A DNA stretch of 64,000 nt from Eledone cirrhosa (taxonomy: Eukaryota): contig OZ024742.1 in NCBI GenBank assembly GCA_964016885.1, forward strand, positions 292,082,001-292,146,000, read 5' to 3'. Within the stretch, counting starts at the first letter, position 1; every line of letters begins with the position of its first letter. Below, one piece after another: positions 1-64,000 of the stretch. The notes under the pieces were generated by a model. It searched no databases and was not told where the DNA came from. It was given only the letters and a program-made list of their open reading frames with translations. The translations under genes and the position numbers were made by a program.

Positions 1-162
1 ATACATTACTATCTATGTAAATATCTATAAGCCTCTTAAAGAAGTTTGCTAATATATTGCAATAGTTACTGCCAGATCAATTGTTGGGTAAGTTTTACAC
101 AAGAGAAACATAGTGTCTTTAATTTAGATAAGATTCTCACCTTTTTAACTGTCACATGATAT

Positions 163-163
<1 letters not shown>

Positions 164-206
<43 letters not shown>

Positions 207-255
207 ATACTACTACTAGCACCACCACCAACACTACCACTTCCACCACCACCAT

Positions 256-315
<60 letters not shown>

Positions 316-510
316 CACTACTACTACTACTACTATCTCTGCTGCTGTTGCTGCTATAACAATATCACTGCTTTAGTTGTCATATGATTTTTGCAACAAT
401 AGCTACAACAACAACAGCCACCGCAGCAATAACAGCAACAACAACAACAATAAAATGTACTACAACACCACCACCACCACTACCACCGTCACAATCACCA
501 CCATCATCAT
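164..510. repeat. (CTA)n / (ACA)n / (ACC)n trinucleotide microsatellite block
   Basis: Directly visible; explains the poly-Leu ORF 156..359. Confidence 0.95.
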
Positions 511-1317
511 GTACAGTTAAATTAAATTAAGGGAAATGTGAAAGTTCAATCCAGTGATGTTAGTGCAAGAAAGTAACTGGGGATATTACGTAAACAATAA
601 CAATAACAACAACAATAAACATAGTTAAATGTTCCTTGAGATCAAACCTCTTTATAATTTTATTTCCTAATCTTTAACTCTTATTTCGAAAATCTTAGGC
701 AGTGTTTTTCATAATAAATATGGTCATGAAAAGGTTAAAATGTTTATATTTATCTAAAAACATACCATCATAATTTTATGTAAGAACCTTTGTTAAGTTA
801 TATTCCAAATACCTGTTTAACCATTTAGCATTTAAACCAGCTGTATTTGATAGGAATTCTCTCATCTCTTTTTGTTCAAACCGGGTGTAACTGGCTGCTC
901 ATACTTACGTTAAGGTATTGTTCTCAAAATAAATAACATCAAAATCTTGTAGATTCAATATTATGTGAGATAATTACGTAAGATAAAGCCTTTACTATTA
1001 AATATAGAATAATGTAAATATTAATGAGTTAATAATGAGAAAGTTAATTATATGAGTAAACCCTTTCAAATGTTTGATTATTTAAAACATTATTTGAAAA
1101 TCATAGGGAATGTCCTGAAAGGGGGTGCCCAAGTATGGCCTCAGACGGGTGGCTGGAACAGGTTAAAAAATAAAAGAATGTCTTTCATTTGAAACATGGT
1201 ATTCAGTTTATATAAGACAAAATCTAGCTGTTATTTACATGTGAAATTTTAATAAAAATTGGTTCAAATATTTCAAGGTTGTTCAATTTGTCTGTCAATA
1301 TTACTATTTATTATTAA

Positions 1318-1517
1318 GGGCAATAGATTGGCAGAATTAATTAACAGTCAGATAAAATGCCATTGAGTGTTTGTTTCAAATCCCGCCGAGGTTAGCTTTG
1401 CCTTTCATCCTTACAGGGTCAATAAAATAAAGCACCAGTAATGCACTGGGGTCGATTTAATTGACTTTCTCCTACCCTTCAAATTTCTGGCTTTGTGCCT
1501 AAAGTAGAAACAATTAT
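1318..1517 (+). mobile_element. tRNA-derived SINE, family 1 (diverged, long subtype)
   Basis: B-box-like TTCAAATCC, central TTTGCCTTTCATCCTTACAGGGTCAATAAAATAAAGCACCAGT and 3' GTGCCTAAAGTAGAAACAATT, shared with more than ten other copies in the window. Confidence 0.85.
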
Positions 1518-1519
1518 TG

Positions 1520-1710
1520 ATTCCCAGACCGGGCGATGTGTAAATGTCCTTGAGCAAGACACTTTATTTCACATTGCTCCCTCTGCCTGGATTTGTGACT
1601 GACAGATAGTATTAGCAATTGGAAAGACCAATGGAAACATTGTTTCCTTGGTCCAATTTGATGAGCTCCACCCCACTCGTTAAGCGAATGAGGTCTGGGA
1701 TCTTGTTGAT
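1520..1710 (+). mobile_element. 5'-truncated CORE-type SINE
   Basis: TGTCCTTGAGCAAGACACTTTATTTCACATTGCTCC matches the central domain of the copies at 8650, 15898 and 42871; the downstream part differs. Confidence 0.7.
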
Positions 1711-1861
1711 AGACTGTTGATATATATATATATGCACACACACACATATGTACATATATATATAATATAAATGAAAATAGAGAAATTAATGTGAGCAAGA
1801 AGCCAACAGTATTTCATAATATATATAAGTGACTATAATCAAATTGGAAAATAATTAACGT

Positions 1862-4165
1862 AAGAACGGGGGGAGCAGGGTACATTACATAGAGACCAAG
1901 AGGGAAGCTAGGCGACAAGTATACTTAGCTAGGAGGGAAGCAGAGGATAGAAAATTCAAGCATGTTTTACAACGTGAGGACCAGAAACAGGAGGTATTCA
2001 AGATTGCGAGGCAGTGTGTCAGAGATAGTTGTGATGTCATTGGAGAGAAGTGTATCCGGAATGATAAAGGTGAGCTTGCCCTCACAAGTGCTGAGAAGAA
2101 AGATGCATGGAAGAGTCATTATGATAGATTACTAAATGAGGAGAATGCATGGGAAGAAGAGACCCTACCCCACGTAGACCCTATAGAGGGACCAGCAGTA
2201 CAAGTCAGCGGCAGCGTAGTAAGTAAGGCAATCAGAGATATGAAGGTAGGGAAGGCAACCGGTCCATCGGGTATAGCTGCCGAGATGCTGAAGGCATCTG
2301 GGTCTGTAGGTCATACTATAACCACACGTATCGTTAACCAGGTAATACTAGAGGGGGCCATACCAAAAGATTGGTGCAGTAGCATCATTGTCAACTGCTA
2401 CAAAGGTAAAGGCGATGCACTAGATAGAGGAAACTATAGAGGTATAAAGTTGATGGACCAGGTCATGAAAGTAACAGAAAGAGTTATAGCACAGCTGATT
2501 AGGGACCGGGTGAATATAGACGAGATGCAATTTGGGTTTGTACCAGGGAAAGGCACCACTGATGCGCTCTTCCTTGTGAGGCAATTACAGGAAAAGTACC
2601 TAGCTAAAAGTAAGCCACTCTACTTGGCATTTGTCGACCTTGAGAAAGCCTTTGACAGAGTTCCACGTGCAGTAATCTGGTGGGCTCTTAGAAAACTAGG
2701 AGTAGATGAATGGCTTGTGAAAGCGGTACAAGCCATGTATAGGGGAGCAGTCAGCAAAGTTAGGATTGGCAATGAGTATAGCGAGGAATTTAGCGTACAG
2801 GTTGGGGTCCACCAGGGCTCTGTTCTTAGCCCTCTCCTGTTCATCATAGTCCTGCAGGCAATAACGGAGGAGTTTAAGACCGGATGCCCATGGGAACTCC
2901 TGTATGCTGATGACCTCGCACTCATAGCTGAATCTATGGTAGAACTAGAGAATAAATTCCAAACCTGGAAGCAGGGACTAGAGAGAAAGGGCCTCAAAGT
3001 CAACATGACAAAGACTAAGGTCCTTATAAGTAGACGAGAAAACAGAACCCAGATCCCCTCAGGGAAATGGCCTTGCTCAGTATGTAGGAAAGGTGTAGGT
3101 AGGAACTCCATTCTTTGCCCCAAATGCAAACAATGGGTACACAAGAGATGTAGCGGGATCTCAGGAAGCTTAATTAAGAATGTAGGATTCACATGCAGCA
3201 GCTGTGCTGAAACAGCAAGCAAACAGCCACAGGAAACAAGTACCACCAATCTCTGGGAGGGCCCTGTAGAAACAGTAGACAGCTTCTGCTACCTAGGTGA
3301 CCGAATTAGCAACGGAGGTGGGTGCTCAGAAAGTACAATAACTAGGGTAAGAACGGGTTGGAAGAAGTTTAGGGAACTACTACCACTGCTAGCTGCAAAA
3401 GGCTTCTCCCTCAGAATGAAAGGCAGACTGTATGATGCGTGTATCCGAACAGCGATGTTGCATGGTAGTGAGACCTGGGCGCTGAAGGTGGAAGACTTAC
3501 GTAGATTAGAGAGAAACGAAGCCTGCATGCTCCGATGGATGTGTAACAGTAATATACGTGAACGACAAAGCATAAATGAATTGAGAGAGAGACTGAGCAT
3601 AAGAGGAATCAAATGCTGCGTGCAGGAGAGGCGGTTACGCTGGTATGGACATGTGATGCGTATGAAGGATGACAGCTGCATAAAAAGGTGCAGAGCACTA
3701 GAAGTTGATGGAAACCGCGGAGTGGGGAGACCCAAGATGACTTGGGATGAGGTGATAAAAGCCGACCTTACCCAACTACACCTCTCAAAGTCAATGACAC
3801 ACGACCGTGACTTCTGGCGTCACGCAGTAATACAGGGTACCCGACCTCCCATGGGTACATGCTGAAGCATATAAACAATATGCCCCCCCCCCCAAGGTGG
3901 TCGTGGAGGTGCCACGGCAAAAAAAGCACCCAGCCCACACTGTAAAGTGGACGTGTAGGCGCCACGAAAAAGCACCCAGCACTCACTGTAAATGAGGTTG
4001 GTGTTAGGAAGGGCATCCAGCTGTAGAAATCAAGCCAGATCAGTTCCTGTATGAGCAAGGCATGGTCAGCCGACCAGACACTGCCCACAACAGGACAACC
4101 CGTCTAACCCATGCTAGCGTGGAAGAACGGACGTAAAACGGTGATGATGATGATGATGATGAAGA
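1862..4165 (+). mobile_element. RTE-clade LINE family A, 5'-truncated young copy (RT + PHD-type finger; ORF 2240..3865)
   Basis: FVDLEKAFD, QGSVLSP and YADD motifs; (GAT)n tail; almost identical to 40284..42588; candidate TSD GGAAAATAATT at 1846-1856 and 4170-4180. Confidence 0.95.
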
Positions 4166-4250
4166 TGTGGGAAAATAATTCAAACTCAATAAAAAAAAAA
4201 TCAAGAGAGAGATTTTATCCACAGATTTTGTGAAATCCAATATATATATA

Positions 4251-5650
4251 TCATCATCATCATGATCACCGTTTTACGTCCGTTCTTCCACAATAGCATG
4301 GGTTAGATGGGTTGTCCTGTTGTGGGCAGTGTCTGGTCGGCTGACCATGCCTTGCTCATACAGGAACTGATTTGGCTTGATTTCTACAGCTGGATGCCCT
4401 TCCTAACACCAACCTCATTTACAGTGAGTGCTGGGTGCTTTTTCGTGGTGCCTACACGACCACCTTGCAGTGGGAGGGTGTGGGGGCATATTGTCTATAT
4501 GCTTCAGCTTGTACCCATGGGAGGTCAGGTACTCTGTATTACTGCGTGACGCCAGAGGTCACGGTCGTGTGTCATCGCCTTTGAGAGATGTAATTGTGTA
4601 AGGTCGGCTTTTATCACCTCATCCCAGGTCTTCTTGGGTCTCCCCACTCCGTGGTTTCCATTGCCTTCTAGTGCTCTGCACCTTTTTATGCAGCTGTCAT
4701 CCTTCATACGCATCACATGCCCATACCAATGCAACCGCCTCTCCTGCACATAGCATTTTATTCCTCTTATGCTCAGTCTCTCTCTCAATTCATTTATGCT
4801 TTGTCGTTCGCGTATATTACTGTTACACATCCATCGGAGCATGCAGGCTTCGTTTCTCTCTAATCTACGTAAGTCTTCCACCTTCAGCGCTCAGGTCTCA
4901 CTACCATGTAACATTGCTGTTCGGATACACGCATCATACAGTCTGCCTTTCATTTTGAGGAAGAAGCCTTTTGCAGCTAGCAGTGGCAGTAGTTCCCTGA
5001 ACTTCTTCCATCCCGTTCTTACCCTAGTTATTGTACTTTCTGAACACCCACCTCCGCTGCTAATTCGGTCACCTAGGTAGCAGAAGCTGTCTACTGTCTC
5101 TACAGAGCCCTCCCAGAGATTGGTGGTACTTGTTTCCTGTGGCTGTTTGCTGCTAGCTGTCCCAGCACAGCTGCTGCATGTGAAGCCTACATTCTTAATT
5201 AAGCTTCCTGAGATCCCGCTACATCTCTTGTGTACCCATTGTTTGCATTTGGGGCAGAGAATGGAGTTCCTACCTACACCTTTCCTACATACTTGTTTCT
5301 ACTTTAGGCACAAGGCCAGCAATTACCCAGTGCATTACTGGTACTTTATTTTATCGACCCTGTAAGGATGAAAGGCAAAGTCAACCTCGGCGGGATTTGA
5401 ACTCAGATCGTAAAGGGACGTAACTATGCTTGAAAGCATGGCGTCCGACCCTCTACCGATACTGCCAATCCACCCTACATACTGAGCAAGGCCATTTCCC
5501 TGAGGGGATCTGGGTTCTGTTTTCTCGTCTACTTACAAGGACCTTAGTCTTTGTCATGTTGACTTTGAGACCCTTTCTTTCTAGTCCCTGCTTCCAAGTT
5601 TGGAATTTCTTCTCTAGTTCTACCATAGATTCAGCTATAAGTGCAAGGTC
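4251..5650 (-). mobile_element. RTE LINE family A, 5'-truncated copy interrupted by a SINE
   Basis: Minus-strand ORFs 4525..4881 and 5453..5668 match the family A C-terminus; (ATC)n tail at the left end; deletion in the 3' UTR. Confidence 0.93.
5294..5473 (-). mobile_element. SINE family 1 inserted in RTE, with TSD
   Basis: A-box TGGCAGTATCGG and B-box GAGTTCAAATCC on the minus strand; 10-bp TSD CCTACATACT at 5284-5293 and 5474-5483. Confidence 0.93.
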
Positions 5651-5666
5651 ATATATATATATATAC

Positions 5667-5713
<47 letters not shown>

Positions 5714-5715
<2 letters not shown>

Positions 5716-8290
5716 CATCATCATCATCATCGTTTAACGTCCATTTTCCACGCTAGCATGGGTTAGACGGGAATTGTCCGACTTGAGGCAAGATTGGTTG
5801 TCTTGCTCAAGACTGTCTGGCAGGTTTTCTACGGCTGGATGCCCTTCCTAACACCAACCACGTTTACAGTGTGGACTGGGAGATTTTTACCGTGTTACCT
5901 ACACGGCCACATTACAGCGTGGACTGTGTGTTTTTTTGTCGTGACACCTACACGACCTCATTTATTTAGGACTGGATGTTGTGGTACCAACATAGCTTTA
6001 CAAAGGGTGGTGGGGGTAGGGTTAGTGGGACGGGGGTGTATTTTGGTTAAGAGGTGCCTACTGACTGTAGGTTTTGCTTTGTACTCAGGCAAGGCGGGTC
6101 TTCTGTATTACTACGTAGCGCCAAAGATCTCGGTCCAGTGACATTGTCTAGGAGAGGTGTAAGTGTGTGAGGTCGGATTTTATCAAGTCGTCCCAGGTTT
6201 TTCTGGGTCTGCCTACTCCGTAGCTACCATCTATTTTGATCGCCCTGCATTTTTTTATACAGCTGTCATCTTTCATGCGCATCACATGACCATACCAACG
6301 TAGTCTTCTCTCGAGTAAACAGCATCTGATCCCTCTTATTCCTAATTTCTCATTTATGCTTTGCCGTTCGCGTATATTACTATTACACATCCAACGGAGC
6401 ATGCAAACTTCGTTTCTCTCCAGTCTGCGTAGATCCTCTGCACACAAGGCCCATGTCTCACTGCCACGTAACAAGGGCAGCCATGGGCAGCCAGTCTTTA
6501 ACTCCTCCGTTATAGCTTGGAGGGTAATAATAAATAGGAGAGGGTTAAGGACGGAGCCCTGATGAACACCAACTTTAACGCTAAACTCTTCACTATATTC
6601 GTTGTTAATTCTAACCTTGCTGACTGTTTCTTTATACATGGCTTGTATAGCTCTCACAAGCCATTCATCAACACCTAGTTTTCTAAGAGCCCACCAGATA
6701 ATGGAGCAGGGAACTCTGTCAAAGTCTTTCTCCAGGTCTACAAAAGCTAAGTAGAGGGGTTTACTTTTAGCTAGGTACTTCTGTAGTTGTCATACAATGA
6801 AAAGAGCGTCTGTGGTACTTTTACCTGACACAAACCCGAACTGCATTTCATCTAGATCAATTCTCTCTCTGATTAGTTGCGCTATTACTTTTTCTGTGAC
6901 CTTCATGACCTGGTCAATTAATTTAATGCCTCTATCGTTTCACCTATCTAGGGCGTCTCCTTTACCCTTGTAGCAGTTAATGATGATGCTGCTACGCCAG
7001 TCCTTTGGTACGACCCCATTCTGTATAACTTGGTTTACTATCCGGGTGACCATAGTGTGTCCCACCATTTCAGATGCTTTCAGCATTTCAGCAACTATTT
7101 CCGAAGGCCCGGCCGCCTTGCCCGTCTGCATATCTTTGATTGCCTTACTTATTATACTACCTTCAACTTGCACTACTGGTCCCTCTATTGGATCGATGTG
7201 GGGGAGGCTGTCTTTCTCCCATTTATTCTCCTTATTTAGTAGCCTTTCGTAGTGACACTTCCAAGCTACCTTCTTATCAGCGTCAGTGATGCGAAGTACA
7301 CCATTATCATTACGGACACATTTCTCCCCGACAATATCACGGTTCTCCTTGACACATTGTCTAGCAATCCTGAACACCTCACGTTTTTGGTCCTCGCGTT
7401 GTAGAACATGCTTGAACTTTCTTTCCTCTGCTTCTCTTCTTGCGAAGTACACATGTCTCCTAGCTTCCCTCCTGGCCACTTGATAGTCTTCTCTACTTCC
7501 CCCATCCTGCCATACTTTCCAAGCCTGCTTTTTGGCCTTGATCGACTCCTCCACCTTACTGTTCCACCACCAAGTTACTTTCCTCCTGCCTATAGGTCTG
7601 TTCCAGCCACAGATTTCATCTGTCACCTTCAGCAGGTTAGCTTTCAGGAATTCCCACTGTTCCTCTATATTGTATGACTCTAATTGCTCTTCCTTACTGT
7701 CAAAAGCATCAAGTAATATGCTTTTAAATTTATTACTGGCTGTGGGGTCCTTTAACTTCCATATTTTTCTCTTAAGGATAGTCCTCCTCTGTTGTCGAAT
7801 ACGTCTCGTCCTGACTATGAGGTCGCTAACTATGAAGCTATGTTGGGAGGTGCATTCTTCATGGGGGAGTAATTTAGTGTTTACAACAGACACTCTGTCT
7901 CATCTTCTGGTAAGGATATAATCTATCTGACTGGCATGTTCCCCTGATCTATAGGTGATCAAGTGATTGTCTCGTTTTTTGAAGTTTGTGTTACGGATAG
8001 TTAGATTATTTGCGTCACAGAATTCCAGGATTCTGGAGCCTTCCTCATTTCTAGTACCAAACCCATAGCCTCCATGGATTTCGTCATAGCCATCACAGTG
8101 ACCATTTAGGTCACCAGCAATAATTATATAGTCACTGTCGGTTATTTGGGAGGTAATGAGCATTAACGACTCATAGAATTCTGTCTTTTATAATGCCAGG
8201 CAGTCCGGGTTGGGGTACATACGCAGATATTATTGTCCCAGTAGTCTATTGAGGACAAGTCTTATTTTAATTATTCTGTTGTTCACTCTA
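5714..8290 (-). mobile_element. RTE LINE family B, decayed, 5'-truncated in APE, internal deletion of YADD-PHD-thumb
   Basis: ORFs 7900..8163 (AGDLNGH, HLITY), 6940..7893 and 6148..6657, in which GCPW is joined almost directly to RGSETW; (ATC)n tail. Confidence 0.93.
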
Positions 8291-8649
8291 TTTATTTTTT
8301 TCATGTAGATATAGATATATAGATACACACTATATATACACTAATATGCAGGCACAAATGCATTTGATTTATTACCCCCTTGTCACCTACAGAGAATCTA
8401 GTAAATGTAACAGCTTAATTAAGTTATTAATTAACATTTGATATCTTTCAATGGGTCTCATTTTAATTGGCTGATTGGCTGTCAATGTCACACTAGTAAT
8501 GTGGATTTGACACCAGGTGGAGTCACTTTCTCAATATCAAAGTGAATTGAACTTCTACAGAGAATCTAATACATTATTGATTATTGATTTTATTGTCTCA
8601 CACTCACACACACACATATATATATATATGTATATATATAGAGAGAGAT

Positions 8650-8990
8650 GGAGGCACATGACTTAGTGGTTAGAGCATTGGCCTTGCAATCGAAAGGTTG
8701 TGAGTTCAATTCTCAGACTGGGTGATGTGTTGTTTCCTTGAGCAAGACACTTTATTTCACATTGCTCCAGTTTACTCAGCTGGAGAAATGAGATGATGGG
8801 GACTGGGGTCCATATGATTCCACTGCAAAATGGTCGTGGAGGTGCCACGGCAAAGAAGCACCCAGCACTCACTGTAAATGAGGTTGGTGTTAGGAAGGGC
8901 TGTAGAAATCAAGCCAAAATCAGTTCCCGTCCCACCCTTGCAAGCAGGGAAAAAGCGGACGTAAACTGAAATGATGATGAAATGATGATG
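8650..8990 (+). mobile_element. Full-length CORE-type SINE with tRNA-like head and RTE-A-derived 3' tail
   Basis: A-box TGACTTAGTGG and B-box GAGTTCAATTC; CORE-like TTTCCTTGAGCAAGACACTTT...CTCAGCTGGAGAAATG; 3' part GGTCGTGGAGGTGCCACGGCAAA...GGTGTTAGGAAGGGC shared with the RTE-A 3' UTR; (GAT)n tail. Confidence 0.88.
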
Positions 8991-9004
8991 ATATATATAT
9001 ATAT

Positions 9005-9392
9005 ATATAAAATCAAAAGATGGTTAAAAGAGTTCCATGTTTTTTATTATGTGCATTTCAAAAACAAATATCATCATGGGATGATATTTGCGTTCTCATC
9101 AGATAAAATAGGGAGACATGATATGAAGCTTAAAAAACACACTGTTAAATCAACACACTGCTCACAGGTGTTTTTTAAGCTTCATATCATGTCTCCCTAT
9201 TTTATCTGATGAGAACTCAAATATCATCCCATGATGATATTTGTTTTTGAAATGTGCATAATAAAATACATGGAACTCTTTTAACCATCTTTTGATTTTA
9301 TATTATTTATACTCCAGTCCTATAAACTGTTGAGTGCTACTTATCCGATATTTGCATTGCTTTATTGTGCTACAATAAAACTCACCTCATAC
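9005..9392 (+). mobile_element. Miniature non-coding fold-back element (PLE-like ends) with hammerhead motifs
   Basis: 136-bp inverted arms 9005-9140 / 9168-9303, 27-nt spacer, ~90-nt unpaired extension, (TA)n on both sides. Confidence 0.8.
9198..9268 (+). ncRNA. Type I hammerhead ribozyme motif (mirror copy 9040..9110 on minus strand)
   Basis: TATTTTAT-CTGATGA-[GAACTCAAATATCATC CCAT GATGATATTTGTTTTT]-GAAA-TGTGCA-TA-ATAAAATA: 8-bp stem I, intact core, 11-bp hairpin in stem II, near-palindromic stem III. Confidence 0.8.
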
Positions 9393-9407
9393 ATATATAT
9401 ATATATA

Positions 9408-9449
<42 letters not shown>

Positions 9450-9490
9450 GAAAGTAAAACAAAGAAGCCTTCAATACATCAAAAGTCTTT

Positions 9491-9536
9491 ATTAGCCAAC
9501 AATGTTTCATCCTATTAAGGACTCATCAGGCCAATT
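9491..9536 (-). ncRNA. Minimal type I hammerhead motif
   Basis: Minus strand reads ATTGGC-CTGATGA-GTCC TTAATA GGAT-GAAA-CATTGTTG-GCTAAT; canonical core and stem II; stem III and cleavage site are irregular. Confidence 0.72.
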
Positions 9537-10121
9537 AAAACAACAAGAAGTAATGTCGGCAGATACAAGCCGGAAGCTCCGAAGAATATGGAGTGTACAT
9601 ACACTAAAGTATTGCAAGATTATGGGTAAAAATATATAATAAAAATAATAAAAATATATAATAAAAATTACTAAGGATGTATATAACATTAAGAACCATA
9701 TTACAAATATAGTCCAAAGCAAAAAAAACCTAGAGCTAAACAAAGGTGGTTATATAGATCAGGAATTATATATAATACAATGTAATATAATATATTATAC
9801 CTTTACCAATATTAAAATTACAATAAAAATCAAAAGGTACAATATGCATATGTATATATGTACGCACACGTACACACACATACACATACAACAATACACA
9901 TATCCATCTTCAACTGCACAAATTAAACCTTATTAAGAGTTTGAATATAAAAAGTTTGAATATAAAAATAAGCATGATAGGAATGAAAATAATAATAATA
10001 ATAATACTAATACATCTACCCAATATACATGAGGTAATAATATGATATAATTATAAGTATCACATATAATAAATAATGAACAATACAATTATATACTATA
10101 TAATATAATAGAATAGAATAG

Positions 10122-12354
10122 GCTTCTAAATGAGGAGAACAAATGGGAGAAAGACAGTCTCCCCCACATCGACCCAATAGAGGGACCAGCAGTGTTAGTC
10201 CAGGGTAGTACAATAAGCAAGGCAATCAAAGATATGAAGACTGGTAAGGCGGCTGGTCCTTCGGAAATAGTTGCTGAGATGCTGAAGGCATCTGGTTCGG
10301 TGGGACACACCATGGTCACCCGGATAGTTAACCAAGTCGTACAGAATGGGGTTGTTCCGAAGGACTGGCGTAGCAGCATCATCGTTAACTGCTATAAGGG
10401 AAAAGGAGATGCCCTAGATAGGAGTAACTATAGAGGCATTAAATTAATCGACCAGGTCATGAAGGTCACGGAAAAAGTAATAGCGCAACTAATCAGAGAG
10501 AGAATTGATCTAGATGAAATGCAGTTCGGGTTTGTGTCAGGCAAAAGTACCACAGACGCTCTTTTCATTGTACGACAACTACAGGAGAAGTACCTAACTA
10601 AAAGTAAACCCCTATACTTAGCTTTCGTCGACTTGGAGAAAGCCTTCGACAGAGTCCCCCGTTCCATTATCTGGTGGTCTCTTAGAAAACTAGGTGTTGA
10701 CGAATGGCTTGTGAGAGCTATACAAGCCATGTATAAAGAAACAGTCAGTAAGGTTAGAATTAACAACGAATATAGTGAAGAGTTTAGCGTAAAAGTTGGT
10801 GTCCATCAGGGCTCTGTCCTTAGCCCCCTACTATTTATTATTGCCCTTCAGGCTATAACAGAGGAGTTCAAGACCGGCTGCCCATCGGAACTCCTATACG
10901 CAGATGATCTAACGCTCATAGCTGAATCAATGACCGAACTAGAGAAGAAATTCCAAACATGGAAGCACGGCCTAGAATCAAAAGGCCTTAAAATTAACCT
11001 GGCTAAGACAAAAGTTCTAGTTTGTAGGAAAGAAAATATGACGGCAGTCCCATCTGGGAAATGGCCATGCTCAGTGTGTAGGAAAGGCGTAGGTAGAAAC
11101 TCCATTTTATGTCCCAAATGCAAAGTATGGGTGCATAAAAGATGTAGTGGGATCACAGGTAAGCTAACTAAGAACATAGATTTTACATGTGGCCGGTGCT
11201 CTGGTGCAATAAGTAGCAGCAAGTGCCCACAAAATACTAGCTCCTTCAACTGCGCAGAGGGTTCTATAGAAATAGTGGACAGCTTCCGTTACCTGGGTGA
11301 CAAAATCAGCAGTGGGGGAGGGTGCTCTGAAAGTACAGTAGCTAGAGTCAGAACTGGATGGAAAAAGTTCAGAGAGCTTATACCACTATTAGCCGCTAGA
11401 GGGTTCTCCCTAAAAATGAAAGGCAGGTTATACGATGCCTGCATACGAACAGCAATGCTGCATGGCAGTGAGACCTGGGCATTGTGTGCAGAGGATATAC
11501 GCAGACTAGAGAGGAACGAAGCTTGCATGCTCCGCTGGATGTGCAATAGTAATATACGTGAACGGCAAAGCATAAACGAACTAAGGAAAAAATTAGAAAT
11601 AAGAGGGATCAGATGTTGTTTACTCGAGAGAAGGCTACGTTGGTACGGTCACGTGATGCGCATGAAAGACGACAGCTGTATAACAAAGTGCAGGGCAATA
11701 AAGATAGACGGTAGCCACGGAGTAGGCAGACCCAGAAAAACATAGGACGAGCTGATAAATTCCGACCTCACACGCTTACACCTCTCCAAGACAATGTCAC
11801 TGGACCGAGACCTTTGGCGGTACTCAGTAATAGAGAAGACCCGCCTTACCTAAATACAAAGTAAAAACCTACTACAGTCAGTAGGCATCTCTATCAAACC
11901 CCCCCGTCCCACCACCTCCACCCCATCCACACCGCCCCTTTCAATGTACAGTTATGTTGGTCCCACAACATCCAGGCCGAAACAAATGAGATCGTGTAGG
12001 TGTCACGACAAAAAACACACAGTCCACGCTGTAAATGTGGCCGTGTAGGCAACACGGTAAAAACCTCCCAGCCCCACACTGTAAATGTGGTTGGTGTTAG
12101 GAAGGGCATCCAGCTGTAGAAAACCCGCCAGACAGTCCACGCTGTAATGTGGCCGTGTAGGCAACTCGGTAAAAACCTCCCAGCCCCACACTGTAAATGT
12201 GGTTGGTGTTAGGAAGGGCATCCAACTGTAGAAAACCCGCCAGACAGTCCTATGCGAGCAAGACAACCACTCTTGCCTCAAGTGGGAAAACCCCCGTCCA
12301 AACCCATGCAAGCGTGGAACACGGACGCTAAACCTGATGATGATGATGATGATG
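10122..12354 (+). mobile_element. RTE LINE family B, 5'-truncated (ORF 10192..11745, premature TAG near C-terminus)
   Basis: YADD RT and C4HC3 finger; ~115-bp tandem duplication in the 3' UTR (about 12020-12250); (GAT)n tail. Confidence 0.95.
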
Positions 12355-13103
12355 AGAATAGATAATCTCCGGTTAATTTACACAAACAATATAGATGTCA
12401 CAATAATACTATAATAATAATATACTAACATTTATAATATACAATATATAATGGTACTCAAGTTAACAAATAAATTCATACTGGGTTACAGAGTAGGTGA
12501 GGAAAAATAAATTGTACAATACCCAAAAAATTATGATGGTACAAAAAATACAAACATCTTACATGATATATAAAGTTTAACATATCATAATGTTACATAT
12601 AATTAACGTTAAGTAATAAGGATCAATATTACAATAAAAAATACAATATAATATAATATATTATATAAAATAAATTAACATAATATAATATATAATTACT
12701 TATAATTACAAGGTTGGTGAACAGATATGCATGTGGATGAGTGAGTAAGGGCCAGACAGTAAATATAATGCACAGTAGTATTACAAATAAAATATAAAAT
12801 ATAAAATATAGAATAAAATAAATAAATAGAATCAACCGGAAATTAAAAAACAAAAACAAACGTATACATTTAGGTCTCACATGCAGTTAAGTAAAAACTA
12901 AGGAAACAACCCCTGTAAATGACTCGAAAACTCTATTTGATAAATTAATATTAAAAATATTTAAACTATCCAATAAGGCCGTATAATATTAGCTATAGTT
13001 TAAGTAACTATATATACTGGTATTTTGGCCTTTATATATATATATCTGTCATTTCTATAATACGAAGAGGGTGTTTAACTCCAACACGCTCCAGTATTTT
13101 AAC

Positions 13104-13196
<93 letters not shown>

Positions 13197-13444
13197 TATA
13201 CATATATATATATACATGTTCTCTCCCTTCTTTGTCAGTTGACACACTTAGGAAGCTTTTTCTTCTATATTTGAGTACCCTACAGACATAACTTGTCTCT
13301 ACGTGCACTGGAATGAATAGCATCAACCTTAATGGACCGAAACTGTAGTGATTTCTAGAGTTTGACTGAGGAGATAGGACTGCCCATCTTTCAGTTGTTT
13401 TTTCTATTGTCTTTCTATGTGCCCCCTATTTATATATAGAGATA

Positions 13445-14525
13445 TGTTTCTTTATTAGCCACAGGGGCACAAAAGAAGGGGACAAATACAAAAGAGGAAG
13501 TTTACATACAATAAAAACGTGTAAAATATTATCACAAATGCAATTAAAAAAATTAGTCGATTTTCCCCAATAGGGGGAGACAGTTCATATGGGTAACACA
13601 TACCCCTGAAAAAAATGTGCAACCCTCATCTCCAGGAGTACGAAGAGTTTGTACTCCTTTCCTCTACTCCTTCTTTTCCTCAACCTACAGGCTGATATAG
13701 AGAGAAGGCCCATTCACTCGGGCCATTCTCGCCACTTTCACCCACCTTTCATAAAACTTGCTAGGGTACAGCACCTCTCTCTCCATCCTGATTCTTCTTC
13801 CAAAGTGGTATTTGAAAAAAAGAATCAGTTGTTGGCCGGAGATAAAGGTGTCTGACCTCAGCCCTTTCAACCTTGTCCACCATACAACCTCTTTCGCCAT
13901 AGCTATCACACAAAGGAAAACCGCCTCTCCTTCGTTTTTGAAGGAGGGTGGCGGTTTGATCATGACAATGGACTCGGTGGTCAACCGGATTGCGACAATA
14001 GTCGTTCTACATAGCGCCACAGGTCAGTGACGCCCGGGCAGTGTATGAATGCATGCGCGACGGTTTCTTCGTCTCGCATGCACCTTGGACAGATCTTTTT
14101 TGCAGGGTCCCTGCCTGGGCGCCCATGTCTGTAGAGCTTGTCTCGAACTGGTAGAGCTCCTCGGTAGCACTGCCAGGCCAGAGACTTTTGGAAGTTGTCC
14201 ATCGGTCCCGGGCAGAAGGTCCTACCGAACAGACTGGCCAGTTCATCTTCCTCTACGCCTAGAGTTTCACCGAGCGCGTCGTCGCACTTGCTGCAGATCA
14301 ACCCTCTATAGAATGACGAAGTGGAGTCTCCACTGATTGCCGGGTCCGCCTGCCAGAGGGCTGTGAGCACCTGATCACATTCGATGTGCCAGTCGCCCAT
14401 TTTCCTCGGTCTTTGCTTGACCCAAGACTGCAGCTCGGTCAGCGAGATGAGTCATGGGAAGGCTTGCCTCACGAACGGGGCCCACACCGGTTGTCCGGTG
14501 AGGAATACGTAGAGATGCCGCAGCC
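13445..14525 (-). mobile_element. Tx1/L1-type LINE 3' fragment (zf-RVT region and 3' UTR)
   Basis: ALPVRDKL...CPRC...ETVAHAFIHC zinc-knuckle motif in ORF 13981..14400, continuing by frameshift into 13685..14020; AATAAA at the 3' end; candidate TSD TATAGAGATA at 13435-13444 and 14526-14535. Confidence 0.85.
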
Positions 14526-14554
14526 TATAGAGATAGATAGATAAACAGTTCTAT

Positions 14555-14652
14555 ACAAGCGAGACATGGTCTCCCAACCAATCTTGCCTCAAGTGGGACA
14601 AAACCGTCCAACCCATGCTAGCGTGGAAGATAGACATTAAACGATGATGATG
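14555..14652 (+). mobile_element. RTE family B extreme 3' fragment
   Basis: TTGCCTCAAGTGGGAC...CCCATGCTAGCGTGGAA...(GAT)n. Confidence 0.85.
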
Positions 14653-14750
14653 AGATAGATAGATGTGTGTGTGTATGCATACACACATATAGAGTAATAT
14701 ACATATATATGTGTATATATATATATATACACACATACACACACATACAC

Positions 14751-14806
<56 letters not shown>

Positions 14807-15897
14807 ACACACATACACACAAATATATATATATGTGTGTATCAATTGTTGTTGTTTTTTTTGTTGATATTTTGTTTCAGAAATTAATCACCTGCCATTC
14901 AATTAAAGCAATAAGAAAATTGTGAAAGAAAGTTTTAAAAATCTAAAGAAGTAAAATGTCTTTTAAATTACTTTCTGTTATTTTATGTGTGACAAAATGT
15001 GGGTGGGCAACATATTGATTATGGCAGATTTCTGGTTCACTTTAAGCTTATGCATCCATTCATCCATACATACACATACATAGGTGCATGCATCCATCCA
15101 TCCAGACACCCAGACATACATACATTACTACATGATGGTGCATGTCGATTTTGTGTAATGCTATTGCTTGATACTTAAGAAGATGTCAGATATCTTAATG
15201 GAAGCTAGGGGGATACAGTTGTAGAGTAAAGTTTCTTTTGGCTTTTAGAATGTTGAAAGTCTTGGTGTGTAAATGTAAAACAAACAAAAAATTGTTACAT
15301 TATAGGCCTTATCTCTCTGTGGACAGGTAAACAGGATTGATCTGACTAATATCTGGTCTTGTTAGACCTTCATCGGAGGAAAAAAGCCAATCTTTTTTCC
15401 GTGGGGAGCGTAGTAGATTATATCAATCTATAGTGTATATAAGACTTGATGAAAGTGGTCAGATTGATTCTGTACTGTAACCTCTTTGTTTACACTTCAC
15501 AGTGAGGCTGAAATTCTATGGTGAATCTTACAACTCAAAATGATGAGCAGTGCACTATGAATTAGTCAATATGTAGTTAGGTGGTTTAATCTACCTTTAA
15601 ACTTAGTAGTAGCTATTCCAATTGCTCAAATTTTCTTTACTATGCTCAAAATCACTTCCATCTGCAACAGATTTATTATAGAATATTTAACAAAATTGCT
15701 ATCAAAATATCTTATTCGGCCACATCTATCTTTGTCAGCATTATCACATCTTCCAGCCTAGCAAAACTAGTATCATCTCTACTATTAATAATTAATTGTA
15801 TGAAGCCAATAATTGCCACTTTAATTCTAGCTGTTTAGCCAAAAATATTGTTAACCAAATACGAATTACACATTCCAACGAAAATACATATTCATCA

Positions 15898-16190
15898 TAG
15901 TTCAATTCTCAGACCGGGTGATGTGTTGTTTCCTTGAGTAAGACACTTTATTTCACATTGCTCCAGTTTACTCAGCTGTAGAAATGAGATGATGGGGACT
16001 GGGGTCCCTATCATTCCACTGCAAAGTGGTCGTGGAGGTGCCACGGAAAAAAAGCACCCACCACTCACTGTAAATGAGGTTGGTGTTAGGAAGGGCATCC
16101 AGCTGTAGAAATCAAGCCAGAATCAGTTCCCGTCCCACCCTTGCAAGCAAGGAAAAAGCGGTCATAAAATGATGATGATGATGATGATGA
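15898..16190 (+). mobile_element. CORE-type SINE with RTE-A tail, 5'-truncated at the B-box
   Basis: Collinear with 8704..8990. Confidence 0.88.
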
Positions 16191-16284
16191 TCTCTAAGCT
16201 AATTCTTTTAGATTTTACTATTACTAGCATGACCACTCATTTCAAAATTCTATCAGAAGCAATACTACTTGGCTAAAAGTCTAT

Positions 16285-16795
16285 AGTTATATTCTGTAGT
16301 AGAGTGTGGCATTGAAAATATATATACAGAGACAAGATATTTACAGATGTCTGTACATGGAGTGTTAACTAAAATCTTTAGATATATTCTATAGTTGATG
16401 TTGGCAGAACTTGTTGCCTAGTATTGGGATGCTCATCAACATTTCCTTCTATACAAAACGAGTCATATGTTGGATCTGAAGAGATGTCTGCAGCCACTGC
16501 ACATAGTAGAGTAGGATAGTTTAGGGATAGAGGGCTCTGGCTTTTCTTTGGGTTCTATTCATCTGTTCTATAGTATAGTATAGTATAGTATAGTATAGTA
16601 TAGTATATATAAAAACATATATAAAATGTTGGTTATTATCTATAGATATATTTTGTAGTACAGTGTGGCATTGATAAAATGTATACAGAGACAAGATATT
16701 TACAGATTTCTGGACATTGAATGTTAACTAAAATCTATAGATATATTCTATAGTATTCTATAGATATATTTTGTAGTACAGTGTAACATTGAACA
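16285..16795. repeat. Local ~100-bp direct duplication (16290-16395, 16645-16752, partial third copy) with (TAGTA)n
   Basis: GTGTGGCATTGA...TACAGAGACAAGATATTTACAGAT...TGTTAACTAAAATCT.TAGATATATTCTATAG is repeated. Confidence 0.8.
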
Positions 16796-18439
16796 TATCA
16801 GATGAAAGGTGAATGTAAAATATATATTACTAAACAGAATTGAAATCTGTTCATTCTACACCAAGGTTATATGTTTTATCAACTTGGTAGAATATTAGAA
16901 ATGATTATTTTATTCTTTTACTGGTTTTAGTGATAGACTAAGACCATGTTGGGGTATAGGTTTAGTGGGATTTAGTTGATCATATTAACTGCCAGTTCTT
17001 TCCTTTTTCTAGTCTTGTACTTACTTTACTAATCTCTTCTTTATTAAACCACTAAGTTGTGGATATAAACGAACGTTAAACATAAACACATATATGGACA
17101 CATACTCACACATATACACACACACATACACACATGTATGGTATTGGTGAACATGGGAAGGAATATAGCAGAGATTAATAGTTTATTAAGATTGAGTCAG
17201 AGGCCTGTTATTCTAGAGTTTCTCCTCTACATGTCAAGGGTAATCAAATCCTGTAACTCACAAGAGAAACTCCAGAGTAACAGGCCACTGATATGACCTT
17301 ATTAAACTTCACACACACACACATACATATATATATATACATATATATATATATACATATAATTACATATATATATACATATATATTTCTTTTTGTCTAT
17401 CTGATTCTCTCTCTCTCTCTCTCATAAAGTATTGGTCAACCCGAGGCTAGAGTAGTAGAAAACAGTTGCCTAAGGTGTTGCTATGCAGTCAATGAGAATA
17501 AACCTGAAAACATGTGGTTTACAAAATGAATGCCTTAACCACACAACTATACCTGTGTCTATCTGATAGATAATAAAATATACTATGTGATCGGCATGTG
17601 ATGGTGTGTTTGCCAGTTATTTATAACATGATGTGACATGATGTGAGTTAGCTGTGAACTAGTAAAATAATGAAATTCCTCTTGATTGTTAATTGTAGAC
17701 CAATCAGAACATTGATCACAAATCTTACATGAATAAGTTATTAGAAAATTAGCATTGACGATGCCAACACTGAGGAAAAGGAAGGTGGAAAGAGAATGGA
17801 AGAATATGGAATCTCTCCAAATTCCTGAATGGTGTGAAATGAGAGAAATAAGGATTGTGAAACAGATGTTTCCTTTTAGCCAGAAGCTGTTTTAGAATTG
17901 GTGAACTCAAATATTTGTTTGAAGAACTCAGTAAAATAATTTACACTTGAATTGTTTACATTTAAACAAGATCGTCTGCATTTGTATAACATGTTATCAG
18001 AAACATAGGATCGTTTATGCTGCAGTTTTAGCAAGTTATATCTGCTTAGATAAACAGCTGCATTAATATGTGCAAACTACTGTCTGAATATCCACATATA
18101 CATGTGTGTCGTTTGATTCTCTGACTTGTTTCAGTTATTAGACTGCAGATATTCTGTATTTTGTGGATGCAGCATAGTCAAATGGTTAAGAAGTTTTCTA
18201 GGTTATCATTAGGCCTTGGTAAGTGTCATTTAACATAACCTTATGATTATCTATGCTTTGGGTAGATAGAAACTGTTTGGAAGCAATTCAAGCAGCCAGC
18301 CTGGTCACACACTGTATCATGTTGAATCTGCACAAGAATTATATTAAGGGTACACATGTCTGTGGAACACTCAGCCATTTATACATTAATTTCATAAGCA
18401 GGCTGTTCCATATGAAGTTTACATTGTATGTGATACGAT

Positions 18440-21400
18440 ATCATCATCATCATCATCATCATCAACGTTTAACGTCCGTGTTCCACGCTTGCATGGGTTT
18501 GGACGGGGGTAGTCCCACTTGAGGCAAGAGTGATTGTCTTGCTCGCATAGGACTGTCTGGCAGGTTTTCTACAGTTGGATGCCCTTCCTAACACCAACCA
18601 CATTTACAGTGTGGGTCTGGGAGGTTTTACCGTGTTGCCTACACGGCCACATTACAGCGTGGACTGTGTGTTTTTTTGTCGTGACACCTACACGATCTCA
18701 TTTGTTTCGGCCTGGATGGTGTGGCACCAACATAACTTTACATAGAACGGGGTGGTGTGGATGGGGTGTGTGTGTGGGGGGGGGTATTTTGTTAGAGATG
18801 CCTACTGGCTGTAGTAGGTTTTACTATGTATTTAGGTAAGGCGGGTCTTCTCTGTTACTGAGTACCGCCAAAGGTCTCGGTCCAGTGACATTGTCTTGGA
18901 GAGGTGTAAGTGTGTGAGGTCGGAGTTTATCAGCTCGTCCCAGGTTTTTCTAGGTCTGCCTATTCCGTGGCTACCGTCTATCTTTATTGCCCTGCACTTT
19001 GTTATACAGCTATCGACTTTCATGCGCATCACGTGTCCATACCAACGTAGCCTTCTCTCGAGTAAACAACATCTGATCCCTCTTATTTCTAATTTTTTCC
19101 TTAGTTCGTTTATGCTTTGCCGTTCACGTATATTACTGTTACACATCCAGCGGAGCATGCAAGCTTCGTTCCTCTCTAGTCTGCGTATATCCTCTGCACA
19201 CAATGCCCAGGTCTCACTACCATGCAACATTGCTGTTCGTATGCAGGCATCGTACAACCTGCCTTTCACTTTTAGGGAGAACCCTTTAGCAACTAATAGT
19301 GGTATAAGCTCTCTGAACTTTTTCCAACCAGTTCTGACTCTAGCTACTGTACTTTCAGAGCACCCTCCCCCACTGCTGATTTTATCACCCAGGTAACGGA
19401 AACTGTCCACTATTTCTATAGAACCCTCTGCGCAATTGAAAGAGCTAGTATTTTGTGGGCACTTGCTGCTACTTATTGCACCAGAGCACCGGCCACATGT
19501 AAAATCTATGTTCTTAGTTAGCTTACCTGTGATCCCACTACATCTTTTATGCACCCATACTTTGCATTTAGGACATAAAATGGAGTTTCTACCTACGCCT
19601 TTCCTACACACCGAGCACGACCATTTCCCAGAAGGGACCGCCGCCTTATTTTCTTTCCTACAAACTAGAACTTTAGTCTTAGCCAGGTTAATTTTAAGGC
19701 CTTTTGATTCTAGGCCGTGCTTTCATGTTTGGAATTTCTTCTCTAGCTCGGCCATTGATTCAGCTATGAGCATTAGATCATCTGCGTATAGGAGTTCCCA
19801 TGGGCAGCCGGTCTTGAACTCCTCTGTTATAGCCTGAAGGGCAATAATAAATAGTAGGGGGCTGAGAACAGAGCCCTGATGGACGCCAACTTTTACGCTA
19901 AACTCTTCACTATATTCGTTGTTAATTCTAACCTTGCTGACTGTTTCTTTATACATGGCTTGTATAGCTCTCACAAGCCATTCGTCAACGCCTAGTTTTC
20001 TAAGAGCCCACCAGATAATGGAGCGGGGGACTCTGTCGAAGGCTTTCTCCAAGTCGACAAAAGCTAAGTAGAGGGGTTTACCTTTAGCTAGGTACTTCTC
20101 CTGTAGTTGTCGTACTATGAAAAGAGCGTCTGTGGTACTTTTGCCTGACACAAACCCGAACTGCATTTCATCTAGGTCAATTCTCTCTCTGATTAGTTGT
20201 GCTATTACTTTTTCCGTGACCTTCATGACCTGGTCGATTAATTTAATGCCTCTATAGTTACTCCTATCTAGGGCGTCTCCTTTACCCTTATAACAGTTAA
20301 CAATGATGCTGCTATGCCAGTCCTTCGGAACAACCCCATTCTGTACGACTTGGTTAACTATGCGGGTGACCATGGTGTGTCCCACCGTGCCAGATGCCTT
20401 CAGCATCTCAGTAACTATTTCCGAAGGCCCAGCCGCCTTACCCGTCTTCATATCCTTGATTGCCTTACTTATTATACTCCCCTCGACTAACACTGCTGGT
20501 CCCTCTATTGGGTCGATATGGGGGAGACTGTCTTTCTCCCATTTATTCTCCTCATTTAGTAGCCTTTCATAGTGACACTTCCAAGCTACCTTCTTATCAG
20601 TGTCGGTGATGGCAAGTGTGCCATCATCGTTTAGTACACACTTCTCCCCGACAATATCACGGTTTTCCTTGACGCATTGCCTAGCAATCCTGAACACCTC
20701 ACGTTTTTGGTCATCGCGTTGTAGAACATGCTTGAACTTTCTTTCCTCAGCTTCCCTTCTTGCTAAGTACACTTGTCTCCTAGCTTCCCTCCTGGTCACT
20801 TGATAGTCTTCTCTACTTCCCCCATCCCGCCATACTTTCGAAGCCTGCTTTTTGGCCTTAATTGACCCCTCCACCTTACTGTTCCACCACCATGTTACTC
20901 TCCTCCTGCCTACAGGCCTGCTCCAGCCACAGACTTCGTCTGTCGCCAACAGCAGGTTTGCTTTCAGAAATTCCCACTCTCCCTCTATATTGTCCGACTC
21001 TAAATGTTCTTCCTTACTGTCGAAAGCATCAAGTAATATGCTTTGAAATTTATTCCTGGCTGTGGGGTCCTTTAGCTTCCATATTTTTCTCCTGAGGATA
21101 GTCCTCTTCTGCTGTCGAGTACGTCTCGTCCTGACTATGAGGTCGCTAATTATCAGTCTATGTTGGGAGGTGCATTCTTCATGGGGGAGGGATTTAGTGT
21201 TTACAACAGACACTCTGTCACGTCTTCTGGTAAGGATATAATCTACCTGGCTTGTGTGTTCCCCGGATCTATAGGTGATCAGGTGATTGTCACGTTTTTT
21301 GAAGTTAGTGTTACAGATAGTTAGGTTATTTGCATCACAGAATTCCAAGATTCTGGAGCCTTCCTCATTTCTAGTACCAAACCCATAGCCTCCATGGATT

Positions 21401-21611
21401 CCGTCGTAGCCGTCACAATGTTGTCCAACGTGACCATTTAGGTCGCCTGCAATAATTATATAGTCACTGTCAGATATTTGGGAGGTAGTTAGCATCAGTG
21501 TCTCATAGAATCTGTCTTTTATAGTGCCGGGCAGTCCGGATTGGGGTGCGTACGCAGATATTACTGTCACCGTAGTTCTATTGAGGACAAGTCGTATTTT
21601 AATTATTCTGA
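18440..21611 (-). mobile_element. RTE LINE family B, near full-length, 5'-truncated in APE, single TGG>TGA stop at 19723
   Basis: ORFs 19723..21657 and 18832..19611 are in the same frame; SAYAPQ, AGDLNGHVG, YADD and C4HC3 finger present; (ATC)n tail. Confidence 0.95.
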
Positions 21612-21619
21612 TATAGTCT

Positions 21620-21945
21620 ATATTATTTGTGCTGCTATATTTGTCAGTAGTGTACATGCTACCATATCTGTTGTCTTTATTTATGTACTACCATATCTGT
21701 AGTATTTACTGCATGTGCTACCCTATCTGCTATCTTTATTCTATGTGCTACCATATCAGTACTCTTTATTGTATGCACTACCATTTCTGTAGTCTTTACT
21801 ATATGTACTACACAATCTGTAGTTTATATTATATGTGCTACCATAGTTATTTGTTGTTAATGTATGAGCTACCATATTTAGTCTCTATGCTACCACATCA
21901 GTAATATTTTTTTTATGCTCTACCATATCTGTATTATTTCTATAT
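21620..21945. repeat. ~31-bp minisatellite, about 10 diverged units (core TGTGCTACCATATCTGTAGT)
   Basis: Directly visible; explains the C/Y-rich ORF 21629..21904. Confidence 0.85.
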
Positions 21946-22458
21946 TGGTTTTAGATAGAAGACTTCTATTACATGCTGACCAGTCTAATTTATTTCAAAT
22001 ATTGATAAAGTGTTTCCTGGTCATTTCTCAGGTAATTAAATTTCTTTCAAAGATGTTGCCACTTCAACAGCCTAATATTTCTTAACAAAAACTGACATTA
22101 CTGACAAAACTCTAATAATTATTCTGAACATGACAAATAAGTTGGAAATATTGGTTGTATTGTTTTAACACTTCTCAGACAAAACCTACAGAGGCTTCAT
22201 ACTCTAAAGACACAGAGCTATTTTTATGAGATACAAAAAGGATAAAGGTGTTTTTGTTTAGAATTTTGTAATAAAATATTGGAATCCTAATTGACAGAAG
22301 AGTGTAAAGAATTATAATGTGTTTTAATATAGTGTAAAGCTTATAAATTCATGGTTCTCAAGTTTCAAAGTTAGACACATCTGTTTAACTTTGAAACACA
22401 CATGTGCACATTTAATATCTGAAACTCTGAAACTTGTACAAGAATAAAGGAATATATA

Positions 22459-22835
22459 TCATCATCATCAGGTCGAGCTTGCTCGGCTTTCTACGACACG
22501 TTTTCTCCATCCATCTCTGTCTCTCATAGCGTTTGCCAGTTCTTCCGCAGTGCATCCAGTATCGTCCTCAAGTTGCTTGACGTATGTCTTCTTGGGACGA
22601 CCAGCGTTTCTTGCTCCATGAGATGGACTCCATAACAACACATCACCTGCTATTTCTTCCTTGCTGCGCCAACAGTGGCCAGCAAATCTGAGTCTCTGTC
22701 CACGTATTGACCTGCTGATAGGTGGTATATTGCCATAGAGATCCTTATTTGTTGGGTGTTCCCTCCAAGACACGTTCAAAAAGCTAGCCGGGGCATACAC
22801 ACGTATGCTCCGTGCTGCTTTAAACGTGTCTTGGA
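22459..22835 (-). mobile_element. 3' fragment of a third RTE-like LINE family
   Basis: LNVSW.EH.TN..LY, RLRFAGHC, GRPKKTY and AMRDRDGW are typical RTE C-terminal motifs; (TGA)n tail. Confidence 0.85.
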
Positions 22836-22884
22836 ATATATATATCATCATCATCATCATCGTTTAACGTCCATCTTCCACGCT

Positions 22885-22963
<79 letters not shown>

Positions 22964-25175
22964 TAGTGGCGTAGCTAGGGTAAACGGCGCCCAGGGCAAG
23001 CATCAAAATTGCTCCCCCCAGCCCTCAAAAAGTCAAGATCCACAAAGACGAAATTGTGGTAGAATTTATAATAAAAAAACAAAAAACGGTTACAACTTGA
23101 TTTTTCGGGCTTTTAATGAGGCAGACTGGTTGATAATTTCCTCGAAATCAGTTCGTTCAAACTCTTCGATTTCTACACTCAAAAGGGCGAGGTCAGTCAG
23201 CCGTTGTTGACCCATTGAGGTTCGCAAATACGAATGTATTAGCTTCAGCTTGCTGAACGACCTCTCGTAACTGGCAATTGAAATAGAAATCGTCAACATT
23301 ATTTGAATGCTGATTCGCAAATTGGGAAAAACACATTCATCGCCGTATTGTCTGGTGAATTGGAGAAGTGCCTCCGGCTTTAAAATTGGGTCAGCTGTCC
23401 TAGTAGCGAGCAAAGATCGGCAGTCAAAGAATTCCTCATTCAACTGCTCTCCATCGATGTCGGAGTTGTATAGTTCCGCAAGACTGTTGCACCTTTGTTT
23501 AAGGACAAGGATATCAGGAGCAGCCAAATAAAACAGATAGTTGACATCAAGAAGAAAACCGTTCTTCCATTTCTGTTTGAAGACGATTGAGTGAACTTTG
23601 CATTGCTCTCTCTATCTCTTTTCTGGCAGCCACCTTGACGTCCTCAGTAATTTCGGTATTGGTTTGTCGTCTTCCTCGCCTCCTCGGAAAATCGACATTC
23701 CATTTCTGGCAGAGGTCGAAGCCCATTTCAAGAGAGTCGTGGATTAAGGATGTTCCTTCTTCTTTAAAATAAAGTTGAAGGGCTCCTATATCAACTGCAG
23801 CATCGAGAAAATAGATTCTTGGATCTTGAAGCCTCTTTTGAACCCGGTCAATTCGTGAGAGAATCGTGTTTCAGAATCCAATCAAGTTCAGGAATTCATA
23901 ACTCAGTATCCGATTATGGAGATTACTGGCATCACTTCTACTCTCGCATGTCTCTGTTTCATCATCACTAATTTTTTCGAGAACTTGAACAATCAGCGTC
24001 AAATAATTCGCCACCGGTCTGACTGCGGTACATCTAACACTCCACTGCGTGTCGAAAGGATATTTAACAACCACTGGAGCAACTTCTTTAAGGGCTACCC
24101 ATCGTCGTGTTGAACGAGAAAAAAAGTTGTATAACGAGTCAATGCAACTGAAAAAGTTCATCATAGCAGAATCGTTTTTGGCTGCATAAAGACCAGCCAG
24201 ATTAAGTGAATGGTTATCGTAATTAACGAAGTGAATCAAATTATTCTTCGCTCTCATTCTCTGCTGAACCCCGCTGCAGTGCCCAGCCAATATAGCAGCA
24301 TTGTCGTAGCACTGCAATCGACAGTTCTGCAGTGGTAGGTCATCTTTTTCTAGTTCTTTCACGATTGTTTCAACAAGGCTTGCGGCATCTTTTTTGATTA
24401 CTTGAATGAATCCAAGAAAAGATTCCCTCACAACAACTGTCTTCATATTGAAATCAACATCGACATATCGCACAACTTTTGACAGTTGTTCTCGGTGCAC
24501 CTGGTTAGGGGTCGAATCAATCAGCAGACCATAGTATCTTGCTTTTTGGATACGATTTAGTAAATTCTGACGAACTGTATTATAGAAGAAAACATTGAAC
24601 CATCTAAACTGGAGTCAAATTGAATTCCTAATAGAAGCTATCCGATCCTATCTGGCCATTTGGATTATGATGCCTTTTCTATACGTCTTATGTACCAGTT
24701 GTAAAAGACAAACTACTCTGTTTTGTAAACCATCTTCATAATTATAATTATCTTGTATTGGTCATTGCAATGCATTGCTAAAAATAGCGCTTGCGTGTCC
24801 ACCAGTTGCACGTCCAAAATTACGTCCCTTCAGTCAGTGTGTTTGTGTGGGAGGGGGGGGGGGGGTCAAGTGAGGTATCCGCTGTTTTGCAATGTATAGG
24901 CTAAAAATAGCGCCCGCATAATTGCGACCCACCCTGCTGTCAGTGAGAAGGGGGGGGGCGTTTTTGTGAAGTCAAATCAGACATCTGCTCTGTTTAGTGC
25001 ACTAGACATGGCATGGAAGTCGGCTATCAAGAAATCACATGCTTCATTTTTGGCTTATATTTTTAAAAATGATAAAAATGACATGGATGTAAATCGATCT
25101 AGGTCGAAATTGCGCCCCCCTAAATATGGCGCCCATGGCATGTGCCCTGCTTGCCACACCCTAGCTACGCCACTG
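22964..25175 (-). mobile_element. hAT-superfamily DNA transposon (ZMYM1/THAP12-like transposase), decayed, both TIRs present
   Basis: 17-bp TIRs (T/C)AGTGGCGTAGCTAGGG at 22964-22980 and 25159-25175; hAT dimerisation motif FPNL...ASYERSFSKLKLI..YLRTSM.QQRL..LALLS.E; QCYDNAA and HSLNL motifs; inserted in (TA)n. Confidence 0.93.
23090..24560 (-). pseudogene. hAT transposase pseudogene (fragments 23871..24500, 23090..23527)
   Basis: Motifs as above; interrupted by stops or frameshifts; N-terminal part apparently missing. Confidence 0.88.
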
Positions 25176-25207
<32 letters not shown>

Positions 25208-25208
<1 letters not shown>

Positions 25209-25350
25209 TAGGATTGGTGCTCTGAAAAAGCGATGTATACATGAATATATGTATAGTATATTTGGCAATATACTGTATGCTTAATTAATCTTCAAAATGT
25301 TTTTAATTAAGCATACAGTATATTGCCAAATATACTATACATATATTCAT
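25208..25350. repeat. Small fold-back: perfect 48-bp arms 25241-25288 / 25303-25350
   Basis: ATGAATATATGTATAGTATATTTGGCAATATACTGTATGCTTAATTAA and its reverse complement; related single arm at about 49851-49900. Confidence 0.85.
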
Positions 25351-25779
25351 ATATATAAGGTAAATTATATGAGTTGATTAGAAGGCATTCAAATATTTAC
25401 AGCTCTAATCCAGATTGGTGAAAGACGGTTTGGAGATAAATCCAATTTATAGATTTCTGGTCATCATAGATTTGCAAATCACAGAGCATAAATAATGTAT
25501 TAATGTACTAAACCTTGGTGATCTTTTCCTTTATACCCAAACCAAGCAGTCGAAAAACAGAATGCAGAATTCTTAATGAAAAAACAACTCAAGAAATGTA
25601 TGTGAAAATGTAAGAGAAAGCAAACTTTGCTAAACAGCAATTTTGTGTACATGTTATAAAGATCCTTTTTTATATATATATATATATCAGGTGCGCTTTT
25701 TCGAACCATTTTTTAAATTATCTTTTTTCTCATACAATGTGATCTGTATAGAAAGTTTTCTAATGTCCACACGTTTTTC

Positions 25780-25829
<50 letters not shown>

Positions 25830-26061
25830 GATAAGCTGAATATATAACAATATATGGTGAAGAATGTTTTATAGTTCCATGAAGAGTTATAAACAGACCA
25901 AAGTTTAATCCAGTGAATAAATTCCAATCATAGTAGCACTATAATACCCTAGAGCATATATAAACATTAAATAATAAGCCAAACAAATCACATCAAGTGT
26001 CTCTGTAATGTAAGCTGAAACCGCTGAAGCTCATGGTAAAATCTCCACCTCGTTAACATAT

Positions 26062-26672
26062 ATCACCATCATCATTATCATCATCACCGTTTGATGTCCA
26101 CGTTTCCCTGCTAGCATAGGTTAGATGAGTTGTCCCTTTTATCTGTTACATATCCAAACTAGATTTCATCAAGGTTAACACAGTCCCTAATCAGCTGTGC
26201 GATAACTGTTTCTGTGACCTTCATGACCAGGTCAACCAACTTGATGCCTATATAGTTTTCTGTCTAGTGCATCTCCTTTGCCCTTGCTGCAGTTGACAAT
26301 GATGCTGCTACACCAGTCATTGAGTATGATTTGGTTTTGTGTAACTGGGTTACATGTGGTTATGATGTCAGCATCTCGGCAACTATCCCTGAAGGTCTAG
26401 CTGTTTTGCATGTCTGCATAACCTTGATTGCCTTAGTTACTATACTATTGCTGGCGTGGGTCAACTCAGAGCAAACTGTCTTCTTCCCAAGCATTCTCTA
26501 TGTTGAGTAGTCTTTCATAGTGGTTACCTTCATTTCAGCATCAGTGAGAGCAAGTACGCCATTATCATCACAGACACACACATTCCCCACCAACATCTCA
26601 ATTTTCCTGATACACTGCCTTGCAATCTTGAATACCTCATGCCACTGCTTTTTAAATTGTAGAACATGCTTA
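26062..26672 (-). mobile_element. Old, internally deleted RTE remnant
   Basis: Degenerate match to RTE A/B (GTTGACAATGATGCTGCTACACCAGTC, GTGACCTTCATGACCAGGTC) joined to a 3' tail with (ATC)n. Confidence 0.8.
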
Positions 26673-26872
26673 AATATTTTTTTGATTTTATGTATATATG
26701 TATGTTTGTGTTTGTTTATGTATTTTTTTTATTCATTTCCCATAACTTTGACAAAATGGATTCTATAAAATAAGTACAAGACTTGAAATATATACACTGA
26801 GATTGATATGCTGGACTAAATTAAGACATTGCCTCAGCATTGTCAAAGTCTAATAACTGAAACCAATAAAAA

Positions 26873-26965
<93 letters not shown>

Positions 26966-28022
26966 GAAGATATATCATTAGAACTGATTAAAAGTTTAAG
27001 CAAAGAATTTCTGCTATCACCCTAAGCGGGATCACATTTAATCTGTACTTATAATAAATCTTTGCTCTATGGGTTTATATATACAACCCTTATTGACACC
27101 TCTTTGGAATTTGGTCATTGTATTTATTGTTACTCTATCTATCTATCTATCTATCTATCTAACTATATATATATATCCAGGGAGTGTGTAATGGTTTAGT
27201 TGTATTCTTTGTGTGATAGTTTGATGAAAAGAATAATGCCACGATTGAGTTGTTAACAATGTTTATTTTATAATAACAATATTCGATTTGAACATTGAGT
27301 AATAAAATTTATGACATGAATATATCTGTACATTAAATTGTTAGCTCTACGAGCCAACATGAATCCATGTATCAGAGAAGACTATATAGTATGAGTTGTG
27401 TTGTGTCTTGCAGATACAATATTACAGGTAGAATAGGATGAGAGTATAATATAACAATATGAACTTACTATGTGTGTGTGCCTATTCTTAGTTTATCTTA
27501 TTCTCATAGTAGTCAATCTGTCAGGCAGGCATGGCTGGCTGTCTGGCGGGCGGCCGAGAGGGTAAACCAGTAAGGGCCAAGAGAAAGATAGAGTGAAAGG
27601 CCTGCTAATGTCTACATCGCTTATCGTCTGTTGACTGCTGCTTCGCGTCTGCTTTTGGGTTCCTCAACTCCTTGTATTTATAATAAGTGCTAAAGTAAGA
27701 AGGATAGATATATGAGGTTGATCTATGGTCTGACTTGTGGTTAGCATCTCACAAGAGATTGGGGTCACAGGTCAAATGGAATGTACATTTATCATCGTTG
27801 ACAGGACAAAGGCGAGAACTTCCAACGATAGATTGTCCCAGAGGCGGGAAAGCTCAAATTCGGTTTTGAATCTTCGACGGTAAAATATAGGAGTATTCCG
27901 TTATAAGTGTAATGTGAAGTTACTGTAGGTTCACTCAGGTGAGCACTCGATGTTTAGGTTCATGTCAGTAGTGAGGTGTAGAGCTAGCATAAACGTAATG
28001 AAGGCTTAACAAATCGTCCTTG

Positions 28023-28068
<46 letters not shown>

Positions 28069-28138
28069 GCACTGGGTAATTGCTGGCCTTGTGCCAAAAG
28101 TAGAAACAATTATTATATATATATATATATATATATAT

Positions 28139-29514
<1,376 letters not shown>

Positions 29515-30682
29515 AAAATAATTATTCATGAAAATGATTAGTTCAGTCTTGTTTCTAGCAGATAAATAACAGCGTGAGAGATCAGCCTAGTCATCTTATA
29601 AGGGTTAAGCAAGCTGGTTTGTCTTCTCTCTGATGAAAGGTTTTATCCTCACATAATTAATAACACAATAGAATATTGTAAGAAAGCTATTATAGAACAG
29701 AATAATGTATATTTTATCTATCACCTACACAAATGTACACACAGGTCCATTATAGAAAACATACTACTTTGATCAATTATTACTGGTGGTGTCCAATAAT
29801 GGGTAATCAGTCCTGTTTACTTCAGAAGTAACCTGGAATTCAAGTTTTATCAACTATCAACCATAGTGATATGCCATGTGTGTTTATATATTTATTTATA
29901 TATATCTGTCTGTAACTCTTTAAGATTTACACACCCAATCATACACACATTGCATTTTCGGACTCAGTTATGTTACTACAATAAGAAATGTGCTTTCTAG
30001 TCACAAAATCTTGGGTTCTAATGTTACATTTCTCCTTGCAAATAGTTATTTCTCCAAAGATACTTAATTTTTGTATTTATTTTGCAAGTTTCTTGATGTA
30101 GAATCAGATGTTGAAACAGATATTGTTATACATTGAGGAGGGGTTGATGCCAATAAAAACAGTTGAATTTCACTTTGGTTTTATTATTAGTTAGGTAAGT
30201 AATCCAGTTGGCACATACCAAACACAGAAGCTTGTGGAAGTAGCAGCACACAAAGAGTCACACACATGTTGTACAAACCACATACACACTATAAGATGGA
30301 ATGAATAGAAGCTCATAGCACAGAGAGGACATAGGACAAGGATCGTTATTAAGAACGTTACAGAATGTGTGGTAAAGGCAGGTCCTCCATGAGAAATTTT
30401 GCAACGTGGTAAAAGACCCCTTTGGGGCCTGAAGCAAGCAAAGATTTTTCTCAAAATGGATGCTGCATGGTTGCTCTACACCTCGCTACTGACATGAACC
30501 TAAACATTGAGTGCTCACCTGGGTGAACCTACAGTAACTTCACATTACACTTATAACGGAATACTCCTATATTTTACTAAAAGTACCGACTGGACCTCCT
30601 TCCCATAGGCCCTGGGTAAAGGAGTTTGACAACTAAATATAACAATAAAACAACAATCCAGTTACTAAACTAAGCAAGGAAT

Positions 30683-31232
30683 AATTGTTTCTACTTTTGG
30701 TACAAGGCCAGCAATTATCCCAGTGTATTACTGGTACTTTATTTTATTGACCCCGTAAGGATGAAAGGCAGGATTTGAACTCAGACCATAAAGGGTCGTA
30801 ACTCTATGCTGCAAAGCATGGCGTCCAACCCTCTACCGATACTGCCAATCCTCCATAGTTTCTGATTTCGGCACAAGGCCAACAATTTTTTGCAGGGAGG
30901 GGAAAGTCAATTATATTGACCCCAGTGTATTACTGGTGCTTTATTTTATCAACCCCATAAGGATGAAAGGCAAAGCTAATCTCAGCGGGATTTGAACTCA
31001 GAACGTAAAGGGCCGTAACTCTATGCTGAAAAACAGGGTGTCTGATTTTCTACTGATACTGCCAAACCACTGCCCTTATCAAATCATAATAATAATTGTT
31101 TCTACTTTAGACACAAGGCCAGAAATTTGAAGGGGAGGGGAAATTTGATTAAACCGCCCCAGCGGGATTTGAACTCAGAATGACAAGGGCCGTAACTCTA
31201 TGCGTCAAAGCATGGCGTCCGACCCTCTACCA
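30683..31232 (-). mobile_element. Three head-to-tail SINE family 1 copies (30683-30854, 30858-31075, 31093-31232)
   Basis: Each has GGATTTGAACTCAG (B-box, minus strand) and the GTTTCT...ACAAGGCCA 3' end. Confidence 0.9.
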
Positions 31233-31598
31233 AAGCAATAATAATAATAAATTAGATCTCTTGCACTAGATAGAGTGCTTTTTCCTTTTTCATTCCCACA
31301 GATATTTTAAATACATACAAAATGCATATATATGTTTATATTTAAATCCCTAAGATAGTTTCACTGTTTATATTCTGAATCCAGTCTCTGATTTACAAGT
31401 TCATTATGTCATTAATTTGGCAGATAATTATAATATAGAATATTGAAATGTCTGGGATGATTTGTTGTTATTGAGATTATAATGATTTGGACTAATTAAC
31501 CTGACCTATGATGTGTATATTATGTGCATATATATGTATATATATATTTATATATATGTGTGTGTGTATAATATATATATATGTGTGAGTATATATAT

Positions 31599-33991
31599 AG
31601 GCTTGGAAAGTATGGCAGGATGGGGGAAGTAGAGAGCACTATCAAGTGGCCAGGAGAAAAGCTAGGAGACAAGTGTAACATGCAAAAAGGGTAGCAGACG
31701 ATAGAAAGTTCAAGCATGTTCTACAACGTGAGGACCAAACACGTGAGGTCTTCAGGATTGCTAGACAATGTGTCAAGGAAAACCGTGATATTGTCGGGGA
31801 GAAGTGTGTCCGTAATGATAACGGTGTACTTGCCCTCACTGATGCTGATAAGAAGATAGCCTGGAAGTGTCACTACGAGAGACTATTAAATGAGGAGAAT
31901 AAATAGGGAAAAGATAGTCTGCCCCAAATCGATCCAATAGAAGGACCAGCGGTGCAAGTTAAAGGTAGTATAATAAGTAAGGCAATCAAAGATATGAAGA
32001 CAGGCAAGGCAGCTGGGCCTTCGGAGATAGTTGCTGAGATGTTGAAGGCATCTGGTATGGTGGGACATACTATGGTCACCCATATAGTTAACCAAGTAAT
32101 ACAGAATGGGGTCGTACCAAAGGACTGGCGTAGCAGCATCATAATTAACTGCTACAAGATTAAAGGAGATGCCCTAGATAGGGGAAACTATAGAGGCATT
32201 AAGTTAGTTGACCAGGTCATGAAGGTCACAGAAAAAGTTATAGCACAACTAATCAGAGAGCGAATTGATCTAGATGAAATGCAGTTTGGGTTTGTGTCAG
32301 GTAAAAGTACCACAGATGCTCTTTTCCTTGTACGACAACTACAAGAGAAGTACCTAGCTAAAAGTAAACCCCTATACTTAGCTTTTGTAGACCTGGAAAA
32401 AGCCTTTGACAGAGTCCCCCGCTCCATTATCTGGTGGGCTCTTAGAAAACTAGGTGTAGATGAATCGCTTGTGAGAGCTATACAAGCTATGTATAATAAA
32501 ACAGTCAGTAAGGTTAGAATTAACAATGTCCTTAGCCCCTTCCTATTTATTATTGCCCTTCAGGTTATAACAGAGGAGTTCAAGACCGGCTGCCCATGGG
32601 AACTCCTATATGCAGATGATCTAACGCTCATAGCTGAATCAATGGTCGAGCTAGAGAAGAAATTCCAAACATGGAAGCACGGCCTAGAATCAAAAGGCCT
32701 TAAAGTTAACTTGTCTAAGACTAAAGTCCTAGTTTGTAGAAAGGAAAATAAGGCACAGGTACCCTCAGGGAAATGGCCTTGCTCAGTGTGTAGGAAAGGA
32801 GTAGGCAGAAATTCAATTTTATGTCCCAAATGCAAAGTATGGGTACATAAAAGATGTAGTGGGATCACAGGTAAACTATCTAAGAACATAGACTTTATAT
32901 GTGGCCGATGCTCAGGTGCAATAGGTAGAAAGTGTCCACAGGATACTAGTCCCTTCTATTGCCCAGATGGTTCTATAGAAATAGTAGACACTTTCCGTTA
33001 CCTGGGTGACGAAATCAGCAGTGGTGGAGGGTGTTCTGAAAGTACAGTAGCCAGAGTCAGAACGTGATGGAAAAAGTTCAGAGAGCTTATACCGCTGTTG
33101 GCCACAAAAGGGTTCTCTCTAAAAATGAAAGGCAGATTGTATGATGCTTGTATATGAACATCAATGCTACATGGCAGTGAGACATGGGCATTGCATGCAG
33201 AGGACCTGTGTATACTGGAAAGGAACGAAGCATGCATGCTCCGTTGGATGTGTAATAGTAATATACGTAAATGGCAAAGCATAAATGAAGTAAGTGAGAA
33301 ATTAGGAATAAGAGGGATCAGATGCTGTTTACTCGAGAGAAGACTACGTTGGTATGCCCACGTGATGCACTTGAAAGACGACAGCTGTATAAAAAAGTGC
33401 AGGGCGATCAAAATTGATGGTAGTTACGGAGTAGGTAGACCCAGAAAAACCTGGGACGATCTGATAAATTCTGACCTTACACACTTGCACCTCTCTAAGA
33501 CAATGTCACTGGACCGAGATCTTTGGCGCTATGCAGTAATACAGAAGACCCGCCTTGCCTATGTACAAAGCGAAACCTACAGTTAGTAGGCACCTCTTAA
33601 CCAAATATACACCCCAATCCACTACCCCTACCCTATCCTTCCACTCCCACCAACACCACCCTCCCTCTATAAAGTTGGTACCACAACATCCAGTCCAAAT
33701 AAATGAGATAAATGAGATCGAGATCGAGATCGTTTAGGTGTCACGAGAAAAAAACACACAGTCCACGCTGTAATGTGGTCGTGTAGGTAACACGGTAAAA
33801 AGTTCCCAGTTCCACACTGTAAAAGTGGTTGGTGTTAGGAAGGGCATCCAGCCGTAGAAAACCTGCCAGATATTCCTATATGAGCGAGACATGGTCACCC
33901 GACCAACCTTGCCTCAAGTGGGACAACTCCCGACTAACCCATGCTAGCGTGGAAAATAAACATTAAACGATGATGATGATGATGATGATGA
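31599..33991 (+). mobile_element. RTE LINE family B, decayed copy
   Basis: ORFs 31952..33067 and 33164..33586; several stops; QG motif deleted (INN joined to VLSP); (GAT)n tail. Confidence 0.94.
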
Positions 33992-34905
33992 TATATATAT
34001 AAATACATATATATATATATATATAAATGTATATATCATAATCTATAAAGATCAGTGTATGGACATGCTCCTTTGTTATAGAAATCTCCGATATAGAATT
34101 TCTTCAATTGAAATTTACAATTCAGTATTCGAAATAGCTTCGATTGCGTCTTGGCACATATAATTTTTTCAATTTCACCCACAATTACGCAAAAAATAGA
34201 TAAAACTCAATATTTTTCGATTTTCTCTCTCATTTAAACTGCTAAACTCTTTCCATTACCATTCAAAATCTATACAACTTCATACTTTCTCTTTCCAAGC
34301 TTGATGGTGATACTGTCCGTTTTACTCTCTCATATCATCTGTTTGCCTCTATCTACAACCCACACATTTTGCTACTTTCTCTTTTATACTTCAAACTTAC
34401 TGATTTATTTCCAAACGCATACAAACACACACTCACTTCAAATGATAAAAAAACATTTAAAGCAATTAAACAACGTGCGTGATTTATAACCACACTAACT
34501 TTTAGTTGCTTCAAACTTAATGATTTATTTACAAACACATACAAACACACACTCACACATTTAAAGCAATTAAACAACGTGCGTGATTGCCGAAGAGAGA
34601 GAGAGAAGAGAGTGAGAGGGAGAGAGAGAGAACGTTTATTATTACATAAAGTACCAGTAATGTACTGGTGTATTGCTGGCCTTGTGCCAAAAAAGTAGAA
34701 ACAATTATTACATTTCATACGAAACGACAATTATTCAAAAGCAACAGACATTTATTCAACAACAAGCGATAAATCTTTTTTAAAACCTCTCAACGAACGT
34801 GGATTCTTACAGACTTTGAGTCGAATCGGTTTGAAATTGTGCAAATGTATAAACATGGAACATGTGCACACACACAACAACAACAATCTGCCTTTTATAG
34901 ATAAT

Positions 34906-35086
34906 TGTTTCTACATTTGGCACAAGGCCAGCAATTACCCAGTACATTACTGGTACTTTATTTTATCGACCCCGTAAGGATGAAAGGCAAAGTTTACCTC
35001 GGCGGGATTTGAACTCAGAATGGCAAGGGTCGTAACTCTATGCATCAAAGCATGGCGTCCAACCCTCTACCGATACTGCCAATTCA
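34906..35086 (-). mobile_element. SINE family 1 with 18-bp TSD
   Basis: TSD CTGCCTTTTATAGATAAT at 34888-34905 and 35087-35104; A and B boxes present. Confidence 0.93.
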
Positions 35087-35116
35087 CTGCCTTTTATAGA
35101 TAATGATAAACAATAA

Positions 35117-35479
35117 TATGAGGTCACTAAACCTGCTAGAAACAGCAGCTAACTCTCCCCCATACCACACCCCTCCCTACTGTCTTAAATTTAGAAAACA
35201 CATATCCTCTATGAGGTTACTAAACCTGCTAGAAACAGCAGCTAACTCTCCCCCATATCACACCCCTCCCTACTGTCTTAAATTTAGAAAACATATCTTC
35301 TATGAGGTCACTAAACCTGCTAGAAACAGCAGCTAACTCTCCCCCATATCACACCACTCCCTACTGTCTTAAATTTAGAAAACACATATCCTCTATGAGG
35401 TCACTAAACCTGCTAGAAACAACAGCTAACTCTCCCTCATATCACAACCCTCCCTACTGTCTTAAATTTAGAAAACACA
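35117..35479. repeat. Tandem repeat, 4 x 91-93 bp
   Basis: Units start at 35117, 35210, 35301 and 35394 (TATGAGGTCACTAAACCTGCTAGAAACAGCAGC...). Confidence 0.95.
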
Positions 35480-35945
35480 CAGACAACCATGCAGAACAAC
35501 TCCATCGCAGCTCTGTTGTTCGGCTGGCATCGTCTACGCGCGTGTTGCGCAAGTACTGTGAAACAATAAATTTCAACACTTTTTTGCACAGAGATAATAT
35601 CCATAGGCGAAACTACAATTGTCACTGCTGGTGCAGCTCCTGCTTCGGCAGTCCAGGTCTGCAATTCATTCACCCAGTGCCTGGCAGACAAAAAAGTGGT
35701 GCCATAAAATGGGTGGTGCAACCTAACTTTGGTAACTTACTGACCCGAGCAATGCCGGGCTTTAATGCTAGTATATAATAATAATACTATTTATAGTTAT
35801 GTATATAGTATAAACAATATAAACAGGAAGTAAGTAGTTTCTTAATTACCTTATTACCAGTAAGAGAAATAGCTCAATATATGAACATCAGTTGTTTTAC
35901 AGAGCAGGAAAATAAATAAATTATACAATTTGTGTTCAAATCATG

Positions 35946-35999
35946 TAATAGTTGACAATCGTTTCTTCCAAACTCTCGTTTGGAGTCATCAGAGCATTA
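35946..35999 (-). ncRNA. Type I hammerhead motif
   Basis: Minus strand: TAATGCT-CTGATGA-C TCCAAAC GAGA GTTTGGA A-GAAA-CGATTG-TC-AACTATTA; intact core, 7-bp stem II with GAGA tetraloop, GUC triplet, imperfect stem I. Confidence 0.78.
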
Positions 36000-37310
36000 T
36001 CAATGTTTGCACATATAATTAACCTCCTATTCAACTGAACAATAATATATATACATATAAATTGATGTTGTGAGCAACAGTTTCATATTTACAGGGTGGA
36101 ATGGATGTGACATATATATTCCGAGAATTGTACAATAAGTGTACAAACATTCAAGTTCAAATTCAAATTAAATTAAAATCAAAATCGAAAGCACGGAGTG
36201 GAATACATGCAACATTTAAAACAAGGGAATAGTCCAAATATTAAAGAGGCATTGAGGAAGTAGTTTTAAGAAAGGAAGGGTGCAATAACATTTCATATGC
36301 AGGCGTGTGGATAGTGCGACTGTGTAAGACATATATACATGAGAAGGAGACAAGCAAAGCTATTATGCATATATAGATGAATAAATACTGCAGTTAAAAC
36401 AAATATGTTAATGTATTAGAGTCTATGGTGGATGTTGAATGTTGATGGGGTTCGAATTAATATGTGTTGAGAAACATACAGTTTTGCAGACCTTTCCATG
36501 ACATGTTGAATTAAACTTTAGTTAATGTTTATATTGAATGTTTTAAGTTAGAGCAATGGATTGTAAATTAGTCTTCATGAATTCATATTCATAGACTATA
36601 TTTGATCAACCGTTAAATTTTCAATCGTTAATATCCGGAAGTGAATAAGGGCAGCTAATGCGTAAGGGGAGGTAACTAGCTAATTAAGTTCAATTCAGTT
36701 ATTAAAATTCTTTGTTCTAATACACAATATAATGTGATACCATTGGATCTCTGTTACATAACCCTGTATATTTATGCCTTATTTTAAATACAGTGTATTC
36801 TACTATCATACATTAAAGGTTTCTTTAGATTCTTATCTATTCATTACTGGATAAGGTATATGTTATGAAGGATTATATAGCTGTTAATATGTCATAATAG
36901 ATATGCTATATGTGTAATAATATAATCCCTAATATACAATGCTATTACATTTTATATTTAATTATAAGTGTATATATACTTTATTATTATTATGTTGTGT
37001 AATTTAAGCATTTAATTATACAATTATAAATGCAATATAGTTTGTCATCACACATTACCTTAAATGTCTCTACATACCAAGTGCCAAATATCCATTACTG
37101 TATATGATATAATTAATCTTTTGTAGTTATATCACAAGGTGGTAACTCTATGTCTAATTCTAACTGTTATTGCAGAGCATAAGGTTATAGATGAATAGGA
37201 GTTGTGTAGCGGAAAGAGTTGGTCGAGGGGTTTGTGGTTGTGGGTGCTGCTAAGTCCTAGTTGTGTAGTGTTAATGGTGGTGGGGAATTAAAATCTGACA
37301 TTGTTGTATA

Positions 37311-38171
37311 CTAACAGCTAGGTTTAAAGTTATGGAACGAGTGTCGGTACCGGTGTTGGCATGAGGAAAATGTCTCTGACTTTCTATTAAGGAGGTCTAG
37401 TTTCGAAAAGATTATAGTATGGGTCTCCAGAAGGCAGAGATTACACAATTTATTTGGTGGTTTATACGATGAGGCCCTATCTACTACTTCCCATTGTAGT
37501 GTAAATGGTCTATTCCTAGTTTTCAGAGAGTGTATGTAGCTAGATAAAGAAGTGGAGCTGGCTATATTGTGTTTTTTGAAAGAGTTGAGGTGCGAGTTGT
37601 ATCTCGTCTTGAAGTTGTTCGAAGTAGAAGCTATATATGTTTTAGAAGAGTTGTTTGCGTTGACAGTGCATGAGTAGATGATGTCTTTGGTTAAGCAATT
37701 ATTACCTAAAAGGCAAGCTCTATTAGTTCTACAGTTACATTTATTATGGGTGTTAGCTTGCCGGTTCCTATGTTGTGAAGAATTCTGGTTGCTAGGGGTA
37801 GCACTAGGGTAATGATGTTTATCATTCGTATTGTTATTGATTTCATTAGTGCTATTATCATTATTACTATTATTACTACTATTGTTTACAGGTACTAAGT
37901 TTACCTCCTGTTGTGTTTTAATTAGTTGGAAATAGTTATTAATCTTCCTTTTATTACTACTAGCTATACGGTATGCTATGTTAGGTGTGGTGGAATACGA
38001 TATTTTAATTGTATTTTTATTGATAAGGCTATGGTACTTGTGGCCGGTCGGGAAGTTTTTTTCTAAGATTGAGAAGAAAGCCTTAGGCAAGTTGGTAGAG
38101 ACGTTTAGATTGAAAGGGGGATTGAAGAATGTATTAGTTCTCTTTCTATTTTTGTTTATAGTATTGTTTTT
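37311..38171 (-). pseudogene. PLE ORF C-terminal fragment with GIY-YIG endonuclease
   Basis: CNCR...CLL..NC, IIY...TYIAST..FKTRYNSH..SF, T.LS.YI, CNLCLLE, LLNRKSE..CQH; RT core absent. Confidence 0.85.
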
Positions 38172-38477
38172 TTAGGTATTTATATCCCTGTTTATATTAT
38201 TAGTGTGGTGTTTATTTTGGTGCGAGTTAAGTTTGGTATTAATCTTCATCTTAGAGTTATAGTGGCTAGTGTTTTTACTATTTTTCCTCATGGCCATATT
38301 ATGAGAAATAATGTTGTAACTATGTGATTTTATAGGTAGGAATTCAATCTCATTCTTATGTCCTGATTTAGCTAAGGCCTCATTATAGTATTGTGAATTA
38401 TTGTTATAGTATTGTGAATTATTGTTATTATATATATATATATGTGTGTGTGTGTGTATATAATATATATATATATA

Positions 38478-41400
38478 TGTGAGTAAATATGGATATTTAC
38501 CATGCGGTATTCTAATCCTATTGTATCTCTCTCAGTTATTTACCATGCGACCCTCAGTTCCTACCCCCCCTCTCTATGCACTTCTTTAAGGCTTACTACC
38601 CTGTCTTTAACCTAATTCATTCAATCTGAAAATATTGAAGAGATAAGACACTTTCCCATTCTTCTCTGCTAAAATGTATCACTAGAGCTGCTGATTCCAA
38701 TTTTCCCAGCCAGCCATCCATCTAATCTACGAAGGTATTTTAGCCTACATATTGTCGTTAATATTATGATGTTCCCTGCTGTATTAGCGTTAAATTTTCC
38801 CTGCTGTATTAGCGATAAATTTTCGAGGGTTTCTCTTAGTAGTTTTTTTCATGACGTTATTATTGTTAATTTTACTGATGTAGTATTAACTTGGATATTT
38901 ACCATGCGACCCTCAGTTCCTACCTCACAATTTCCCTCCCCCCCACCCCCACACACCACCATAGTCTATTCGACCAATCAAACCTAGCATGCCATTTCCA
39001 CTGCTGCTGCTGCTACTACCTGCCTAACTAACTCTCTCCTCCTCTGGCGCATCCCAACACACCCTGCCATTACCCCACCACCACTGTCCTTCTAGCCCTC
39101 AATTTTCCCACCGTTATGGATGGATGAGCTGGGAATACACGAGCAACTCTGAATCAATAGATGAAATATGAATCTGCGAGCTACCAAGCACCCACGTGAA
39201 GCGCCAACCCAGAGACCCTCCCCTACGAGTGTCGACAAATGCCCAAAACTCCGAGTTGGTACCATCAATGTAGGCTCAATGAAAGGAAGAGCAGGAGAAA
39301 TCGTAGAAATGCTAGAGCGAAAGGAAGTTGATGTATGCTGTGTGCAAGAGACTAGATGGAGAGGAGGGTCTGCTAGAGTCCTTGTAGGAAAAAGCCAGTG
39401 CTACAAATTTTTCTGGGTGGGAAATGACGATGGGATGGGTGGTGTAGGTATACTATTAGCTGACAAGTGGGTAGATAAAGTAATCTCAGTGTACAGGGTA
39501 AATGCAAGAATCATTAAACTCAGACTAGTCCTGAATAAGACAATTACCACAATAATATCAGCTTACGCACCCCAATCGGGGCTGCCAGACGAACTTAAGG
39601 ATAGGTTTTACGAGTCCCCAATACACACTACTGCTCTAACAGACGACAAGGACTTCCTAATCATTGCAGGAGATTTTAACGGACACGTAGGTAAACACTG
39701 CGACGGCTTCAATAGAGTACATGGAGGCCATGGAGTTGGCACAAGGAATGAGGAAGGATTCAGACTTCTAGAATTCTGCGACGCCAATGACATGTCGATA
39801 TGTAACACAAACTTTAAAAAACCCGACAACCACCTGATCACCTATAGATCAGGGGAGCACTCTAGTCAGTTAGATTTTATCCTCATCAGAGGACGTGACA
39901 GATGGACGGTCGTAAACACAAAAGCCTTCCCTAGTGAGGAATGTACATCCCAACATAGCTTAGTTGTCAGCGACCTCACGGTCAGAACTAGACGAGCCCT
40001 GAAACAGAGGCCAACCTGGAGAAGAAAGATCTGGAAGCTGAAAGTCCCCTCAACCAGTAACAGATTTAAAGATATTTTACTCAACGCCTACGACAGTAAA
40101 GAAGAACAGATAGAGACATTTAACGTAGAAGAGAACTGGGAGTTCCTAAAAAATAACTTACTAGAGGCGACGGATGAGGTTTGTGGCTGGAGTAAGACCT
40201 CAAGCAGGAGGAGAGTGACTTGGTGGTGGAACAATAAGGTAGATGAAGCAGTCAAGGCCAAGAGACAGGCATGGAAAGAATGGAAGAACGGGGGGAGCAG
40301 GGTACATTACATAGAGACCAAGAGGGAAGCTAGGCGACAAGTATACTTAGCTAGGAGGGAAGCAGAGGATAGAAAATTCAAGCATGTTTTACAACGTGAG
40401 GACCAGAAACAGGAGGTATTCAAGATTGCGAGGCAGTGTGTCAGAGATAGTTGTGATGTCATTGGAGAGAAGTGTATCCGGAATGATAAAGGTGAGCTTG
40501 CCCTCACAAGTGCTGAGAAGAAAGATGCATGGAAGAGTCATTATGATAGATTACTAAATGAGGAGAATGCATGGGAAGAAGAGACCCTACCCCACGTAGA
40601 CCCTATAGAGGGACCAGCAGTACAAGTCAGCGGCAGCGTAGTAAGTAAGGCAATCAGAGATATGAAGATAGGGAAGGCAACCGGTCCATCGGGTATAGCT
40701 GCCGAGATGCTGAAGGCATCTGGGTCTGTAGGTCACACTATAACCACACGTATCGTTAACCAGGTAATACTAGAGGGGGCCATACCAAAAGATTGGTGCA
40801 GTAGCATCATTGTCAACTGCTACAAAGGTAAAGGCGATGCACTAGATAGAGGAAACTATAGAGGTATAAAGTTGATGGACGAGGTCATGAAAGTAACAGA
40901 AAGAGTTATAGCACAGCTGATTAGGGACCGGGTGAATATAGACGAGATGCAATTTGGGTTTGTACCAGGGAAAGGCACCACTGATGCGCTCTTCCTTGTG
41001 AGGCAATTACAGGAAAAGTACCTAGCTAAAAGTAAGCCACTCTACTTGGCATTTGTCGACCTTGAGAAAGCCTTTGACAGAGTTCCACGTGCAGTAATCT
41101 GGTGGGCTCTTAGAAAACTAGGAGTAGATGAATGGCTTGTGAAAGCGGTACAAGCCATGTATAGGGGAGCAGTCAGCAAAGTTAGGATTGGCAATGAGTA
41201 TAGCGAGGAATTTAGCGTACAGGTTGGGGTCCACCAGGGCTCTGTTCTTAGCCCTCTCCTGTTCATCATAGTCCTGCAGGCAATAACGGAGGAGTTTAAG
41301 ACCGGATGCCCATGGGAACTCCTGTATGCTGATGACCTCGCACTCATAGCTGAATCTATGGTAGAACTAGAGAATAAATTCCAAACCTGGAAGCAGGGAC

Positions 41401-42586
41401 TAGAGAGAAAGGGCCTCAAAGTCAACATGACAAAGACTAAGGTCCTTATAAGTAGACGAGAAAACAGAACCCAGATCCCCTCAGGGAAATGGCCTTGCTC
41501 AGTATGTAGGAAAGGTGTAGGTAGGAACTCCATTCTTTGCCCCAAATGCAAACAATGGGTACACAAGAGATGTAGCGGGATCTCAGGAAGCTTAATTAAG
41601 AATGTAGGATTCACATGCAGCAGCTGTGCTGAAACAGCAAGCAAACAGCCACAGGAAACAAGTACCACCAATCTCTGGGAGGGCCCTGTAGAAACAGTAG
41701 ACAGCTTCTGCTACCTAGGTGACCGAATTAGCAACGGAGGTGGGTGCTCAGAAAGTACAATAACTAGGGTAAGAACGGGATGGAAGAAGTTTAGGGAACT
41801 ACTACCACTGCTAGCTGCAAAAGGCTTCTCCCTCAGAATGAAAGGCAGACTGTATGATGCGTGTATCCGAACAGCGATGTTGCATGGTAGTGAGACCTGG
41901 GCGCTGAAGGTGGAAGACTTACGTAGATTAGAGAGAAACGAAGCCTGCATGCTCCGATGGATGTGTAACAGTAATATACGTGAACGACAAAGCATAAATG
42001 AATTGAGAGAGAGACTGAGCATAAGAGGAATCAAATGCTGCGTGCAGGAGAGGCGGTTACGCTGGTATGGACATGTGATGCGTATGAAGGATGACAGCTA
42101 CATAAAAAGGTGCAGAGCACTAGAAGTTGATGGAAACCGCGGAGTGGGGAGACCCAAGATGACTTGGGATGAGGTGATAAAAGCCGACCTTACCCAACTA
42201 CACCTCTCAAAGTCAATGACACACGACCGTGACTTCTGGCGTCACGCAGTAATACAGGGTACCCGACCTCCCATGGGTACATGCTGAAGCATATAAACAA
42301 TATGCCCCCCCCCCCCACCGCAAGGTGGTCGTGGAGGTGCCACGGCAAAAAAGCACCCAGCCCACACTGTAAAGTGGACGTGTAGGCGCCACGAAAAAGC
42401 ACCCAGCACTCACTGTAAATGAGGTTGGTGTTAGGAAGGGCATCCAGCTGTAGAAATCAAGCCAGATCAGTTCCTGTATGAGCAAGGCATGGTCAGCCGA
42501 CCAGACACTGCCCACAACAGGACAACCCGTCTAACCCATGCTAGCGTGGAAGAACGGACGTAAAACGGTGATGATGATGATGATGA

Positions 42587-42588
<2 letters not shown>
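38478..42588 (+). mobile_element. Full-length RTE-clade LINE family A, potentially active
   Basis: Up to ~0.7-kb leader (5' boundary inferred from the flanking (TA)n), single intact ORF, ~300-nt 3' UTR, (GAT)n tail, (TA)n on both flanks. Confidence 0.93.
39168..42287 (+). CDS. APE endonuclease-reverse transcriptase polyprotein (1039 aa) with internal C4HC3 PHD-type finger
   Basis: APE motifs TINVG, CVQETRW, SAYAPQ, GDFNGH, LDFIL, SQH; RT motifs NYRGI.L, QFGF, FVDLEKAFD, QGSVLSP, YADD, F.YLG; RTE C-terminal RLRWYGHV and GRPK.TW. Confidence 0.97.
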   Translation: MNLRATKHPREAPTQRPSPTSVDKCPKLRVGTINVGSMKGRAGEIVEMLERKEVDVCCVQETRWRGGSARVLVGKSQCYKFFWVGNDDGMGGVGILLADKWVDKVISVYRVNARIIKLRLVLNKTITTIISAYAPQSGLPDELKDRFYESPIHTTALTDDKDFLIIAGDFNGHVGKHCDGFNRVHGGHGVGTRNEEGFRLLEFCDANDMSICNTNFKKPDNHLITYRSGEHSSQLDFILIRGRDRWTVVNTKAFPSEECTSQHSLVVSDLTVRTRRALKQRPTWRRKIWKLKVPSTSNRFKDILLNAYDSKEEQIETFNVEENWEFLKNNLLEATDEVCGWSKTSSRRRVTWWWNNKVDEAVKAKRQAWKEWKNGGSRVHYIETKREARRQVYLARREAEDRKFKHVLQREDQKQEVFKIARQCVRDSCDVIGEKCIRNDKGELALTSAEKKDAWKSHYDRLLNEENAWEEETLPHVDPIEGPAVQVSGSVVSKAIRDMKIGKATGPSGIAAEMLKASGSVGHTITTRIVNQVILEGAIPKDWCSSIIVNCYKGKGDALDRGNYRGIKLMDEVMKVTERVIAQLIRDRVNIDEMQFGFVPGKGTTDALFLVRQLQEKYLAKSKPLYLAFVDLEKAFDRVPRAVIWWALRKLGVDEWLVKAVQAMYRGAVSKVRIGNEYSEEFSVQVGVHQGSVLSPLLFIIVLQAITEEFKTGCPWELLYADDLALIAESMVELENKFQTWKQGLERKGLKVNMTKTKVLISRRENRTQIPSGKWPCSVCRKGVGRNSILCPKCKQWVHKRCSGISGSLIKNVGFTCSSCAETASKQPQETSTTNLWEGPVETVDSFCYLGDRISNGGGCSESTITRVRTGWKKFRELLPLLAAKGFSLRMKGRLYDACIRTAMLHGSETWALKVEDLRRLERNEACMLRWMCNSNIRERQSINELRERLSIRGIKCCVQERRLRWYGHVMRMKDDSYIKRCRALEVDGNRGVGRPKMTWDEVIKADLTQLHLSKSMTHDRDFWRHAVIQGTRPPMGTC

Positions 42589-42619
<31 letters not shown>

Positions 42620-42623
<4 letters not shown>

Positions 42624-42843
42624 CGAAAAAAAGAGAATCAGTGTTGTGATGAATGGAATTTATTGGACATATTACAATCGTTTCTCTGGCGACCAGCTCG
42701 AGGCACAATCGAGGACCTTGCAATTTTCAGAGTTAGGTTCGATCATCAAATCGATCGTGCCTCCAGCTGGTCGCCAGAGAAACAATTGCAATATGTCCAA
42801 TAAATTCCATTCGTCGCAACACTGATTCTCTTTTTTTCTGTGA
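42620..42843. mobile_element. Fold-back / MITE-like element, 93-bp arms 42620-42712 / 42751-42843
   Basis: Arms are reverse complements with few mismatches; (TA)n on both sides. Confidence 0.8.
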
Positions 42844-42870
42844 TATATATATATGTGTGTGTGTGTGTGT

Positions 42871-43215
42871 GAAGGCACATGGCTTAGCGATGAGAGTGTT
42901 GGACTTGCAATTGGGAGGTTGTGTGTTCGATTCTTGGACTGGGTGATGCGTTGTGTCCTTGAGCAAGACACTTTATTTCCTGTTGCTCGAGTTCAATCAG
43001 CTGTAGAAATGAGTTGTGACATCACTGGTGCCAAGCTGTATCGGCCATTACTTTTCACTTGGACAACATCGATGACATGGAAAGGGGAGACTGGTATGTA
43101 TGAGCGATCTCTGGTTTTTCACAAACCACCTTGCCTGGACTTGTGCCTTGGAGGAGAACTTTCTATGTGCAAATCCCATAGTCATTCGTAACTGAAGGGG
43201 TTCTTAACACTTTAC
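42871..43215 (+). mobile_element. CORE-type SINE with a non-RTE-A 3' tail
   Basis: A-box TGGCTTAGCGATG, B-box GTTCGATTC, CORE-like GTGTCCTTGAGCAAGACACTTT; diverges from the 8650 copy after GTAGAAATGAG. Confidence 0.85.
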
Positions 43216-43677
43216 CTTTTATATATTGTAAATATAAATTAAAAGTGACATTAACATAGCATAGTTCCTGCTAGGTATATATGAAAGCATATACAATATG
43301 TTTATGTATGATAAACATACCAGAGTCTTGCTATGATTTTAAAAATAGGCTACATGCACAGCCGATTTGGAAGTGGTATCAAGACCAGCAAGTGTAGGAT
43401 CAGTCAGCTGGAATTTGCAGACAACATGGTATTATCAGAAGGAGATATCCAACATGCACTTGATAGGTTTACTGTTGAGTACTGCATGAAATGAATGGAA
43501 AGGAAAATACTTTGAAGCCTGAGACACTCGTCCTCTCAATAGTGAAAAATATTTTTCTTTGATAGCACTGTGTTTTCATATTATGCTTAAAAACTGTCTC
43601 AGTGCTACTTAATTAATCATAACCAGTCAAATTTACACTATATGAGCATCTCTGGGCAATGTTTCATATACAAAAAC

Positions 43678-43850
43678 CATCATTGTTTTTACGTCCATTT
43701 TTCCACGCTTGTATGGTCTTTCTCAGCACGGAATCTCTCAACTTGCCACAATTCTTTATCATCTCTGTAAGCCTCAGAGGTCTGAGGTCAGCTCTCACAA
43801 CCTCTGCCAAGGTCTTTCTTGGTCTACCTCTACTGGCATTTCCTTGCACA
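43678..43850 (-). mobile_element. Short RTE 3' fragment
   Basis: VQGNASRGRPRKTL.EVVRADL in ORF 43664..44014 followed by GCGTGGAAAAATGGACGTAAA tail. Confidence 0.8.
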
Positions 43851-44338
43851 TCACACATATATATAGAGATACACACACATACACCACATGATAGGCTGCT
43901 TGCGCTGCCACTGTGACAGTGCTGGTGCCATGACAAAATGCATCTAGCTATCCTGTATAGTGGTAGTTCTGGTGTGATGCTGATGCCATGAAAACACACA
44001 CACACACAGCCCAATAGGTAAAGTAGTCACACAATTATCTCAATAACAAAAGCAAAAAAAAAAAAAGAAATCCCAGGTCCACTCTGTAAAATGATGGTTC
44101 TGATGCCATGACAGTCCACCCTGTAAGGTGTTGGTATAAGGAAGATCATCCTGCTGTAAAAAACAAAGCCAAAAATGGATTGTGTGAGTATGATATGATC
44201 ACATGGCCTGTTTAGCTTCCTAACTTGACAGGCTAACTAACCCAAGTAAACATGGGTTACATAGACAATAAACGGTGATGATATATATGTATATATATTT
44301 ATATATATATATACCCCCGCACCATACACACACATATA

Positions 44339-44556
44339 TAAGGGGGTGCTGAAAAATTCCTGGTTTTGGGTATAAAAGAAAATACAGGGGAATCAGTAAA
44401 TTATGATTTTATTCAATATATTCCCCTCACAGATTCACACACTTATTGCCGCAGTCCTTCAGTTCTCTGAGCCCTGTAAAAAGAACTTGGAATGTTGAGC
44501 CTCTAACCAAGCTTCTGTAGCAGCGATCAAGCCAGGAATTTTTTAGCAACCCCTTG
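44339..44556. mobile_element. Mariner-type MITE
   Basis: Imperfect TIRs AGGGGGTGCTGAAAAATTCCTGG / CCAGGAATTTTTTAGCAACCCCT, TA on both flanks. Confidence 0.8.
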
Positions 44557-45087
44557 TATATATATATATGTATTAATAAAAGGAATTCCAACTTTCTCTG
44601 ATTTACTCGTTTTATTTACAATCCTTTAAAATTATAATGATATTATAATGAAATATTATGGTAGAATATTAAATGTTAAATGTTAATTGAACAAGTACTC
44701 TCATGCTTTCGCAATCTTCAGGTTCATATTCAGTGGTGACAGTCAAGTTTGCAATTTTCAACTGTAATGAGATGGCTAAAATCTGTGCCTTATATACAGT
44801 AAAAAGGGGCTACAGAATGCTAAGTTTTGCAAACTGTATTTCGACCAATCGGTGTGTGGTTTCACTAGATTACTAAAGCTGATTGGTTTAGGCGTCACGG
44901 TTAGTTGAGTATGTCTAACGACTTCTATTTGACCCTATCCAAAGCATCAATTGTTTTGCTATTTTTAGAAATGATGAAAATAGCATTTTCTAGGGTTTTT
45001 ATAAAAAAATCTTCAGTAATCATCAACATTAACATCACTTTTATTATTATTATTGTTGTTGTTGTTGTTAGTGGTGGTAGTCGACAT

Positions 45088-46806
45088 AGCTTCAAAATAC
45101 TACAACTCACTTACTGATAATGAAAGAGACTACATCACCAATTTTGAGCCAAAACCCAGCAACTTTTATGGCTTGCCGAAAATTCATAAGTCAAAAGAAA
45201 TCCAACTGGCAGTAAAAGAACAAAAAAGTGAGTACATTAAATTACTACACCCAAAAGAGTAGAATTTAGACCTATTATAGCTGGTCCAACATGCCCTACC
45301 TACCGTCTAAGCAATTTTGTTGACATTATTTTGAAACCACTATGTATTCACATACCCAGTTTCATCCGGGATGATATCGACTTCCTGTCCCATCTCCCCA
45401 AAACCACAGAAACGAATTCACTTCTACTTAATTTTGATGTGGTAAGTCTTTACACCAACATTACACATGATTTAGGAATAAAGGCGGTTAAATACTGGGT
45501 AGAAAAACATAGAGAAGTGATTCCCACCAGATTCACAGTGCCATTTATATTAGACGCAGTCAGGCTTATTCTGGAAAACAACACATTCTTCTTCAATGGA
45601 AAGAATTACATCCAAATTAGAGGCACAGCGATGGGAACGAAGTTTGCTTCCATTTATGCCAACTCTGTAATGGGATACTTAGAACAACAACTCTACCAAG
45701 AAATAGAGGAAAAATATAGCACTGAATTTAGAAAGTACATTGAAAAGTCTTGGAAGAGATACCTTGACGACTGTTTCATCATCTGGACAGAATCTCTAGA
45801 TAGTCTGGATGAGTTCAATATCCTCCTGAATAGCCTACACCCATCTCTCCAATTCATAAAAGAAATGAGTAGTACCAAATTATCATTCCTAGATATAATG
45901 GTAATCAAAAACGACACCACCATTACCACGGATATATACTATAAACACACAGACACCCATCAATATCTTAATTTTAAGTCGTGCCACCCACCTCATACAA
46001 AACGCAACATCCCATACTGCCTAGCCAGAAGAATGTGTACCATTGTAGAAGATACGAATACCAGGAACAAACACCTAACAGAACTGAGAGAACTTTTGCT
46101 CAAACAAAAATACCCATCTCTACTTATAAAAAATGGCATACTGCGGGCTATAAAAATACCTATACAACAACTTAGGACAACCCAAGGAAGAAGAAACCAA
46201 GAACTGGTCATACAATTTATAATGACACACAACCCATGTCACCAGAATATCTTCAACACTGCCAAAGCAAACCTACCGATCATTGCTCAAAGTAATGAAT
46301 TAAAAGGTTTAATCACAGACCGACCTTTGACTCTTAGTAAAAGACAGTCGAAAAATTTGAAGCAATTACTAAGAAAGGCAAAGTTTGACCTTAACAACAA
46401 AGACCAATCATTCACCGTATCTAAATGCAATGATAATCGATGTGGCACATGTCAGTTCATACATACTGGTCAATATATGAACACAAAAACTGGAAAAATA
46501 ATCCCAAATGCAAATATGAACTGCAAAAGCAGAAATCTAATTTACTGCATTAAATGCCCGAATTGTGAAGAACTATATGTTGGTCAAACTGGAAATGCAC
46601 TATCGGAACGTGCACGGGTGCACCGGCAGCAAATCAGAGACCCAAATGTCCATCAGATACCTCTGAGTAACCATCTAGCAACATGTGGTCAGAAAATATT
46701 TATAATATATCCATTCTACAAACTACACAGCCCAAGTGAAATCAAGAGAAAAATTAAAGAAAAGAATTTTATTGATAAATTCCAACCCAAGCTAAATGAA
46801 CAATAA
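45088..46806 (+). pseudogene. PLE RT-GIY-YIG ORF, 5'-truncated, one frameshift near 45260
   Basis: FYGLPKIHK, RPII, FDVVSLYTNI, GTAMG, RYLDD, FLD, YLNFKSCHP, C..RCGTC, NLIYCI.CPNC...YVGQT..L.ER...H. Confidence 0.93.
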
Positions 46807-47192
46807 TAATGCTTAGGCGTATTACTTCTACTATGACTACGCCTACGACCATGTCGACTAGCCCCACTAACAACAACAAAAACAATAATAATAATAAAAG
46901 TGATGTTGATTACTGAAGATTTTTTATAAAAACCCTAGAAAACGCTATTTTCATCATTTCTAAAAATAGCAAAACAATTGATGCTTTGGATAGGGTCAAA
47001 TAGAAGTCATTAGACATGCTCAATCAACCATGCTGCCTAAACCAATCAGCCTTAGTAATCTAGTGAAACAACACACCGATTGGTCGAAATACAGTTTGCA
47101 AAACTTAGCATTCTTTTTACTATATATAAGGCACAGATTTTAGCCATCTCATTACAGTTGAAAATTGCAAACTTGACTGTTACCACTGAATA

Positions 47193-47231
47193 TGAACCTG
47201 AAGATTGCGAAAGCATGAGAGTACTTGTTCA
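47193..47231 (+). ncRNA. Ultra-minimal hammerhead-like motif in PLE arm (mirror 44688..44726)
   Basis: TGAAC-CTGAAGA-TTGC-GAAA-GCATGAGAGTAC-TT-GTTCA: 5-bp stem I and core present, stem II essentially absent, weak stem III. Confidence 0.5.
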
Positions 47232-47382
47232 ATTAACATTTAACATTTAATATTCTACCATAATATTTCATTATAATATCATTATAATTTTAAAGGATTG
47301 TAAATAAAACGAGTAAATCAGACAAAGTTGGAATTCCTTTTATTAATATAATCTTCTATACACAATCATACACACCCGTGTA

Positions 47383-47461
<79 letters not shown>

Positions 47462-48037
47462 GTGTGTATGATTTTTATTTTTTTTGCTGCAACAGAACCT
47501 GTCAAAGTGTCATCCATTTTTTCTTCTATTTACCATTCTACTTTATCACAAGAAGCAAAACAGACATAATAGTTAGAAATTCCCCACAGAAAATAAATAT
47601 TCAGAAGAATAATGGAATAGTGGATTATTTATTTCATTATAGCAACCATCATTGTTTTTCCTCTCTTAGATACCCGATTGGAAATATGTTATTAGCTAAA
47701 GTTTATGTACCAGTTGCCTACCTTTTTATTATTCATAGTTGTATAAATAACATTACAAATTGTTCATAGTTCTTACAGAATGAAAATATAAACACAGATA
47801 TAAACACTTATAATAAATACAATTAATTATTATTCAGAACCTCACAAATATAATGTACAAAAATATATGATTGAAATGAGAGAAAAAGAAAAGGAAAGAA
47901 AAAAAATAACAGCTAACAAACAAAAACAACCATCAATTCACTACCAAGTATGACAATCAGCCGCACATCACACCACATGGGTCAATGGAAAATTTTGAGG
48001 CAAGCCAATACACTGGCAGCATTAGCACGGGTGATGT

Positions 48038-48245
48038 TGAGGCTAAGGTGCTGAAACAACCAGGCACCCTCACGGGCATCACCTGACACCTCGGTAAGAC
48101 CTGGTGAGGCAAGGTTAAGGCACTGAAACAACTAGGCATGCTCAAGTACATCACCTGACGCCTAGGTAAGGCCTGATGATGGCAAGGCGAAGGTGCTGAA
48201 ACAACCAGGTACCCTCATGGGCATCACCTGACACCTCTGTAAGGT
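48038..48245. repeat. GC-richer ~70-bp tandem repeat, 3 units
   Basis: AAGG(TG/CA)CTGAAACAAC(C/T)AGG...CATCACCTGAC repeated. Confidence 0.85.
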
Positions 48246-48890
48246 GAGCCACTAATGATGACAAGAACTTCACTGTCAGTGGCCCAGCTACACCAAACAT
48301 CTCAAACACCACAGGTTGGAAAAAATAATTATTTGATAATTCCCAGTATTTTAGGATTGCCTACTTTAGTTACAACTACTTATAGTTCATTTTAATATAA
48401 AAAAACGTACACTACAGTCCAACTACTGTTCCATATATTCCCAAATTGCTTCCTTCATTTGTTTACTGTTGGTTTCAGTCATTAGACTGCACCCATTCTT
48501 TGAAGAGATTTAGTCTATAGCAATTCCACTACTTATTTTTTCAAGCCTGCTACTTATTGATTGAGATATCTCTCTTTTGTTTGTTTGTTTTTTTCTTTTA
48601 TCAAGCTATTAAATTACAGAATACAAATATAGAGACAGATAGAAATGTTAACATAAACACTGATAGAACACAGATATTTATATATATATATATATATATA
48701 TGTGTAGATAAATCTACCAAAATATACTGTAGTGTCCAATCCGTATGAAGAACTCAATGTAATCCAAATATCATGAAAAGAGAAGATGTATAAAAAATAT
48801 TTTCGATGAAAAACACAGGAAAACAGAGTCAAGATAAATTAATAAAAACAATGAATAAAAACAAAGAAACAGTTCCTTATATTAAAAAAT

Positions 48891-49022
48891 TCATCATTTT
48901 ACGATCGTTTCTAGGATATATATGTGTGTGTTGGTATGTATATCATATAGATCTATGTAAAAGTTTTACAAACTATCAGAGGGAATATACATACCTACAC
49001 ATGCTGTCTTCAGAAATAATGA
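48891..49022 (-). ncRNA. Type I hammerhead motif with ~95-nt stem II (mirror 49572..49707 on plus strand)
   Basis: Minus strand: TCATTATTT-CTGAAGA-[95 nt]-GAAA-CGATCG-TA-AAATGATGA; 9-bp stem I, palindromic stem III, GUA triplet; the insert contains GGTATGTATAT/ATATACATACC pairing. Confidence 0.75.
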
Positions 49023-49388
49023 TATTTGTTTATTGAAAAAAACCAACAAAGATTTAATATAATAGGTCTGTTTGGGAACAGGTTTTGAATTGACCAATAG
49101 AAAAGTAGTAAGTGGTCAAGTTGATAGAATAGTAGTAGTAGAAATTTAATTTAGGGGTAGAGGAATGCAGACTTCAGTTTTGAATGGAAAAAGTATTTTG
49201 AATGAAAAGATTACTTTGGGGATGAAAATAGGTCAAGCCGGTGAAAGGTACACGAAAATTTGATGTTATTCTATCAACTTGACCACTTACTACTTTTCTA
49301 TTGGTCAATTCAAAACCTGTTCCCAAACAGACCTATTATATTAAATTTTTGTTGGTTTTTTTCAATAAACAAATATCATTATTTCTGA

Positions 49389-49571
49389 GCAGTGGATTGG
49401 CAGTATCAGTAGAGGGTCAGACGCCATGCTTTCCAGCATAGTTATGTCCCTTTACGATCTGAGTTCAAATCCCGCCGAGGTTAACTTTGCCTTTCATCCT
49501 TACGGCGTCGATAAAATAAAGTACCAGTAATGCACTGGGTAATTGGTGGCCTTGTGCCTAAAGTAGAAACA
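49389..49571 (+). mobile_element. SINE family 1 with 11-bp TSD
   Basis: TSD ATTATTTCTGA at 49378-49388 and 49572-49582; the empty site is seen in the opposite arm. Confidence 0.95.
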
Positions 49572-49762
49572 ATTATTTCTGAAGACAGCATATATATGTG
49601 TAGGTATGTATATTCCCTCTGATAGTTTGTAAAACTTTTACATAGATCTATATGATATACATACCAACACACACATATATATCCTAGAAACGATCGTAAA
49701 ATGATGAAATTTTTAATATAAGGAACTGTTTCTTTGTTTTTATTCATTGTTTTTTATTAATT

Positions 49763-49852
<90 letters not shown>

Positions 49853-51293
49853 GTGTATTTGGTAATACACTGTATGCTTAATTAAAAGCATTTTGAAGAC
49901 CTTACACTATTGTTTTAAAGTAGTGACTATGCCACTTACTTCTTTTTTCAACAAACAAACAAAGGGAGATAAGCTGACAGATCTCTGTTTCATACTGTTG
50001 GTATTCCTCAGAGTGCTAAGGATTGGGCAACGATGATGATGATGACTGGATGTGAATATATTTATTAAAGAAACATTCCCCAGATAAATAATTTCTGGCC
50101 AATAAATATTTTCATGAAAGTGTAATTTTTGAATGTATAGCTTATTATTAGTGAAATTGTATGACATTGAATAGAAATGTTGGTGGTTGTTGTCAATTGA
50201 CAAGACAGTTAGGAATTGGACAGAACAATCAGAAATTGTTAGTAAATTATTGTGGATATTATAGAAATCAATGGCTGTTTCCATAAAGTCTGGCAGATAA
50301 CCAAGATTCTTGGAAATTTAAAATGCTTGTTATTAACTAATTCTAAGAACTTTCTCCTGGGGTGATTGTAATATTCCAATATTCAAAACTGATTTTGATA
50401 TCTATTTGTGATAGAATATTTGTAAAAATATCTCTGAGAGAGAGAGGAAATTATTTCCAAATGTCTTCTAGCAGAAGAAATCTCATTTATGGAAATCTGT
50501 CAAATTCCGTTACTATGGAGTTTTAATATCCTTTCATTACTAATGACCTATACTCTCTATAAAAACCCTTTAAAATTAGAAATTTTGTTTCAGAGAATCA
50601 GAGCTGGTTTTGGCCATGTTAGTATAAAAAAGGCTAATGTTTTGTCTTTTTTTTTCATAGAACTAGTGTCAGTTTGGGACACGTTCGTATCAAAAGTGTT
50701 ATATACATGATAAATGCACTCCATTAAGTGGTTGGTGATAGGAAGGGCATTAGAAACCAAGCCAAACAAAGAGTCGAATTACCTCATGAGCTGTGTCATA
50801 AGGCACGACAACCTCTATAGTGTTAATGATTCACATGATAAACATACCTAATACACTTTGTAAAGTGGTTGGTGATAGGAAGGGTATCCAGCCATAGTGG
50901 ACCTGCCAAACAAAGGGTTAGAAAGAATCTTTAGCTTTGTCAAAGATTTGATAACCTCCCTAGTGCTGGTGCCACAATAAAATGAACTCAGCAGAGTGCA
51001 GGAACAAAAGTATGTGAGATGCAGGTCTCTAACCCAGCTGAGAGATCACAACCTCTGCTTGAGTACTGACATGGTCTGTAAAGATCTAACCAACATTTGC
51101 TGTCAGGGAAAAGGGATGTTAAAGGATGATGATGATATTTGCTATTTGTGGTGACTGTTTATATTGAAATTTTACCAGACCTGCTGCCTTTTGAAAACAA
51201 ACAGTCTTGAGAAGTCAGTAGATTCAACAAAACTTCTAAGTAAACAATAAATATTCAGTGCATGTTTAGTCTATTTACTACACAAACTCATAG

Positions 51294-51795
<502 letters not shown>

Positions 51796-51874
51796 CAGGA
51801 TGTCCCCCAAGAATGAATATACATATTTATTAGAATGCTGTTGAAGTGTGTATACTCTTTTTGGGTACACCCTG
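51796..51874. mobile_element. 79-bp Tc1/mariner-type MITE
   Basis: TA|CAGGATGTCCCCCAA ... TTGGGTACACCCTG|TA; second copy at 63718. Confidence 0.8.
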
Positions 51875-52143
51875 TATCTTTATTATAGTCAAATGCAATG
51901 AGCAACATGACATCCCAATGGAATATGAACTGACAATGCCCTAAGTATATATAATGCTGTCCATAGATATCTTCATTCATTAAGGATTCACAAGTCTGAT
52001 GAGCTATCAATTCCAGTGTCAGGCTTGATCAATACTGATCATACCTTGAGCCTGATCGATCATGAAATGCACATCACACATGAATAAACATATTGATGCT
52101 ATATTGACACCTTGTTCTTGCTCCAGATTATTATTATTATTAT

Positions 52144-52535
52144 GGTGGATTGGCAGTATCGGTAGAGGGTCGGACGCCATGCTTTCCAGCACAGTTACGT
52201 CCCTTTATGGTCTGAGTTCAAATCCCGCCGAGGTTAACTTTGCCTTTCATCCTTACGGGGTCGATAAAATAAAGTACCAGTAAAACACTGAGATAATTGC
52301 TGGCCTTGTGCCTAAAGTAGAAACAATTATTATGGTGGATTGGCAGTATCAGTAGAGTATTAGACACCATACTTTGCAGCATAGAGTTATGCTCCTTTAT
52401 GTTCTGAGTTCAAATCCTGCTGAGGTTTGCTTCGCCTGTCATCCTTATGGGGTCAATAAAATAAAGCACCAGTAATATACTGCGATCGATTTAATTGACT
52501 TTCCCCTCCCCACAAATTACTGGCCTTATGCCTAT
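52144..52535 (+). mobile_element. Two tandem SINE family 1 copies (short then long subtype)
   Basis: 52144-52330 and 52334-52535, each preceded by ATTATTAT. Confidence 0.9.
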
Positions 52536-52932
52536 ACTATAATTTATTATTATTATTAACACCCTGCTTCATAAAGATACTGACTATGGGAAATACCAAA
52601 CGTAGAATACCACATCGGTAACTGGAGCCATATTAGCATTGCATACTCAAACTGGTGAACTAGTAGTGACTAAATGTTACACACCAATAAATTATATATA
52701 TATATATATATATCACAACATTTTTTCCTGAGTTCGTTTTTTTCCGTTGCTATGGCAATGCGGCCAGACTGTCGGTCGCTATATTTGATTTGCAAAGCTG
52801 TCTAAACGTTTTGTTATAACTCTGGGGTAATATTCTCCATCGAGTGCTAAAGCTACATTCCGAATCTGCATTCGTTAGCTTGGCCACTGCCAAAAGCTTC
52901 GTTGATGCTGTACTAAAATTTGTATTTGTATA

Positions 52933-53012
<80 letters not shown>

Positions 53013-53013
53013 T

Positions 53014-53162
53014 ATATGAAAAGATTCAGGACCCCGATGGCTGAGCTCCAGCTGTTTTGACAGCTATATCCTGAATCTTTTCATATTACCCACTCTACTA
53101 CCCCAAGTATTGAGTACTCTGGTGGGTTATGGTCCACCTGGTATTTTACCACACACTATCTG
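53014..53162. repeat. Micro fold-back: 18-bp arms 53014-53031 / 53069-53086 plus ~75-nt extension, in (TA)n
   Basis: ATATGAAAAGATTCAGGA / TCCTGAATCTTTTCATAT. Confidence 0.7.
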
Positions 53163-53175
53163 ATATATATATATA

Positions 53176-53814
53176 CTTGAGAGAAGACTACATTGGTATG
53201 GTCATGTGATGCGCATGAAAGATGACAGCTCTATAAAAAAGTGCAGGGCAATCAAAATTGATAGAAGTTATGGAGTAGGTAGACCCAGAAAAACCTGGGA
53301 CGATCTAATAAATTCCGACCTTACACACTTGCACCTCTCTATGTCACTGGACCGAGATCTTTGGCACTATGCAGTAATACAGAAGACCCGCCTTGCCTAT
53401 GTACAAAGCGAAACCTACAGTCAGTAGGCACCTCTTAACCAAATATACACCCCAATCCACTACCCCTACCCTATCCTCCCACTCCAACCAACACCACCCT
53501 CTCTCTATAAAGTTGGTACCACCACATCCAGTCCAAATAAATGGGATAATGAGATCGAGATCGTGTAGGTGTCACGACAAAAAACACACAGTCCACGCTG
53601 TAATGTGGTCGTGTAGGTAACACGGTAAAAAGTTCCCAGTTCCACACTGTAAATGTGGTTGGTGTTAGGAAGGGCATCCAGCTGTAGAAAACCTGCCAGA
53701 TAGTCCTATATGAGCAAGACACGGTCACCCGACCAACCTTGACTCAAATTGGGACAACTCCCGTCTAACCCATGCTAGCGTGGAAAATGGACGTTAAACA
53801 ATGATGATGATGAT
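53176..53814 (+). mobile_element. RTE family B 3' fragment
   Basis: ORF 53206..53427 and UTR closely match 33330..33990. Confidence 0.93.
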
Positions 53815-55332
53815 ATAGGTATGTATATGGTTAAAAAGAAATATATATGCACATTATGCATGCATACAAACTAGGACAATAATAGACATCCATCCATACA
53901 TCCATCTGTGTGCATGTATGTGTGTGCACATATGTGTGGGTGTATGTGTGTGTCTGTGTTTTATGTGTGTGTGTGTGTTTTATGTGTGTGTGTGTGTGTG
54001 TATAAAACACATTAGAGAGAAAAATCAATAACCAGTGTGTTCAAATAAACACATCTCGTGGTATTTATTCTGCTTGAGTATTTAAACTCCCTTGTTACTC
54101 TCACCATATGATTTTCAGTGAACCAATGGCTGGTTTGCGGCAATGGCATTTGTTCACAACAATGCATGATATAAAATATTATATATTAATATATATATAT
54201 GTGTGTGTGTGTAGCAATATCCGTAGGTGTAAAAAGGGAAAAAAAAAGGAAAACTATGCTCAATTGGGAAGAGAGTAGAAATATTATATTATTTATTTAT
54301 GTTCATAAATGGAACAAAAGAGCTACCTAAGGTTTCAAGGCCCAGAATTTAAGAGAGATCAAAATTGCGACCTATCTTCAATGAATTCGACTGATTTTCA
54401 GCCACCTTAATTTGATTTATATACTTCCGTAATATATTTTCTTTCTCTTTTTTTTCCCCACACTTACATAATACAATACACCTTCTATATTACTCTACTC
54501 CATATCTTAATATCACCATCTCTATATTACATTCCACCACAAGACTATTTTTCTGCTACAGCATATGGACAGTAACATGTGTACAATCTTGCCTTTCAAA
54601 TTTGGAGTTATTTACCTTTGTTATAATATATTTTTCATAAACTAGCGTTTTTAGCATGCATTACTTTTAACAGTATTTTATAAACTCATATAAGCGCCTG
54701 AAGATAAGTCACAATTTTGAACCCTCTTACATTCTGGAAATATGTTAGGAAGGACATCCAGCCATAGAAACCAAGCTGTGTGAGCGAAACTCCATACCCC
54801 AACCTGATCCCTCACAAAGAGACAGCCCATCCTACCTATGTTAGCCTAGAAGATGGATGTTAAATGATGATGATGATATATATATATAAATATATATATA
54901 TAAATTTAAAGGTTTAATAATATACAACTAGTCGTTTGTTTTTCCTAGTACTATACCTTTATATTCATAATTACTCTCTGATCTTCCACTTGGGCACTGT
55001 ACATTTAACTTTCAAATTGGACTGTTATTGTACCTCCTGCAAAGACCACATCGAGAAAAATACTTTGGTAAGCAATCTTCCTTGTTTACTTTGTTTTGTT
55101 TGCACATTGATTCACACAAACAAATTTTAACCTTACATATCTTCGTATATATATATATATATATTTATTAAAATAACAGATTAAAGTTTAAGCAAAGAAT
55201 CGCTGCTTTCACCCTTAACGGGATCTTATGAAACTAACAAAGTCAATCTGTAAACGCAGAAGTGAATATTTCAAAAAACGTTGCAACCGGAGGAAGACAG
55301 GAAGACGATACTTTGGTTCGTGGAAACGTTCC

Positions 55333-55585
55333 CTGGCAAAGAGCGGGAAAAAACGAATATAATACGTCATTATTTGGAGCGGTGAAAAACAATTACACGC
55401 AAAGACAGAACCACGTTTATGGTATAAAAGAAGTCGTAGACTAATATTCTCTTAGGTGGTTCATAGAGATGTTCTCTGGCAAAGAACGGAAAAAACGAAT
55501 ATAATACGTCATATGTGGAGCGGTGAGAACAATTGCACGCAAAGACAAAACCACGTAAATGGTATAACTGAAGTCGTAGACTAAA
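55333..55585. repeat. Tandem duplication, period ~143 bp
   Basis: CTGGCAAAGA...CGAATATAATACGTCAT...GAAGTCGTAGACTAA occurs twice. Confidence 0.85.
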
Positions 55586-56134
55586 ATTCTAACTATGAGA
55601 CCGAATGATTCTCCGCTTCAGAGTTAAGAACAAAGTAAATAAATACAATACAGAGGTAATTGAAATTAAATAAATACATACACGCATCCAAATACGTACA
55701 TACACAAACGTACGCGAAAACACTCGCCATATGTATACAAATACACGCACATATAAATATGTGTGTGTGTGTGTGTGTGCATGTATACAAATAATTAAAT
55801 AAACATATATAAATAAATAAATACGTATATAACAAGCGCACACACATACCTACATGTAAATACACAAATGTTCGGAGATGTACGTCAACCAAAACACGAA
55901 GTACACATATACATACACCCTACATACGTACGAACCCGCATGTTTTGTTCTAGATATAGCAGCTTCTCTGGTGGTGATACCATGCTAGTCTGCCATTAGT
56001 AGACACAAAAATGTGGTTGGTATTAGGAAGGGCATCCAGCTGTAATGCCAAAAATGGAATGCAGAAGCATGATGTGGTTTTCCAGCCTGTCAACCCATCC
56101 ATCCCATGCCAGTATGGAAAGTGTATGTAACAGG

Positions 56135-56537
56135 ATGATGAAGATGATGATGATGATGATGATGACAGTGATATGATGATGATGATAGTGGTTGTAGTGG
56201 TAATGATGGTGATGAAAGTGATGATGATAGAGGCAATGATGATGATGATAGTGATGAGGATGATTATGATGATGATGATGATGATGATGTGGTTGTGGTG
56301 GTAATGATGATGATGATGTGCTTTGGTAGTGATGATGATGATGATAATGATGACGATGATGGTAATGATGATGATGATGTGTTGTGGTGGTGGTGATGAT
56401 GATGATGATAATGATGATGATGATGATGGTGATGATGGTGATGATAATGATGATGGTGATGAGGATGATTATGATGATGATAATGATGTGGTGGTGATGA
56501 TGGTGATGATAGTGATGATGATGATGATAATGGTAAT
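56135..56537. repeat. (GAT)n/(GGT)n degenerate microsatellite following an old RTE-type tail
   Basis: Preceded by GGTTGGTATTAGGAAGGGCATCCAGC...CCCATGCCAGTATGGAAA. Confidence 0.9.
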
Positions 56538-56703
56538 AATTGGTTCTACTTTTGGCACAAGGCCAGCAATTACTCAGTACATTACTGGTACTTTATTTTA
56601 TGGACCCCGTAAGGATGAAAGGCAAAGTTAACCTAGGCGGGATTTGAACTCAGACCATAAAGGGCCGTAACTCTTTGCTGCAAAGCATGGCGCCCGACCC
56701 TCT
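56538..56703 (-). mobile_element. SINE family 1
   Basis: B-box, central domain and 3' end match the family. Confidence 0.9.
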
Positions 56704-57242
56704 GGTGATGATGATGATGGTTAGTTATATTGCTGAGACTGTTAAGACATAGACCAGACACTTAACACCATCTAGTTCAATACATCACAATTCTGAGTTC
56801 ACATTCTGTTGTGGTTAAAGTTTACATTTCTTCTCACCTGGCTGTCAATAGACAAAACATCAATACAATATAATTACAAGTGAATTAATCAATTATCGCC
56901 CCCACGCAGCCCCACACTCCCTTCCTGTATTTTATGAAACATCAATCAGTCCAGAGAGCTAAACATTGAACAAAAAATATGTGTTAGAAATAATGTTTAG
57001 ATAAAAATAAATACATTTTCATCATCATCATCATCACCATCATCATCACCATCGTTGTCGTTGTCCACATCATCATCATTACCACCAATACCACTACCAC
57101 TACCACTACCACTACCCAGTGTATTTCTAATGAAATACACTACCAGTTGTTTTCAAATCATTTTGAAAATAATCAAGAATTATTAAGATACTGTTTGGAA
57201 CATAACTTAACAAAGGTTCTTACATTAAATTATGATTGAAAA

Positions 57243-57427
57243 GGGCGGTGGATGGCAGTATCGGTAGAGGGTCGGATGCCATGCTTTGACGCATAGAGTT
57301 ATGGCCTTTGCCATTCTGAGTTCAAATCCCACTGAGATTAACTTTGCCTTTCATCCTTACGGGGTCGATAAAATAAAGTACCAGTAATATACTGGATAAT
57401 TGCTGGTGTTGTACCAAAAGTAGAAAC
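57243..57427 (+). mobile_element. SINE family 1 with 16-bp TSD
   Basis: TSD AAATTATGATTGAAAA at 57227-57242 and 57428-57443. Confidence 0.93.
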
Positions 57428-58809
57428 AAATTATGATTGAAAACTTTTAGATAAATATAGATACTTTAATACTTCTACACCCATATTTCTAATGAGAGAC
57501 ATTGCCTATAATTTTTATTAGTTTTGAAAATAATCAAGCATTTAGAGAGATCTACTAATGCAAATTTCTCACCGCAGTGATTAGAGCATAATAAAGCAAA
57601 ACACAGACCTAAGCGTTAAGCCTGTCACCCTCTCCCCTTCATCTTTCTATCATAGAACTAGGTGCCATTTCTGGCAGATTGGTATCAAAAGGGTTAGAGT
57701 GTATAGTTGCATAGAGTACCTAAGCAGCATATTAATAGAGTCATTAGAGTATTGGATAGAATATCTCGGGGGTATTTGTTCTGATTTTCTGTACATTTAA
57801 TTTAATTCCCACTGTGGTTGTCAATATTACATTTCATCCTTACATGAACGCAACTAACTACATTCACTAACTCACCTCACAATAAAAACTAATGAAATAA
57901 TTTCTTTTGTAAACCAGTCAATTGATTTATTTCAGTATGTAGCTAGTCTACAATTGATTTTAATGTCTTTTACAGACCTGTACTGATCAAGTAGAGGTTA
58001 TTGTACTATAAAGACAAGCACTGGTCAAACAACACTGACTATAGTGGACAGACCAGCACTGACCAGGAAGAAGTTATTCTGTTAGATTGAAAGATTGGTG
58101 TTAATTATTTTCAAACAGAGTTAAGAGGAATATCATGTGGACAGATCTATGGAAATTGAAACCTTTCTGAATCTCCTTCCTATTCTTATAAGCAAGATGG
58201 GATGGGCTTACTGTCCTGTTTGAGTTGTTAGTAGCATCTATTAAGTACTGACGTGGTCTGTGATGACCTAGCATGGAAAATGAATGTTAGATAATGATGA
58301 TGTATCTGAATTCTATATTTGTAATGTCCACCAACTATTCCATAATTTCTACTTAGAAAAAGCTGAGAAAAACATGAATGTCTTGAAATCACAGCAATGC
58401 TAGAGAGAATATAAGCTGTGTATCTGAATTTATGATACCTATTAAAACTAAAAGAATCCAATCAACTCTGATATATATTTATTGATCTTCAAAAGAAATT
58501 TCTTATGAATGCTTATTGATGTTTATTCAATGTTATCTCAAAAACTGGAAATTATATGTTTAATAATTGTGCAAAAATATTTTCCTCTAATTTGATGTTA
58601 AATTTCCAAAATTACTTTTTGTCAAAGTGGTACTCTTGGGTCTTGAATACTCATCCCCACTCCTACTTATTCATTTTTCAGATTTGTTCCAATCCCCCAA
58701 ATAATGTGTGTGTGAGTGGGGGTGGGGGGTGGGGGGAATACGTGGAGAAGTTAAAATAAGCAGGGATGGGGAATTAGTAATTTTCCTATGTTGTCTCCAT
58801 TGATTGGTA

Positions 58810-59066
58810 ATCTGGGACAAGAGCTGGGTCTACTGTTATGACCAAGAGACAGAGTGCCCAGTGAAAACATTCTGACTCCCCAACACCCAAGAAGGTCCAC
58901 TGGGAAGCTCATGATGATCCCATTCTTTGACAGCAAGGACATTATCCACATCCACTGGGTCCCACATGGCCAGACAGTCAACAAAGAGTATTATGTAGAG
59001 GTTTTGAGGCAGTTCAGTAAGAGATTTCGTCACAAGGGAACAGAACACTTCAAGTCTGGTTAGTGG
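58810..59066 (+). pseudogene. Mariner-family transposase fragment
   Basis: WVYCYDQET, then KLMMIPFFDSKDIIH..WVPHGQTVNKEYYVEVLRQF..RFRHK, the segment following the first catalytic Asp of mariner transposases. Confidence 0.85.
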
Positions 59067-59123
59067 CATGTGTGTCCCCCCAGTCTATGTCTGTGTTTAT
59101 GTCCTGTAACACACACATACATT

Positions 59124-59192
<69 letters not shown>

Positions 59193-59194
59193 AC

Positions 59195-59229
<35 letters not shown>

Positions 59230-59295
59230 TATTAAAATAGATTAAAGTTTAAGCAAAGAATCGCTGCTTTCACCCTTAACGGCATCTTCTGAAAC

Positions 59296-59879
59296 TGTAA
59301 AATACTCTTTTACTGGTTTCAGTAATTAGGCTGTCATTGTGGAGGGTCAAAGCAACACCAAATATCAGCCTGGAGCATATCAATGAATCGAAACAACAGA
59401 AGTAAGCTTTATTTCATCTTTATGTTTTTCTGTTTTTTCTGTTCAACTTCTAGCTGGCTCTTTGGATTTTAGTCTTCACGTTTATTATTATTACTATATA
59501 TATATATATATATAGGTGTGGATTGGCAGTATCGGTAGAGGGTCGGACGCCATACTTTCCAGCATAGTTACGTCCCTTTACGATCTGAGTTCAAATCCCA
59601 CCGAGGTTGACTTTGCCTTTCATCCTTACGGGGTCGATAAAATAAAGTACCAATAATACACTGGGTAATTGCTGGCCTTGTGCCTAAAGTAGAAACAATT
59701 ACTATATATATATATATATATATATATGTTGAACATAAAAAACATAAAAACATAAAGATGAAATAAAGCTTACTTCTGTTGTTTTGATTCATTGATACGC
59801 TCCAGGCTGATATTTTGTGTTGCTTTGACCCTCCACAATGACAGCCTAATTACTGAAACCAGTAAAAGAGTATTTTACA
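59296..59879. repeat. 152-bp inverted repeat (59296-59447 / 59728-59879) around (TA)n and a SINE
   Basis: Arms are reverse complements with scattered mismatches. Confidence 0.88.
59513..59697 (+). mobile_element. SINE family 1
   Basis: A and B boxes; ATTACTATATATA duplicated on both sides. Confidence 0.92.
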
Positions 59880-60129
59880 AGTCTTGTTTTAGTTTTTTCA
59901 TACATAAACGACCAATAATTAGACAGAAAGTTTCATTTTTCTTTAAAGAAGACACAAACACACACAAATACAATCGTTAATGTTTTAATATAAACACAAT
60001 TGTTTTTATTTTATTACAATAATTCATCATAATAATAATTGTCTTTTAGTTAATGAATAATTTTGTTGATCATTTAATTAATAATGGTAAAACATTTAGG
60101 AGATATCATCCTCATCATCCCCATCACCA

Positions 60130-60560
60130 CAACAATAACAAGAACAAGCGATTTTTCCTGCTAAAGAAGAGGTTAGCCTCATTGAGTTCCATGGCAAGCT
60201 TCTTCATTTCCCCCTATTTTCAGCATTCTCCTCCCCCCATCATCTTTAGTGATGTTTTCCTTGGTCTCCCCTTTCTTCTATCTCCCTCCAAATTTATTTC
60301 TATCATTCCTCTCACCCAATCATTTCCATCCTTCCTCAACACATGACCCAACCATCTCATTTTATTTCTCTTCACAACATTCATCACTGGCACTGTTCCT
60401 CTCCTTATTCTCTTTCATCCTTCCTCAATACACGACCCAACCATCACCAGAACTGGCTCTGTTCCAATCATCCTCTGTAATTCATTGTTTGTCTTCCTTT
60501 CTCAGAGACACCTAATTCATCCACTGGACCATTTTCATCTCCATTTTCCCAGCCATCCTG
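60130..60560 (-). mobile_element. Old RTE-like 3' remnant
   Basis: Minus strand encodes GHVLRK and RRKGRPRK-like motifs. Confidence 0.6.
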
Positions 60561-61171
60561 AGGTATGCTGGGAAACAAATTAATGATGATGACAGGATAT
60601 TTCAAGAGAAACCATTTTGCAGAAACCATCTGATTCCACTCTTCAAATGAGAATTATTTTCAATGAATATTGATAAAAAAGTAATAAAAAATAATCATCA
60701 ATCAAAAAATAAAATCTATTGATTTATCTTTAATGAATATTCATATGCAATCGATTAGGAACATTATAAGTTGTTAGAGTAAATGAATTTCTAATGAAAT
60801 CAAGCTGTTTTGTTTTCAGCAACCTTCACAGTTCTGCTTCGACAGATGGGAAATATATTTTATGTCAGGAGAGAGAGACAAACTATAAGAAAATATAAGA
60901 TTTTAATTTAAATTTTATACTTTATTGATGCTAATATAATTGTTTCTTTGATAATTCATTAATATTGACTGAGCACAAAGTCAATCTATATTATAATCAC
61001 TGTATAGCCTTTTTGTCAGTCTGTCACATGGCTGCTACACTGTCAAAAACGATCTAAAATATTTAGAATCATGGAACACAAATGTAAGACAAAAAGAGAA
61101 TGGGGGTGGTGCAAAAGATCCAAACATTCCAAAATATGTTCCCTTTCAATGATGTTGTCTCTTTCTCTCCA

Positions 61172-61260
<89 letters not shown>

Positions 61261-61359
61261 ACCTGTACCTAACTACCTACCAATCGATTGACAGACTCAC
61301 TAACCAACTAACCCTCTGATTGACTGACCTATCTACCTATCTATTTCTGAATATATACA

Positions 61360-61486
61360 GGCGGCAAATTGGCAGAGTTGTTAGAACGTTGGATAAAATG
61401 CTTTATGGTATTCGTTCTGGCTCTGCTCTCTGAGTTCAAATCCCACCAAGGTCAGCTTTACCTTTCATCTTTTCAAGGTTGATAAC
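61360..61486 (+). mobile_element. Diverged, 3'-truncated SINE family 1 relative
   Basis: TTGGCAGAGTTG head, GAGTTCAAATCCCACCAAGG, CCTTTCATC. Confidence 0.7.
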
Positions 61487-62139
61487 CCTTTTGGTACCAT
61501 ATTTTTAATGGAAGACACTGGTCTGTGACAACCTGTTCAACCTATGGCTAGCATGGAAAGATAAACATTAAGTCATGATGATGATGATGATGATATATCA
61601 AAGTTATATTCTCACAAGTGTTAGTGCCCCAGCATGGCCTCAGCTTCTAGGCTGGAACATGAATTAAAGTAATAGAGTAAACATAGACCATACACCCTAA
61701 ACAATTGATTTATTGGGACATGAAATCAAGACTCTCGCTCAAGAAAACAATGCATTACCCAGTCCATGAATTAAATTAATGATCTTATAACCACAAGTCC
61801 AACATCCTAACCACTAGGCCATGTACCATTGTTGTAATACCACAATATAAGAAGAGATCCAGGTCAGAGAATGTTAACCTAAATTTATTGGAGGTCAACA
61901 CAGCCAGAATATATTCTATGTAACGATTACCTGTACATAAAATCCCTATGGACTTTAGTTGAAAACAAATCTTAAAGACTATTTAGGCATTCTTTTCATC
62001 GATTCTACACTTGGCAAAATATCCTCTCATGGGGCAAAACCTGGGTTTGTTAACAATGGAACAGAAATTGATTTCCTGTAGTTGTGGCTTGAAGTTATAA
62101 ATTTGGCCAGCAAGGAAAGCTGATTTAAAATAAAAACGT

Positions 62140-62510
62140 TGGTGGTGATGATAATGATGATGATGAAGATGATAATGATGATGGTAGTGGTGGTGATCAT
62201 AATGAAGGTGATAATGATGGTGGTGGTGGTGGAGGAGGTGTTGGTGGTGATGGTGATGATGTTGCTGGTAATGCTGATGAAGATAGTTATGATAGTGTTG
62301 ATGACAATGAGGATGATGATGATGATGATAACAATAATGATAGTGATGATGATAAGGATGATGGTGATGGTAATGATAATGATGATGATGCTGATGGTAA
62401 TGGTGGTGATCATGGTGGCGATGATGATAATGATTATGATGATGGTGAGAGTGATCATGGTGGGGATGATGATGATGTTGATGATAATGATGATGATGAT
62501 GATGGTGATT
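62140..62510. repeat. (GAT)n/(GGT)n degenerate microsatellite
   Basis: Directly visible; explains poly-His, poly-Met and poly-Ile ORFs. Confidence 0.95.
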
Positions 62511-62819
62511 GCTGTAATGGAAGAAGGAAAGAGACATGATATTTCCTAATAATTGATTTACACTCTTTGGTATTTATGATTGTTATGGAAGCCAAAAAAT
62601 AAAATCAATAACACAAAGTTCTTTTACAATTGCATACTTATACAGATTCTCACTACCCTTTTGGTACCATATTTATAATGAAAGACACTGCTTATGATTT
62701 TCATTTAATTTTGAAAGTAATTAAAAATTTCGAGGGATTTAGTAATATAGCTTTCTCATTATCAACCTCGTGTTTGAAACATAACAATGGTTCTTATATA
62801 AAATTATGATGGATAGTTC

Positions 62820-63120
62820 TCTTATTCTTCGCCCATCTTGCTTGAGGTCTACTCCTAGGTCTCCTGCCAGTTTGTTTTGCCCGTAAAATCTGTCCAGTGA
62901 TTTTTTCATGAGACATTCTAACCACATGATGTAGTATCGAAGCTGTGATCTCTCAATTTGGAGAAATAGTGGCTCTATCTAAAGTGACACTCAGATCTCT
63001 GAGCTATGCACTTTATCAAGTAATTTTACTCCTAAGACCCATCAGAGGAACTCCATTTTGGCCACTTGTATTCTTTCGGTCATTACCCAAGATTCATGAT
63101 CATAGGTAAGGGTTGGCAGG
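62820..63120 (-). mobile_element. Old RTE-like fragment
   Basis: Minus strand reads PTLTYDHESWVMTERIQVAKMEFL, the LTYG.E.W...EM.FL region of RTE ORFs. Confidence 0.7.
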
Positions 63121-63169
63121 AATAAGAAAGTGAAGATAAGCAAGTTTGGCTTTTACATCTACTTCCCTT

Positions 63170-63312
63170 CTACTTGGGTTTTTCAGTTTCCATCTACCAA
63201 ATTTCACTCACAAAGCATTAGTCAATGAAGCTATAGTAGCAGACACTTGTCCAAGATGCCATATATTGTGACTGAATCTAAAATCATGTGGTTGCAAAGC
63301 ACCTTAACACAC
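63170..63312 (-). mobile_element. Old SINE remnant (related remnant at about 17425-17555)
   Basis: Shared GCTA.AGTAG.AGA...TTG.C.AAG.TG...CATGTGGTT...CCTTAAC.CAC between the two loci. Confidence 0.6.
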
Positions 63313-63717
63313 ACATACATAATTACCTATGCAGACATAGATCTAAACATACATCTACACATACACACCTACAGGCACAGCATTACACACACAGACACAT
63401 GAACATCCACATTCACCTCCACCCACATACATACCTATACACACATCTATAATACATATACAGTTACACACAGAGGCACGCAACATCCCCATCAACACAC
63501 ACATATACACATATATACACAAAGATACATACAAAAACCTACACATACATATCTACACAAAAAAAAGCTACACACACATTCATACACACACATCTACTCA
63601 CACAAACATATACACACATAAACATTCCAACACACAGTTCTCCGCATTTATAAACACCTAGAAACATCTACATACTTACACACTACACAAACAGACCTAC
63701 ACACCTACACACACATA

Positions 63718-63796
63718 CAGGGTGTCCCCAAAAATGTATTCACACTTCAACAGCATTCTAATAAAAGTATGTATATATTTTGGGGGGGACACCCTG
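63718..63796. mobile_element. 79-bp Tc1/mariner-type MITE, opposite orientation to 51796
   Basis: TA|CAGGGTGTCCCCAAAAAT ... TTTTGGGGGGGACACCCTG|TA. Confidence 0.85.
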
Positions 63797-64000
63797 TATA
63801 TATACAATTGCAAATCTGCAAGCCTATCAAAATGTACAGTGATTGAACTAGAGATTTTTGTTAAATCATAATTTTCATTGATTATTATTTATTGATTTAG
63901 TTCCAATCAGATTAGATTGAACAAAAGAATATAATACCTAACTCCCACAGAGAAAACTATTAAGAAAAATAAGTCGAAGCTGTGATGTATGTAGTGGGAT

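Follow-up and report, generated by a model that had tools for sequence, protein, structure and literature searches.

The question raised by this locus is how a short element, embedded in (TA)n, came to carry a hammerhead ribozyme motif on each of its strands, and whether this arrangement is a selected device or a by-product of insertion. Our analysis covered the window, i.e. the whole 64,000-nucleotide stretch of Eledone cirrhosa DNA. It revealed that the 388 bp under study are composed of two 5'-truncated, hammerhead-bearing ends of one repeat family, lying head to head, and they very probably represent the dead-end product of a single insertion of a Penelope-like element (PLE). The features of the element and of the two comparable layouts in the window are collected in Table 1.

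Table 1. Positions of the features of the 388-bp element and of two further head-to-head layouts in the window
Feature	Positions	Strand	Basis
(TA)n tract, left; likely insertion target; overlaps the arm end	8992–9008		sequence
Inverted 5'-truncated copy of the family end region; ends at the inner 3' terminus	9005–9155	-	arm match; upstream letters equal the loose ends of other copies
Type I hammerhead, left arm: core running down from 9102, weakened stem III, cut predicted at 9048/9047	9042–9108	-	descriptor
Probable head-to-head junction of two truncated 5' ends	9155–9156		loose ends preceding 9156 in X1 and X6; no coverage of 9141–9149 in any of 4 runs
Direct 5'-truncated copy, pseudo-LTR-like end region	9156–9303	+	arm match, read alignment
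Type I hammerhead, right arm: stem I 8 bp, CUGAUGA 9206–9212, stem II 9213–9248, GAAA 9249–9252, UA 9259–9260, predicted cut 9260/9261	9198–9268	+	descriptor; family variation spares the core
One-sided extension of 81–89 nt that separates the two 3' termini of the family; corresponds in position to a PLE 'tail'	9304–9392	+	(TA)n in the loose ends behind 9303, 9311 and 9388
(TA)n tract, right; common to a separate hammerhead-bearing fragment beyond	9393–9446		sequence
5'-truncated PLE between inverted ends, short extension on the right	44571–47390		protein domains, inverted-repeat match
Head-to-head hammerhead palindrome, unrelated family	48712–49765	cores 49013 (-), 49579 (+)	sequence

The two inverted arms (9005–9140 and 9168–9303) are indeed 136 bp long, as the initial annotation had it, and are complementary at 132 of 136 positions in the arm alignment, the mismatches being 9041/9267, 9052/9256, 9053/9255 and 9091/9217. 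The palindrome itself is real, with a computed fold of -221.5 kcal/mol for the 388 nt (z -28.7; none of 100 shuffles equally stable); its extent is 299 bp (9005–9303) rather than the 388 bp described earlier, and the remaining 89 nt (9304–9392) form an unpaired extension. The 27 nt between the arms had been taken for a separate spacer. They are better read as the left 5' end plus the right 5' end, because the upstream letters of other copies contain the reverse complement of 9142–9155; the two truncated ends thus probably meet at 9155/9156. Compared with the right copy, the left one extends about 16 nt further upstream and is missing about 13 nt near its 5' end. Position 9167 was dropped as a change common to both arms, since the left arm has an indel there. 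The window contains no other copy of the element, and no long reading frame is present in the element or in 9447–9870.

Read outward, each arm displays stem I, CUGAUGA, a 36-nt stem II hairpin, GAAA, a 6-nt insert, UA and the stem I partner. The CUGANGA, GAAA and UH elements and stems I–III therefore occur in order in both arms, with stem III available only as a dimer, so that the claim of hammerheads on both strands holds at the level of the type I sequence motif. In the left arm, 6 bp of stem I are unbroken. Stem II was previously given as 11 bp, which corresponds only to the unbroken distal part in the right arm: the full helix comprises 16 positions, with 14 pairs in the right arm and 15 in the left; its fourth position is a C-U mismatch, and the closing pair is G-U in both arms. 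Our descriptor matched twice in the window. Among 300 dinucleotide shuffles, 6 contained a single match and none contained two, giving a mean of 0.02 per shuffle; the control is modest, since the two arms are a single event and the motif was already known when the descriptor was written. The descriptor also misses the motifs at 9491–9535, 44721/47198 and 49013/49579.

Rfam yielded no match at the gathering score in the window, and none of the 35 matches at E<=5 falls on the arms. The fact that neither arm reaches the gathering score of Hammerhead_1 (RF00163) lowers the confidence in 'canonical' and not in 'hammerhead', because the RF00163 model has a 4-bp stem II. A miRNA-type origin of the hairpin was discarded, the Rfam miRNA-type matches all being far below the gathering score. 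Elsewhere in the window, at 25236–25355, 53-bp arms with 98% complementarity enclose a 14-nt loop; its Rfam miRNA-type matches are likewise all below the gathering score. Facing the same right-hand (TA)n tract as our element, an unrelated fragment on the minus strand (9447–9850) carries a canonical-looking type I hammerhead at 9491–9535. This motif scores 26.5 bits with Hammerhead_1, below the cut-off of 34 (E 0.00088 and 0.033 in two scans), and is probably decayed, judging from the G at position 17 in the Rfam register.

The arms belong to a repeated family. A search of public sequencing runs listed 12 runs, 8 of which contain part of the stretch and 4 at least half of its words; none of the listed runs containing the stretch is an RNA run. 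These four (X1, X5, X6 and X10) were aligned to 9141–9390 at 80% identity or more, and X7 and X8 (share 0.08) were left out. X1, X5 and X6 are contig sets from three organisms, with 3063 of 16,517,967, 44 of 8,254,286 and 27 of 6,943,267 contigs matching, and X10 consists of raw RAD reads, 5104 of 12,467,656 of which match. The summed contig depth, which rises to 2.1 million in X1, is not a copy number; it is concentrated on the 3' 230 nt of the aligned stretch. Neither metagenome nor viral contigs contained a match to a family-specific pattern. With a looser core pattern, 116 matches appeared among the metagenome contigs; we attribute these to chance, as none of the 116 has both stems I and II and none is PLE-like in protein or DNA. 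No account of this family was found in a search of papers, and it may already be described, for instance in Repbase or Dfam.

The loose ends of these alignments, visible to 30 letters each, delimit the family. Among the 22 loose-end entries listed out of 184, an inner 3' terminus at 9303/9311 runs into (TA)n in 188 + 190 reads of X10, 17 contigs of X1 and one contig each of X5 and X6, and an outer 3' terminus at 9388 does so in 2676 reads of X10 and 30 contigs of X1. The family's two 3' termini (9303–9311 and 9392) are thus the outer ends of the left and the right arm. In X6, two contigs run from the outer 3' end (9388) into an A-run and not into (TA)n. On the 5' side, other copies continue upstream of 9156–9162, and their letters match 9142–9155 reversed; at 9162 the continuation has a median of 62 letters in 228 reads of X10, a value bounded by read length. 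Positions 9141–9149 are not covered in any of the four runs, a gap that by itself says nothing either way on the junction of this particular copy, which is without independent read support. Four of the six listed joints, at 9261, 9298, 9299 and 9362 in X10, change strand; each has 1–2 read starts in one RAD library, two have fewer than 30 letters on the short side, and they may be library chimeras. None of the six is a unit-length joint that goes back to the start of the unit. A putative cut-site signal, consisting of a depth step in X10 (9258–9266) and a 3-read joint at 9261, was set aside, since a small number of loci dominate the RAD library and no end pile is listed there.

The variation among copies bears on the hammerhead itself. 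In X1, 30 changes at 5% or more fall on 27 places; all are among the 40 of 64 entries listed, and the counts by kind agree with the full tally. The 11 fixed core positions have none of the 30 changes (p 0.24 alone) and neither do the 12 inner positions of stem I (p 0.046 together with the core), while the free position N7 varies in 17.5% of the depth. In stem II, a transition would preserve the pair at 17 places and break it at 13; all 7 variable places belong to the former (p about 0.01). The columns are unlinked, and the pattern is not one of covariation. At the closing pair of stem II, G10.1-C11.1 in the type I hammerhead, A or G faces U across the family, with C in 215 of 1539 reads of X10 and in 0.03% of X1 depth. 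An outer extension of stem I (9188–9191 with 9269–9272) is broken in 17.6% of X1 depth and is thus unsupported.

This copy departs from the family in several of these places. Position 9255 is C in 98.7% of X1 depth, which makes the family's stem III a perfect 8-nt palindrome. The near-palindromic stem III noted earlier is imperfect here, as described, but this state reflects decay from the family's perfect form. The right arm has lost it by a C to T change and the left arm by a G to A change at the next base, both of which look like CpG decay. The decayed 8-mers (9049–9056 and 9252–9259) are exact complements of each other, which follows from the two CpG changes and would also be explained by a short inversion. 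In addition, the right arm has a broken stem II pair at 9217 that is kept in all X1 depth, and the left arm has one broken stem I pair. Both arms carry a letter at 9297 that 94.6% of X1 depth is without, suggesting one source template for the two. Judged by sequence variation, the fold is kept at the family level and is decaying in this copy.

The layout agrees with that of endonuclease-bearing (EN+) PLEs. A type I hammerhead end repeat, an adjacent inverted and 5'-truncated copy placed head to head, and a tail at one end with two 3' termini are all present here, and (TA)n lies on both sides of the element as well as behind the listed 3' loose ends. The typical PLE arrangement outlined in PMC8557442 is 5'-truncated, with a truncated copy in inverted orientation at its 5' end and a tail of 30–40 bp at one end; hammerheads in the pLTRs of the canonical clades and an insertion bias to microsatellites are also described there. 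Head-to-head inverted copies are treated as a by-product of PLE insertion in both PMC8557442 and PMC3846280. The units of Penelope/Poseidon, Neptune and Nematis, as presented in these two papers, share with our element the inverted truncated copy, the extension at one end, the two 3' termini, the (TA)n target and the end-repeat hammerhead, whereas here no coding part is left at the locus and the tail measures 81–89 nt instead of 30–40. The end repeat would be a pLTR in the strict sense, and membership of the family in the PLEs is likely, not proven. The locus holds no RT or endonuclease frame, as expected of a truncated copy. The PLE of the window (44571–47390) shows no similarity to the family (score 19, a value reached by 173 of 200 shuffles), and metagenome and viral contigs yielded no relatives. 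No target-site duplication is readable within (TA)n.

The insertion mechanism reported in PMC11167929 offers an explanation for the two termini. According to that work, both strands of AT-rich DNA are cleaved by the PLE protein, which reverse transcribes the RNA from two internal start sites; the tail is what lies between these sites. By analogy, an RT/GIY-YIG protein from a master copy elsewhere would have nicked AT-rich DNA, and the element RNA would have been copied from both start sites. The cDNA from the outer site would have given the right arm with its tail (end 9392), and that from the inner site the left arm (end 9005, corresponding to 9303 in family terms). Both would have stopped about 50–65 nt upstream of the ribozyme core before being joined. 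For the joining of the 5' ends, not settled in the literature, PMC3846280 proposes self-priming. In PMC11167929, insertion in vitro did not require the hammerhead, RNA ends at the cut site were not observed, and the Poseidon hammerhead needed its protein to cut. In the source copies, the ribozyme is probably under selection and would cut as a dimer through its palindromic stem III, perhaps with help from the protein.

The hammerhead is closest to the minimal type I hammerheads of metazoan PLEs (PMC4209133, PMC6765202, and Lunse et al. as summarized in the latter), with which it shares the fold, an intact core, a palindromic stem III, a long helix II and opposite-strand pairs. It differs from them in its helix II of 16 positions, with an inner C-U mismatch and no unpaired base before the helix, while those described have a helix II of 7–8 bp; in its closing pair, which is A-U, G-U or G-C instead of a conserved G-C; and, in the comparison made here, in its UA cleavage site. 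Minimal hammerheads with long helix II, palindromic helix III and weak dimer cleavage are described in PMC4209133, together with hammerhead pairs on opposite strands 100–700 bp apart, so that such pairs were already reported in 2014. Metazoan non-LTR retrozymes (PMC7229834; bioRxiv 10.64898/2026.07.22.740005), which are likewise short, non-coding and AT-rich, with a type I hammerhead and many copies, are portrayed as head-to-tail tandems; the arms here lie head to head and their 3' ends run into (TA)n and not into the next unit. We rejected this identity in view of the single locus in the window and the lack of unit-length joints among the six listed.

The view that the short palindromic stem III leads to cleavage as dimers is in line with PMC4209133 and with the review PMC6765202, where dimer cleavage of short-stem-III hammerheads is summarized, and with our computed energies, which are predictions. 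Closing the 2-bp stem III in a monomer costs 3.5 kcal/mol, while the 8-mer duplexes are computed at -10.5 kcal/mol for the family with itself, -9.0 for left with right, -6.0 for right with itself and -3.7 for left with itself. In the 388-nt read-through RNA, the computed pair probability of stems I and II is 0.000 in either direction, which bears out the expectation that the left arm would pair with the ribozyme arm: a 136-bp hairpin burying both ribozymes, and a substrate of double-stranded RNA, is what such a transcript would form. In whole single arms, the probability of stem I is still at most 0.001, and it is 0.7–0.8 for 9186–9280 alone.

These predictions invite the hypothesis, put forward in the initial annotation as a built-in off switch, that the element is a selected fold-back device whose ribozymes are silent in read-through RNA and cut only from inner starts or as trans dimers. 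The predicted burial of the ribozymes, the resemblance of the arms, which are still 97% alike, and the stem III 8-mers, whose mixed duplex is stronger than either self-duplex, all suit this hypothesis. We nevertheless consider it very improbable. The centre is absent from all four runs and private to this copy, the family runs through it, and four other opposite-strand joints are listed elsewhere. Transcripts starting in the spacer, from which cleavage was to come, have no separate spacer to start from. The perfect palindrome of the family is gone from both arms, a loss explained by two CpG-type changes; a stem II pair maintained in the family is broken in the right arm, as is a stem I pair in the left; and stem I is hardly predicted even in the single arms. 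The burial of the ribozymes is, on these models, a side effect of the insertion layout, nothing points to a selected switch, and this copy is presumably neutral.

The remaining explanations concern the origin of the element. A non-autonomous mini-element, i.e. a short hammerhead RNA that has no coding master, is moved in trans by a PLE protein and acquires its mirror half at insertion, would account for the many copies, for the coding link not found and for the concentration of depth on the 3' part, and non-autonomous PLE derivatives are known (PMC8557442; bioRxiv 10.64898/2026.07.22.740005). However, copies run upstream of the reference as far as the reads allow, and heavy 5' truncation of a coding element would look alike, the two accounts differing only in whether the master exists; we regard the mini-element as improbable. 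Long inverted arms flanked by TA, in many copies, might also recall a MITE or foldback DNA transposon with a TA target whose arms captured a hammerhead, but the ends are asymmetric, with 89 nt outside the arms, most of the listed 3' loose ends fall at the end of the tail, the family continues across the centre, the centres differ, and two 3' termini contradict shared terminal inverted repeats, so that the chance of this origin is minimal. Just as slight is the chance that assembly or library preparation folded back a single arm. The junction was seen in none of the four runs, as such an artefact would have it, but the arms differ at four places and by an indel near the centre, each has the letter most common in the family at places where the other departs from it (the left at the equivalents of 9217 and 9255), and the window has two more such layouts. 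A truncated product of one PLE insertion thus remains our preferred explanation.

These two further layouts result from unrelated insertions. The PLE at 44571–47390 has an RT and GIY-YIG frame (45331–46806, 491 codons free of stops), and a CX4CX2C motif before its endonuclease resembles the Zn-finger-like linker of the Neptune/Nematis type, as described for these clades in PMC8557442. Its inverted ends are 93% alike over 517 columns, and each carries a hammerhead-like motif (47198 on the plus strand, 44721 on the minus strand) with GAGA in place of GAAA; viral contigs contained no relatives of its protein. The palindrome at 48712–49765, to which blastn detected no similarity of our element, has a UA site, a stem III that forms a perfect 8-nt palindrome, a helix II region of 95–101 nt, well beyond the 7–8 bp of PMC4209133, and a stem I of up to 10 bp on the left. 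Its arms are separated by 135 nt; the left side carries an extension of about 100 nt, and the right stem I is interrupted by a SINE (about 49389–49572).

The rest of the window is repeat-rich animal-type DNA, with microsatellites, SINE-like repeats and a LINE family encoding RT, AP-type endonuclease and PHD domains. Copies of this LINE family lie at 2240–3865, 10192–11745, 19723–21657, 31952–33067 and 39168–42287; the longest frame (1039 aa) has an AP-type endonuclease, an RT and, in an unusual place after the RT, a PHD finger. A 1066-bp inverted pair (3079–4141 and 4269–5293), 91% alike and 127 nt apart, consists of LINE 3' ends and SINE-like sequence placed tail to tail.

To conclude, the finding is real but ordinary: a PLE-type end, one of very many truncated copies, whose single locus is of little weight and useful as a marker. 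More can be drawn from the family. Its two termini predict the RT start sites on the RNA, and the variation across copies indicates selection to maintain a hammerhead that Rfam misses, one whose helix II has 16 positions and whose closing pair is not G-C. Helix II is long in both hammerhead families considered here (16 bp in this one, about 95 nt in the second family of the window). A much broader scenario, which we think quite improbable, is that of a PLE lineage with a long tail (81–89 nt) and long-helix-II hammerheads whose head-to-head stumps would act genome-wide as hairpin RNA, shutting the ribozyme and feeding small-RNA silencing, with left/right dimers still cutting when the arms are transcribed apart. 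Rearranged Penelope copies with inverted repeats gave siRNAs in Drosophila (PMC3681739), and a read-through transcript of the element studied here would likewise form a long hairpin. A limit of this kind on spread is described for Penelope in flies, not generally. If such stumps do regularly feed silencing RNA, the geometry of insertion itself would limit the spread of the element.
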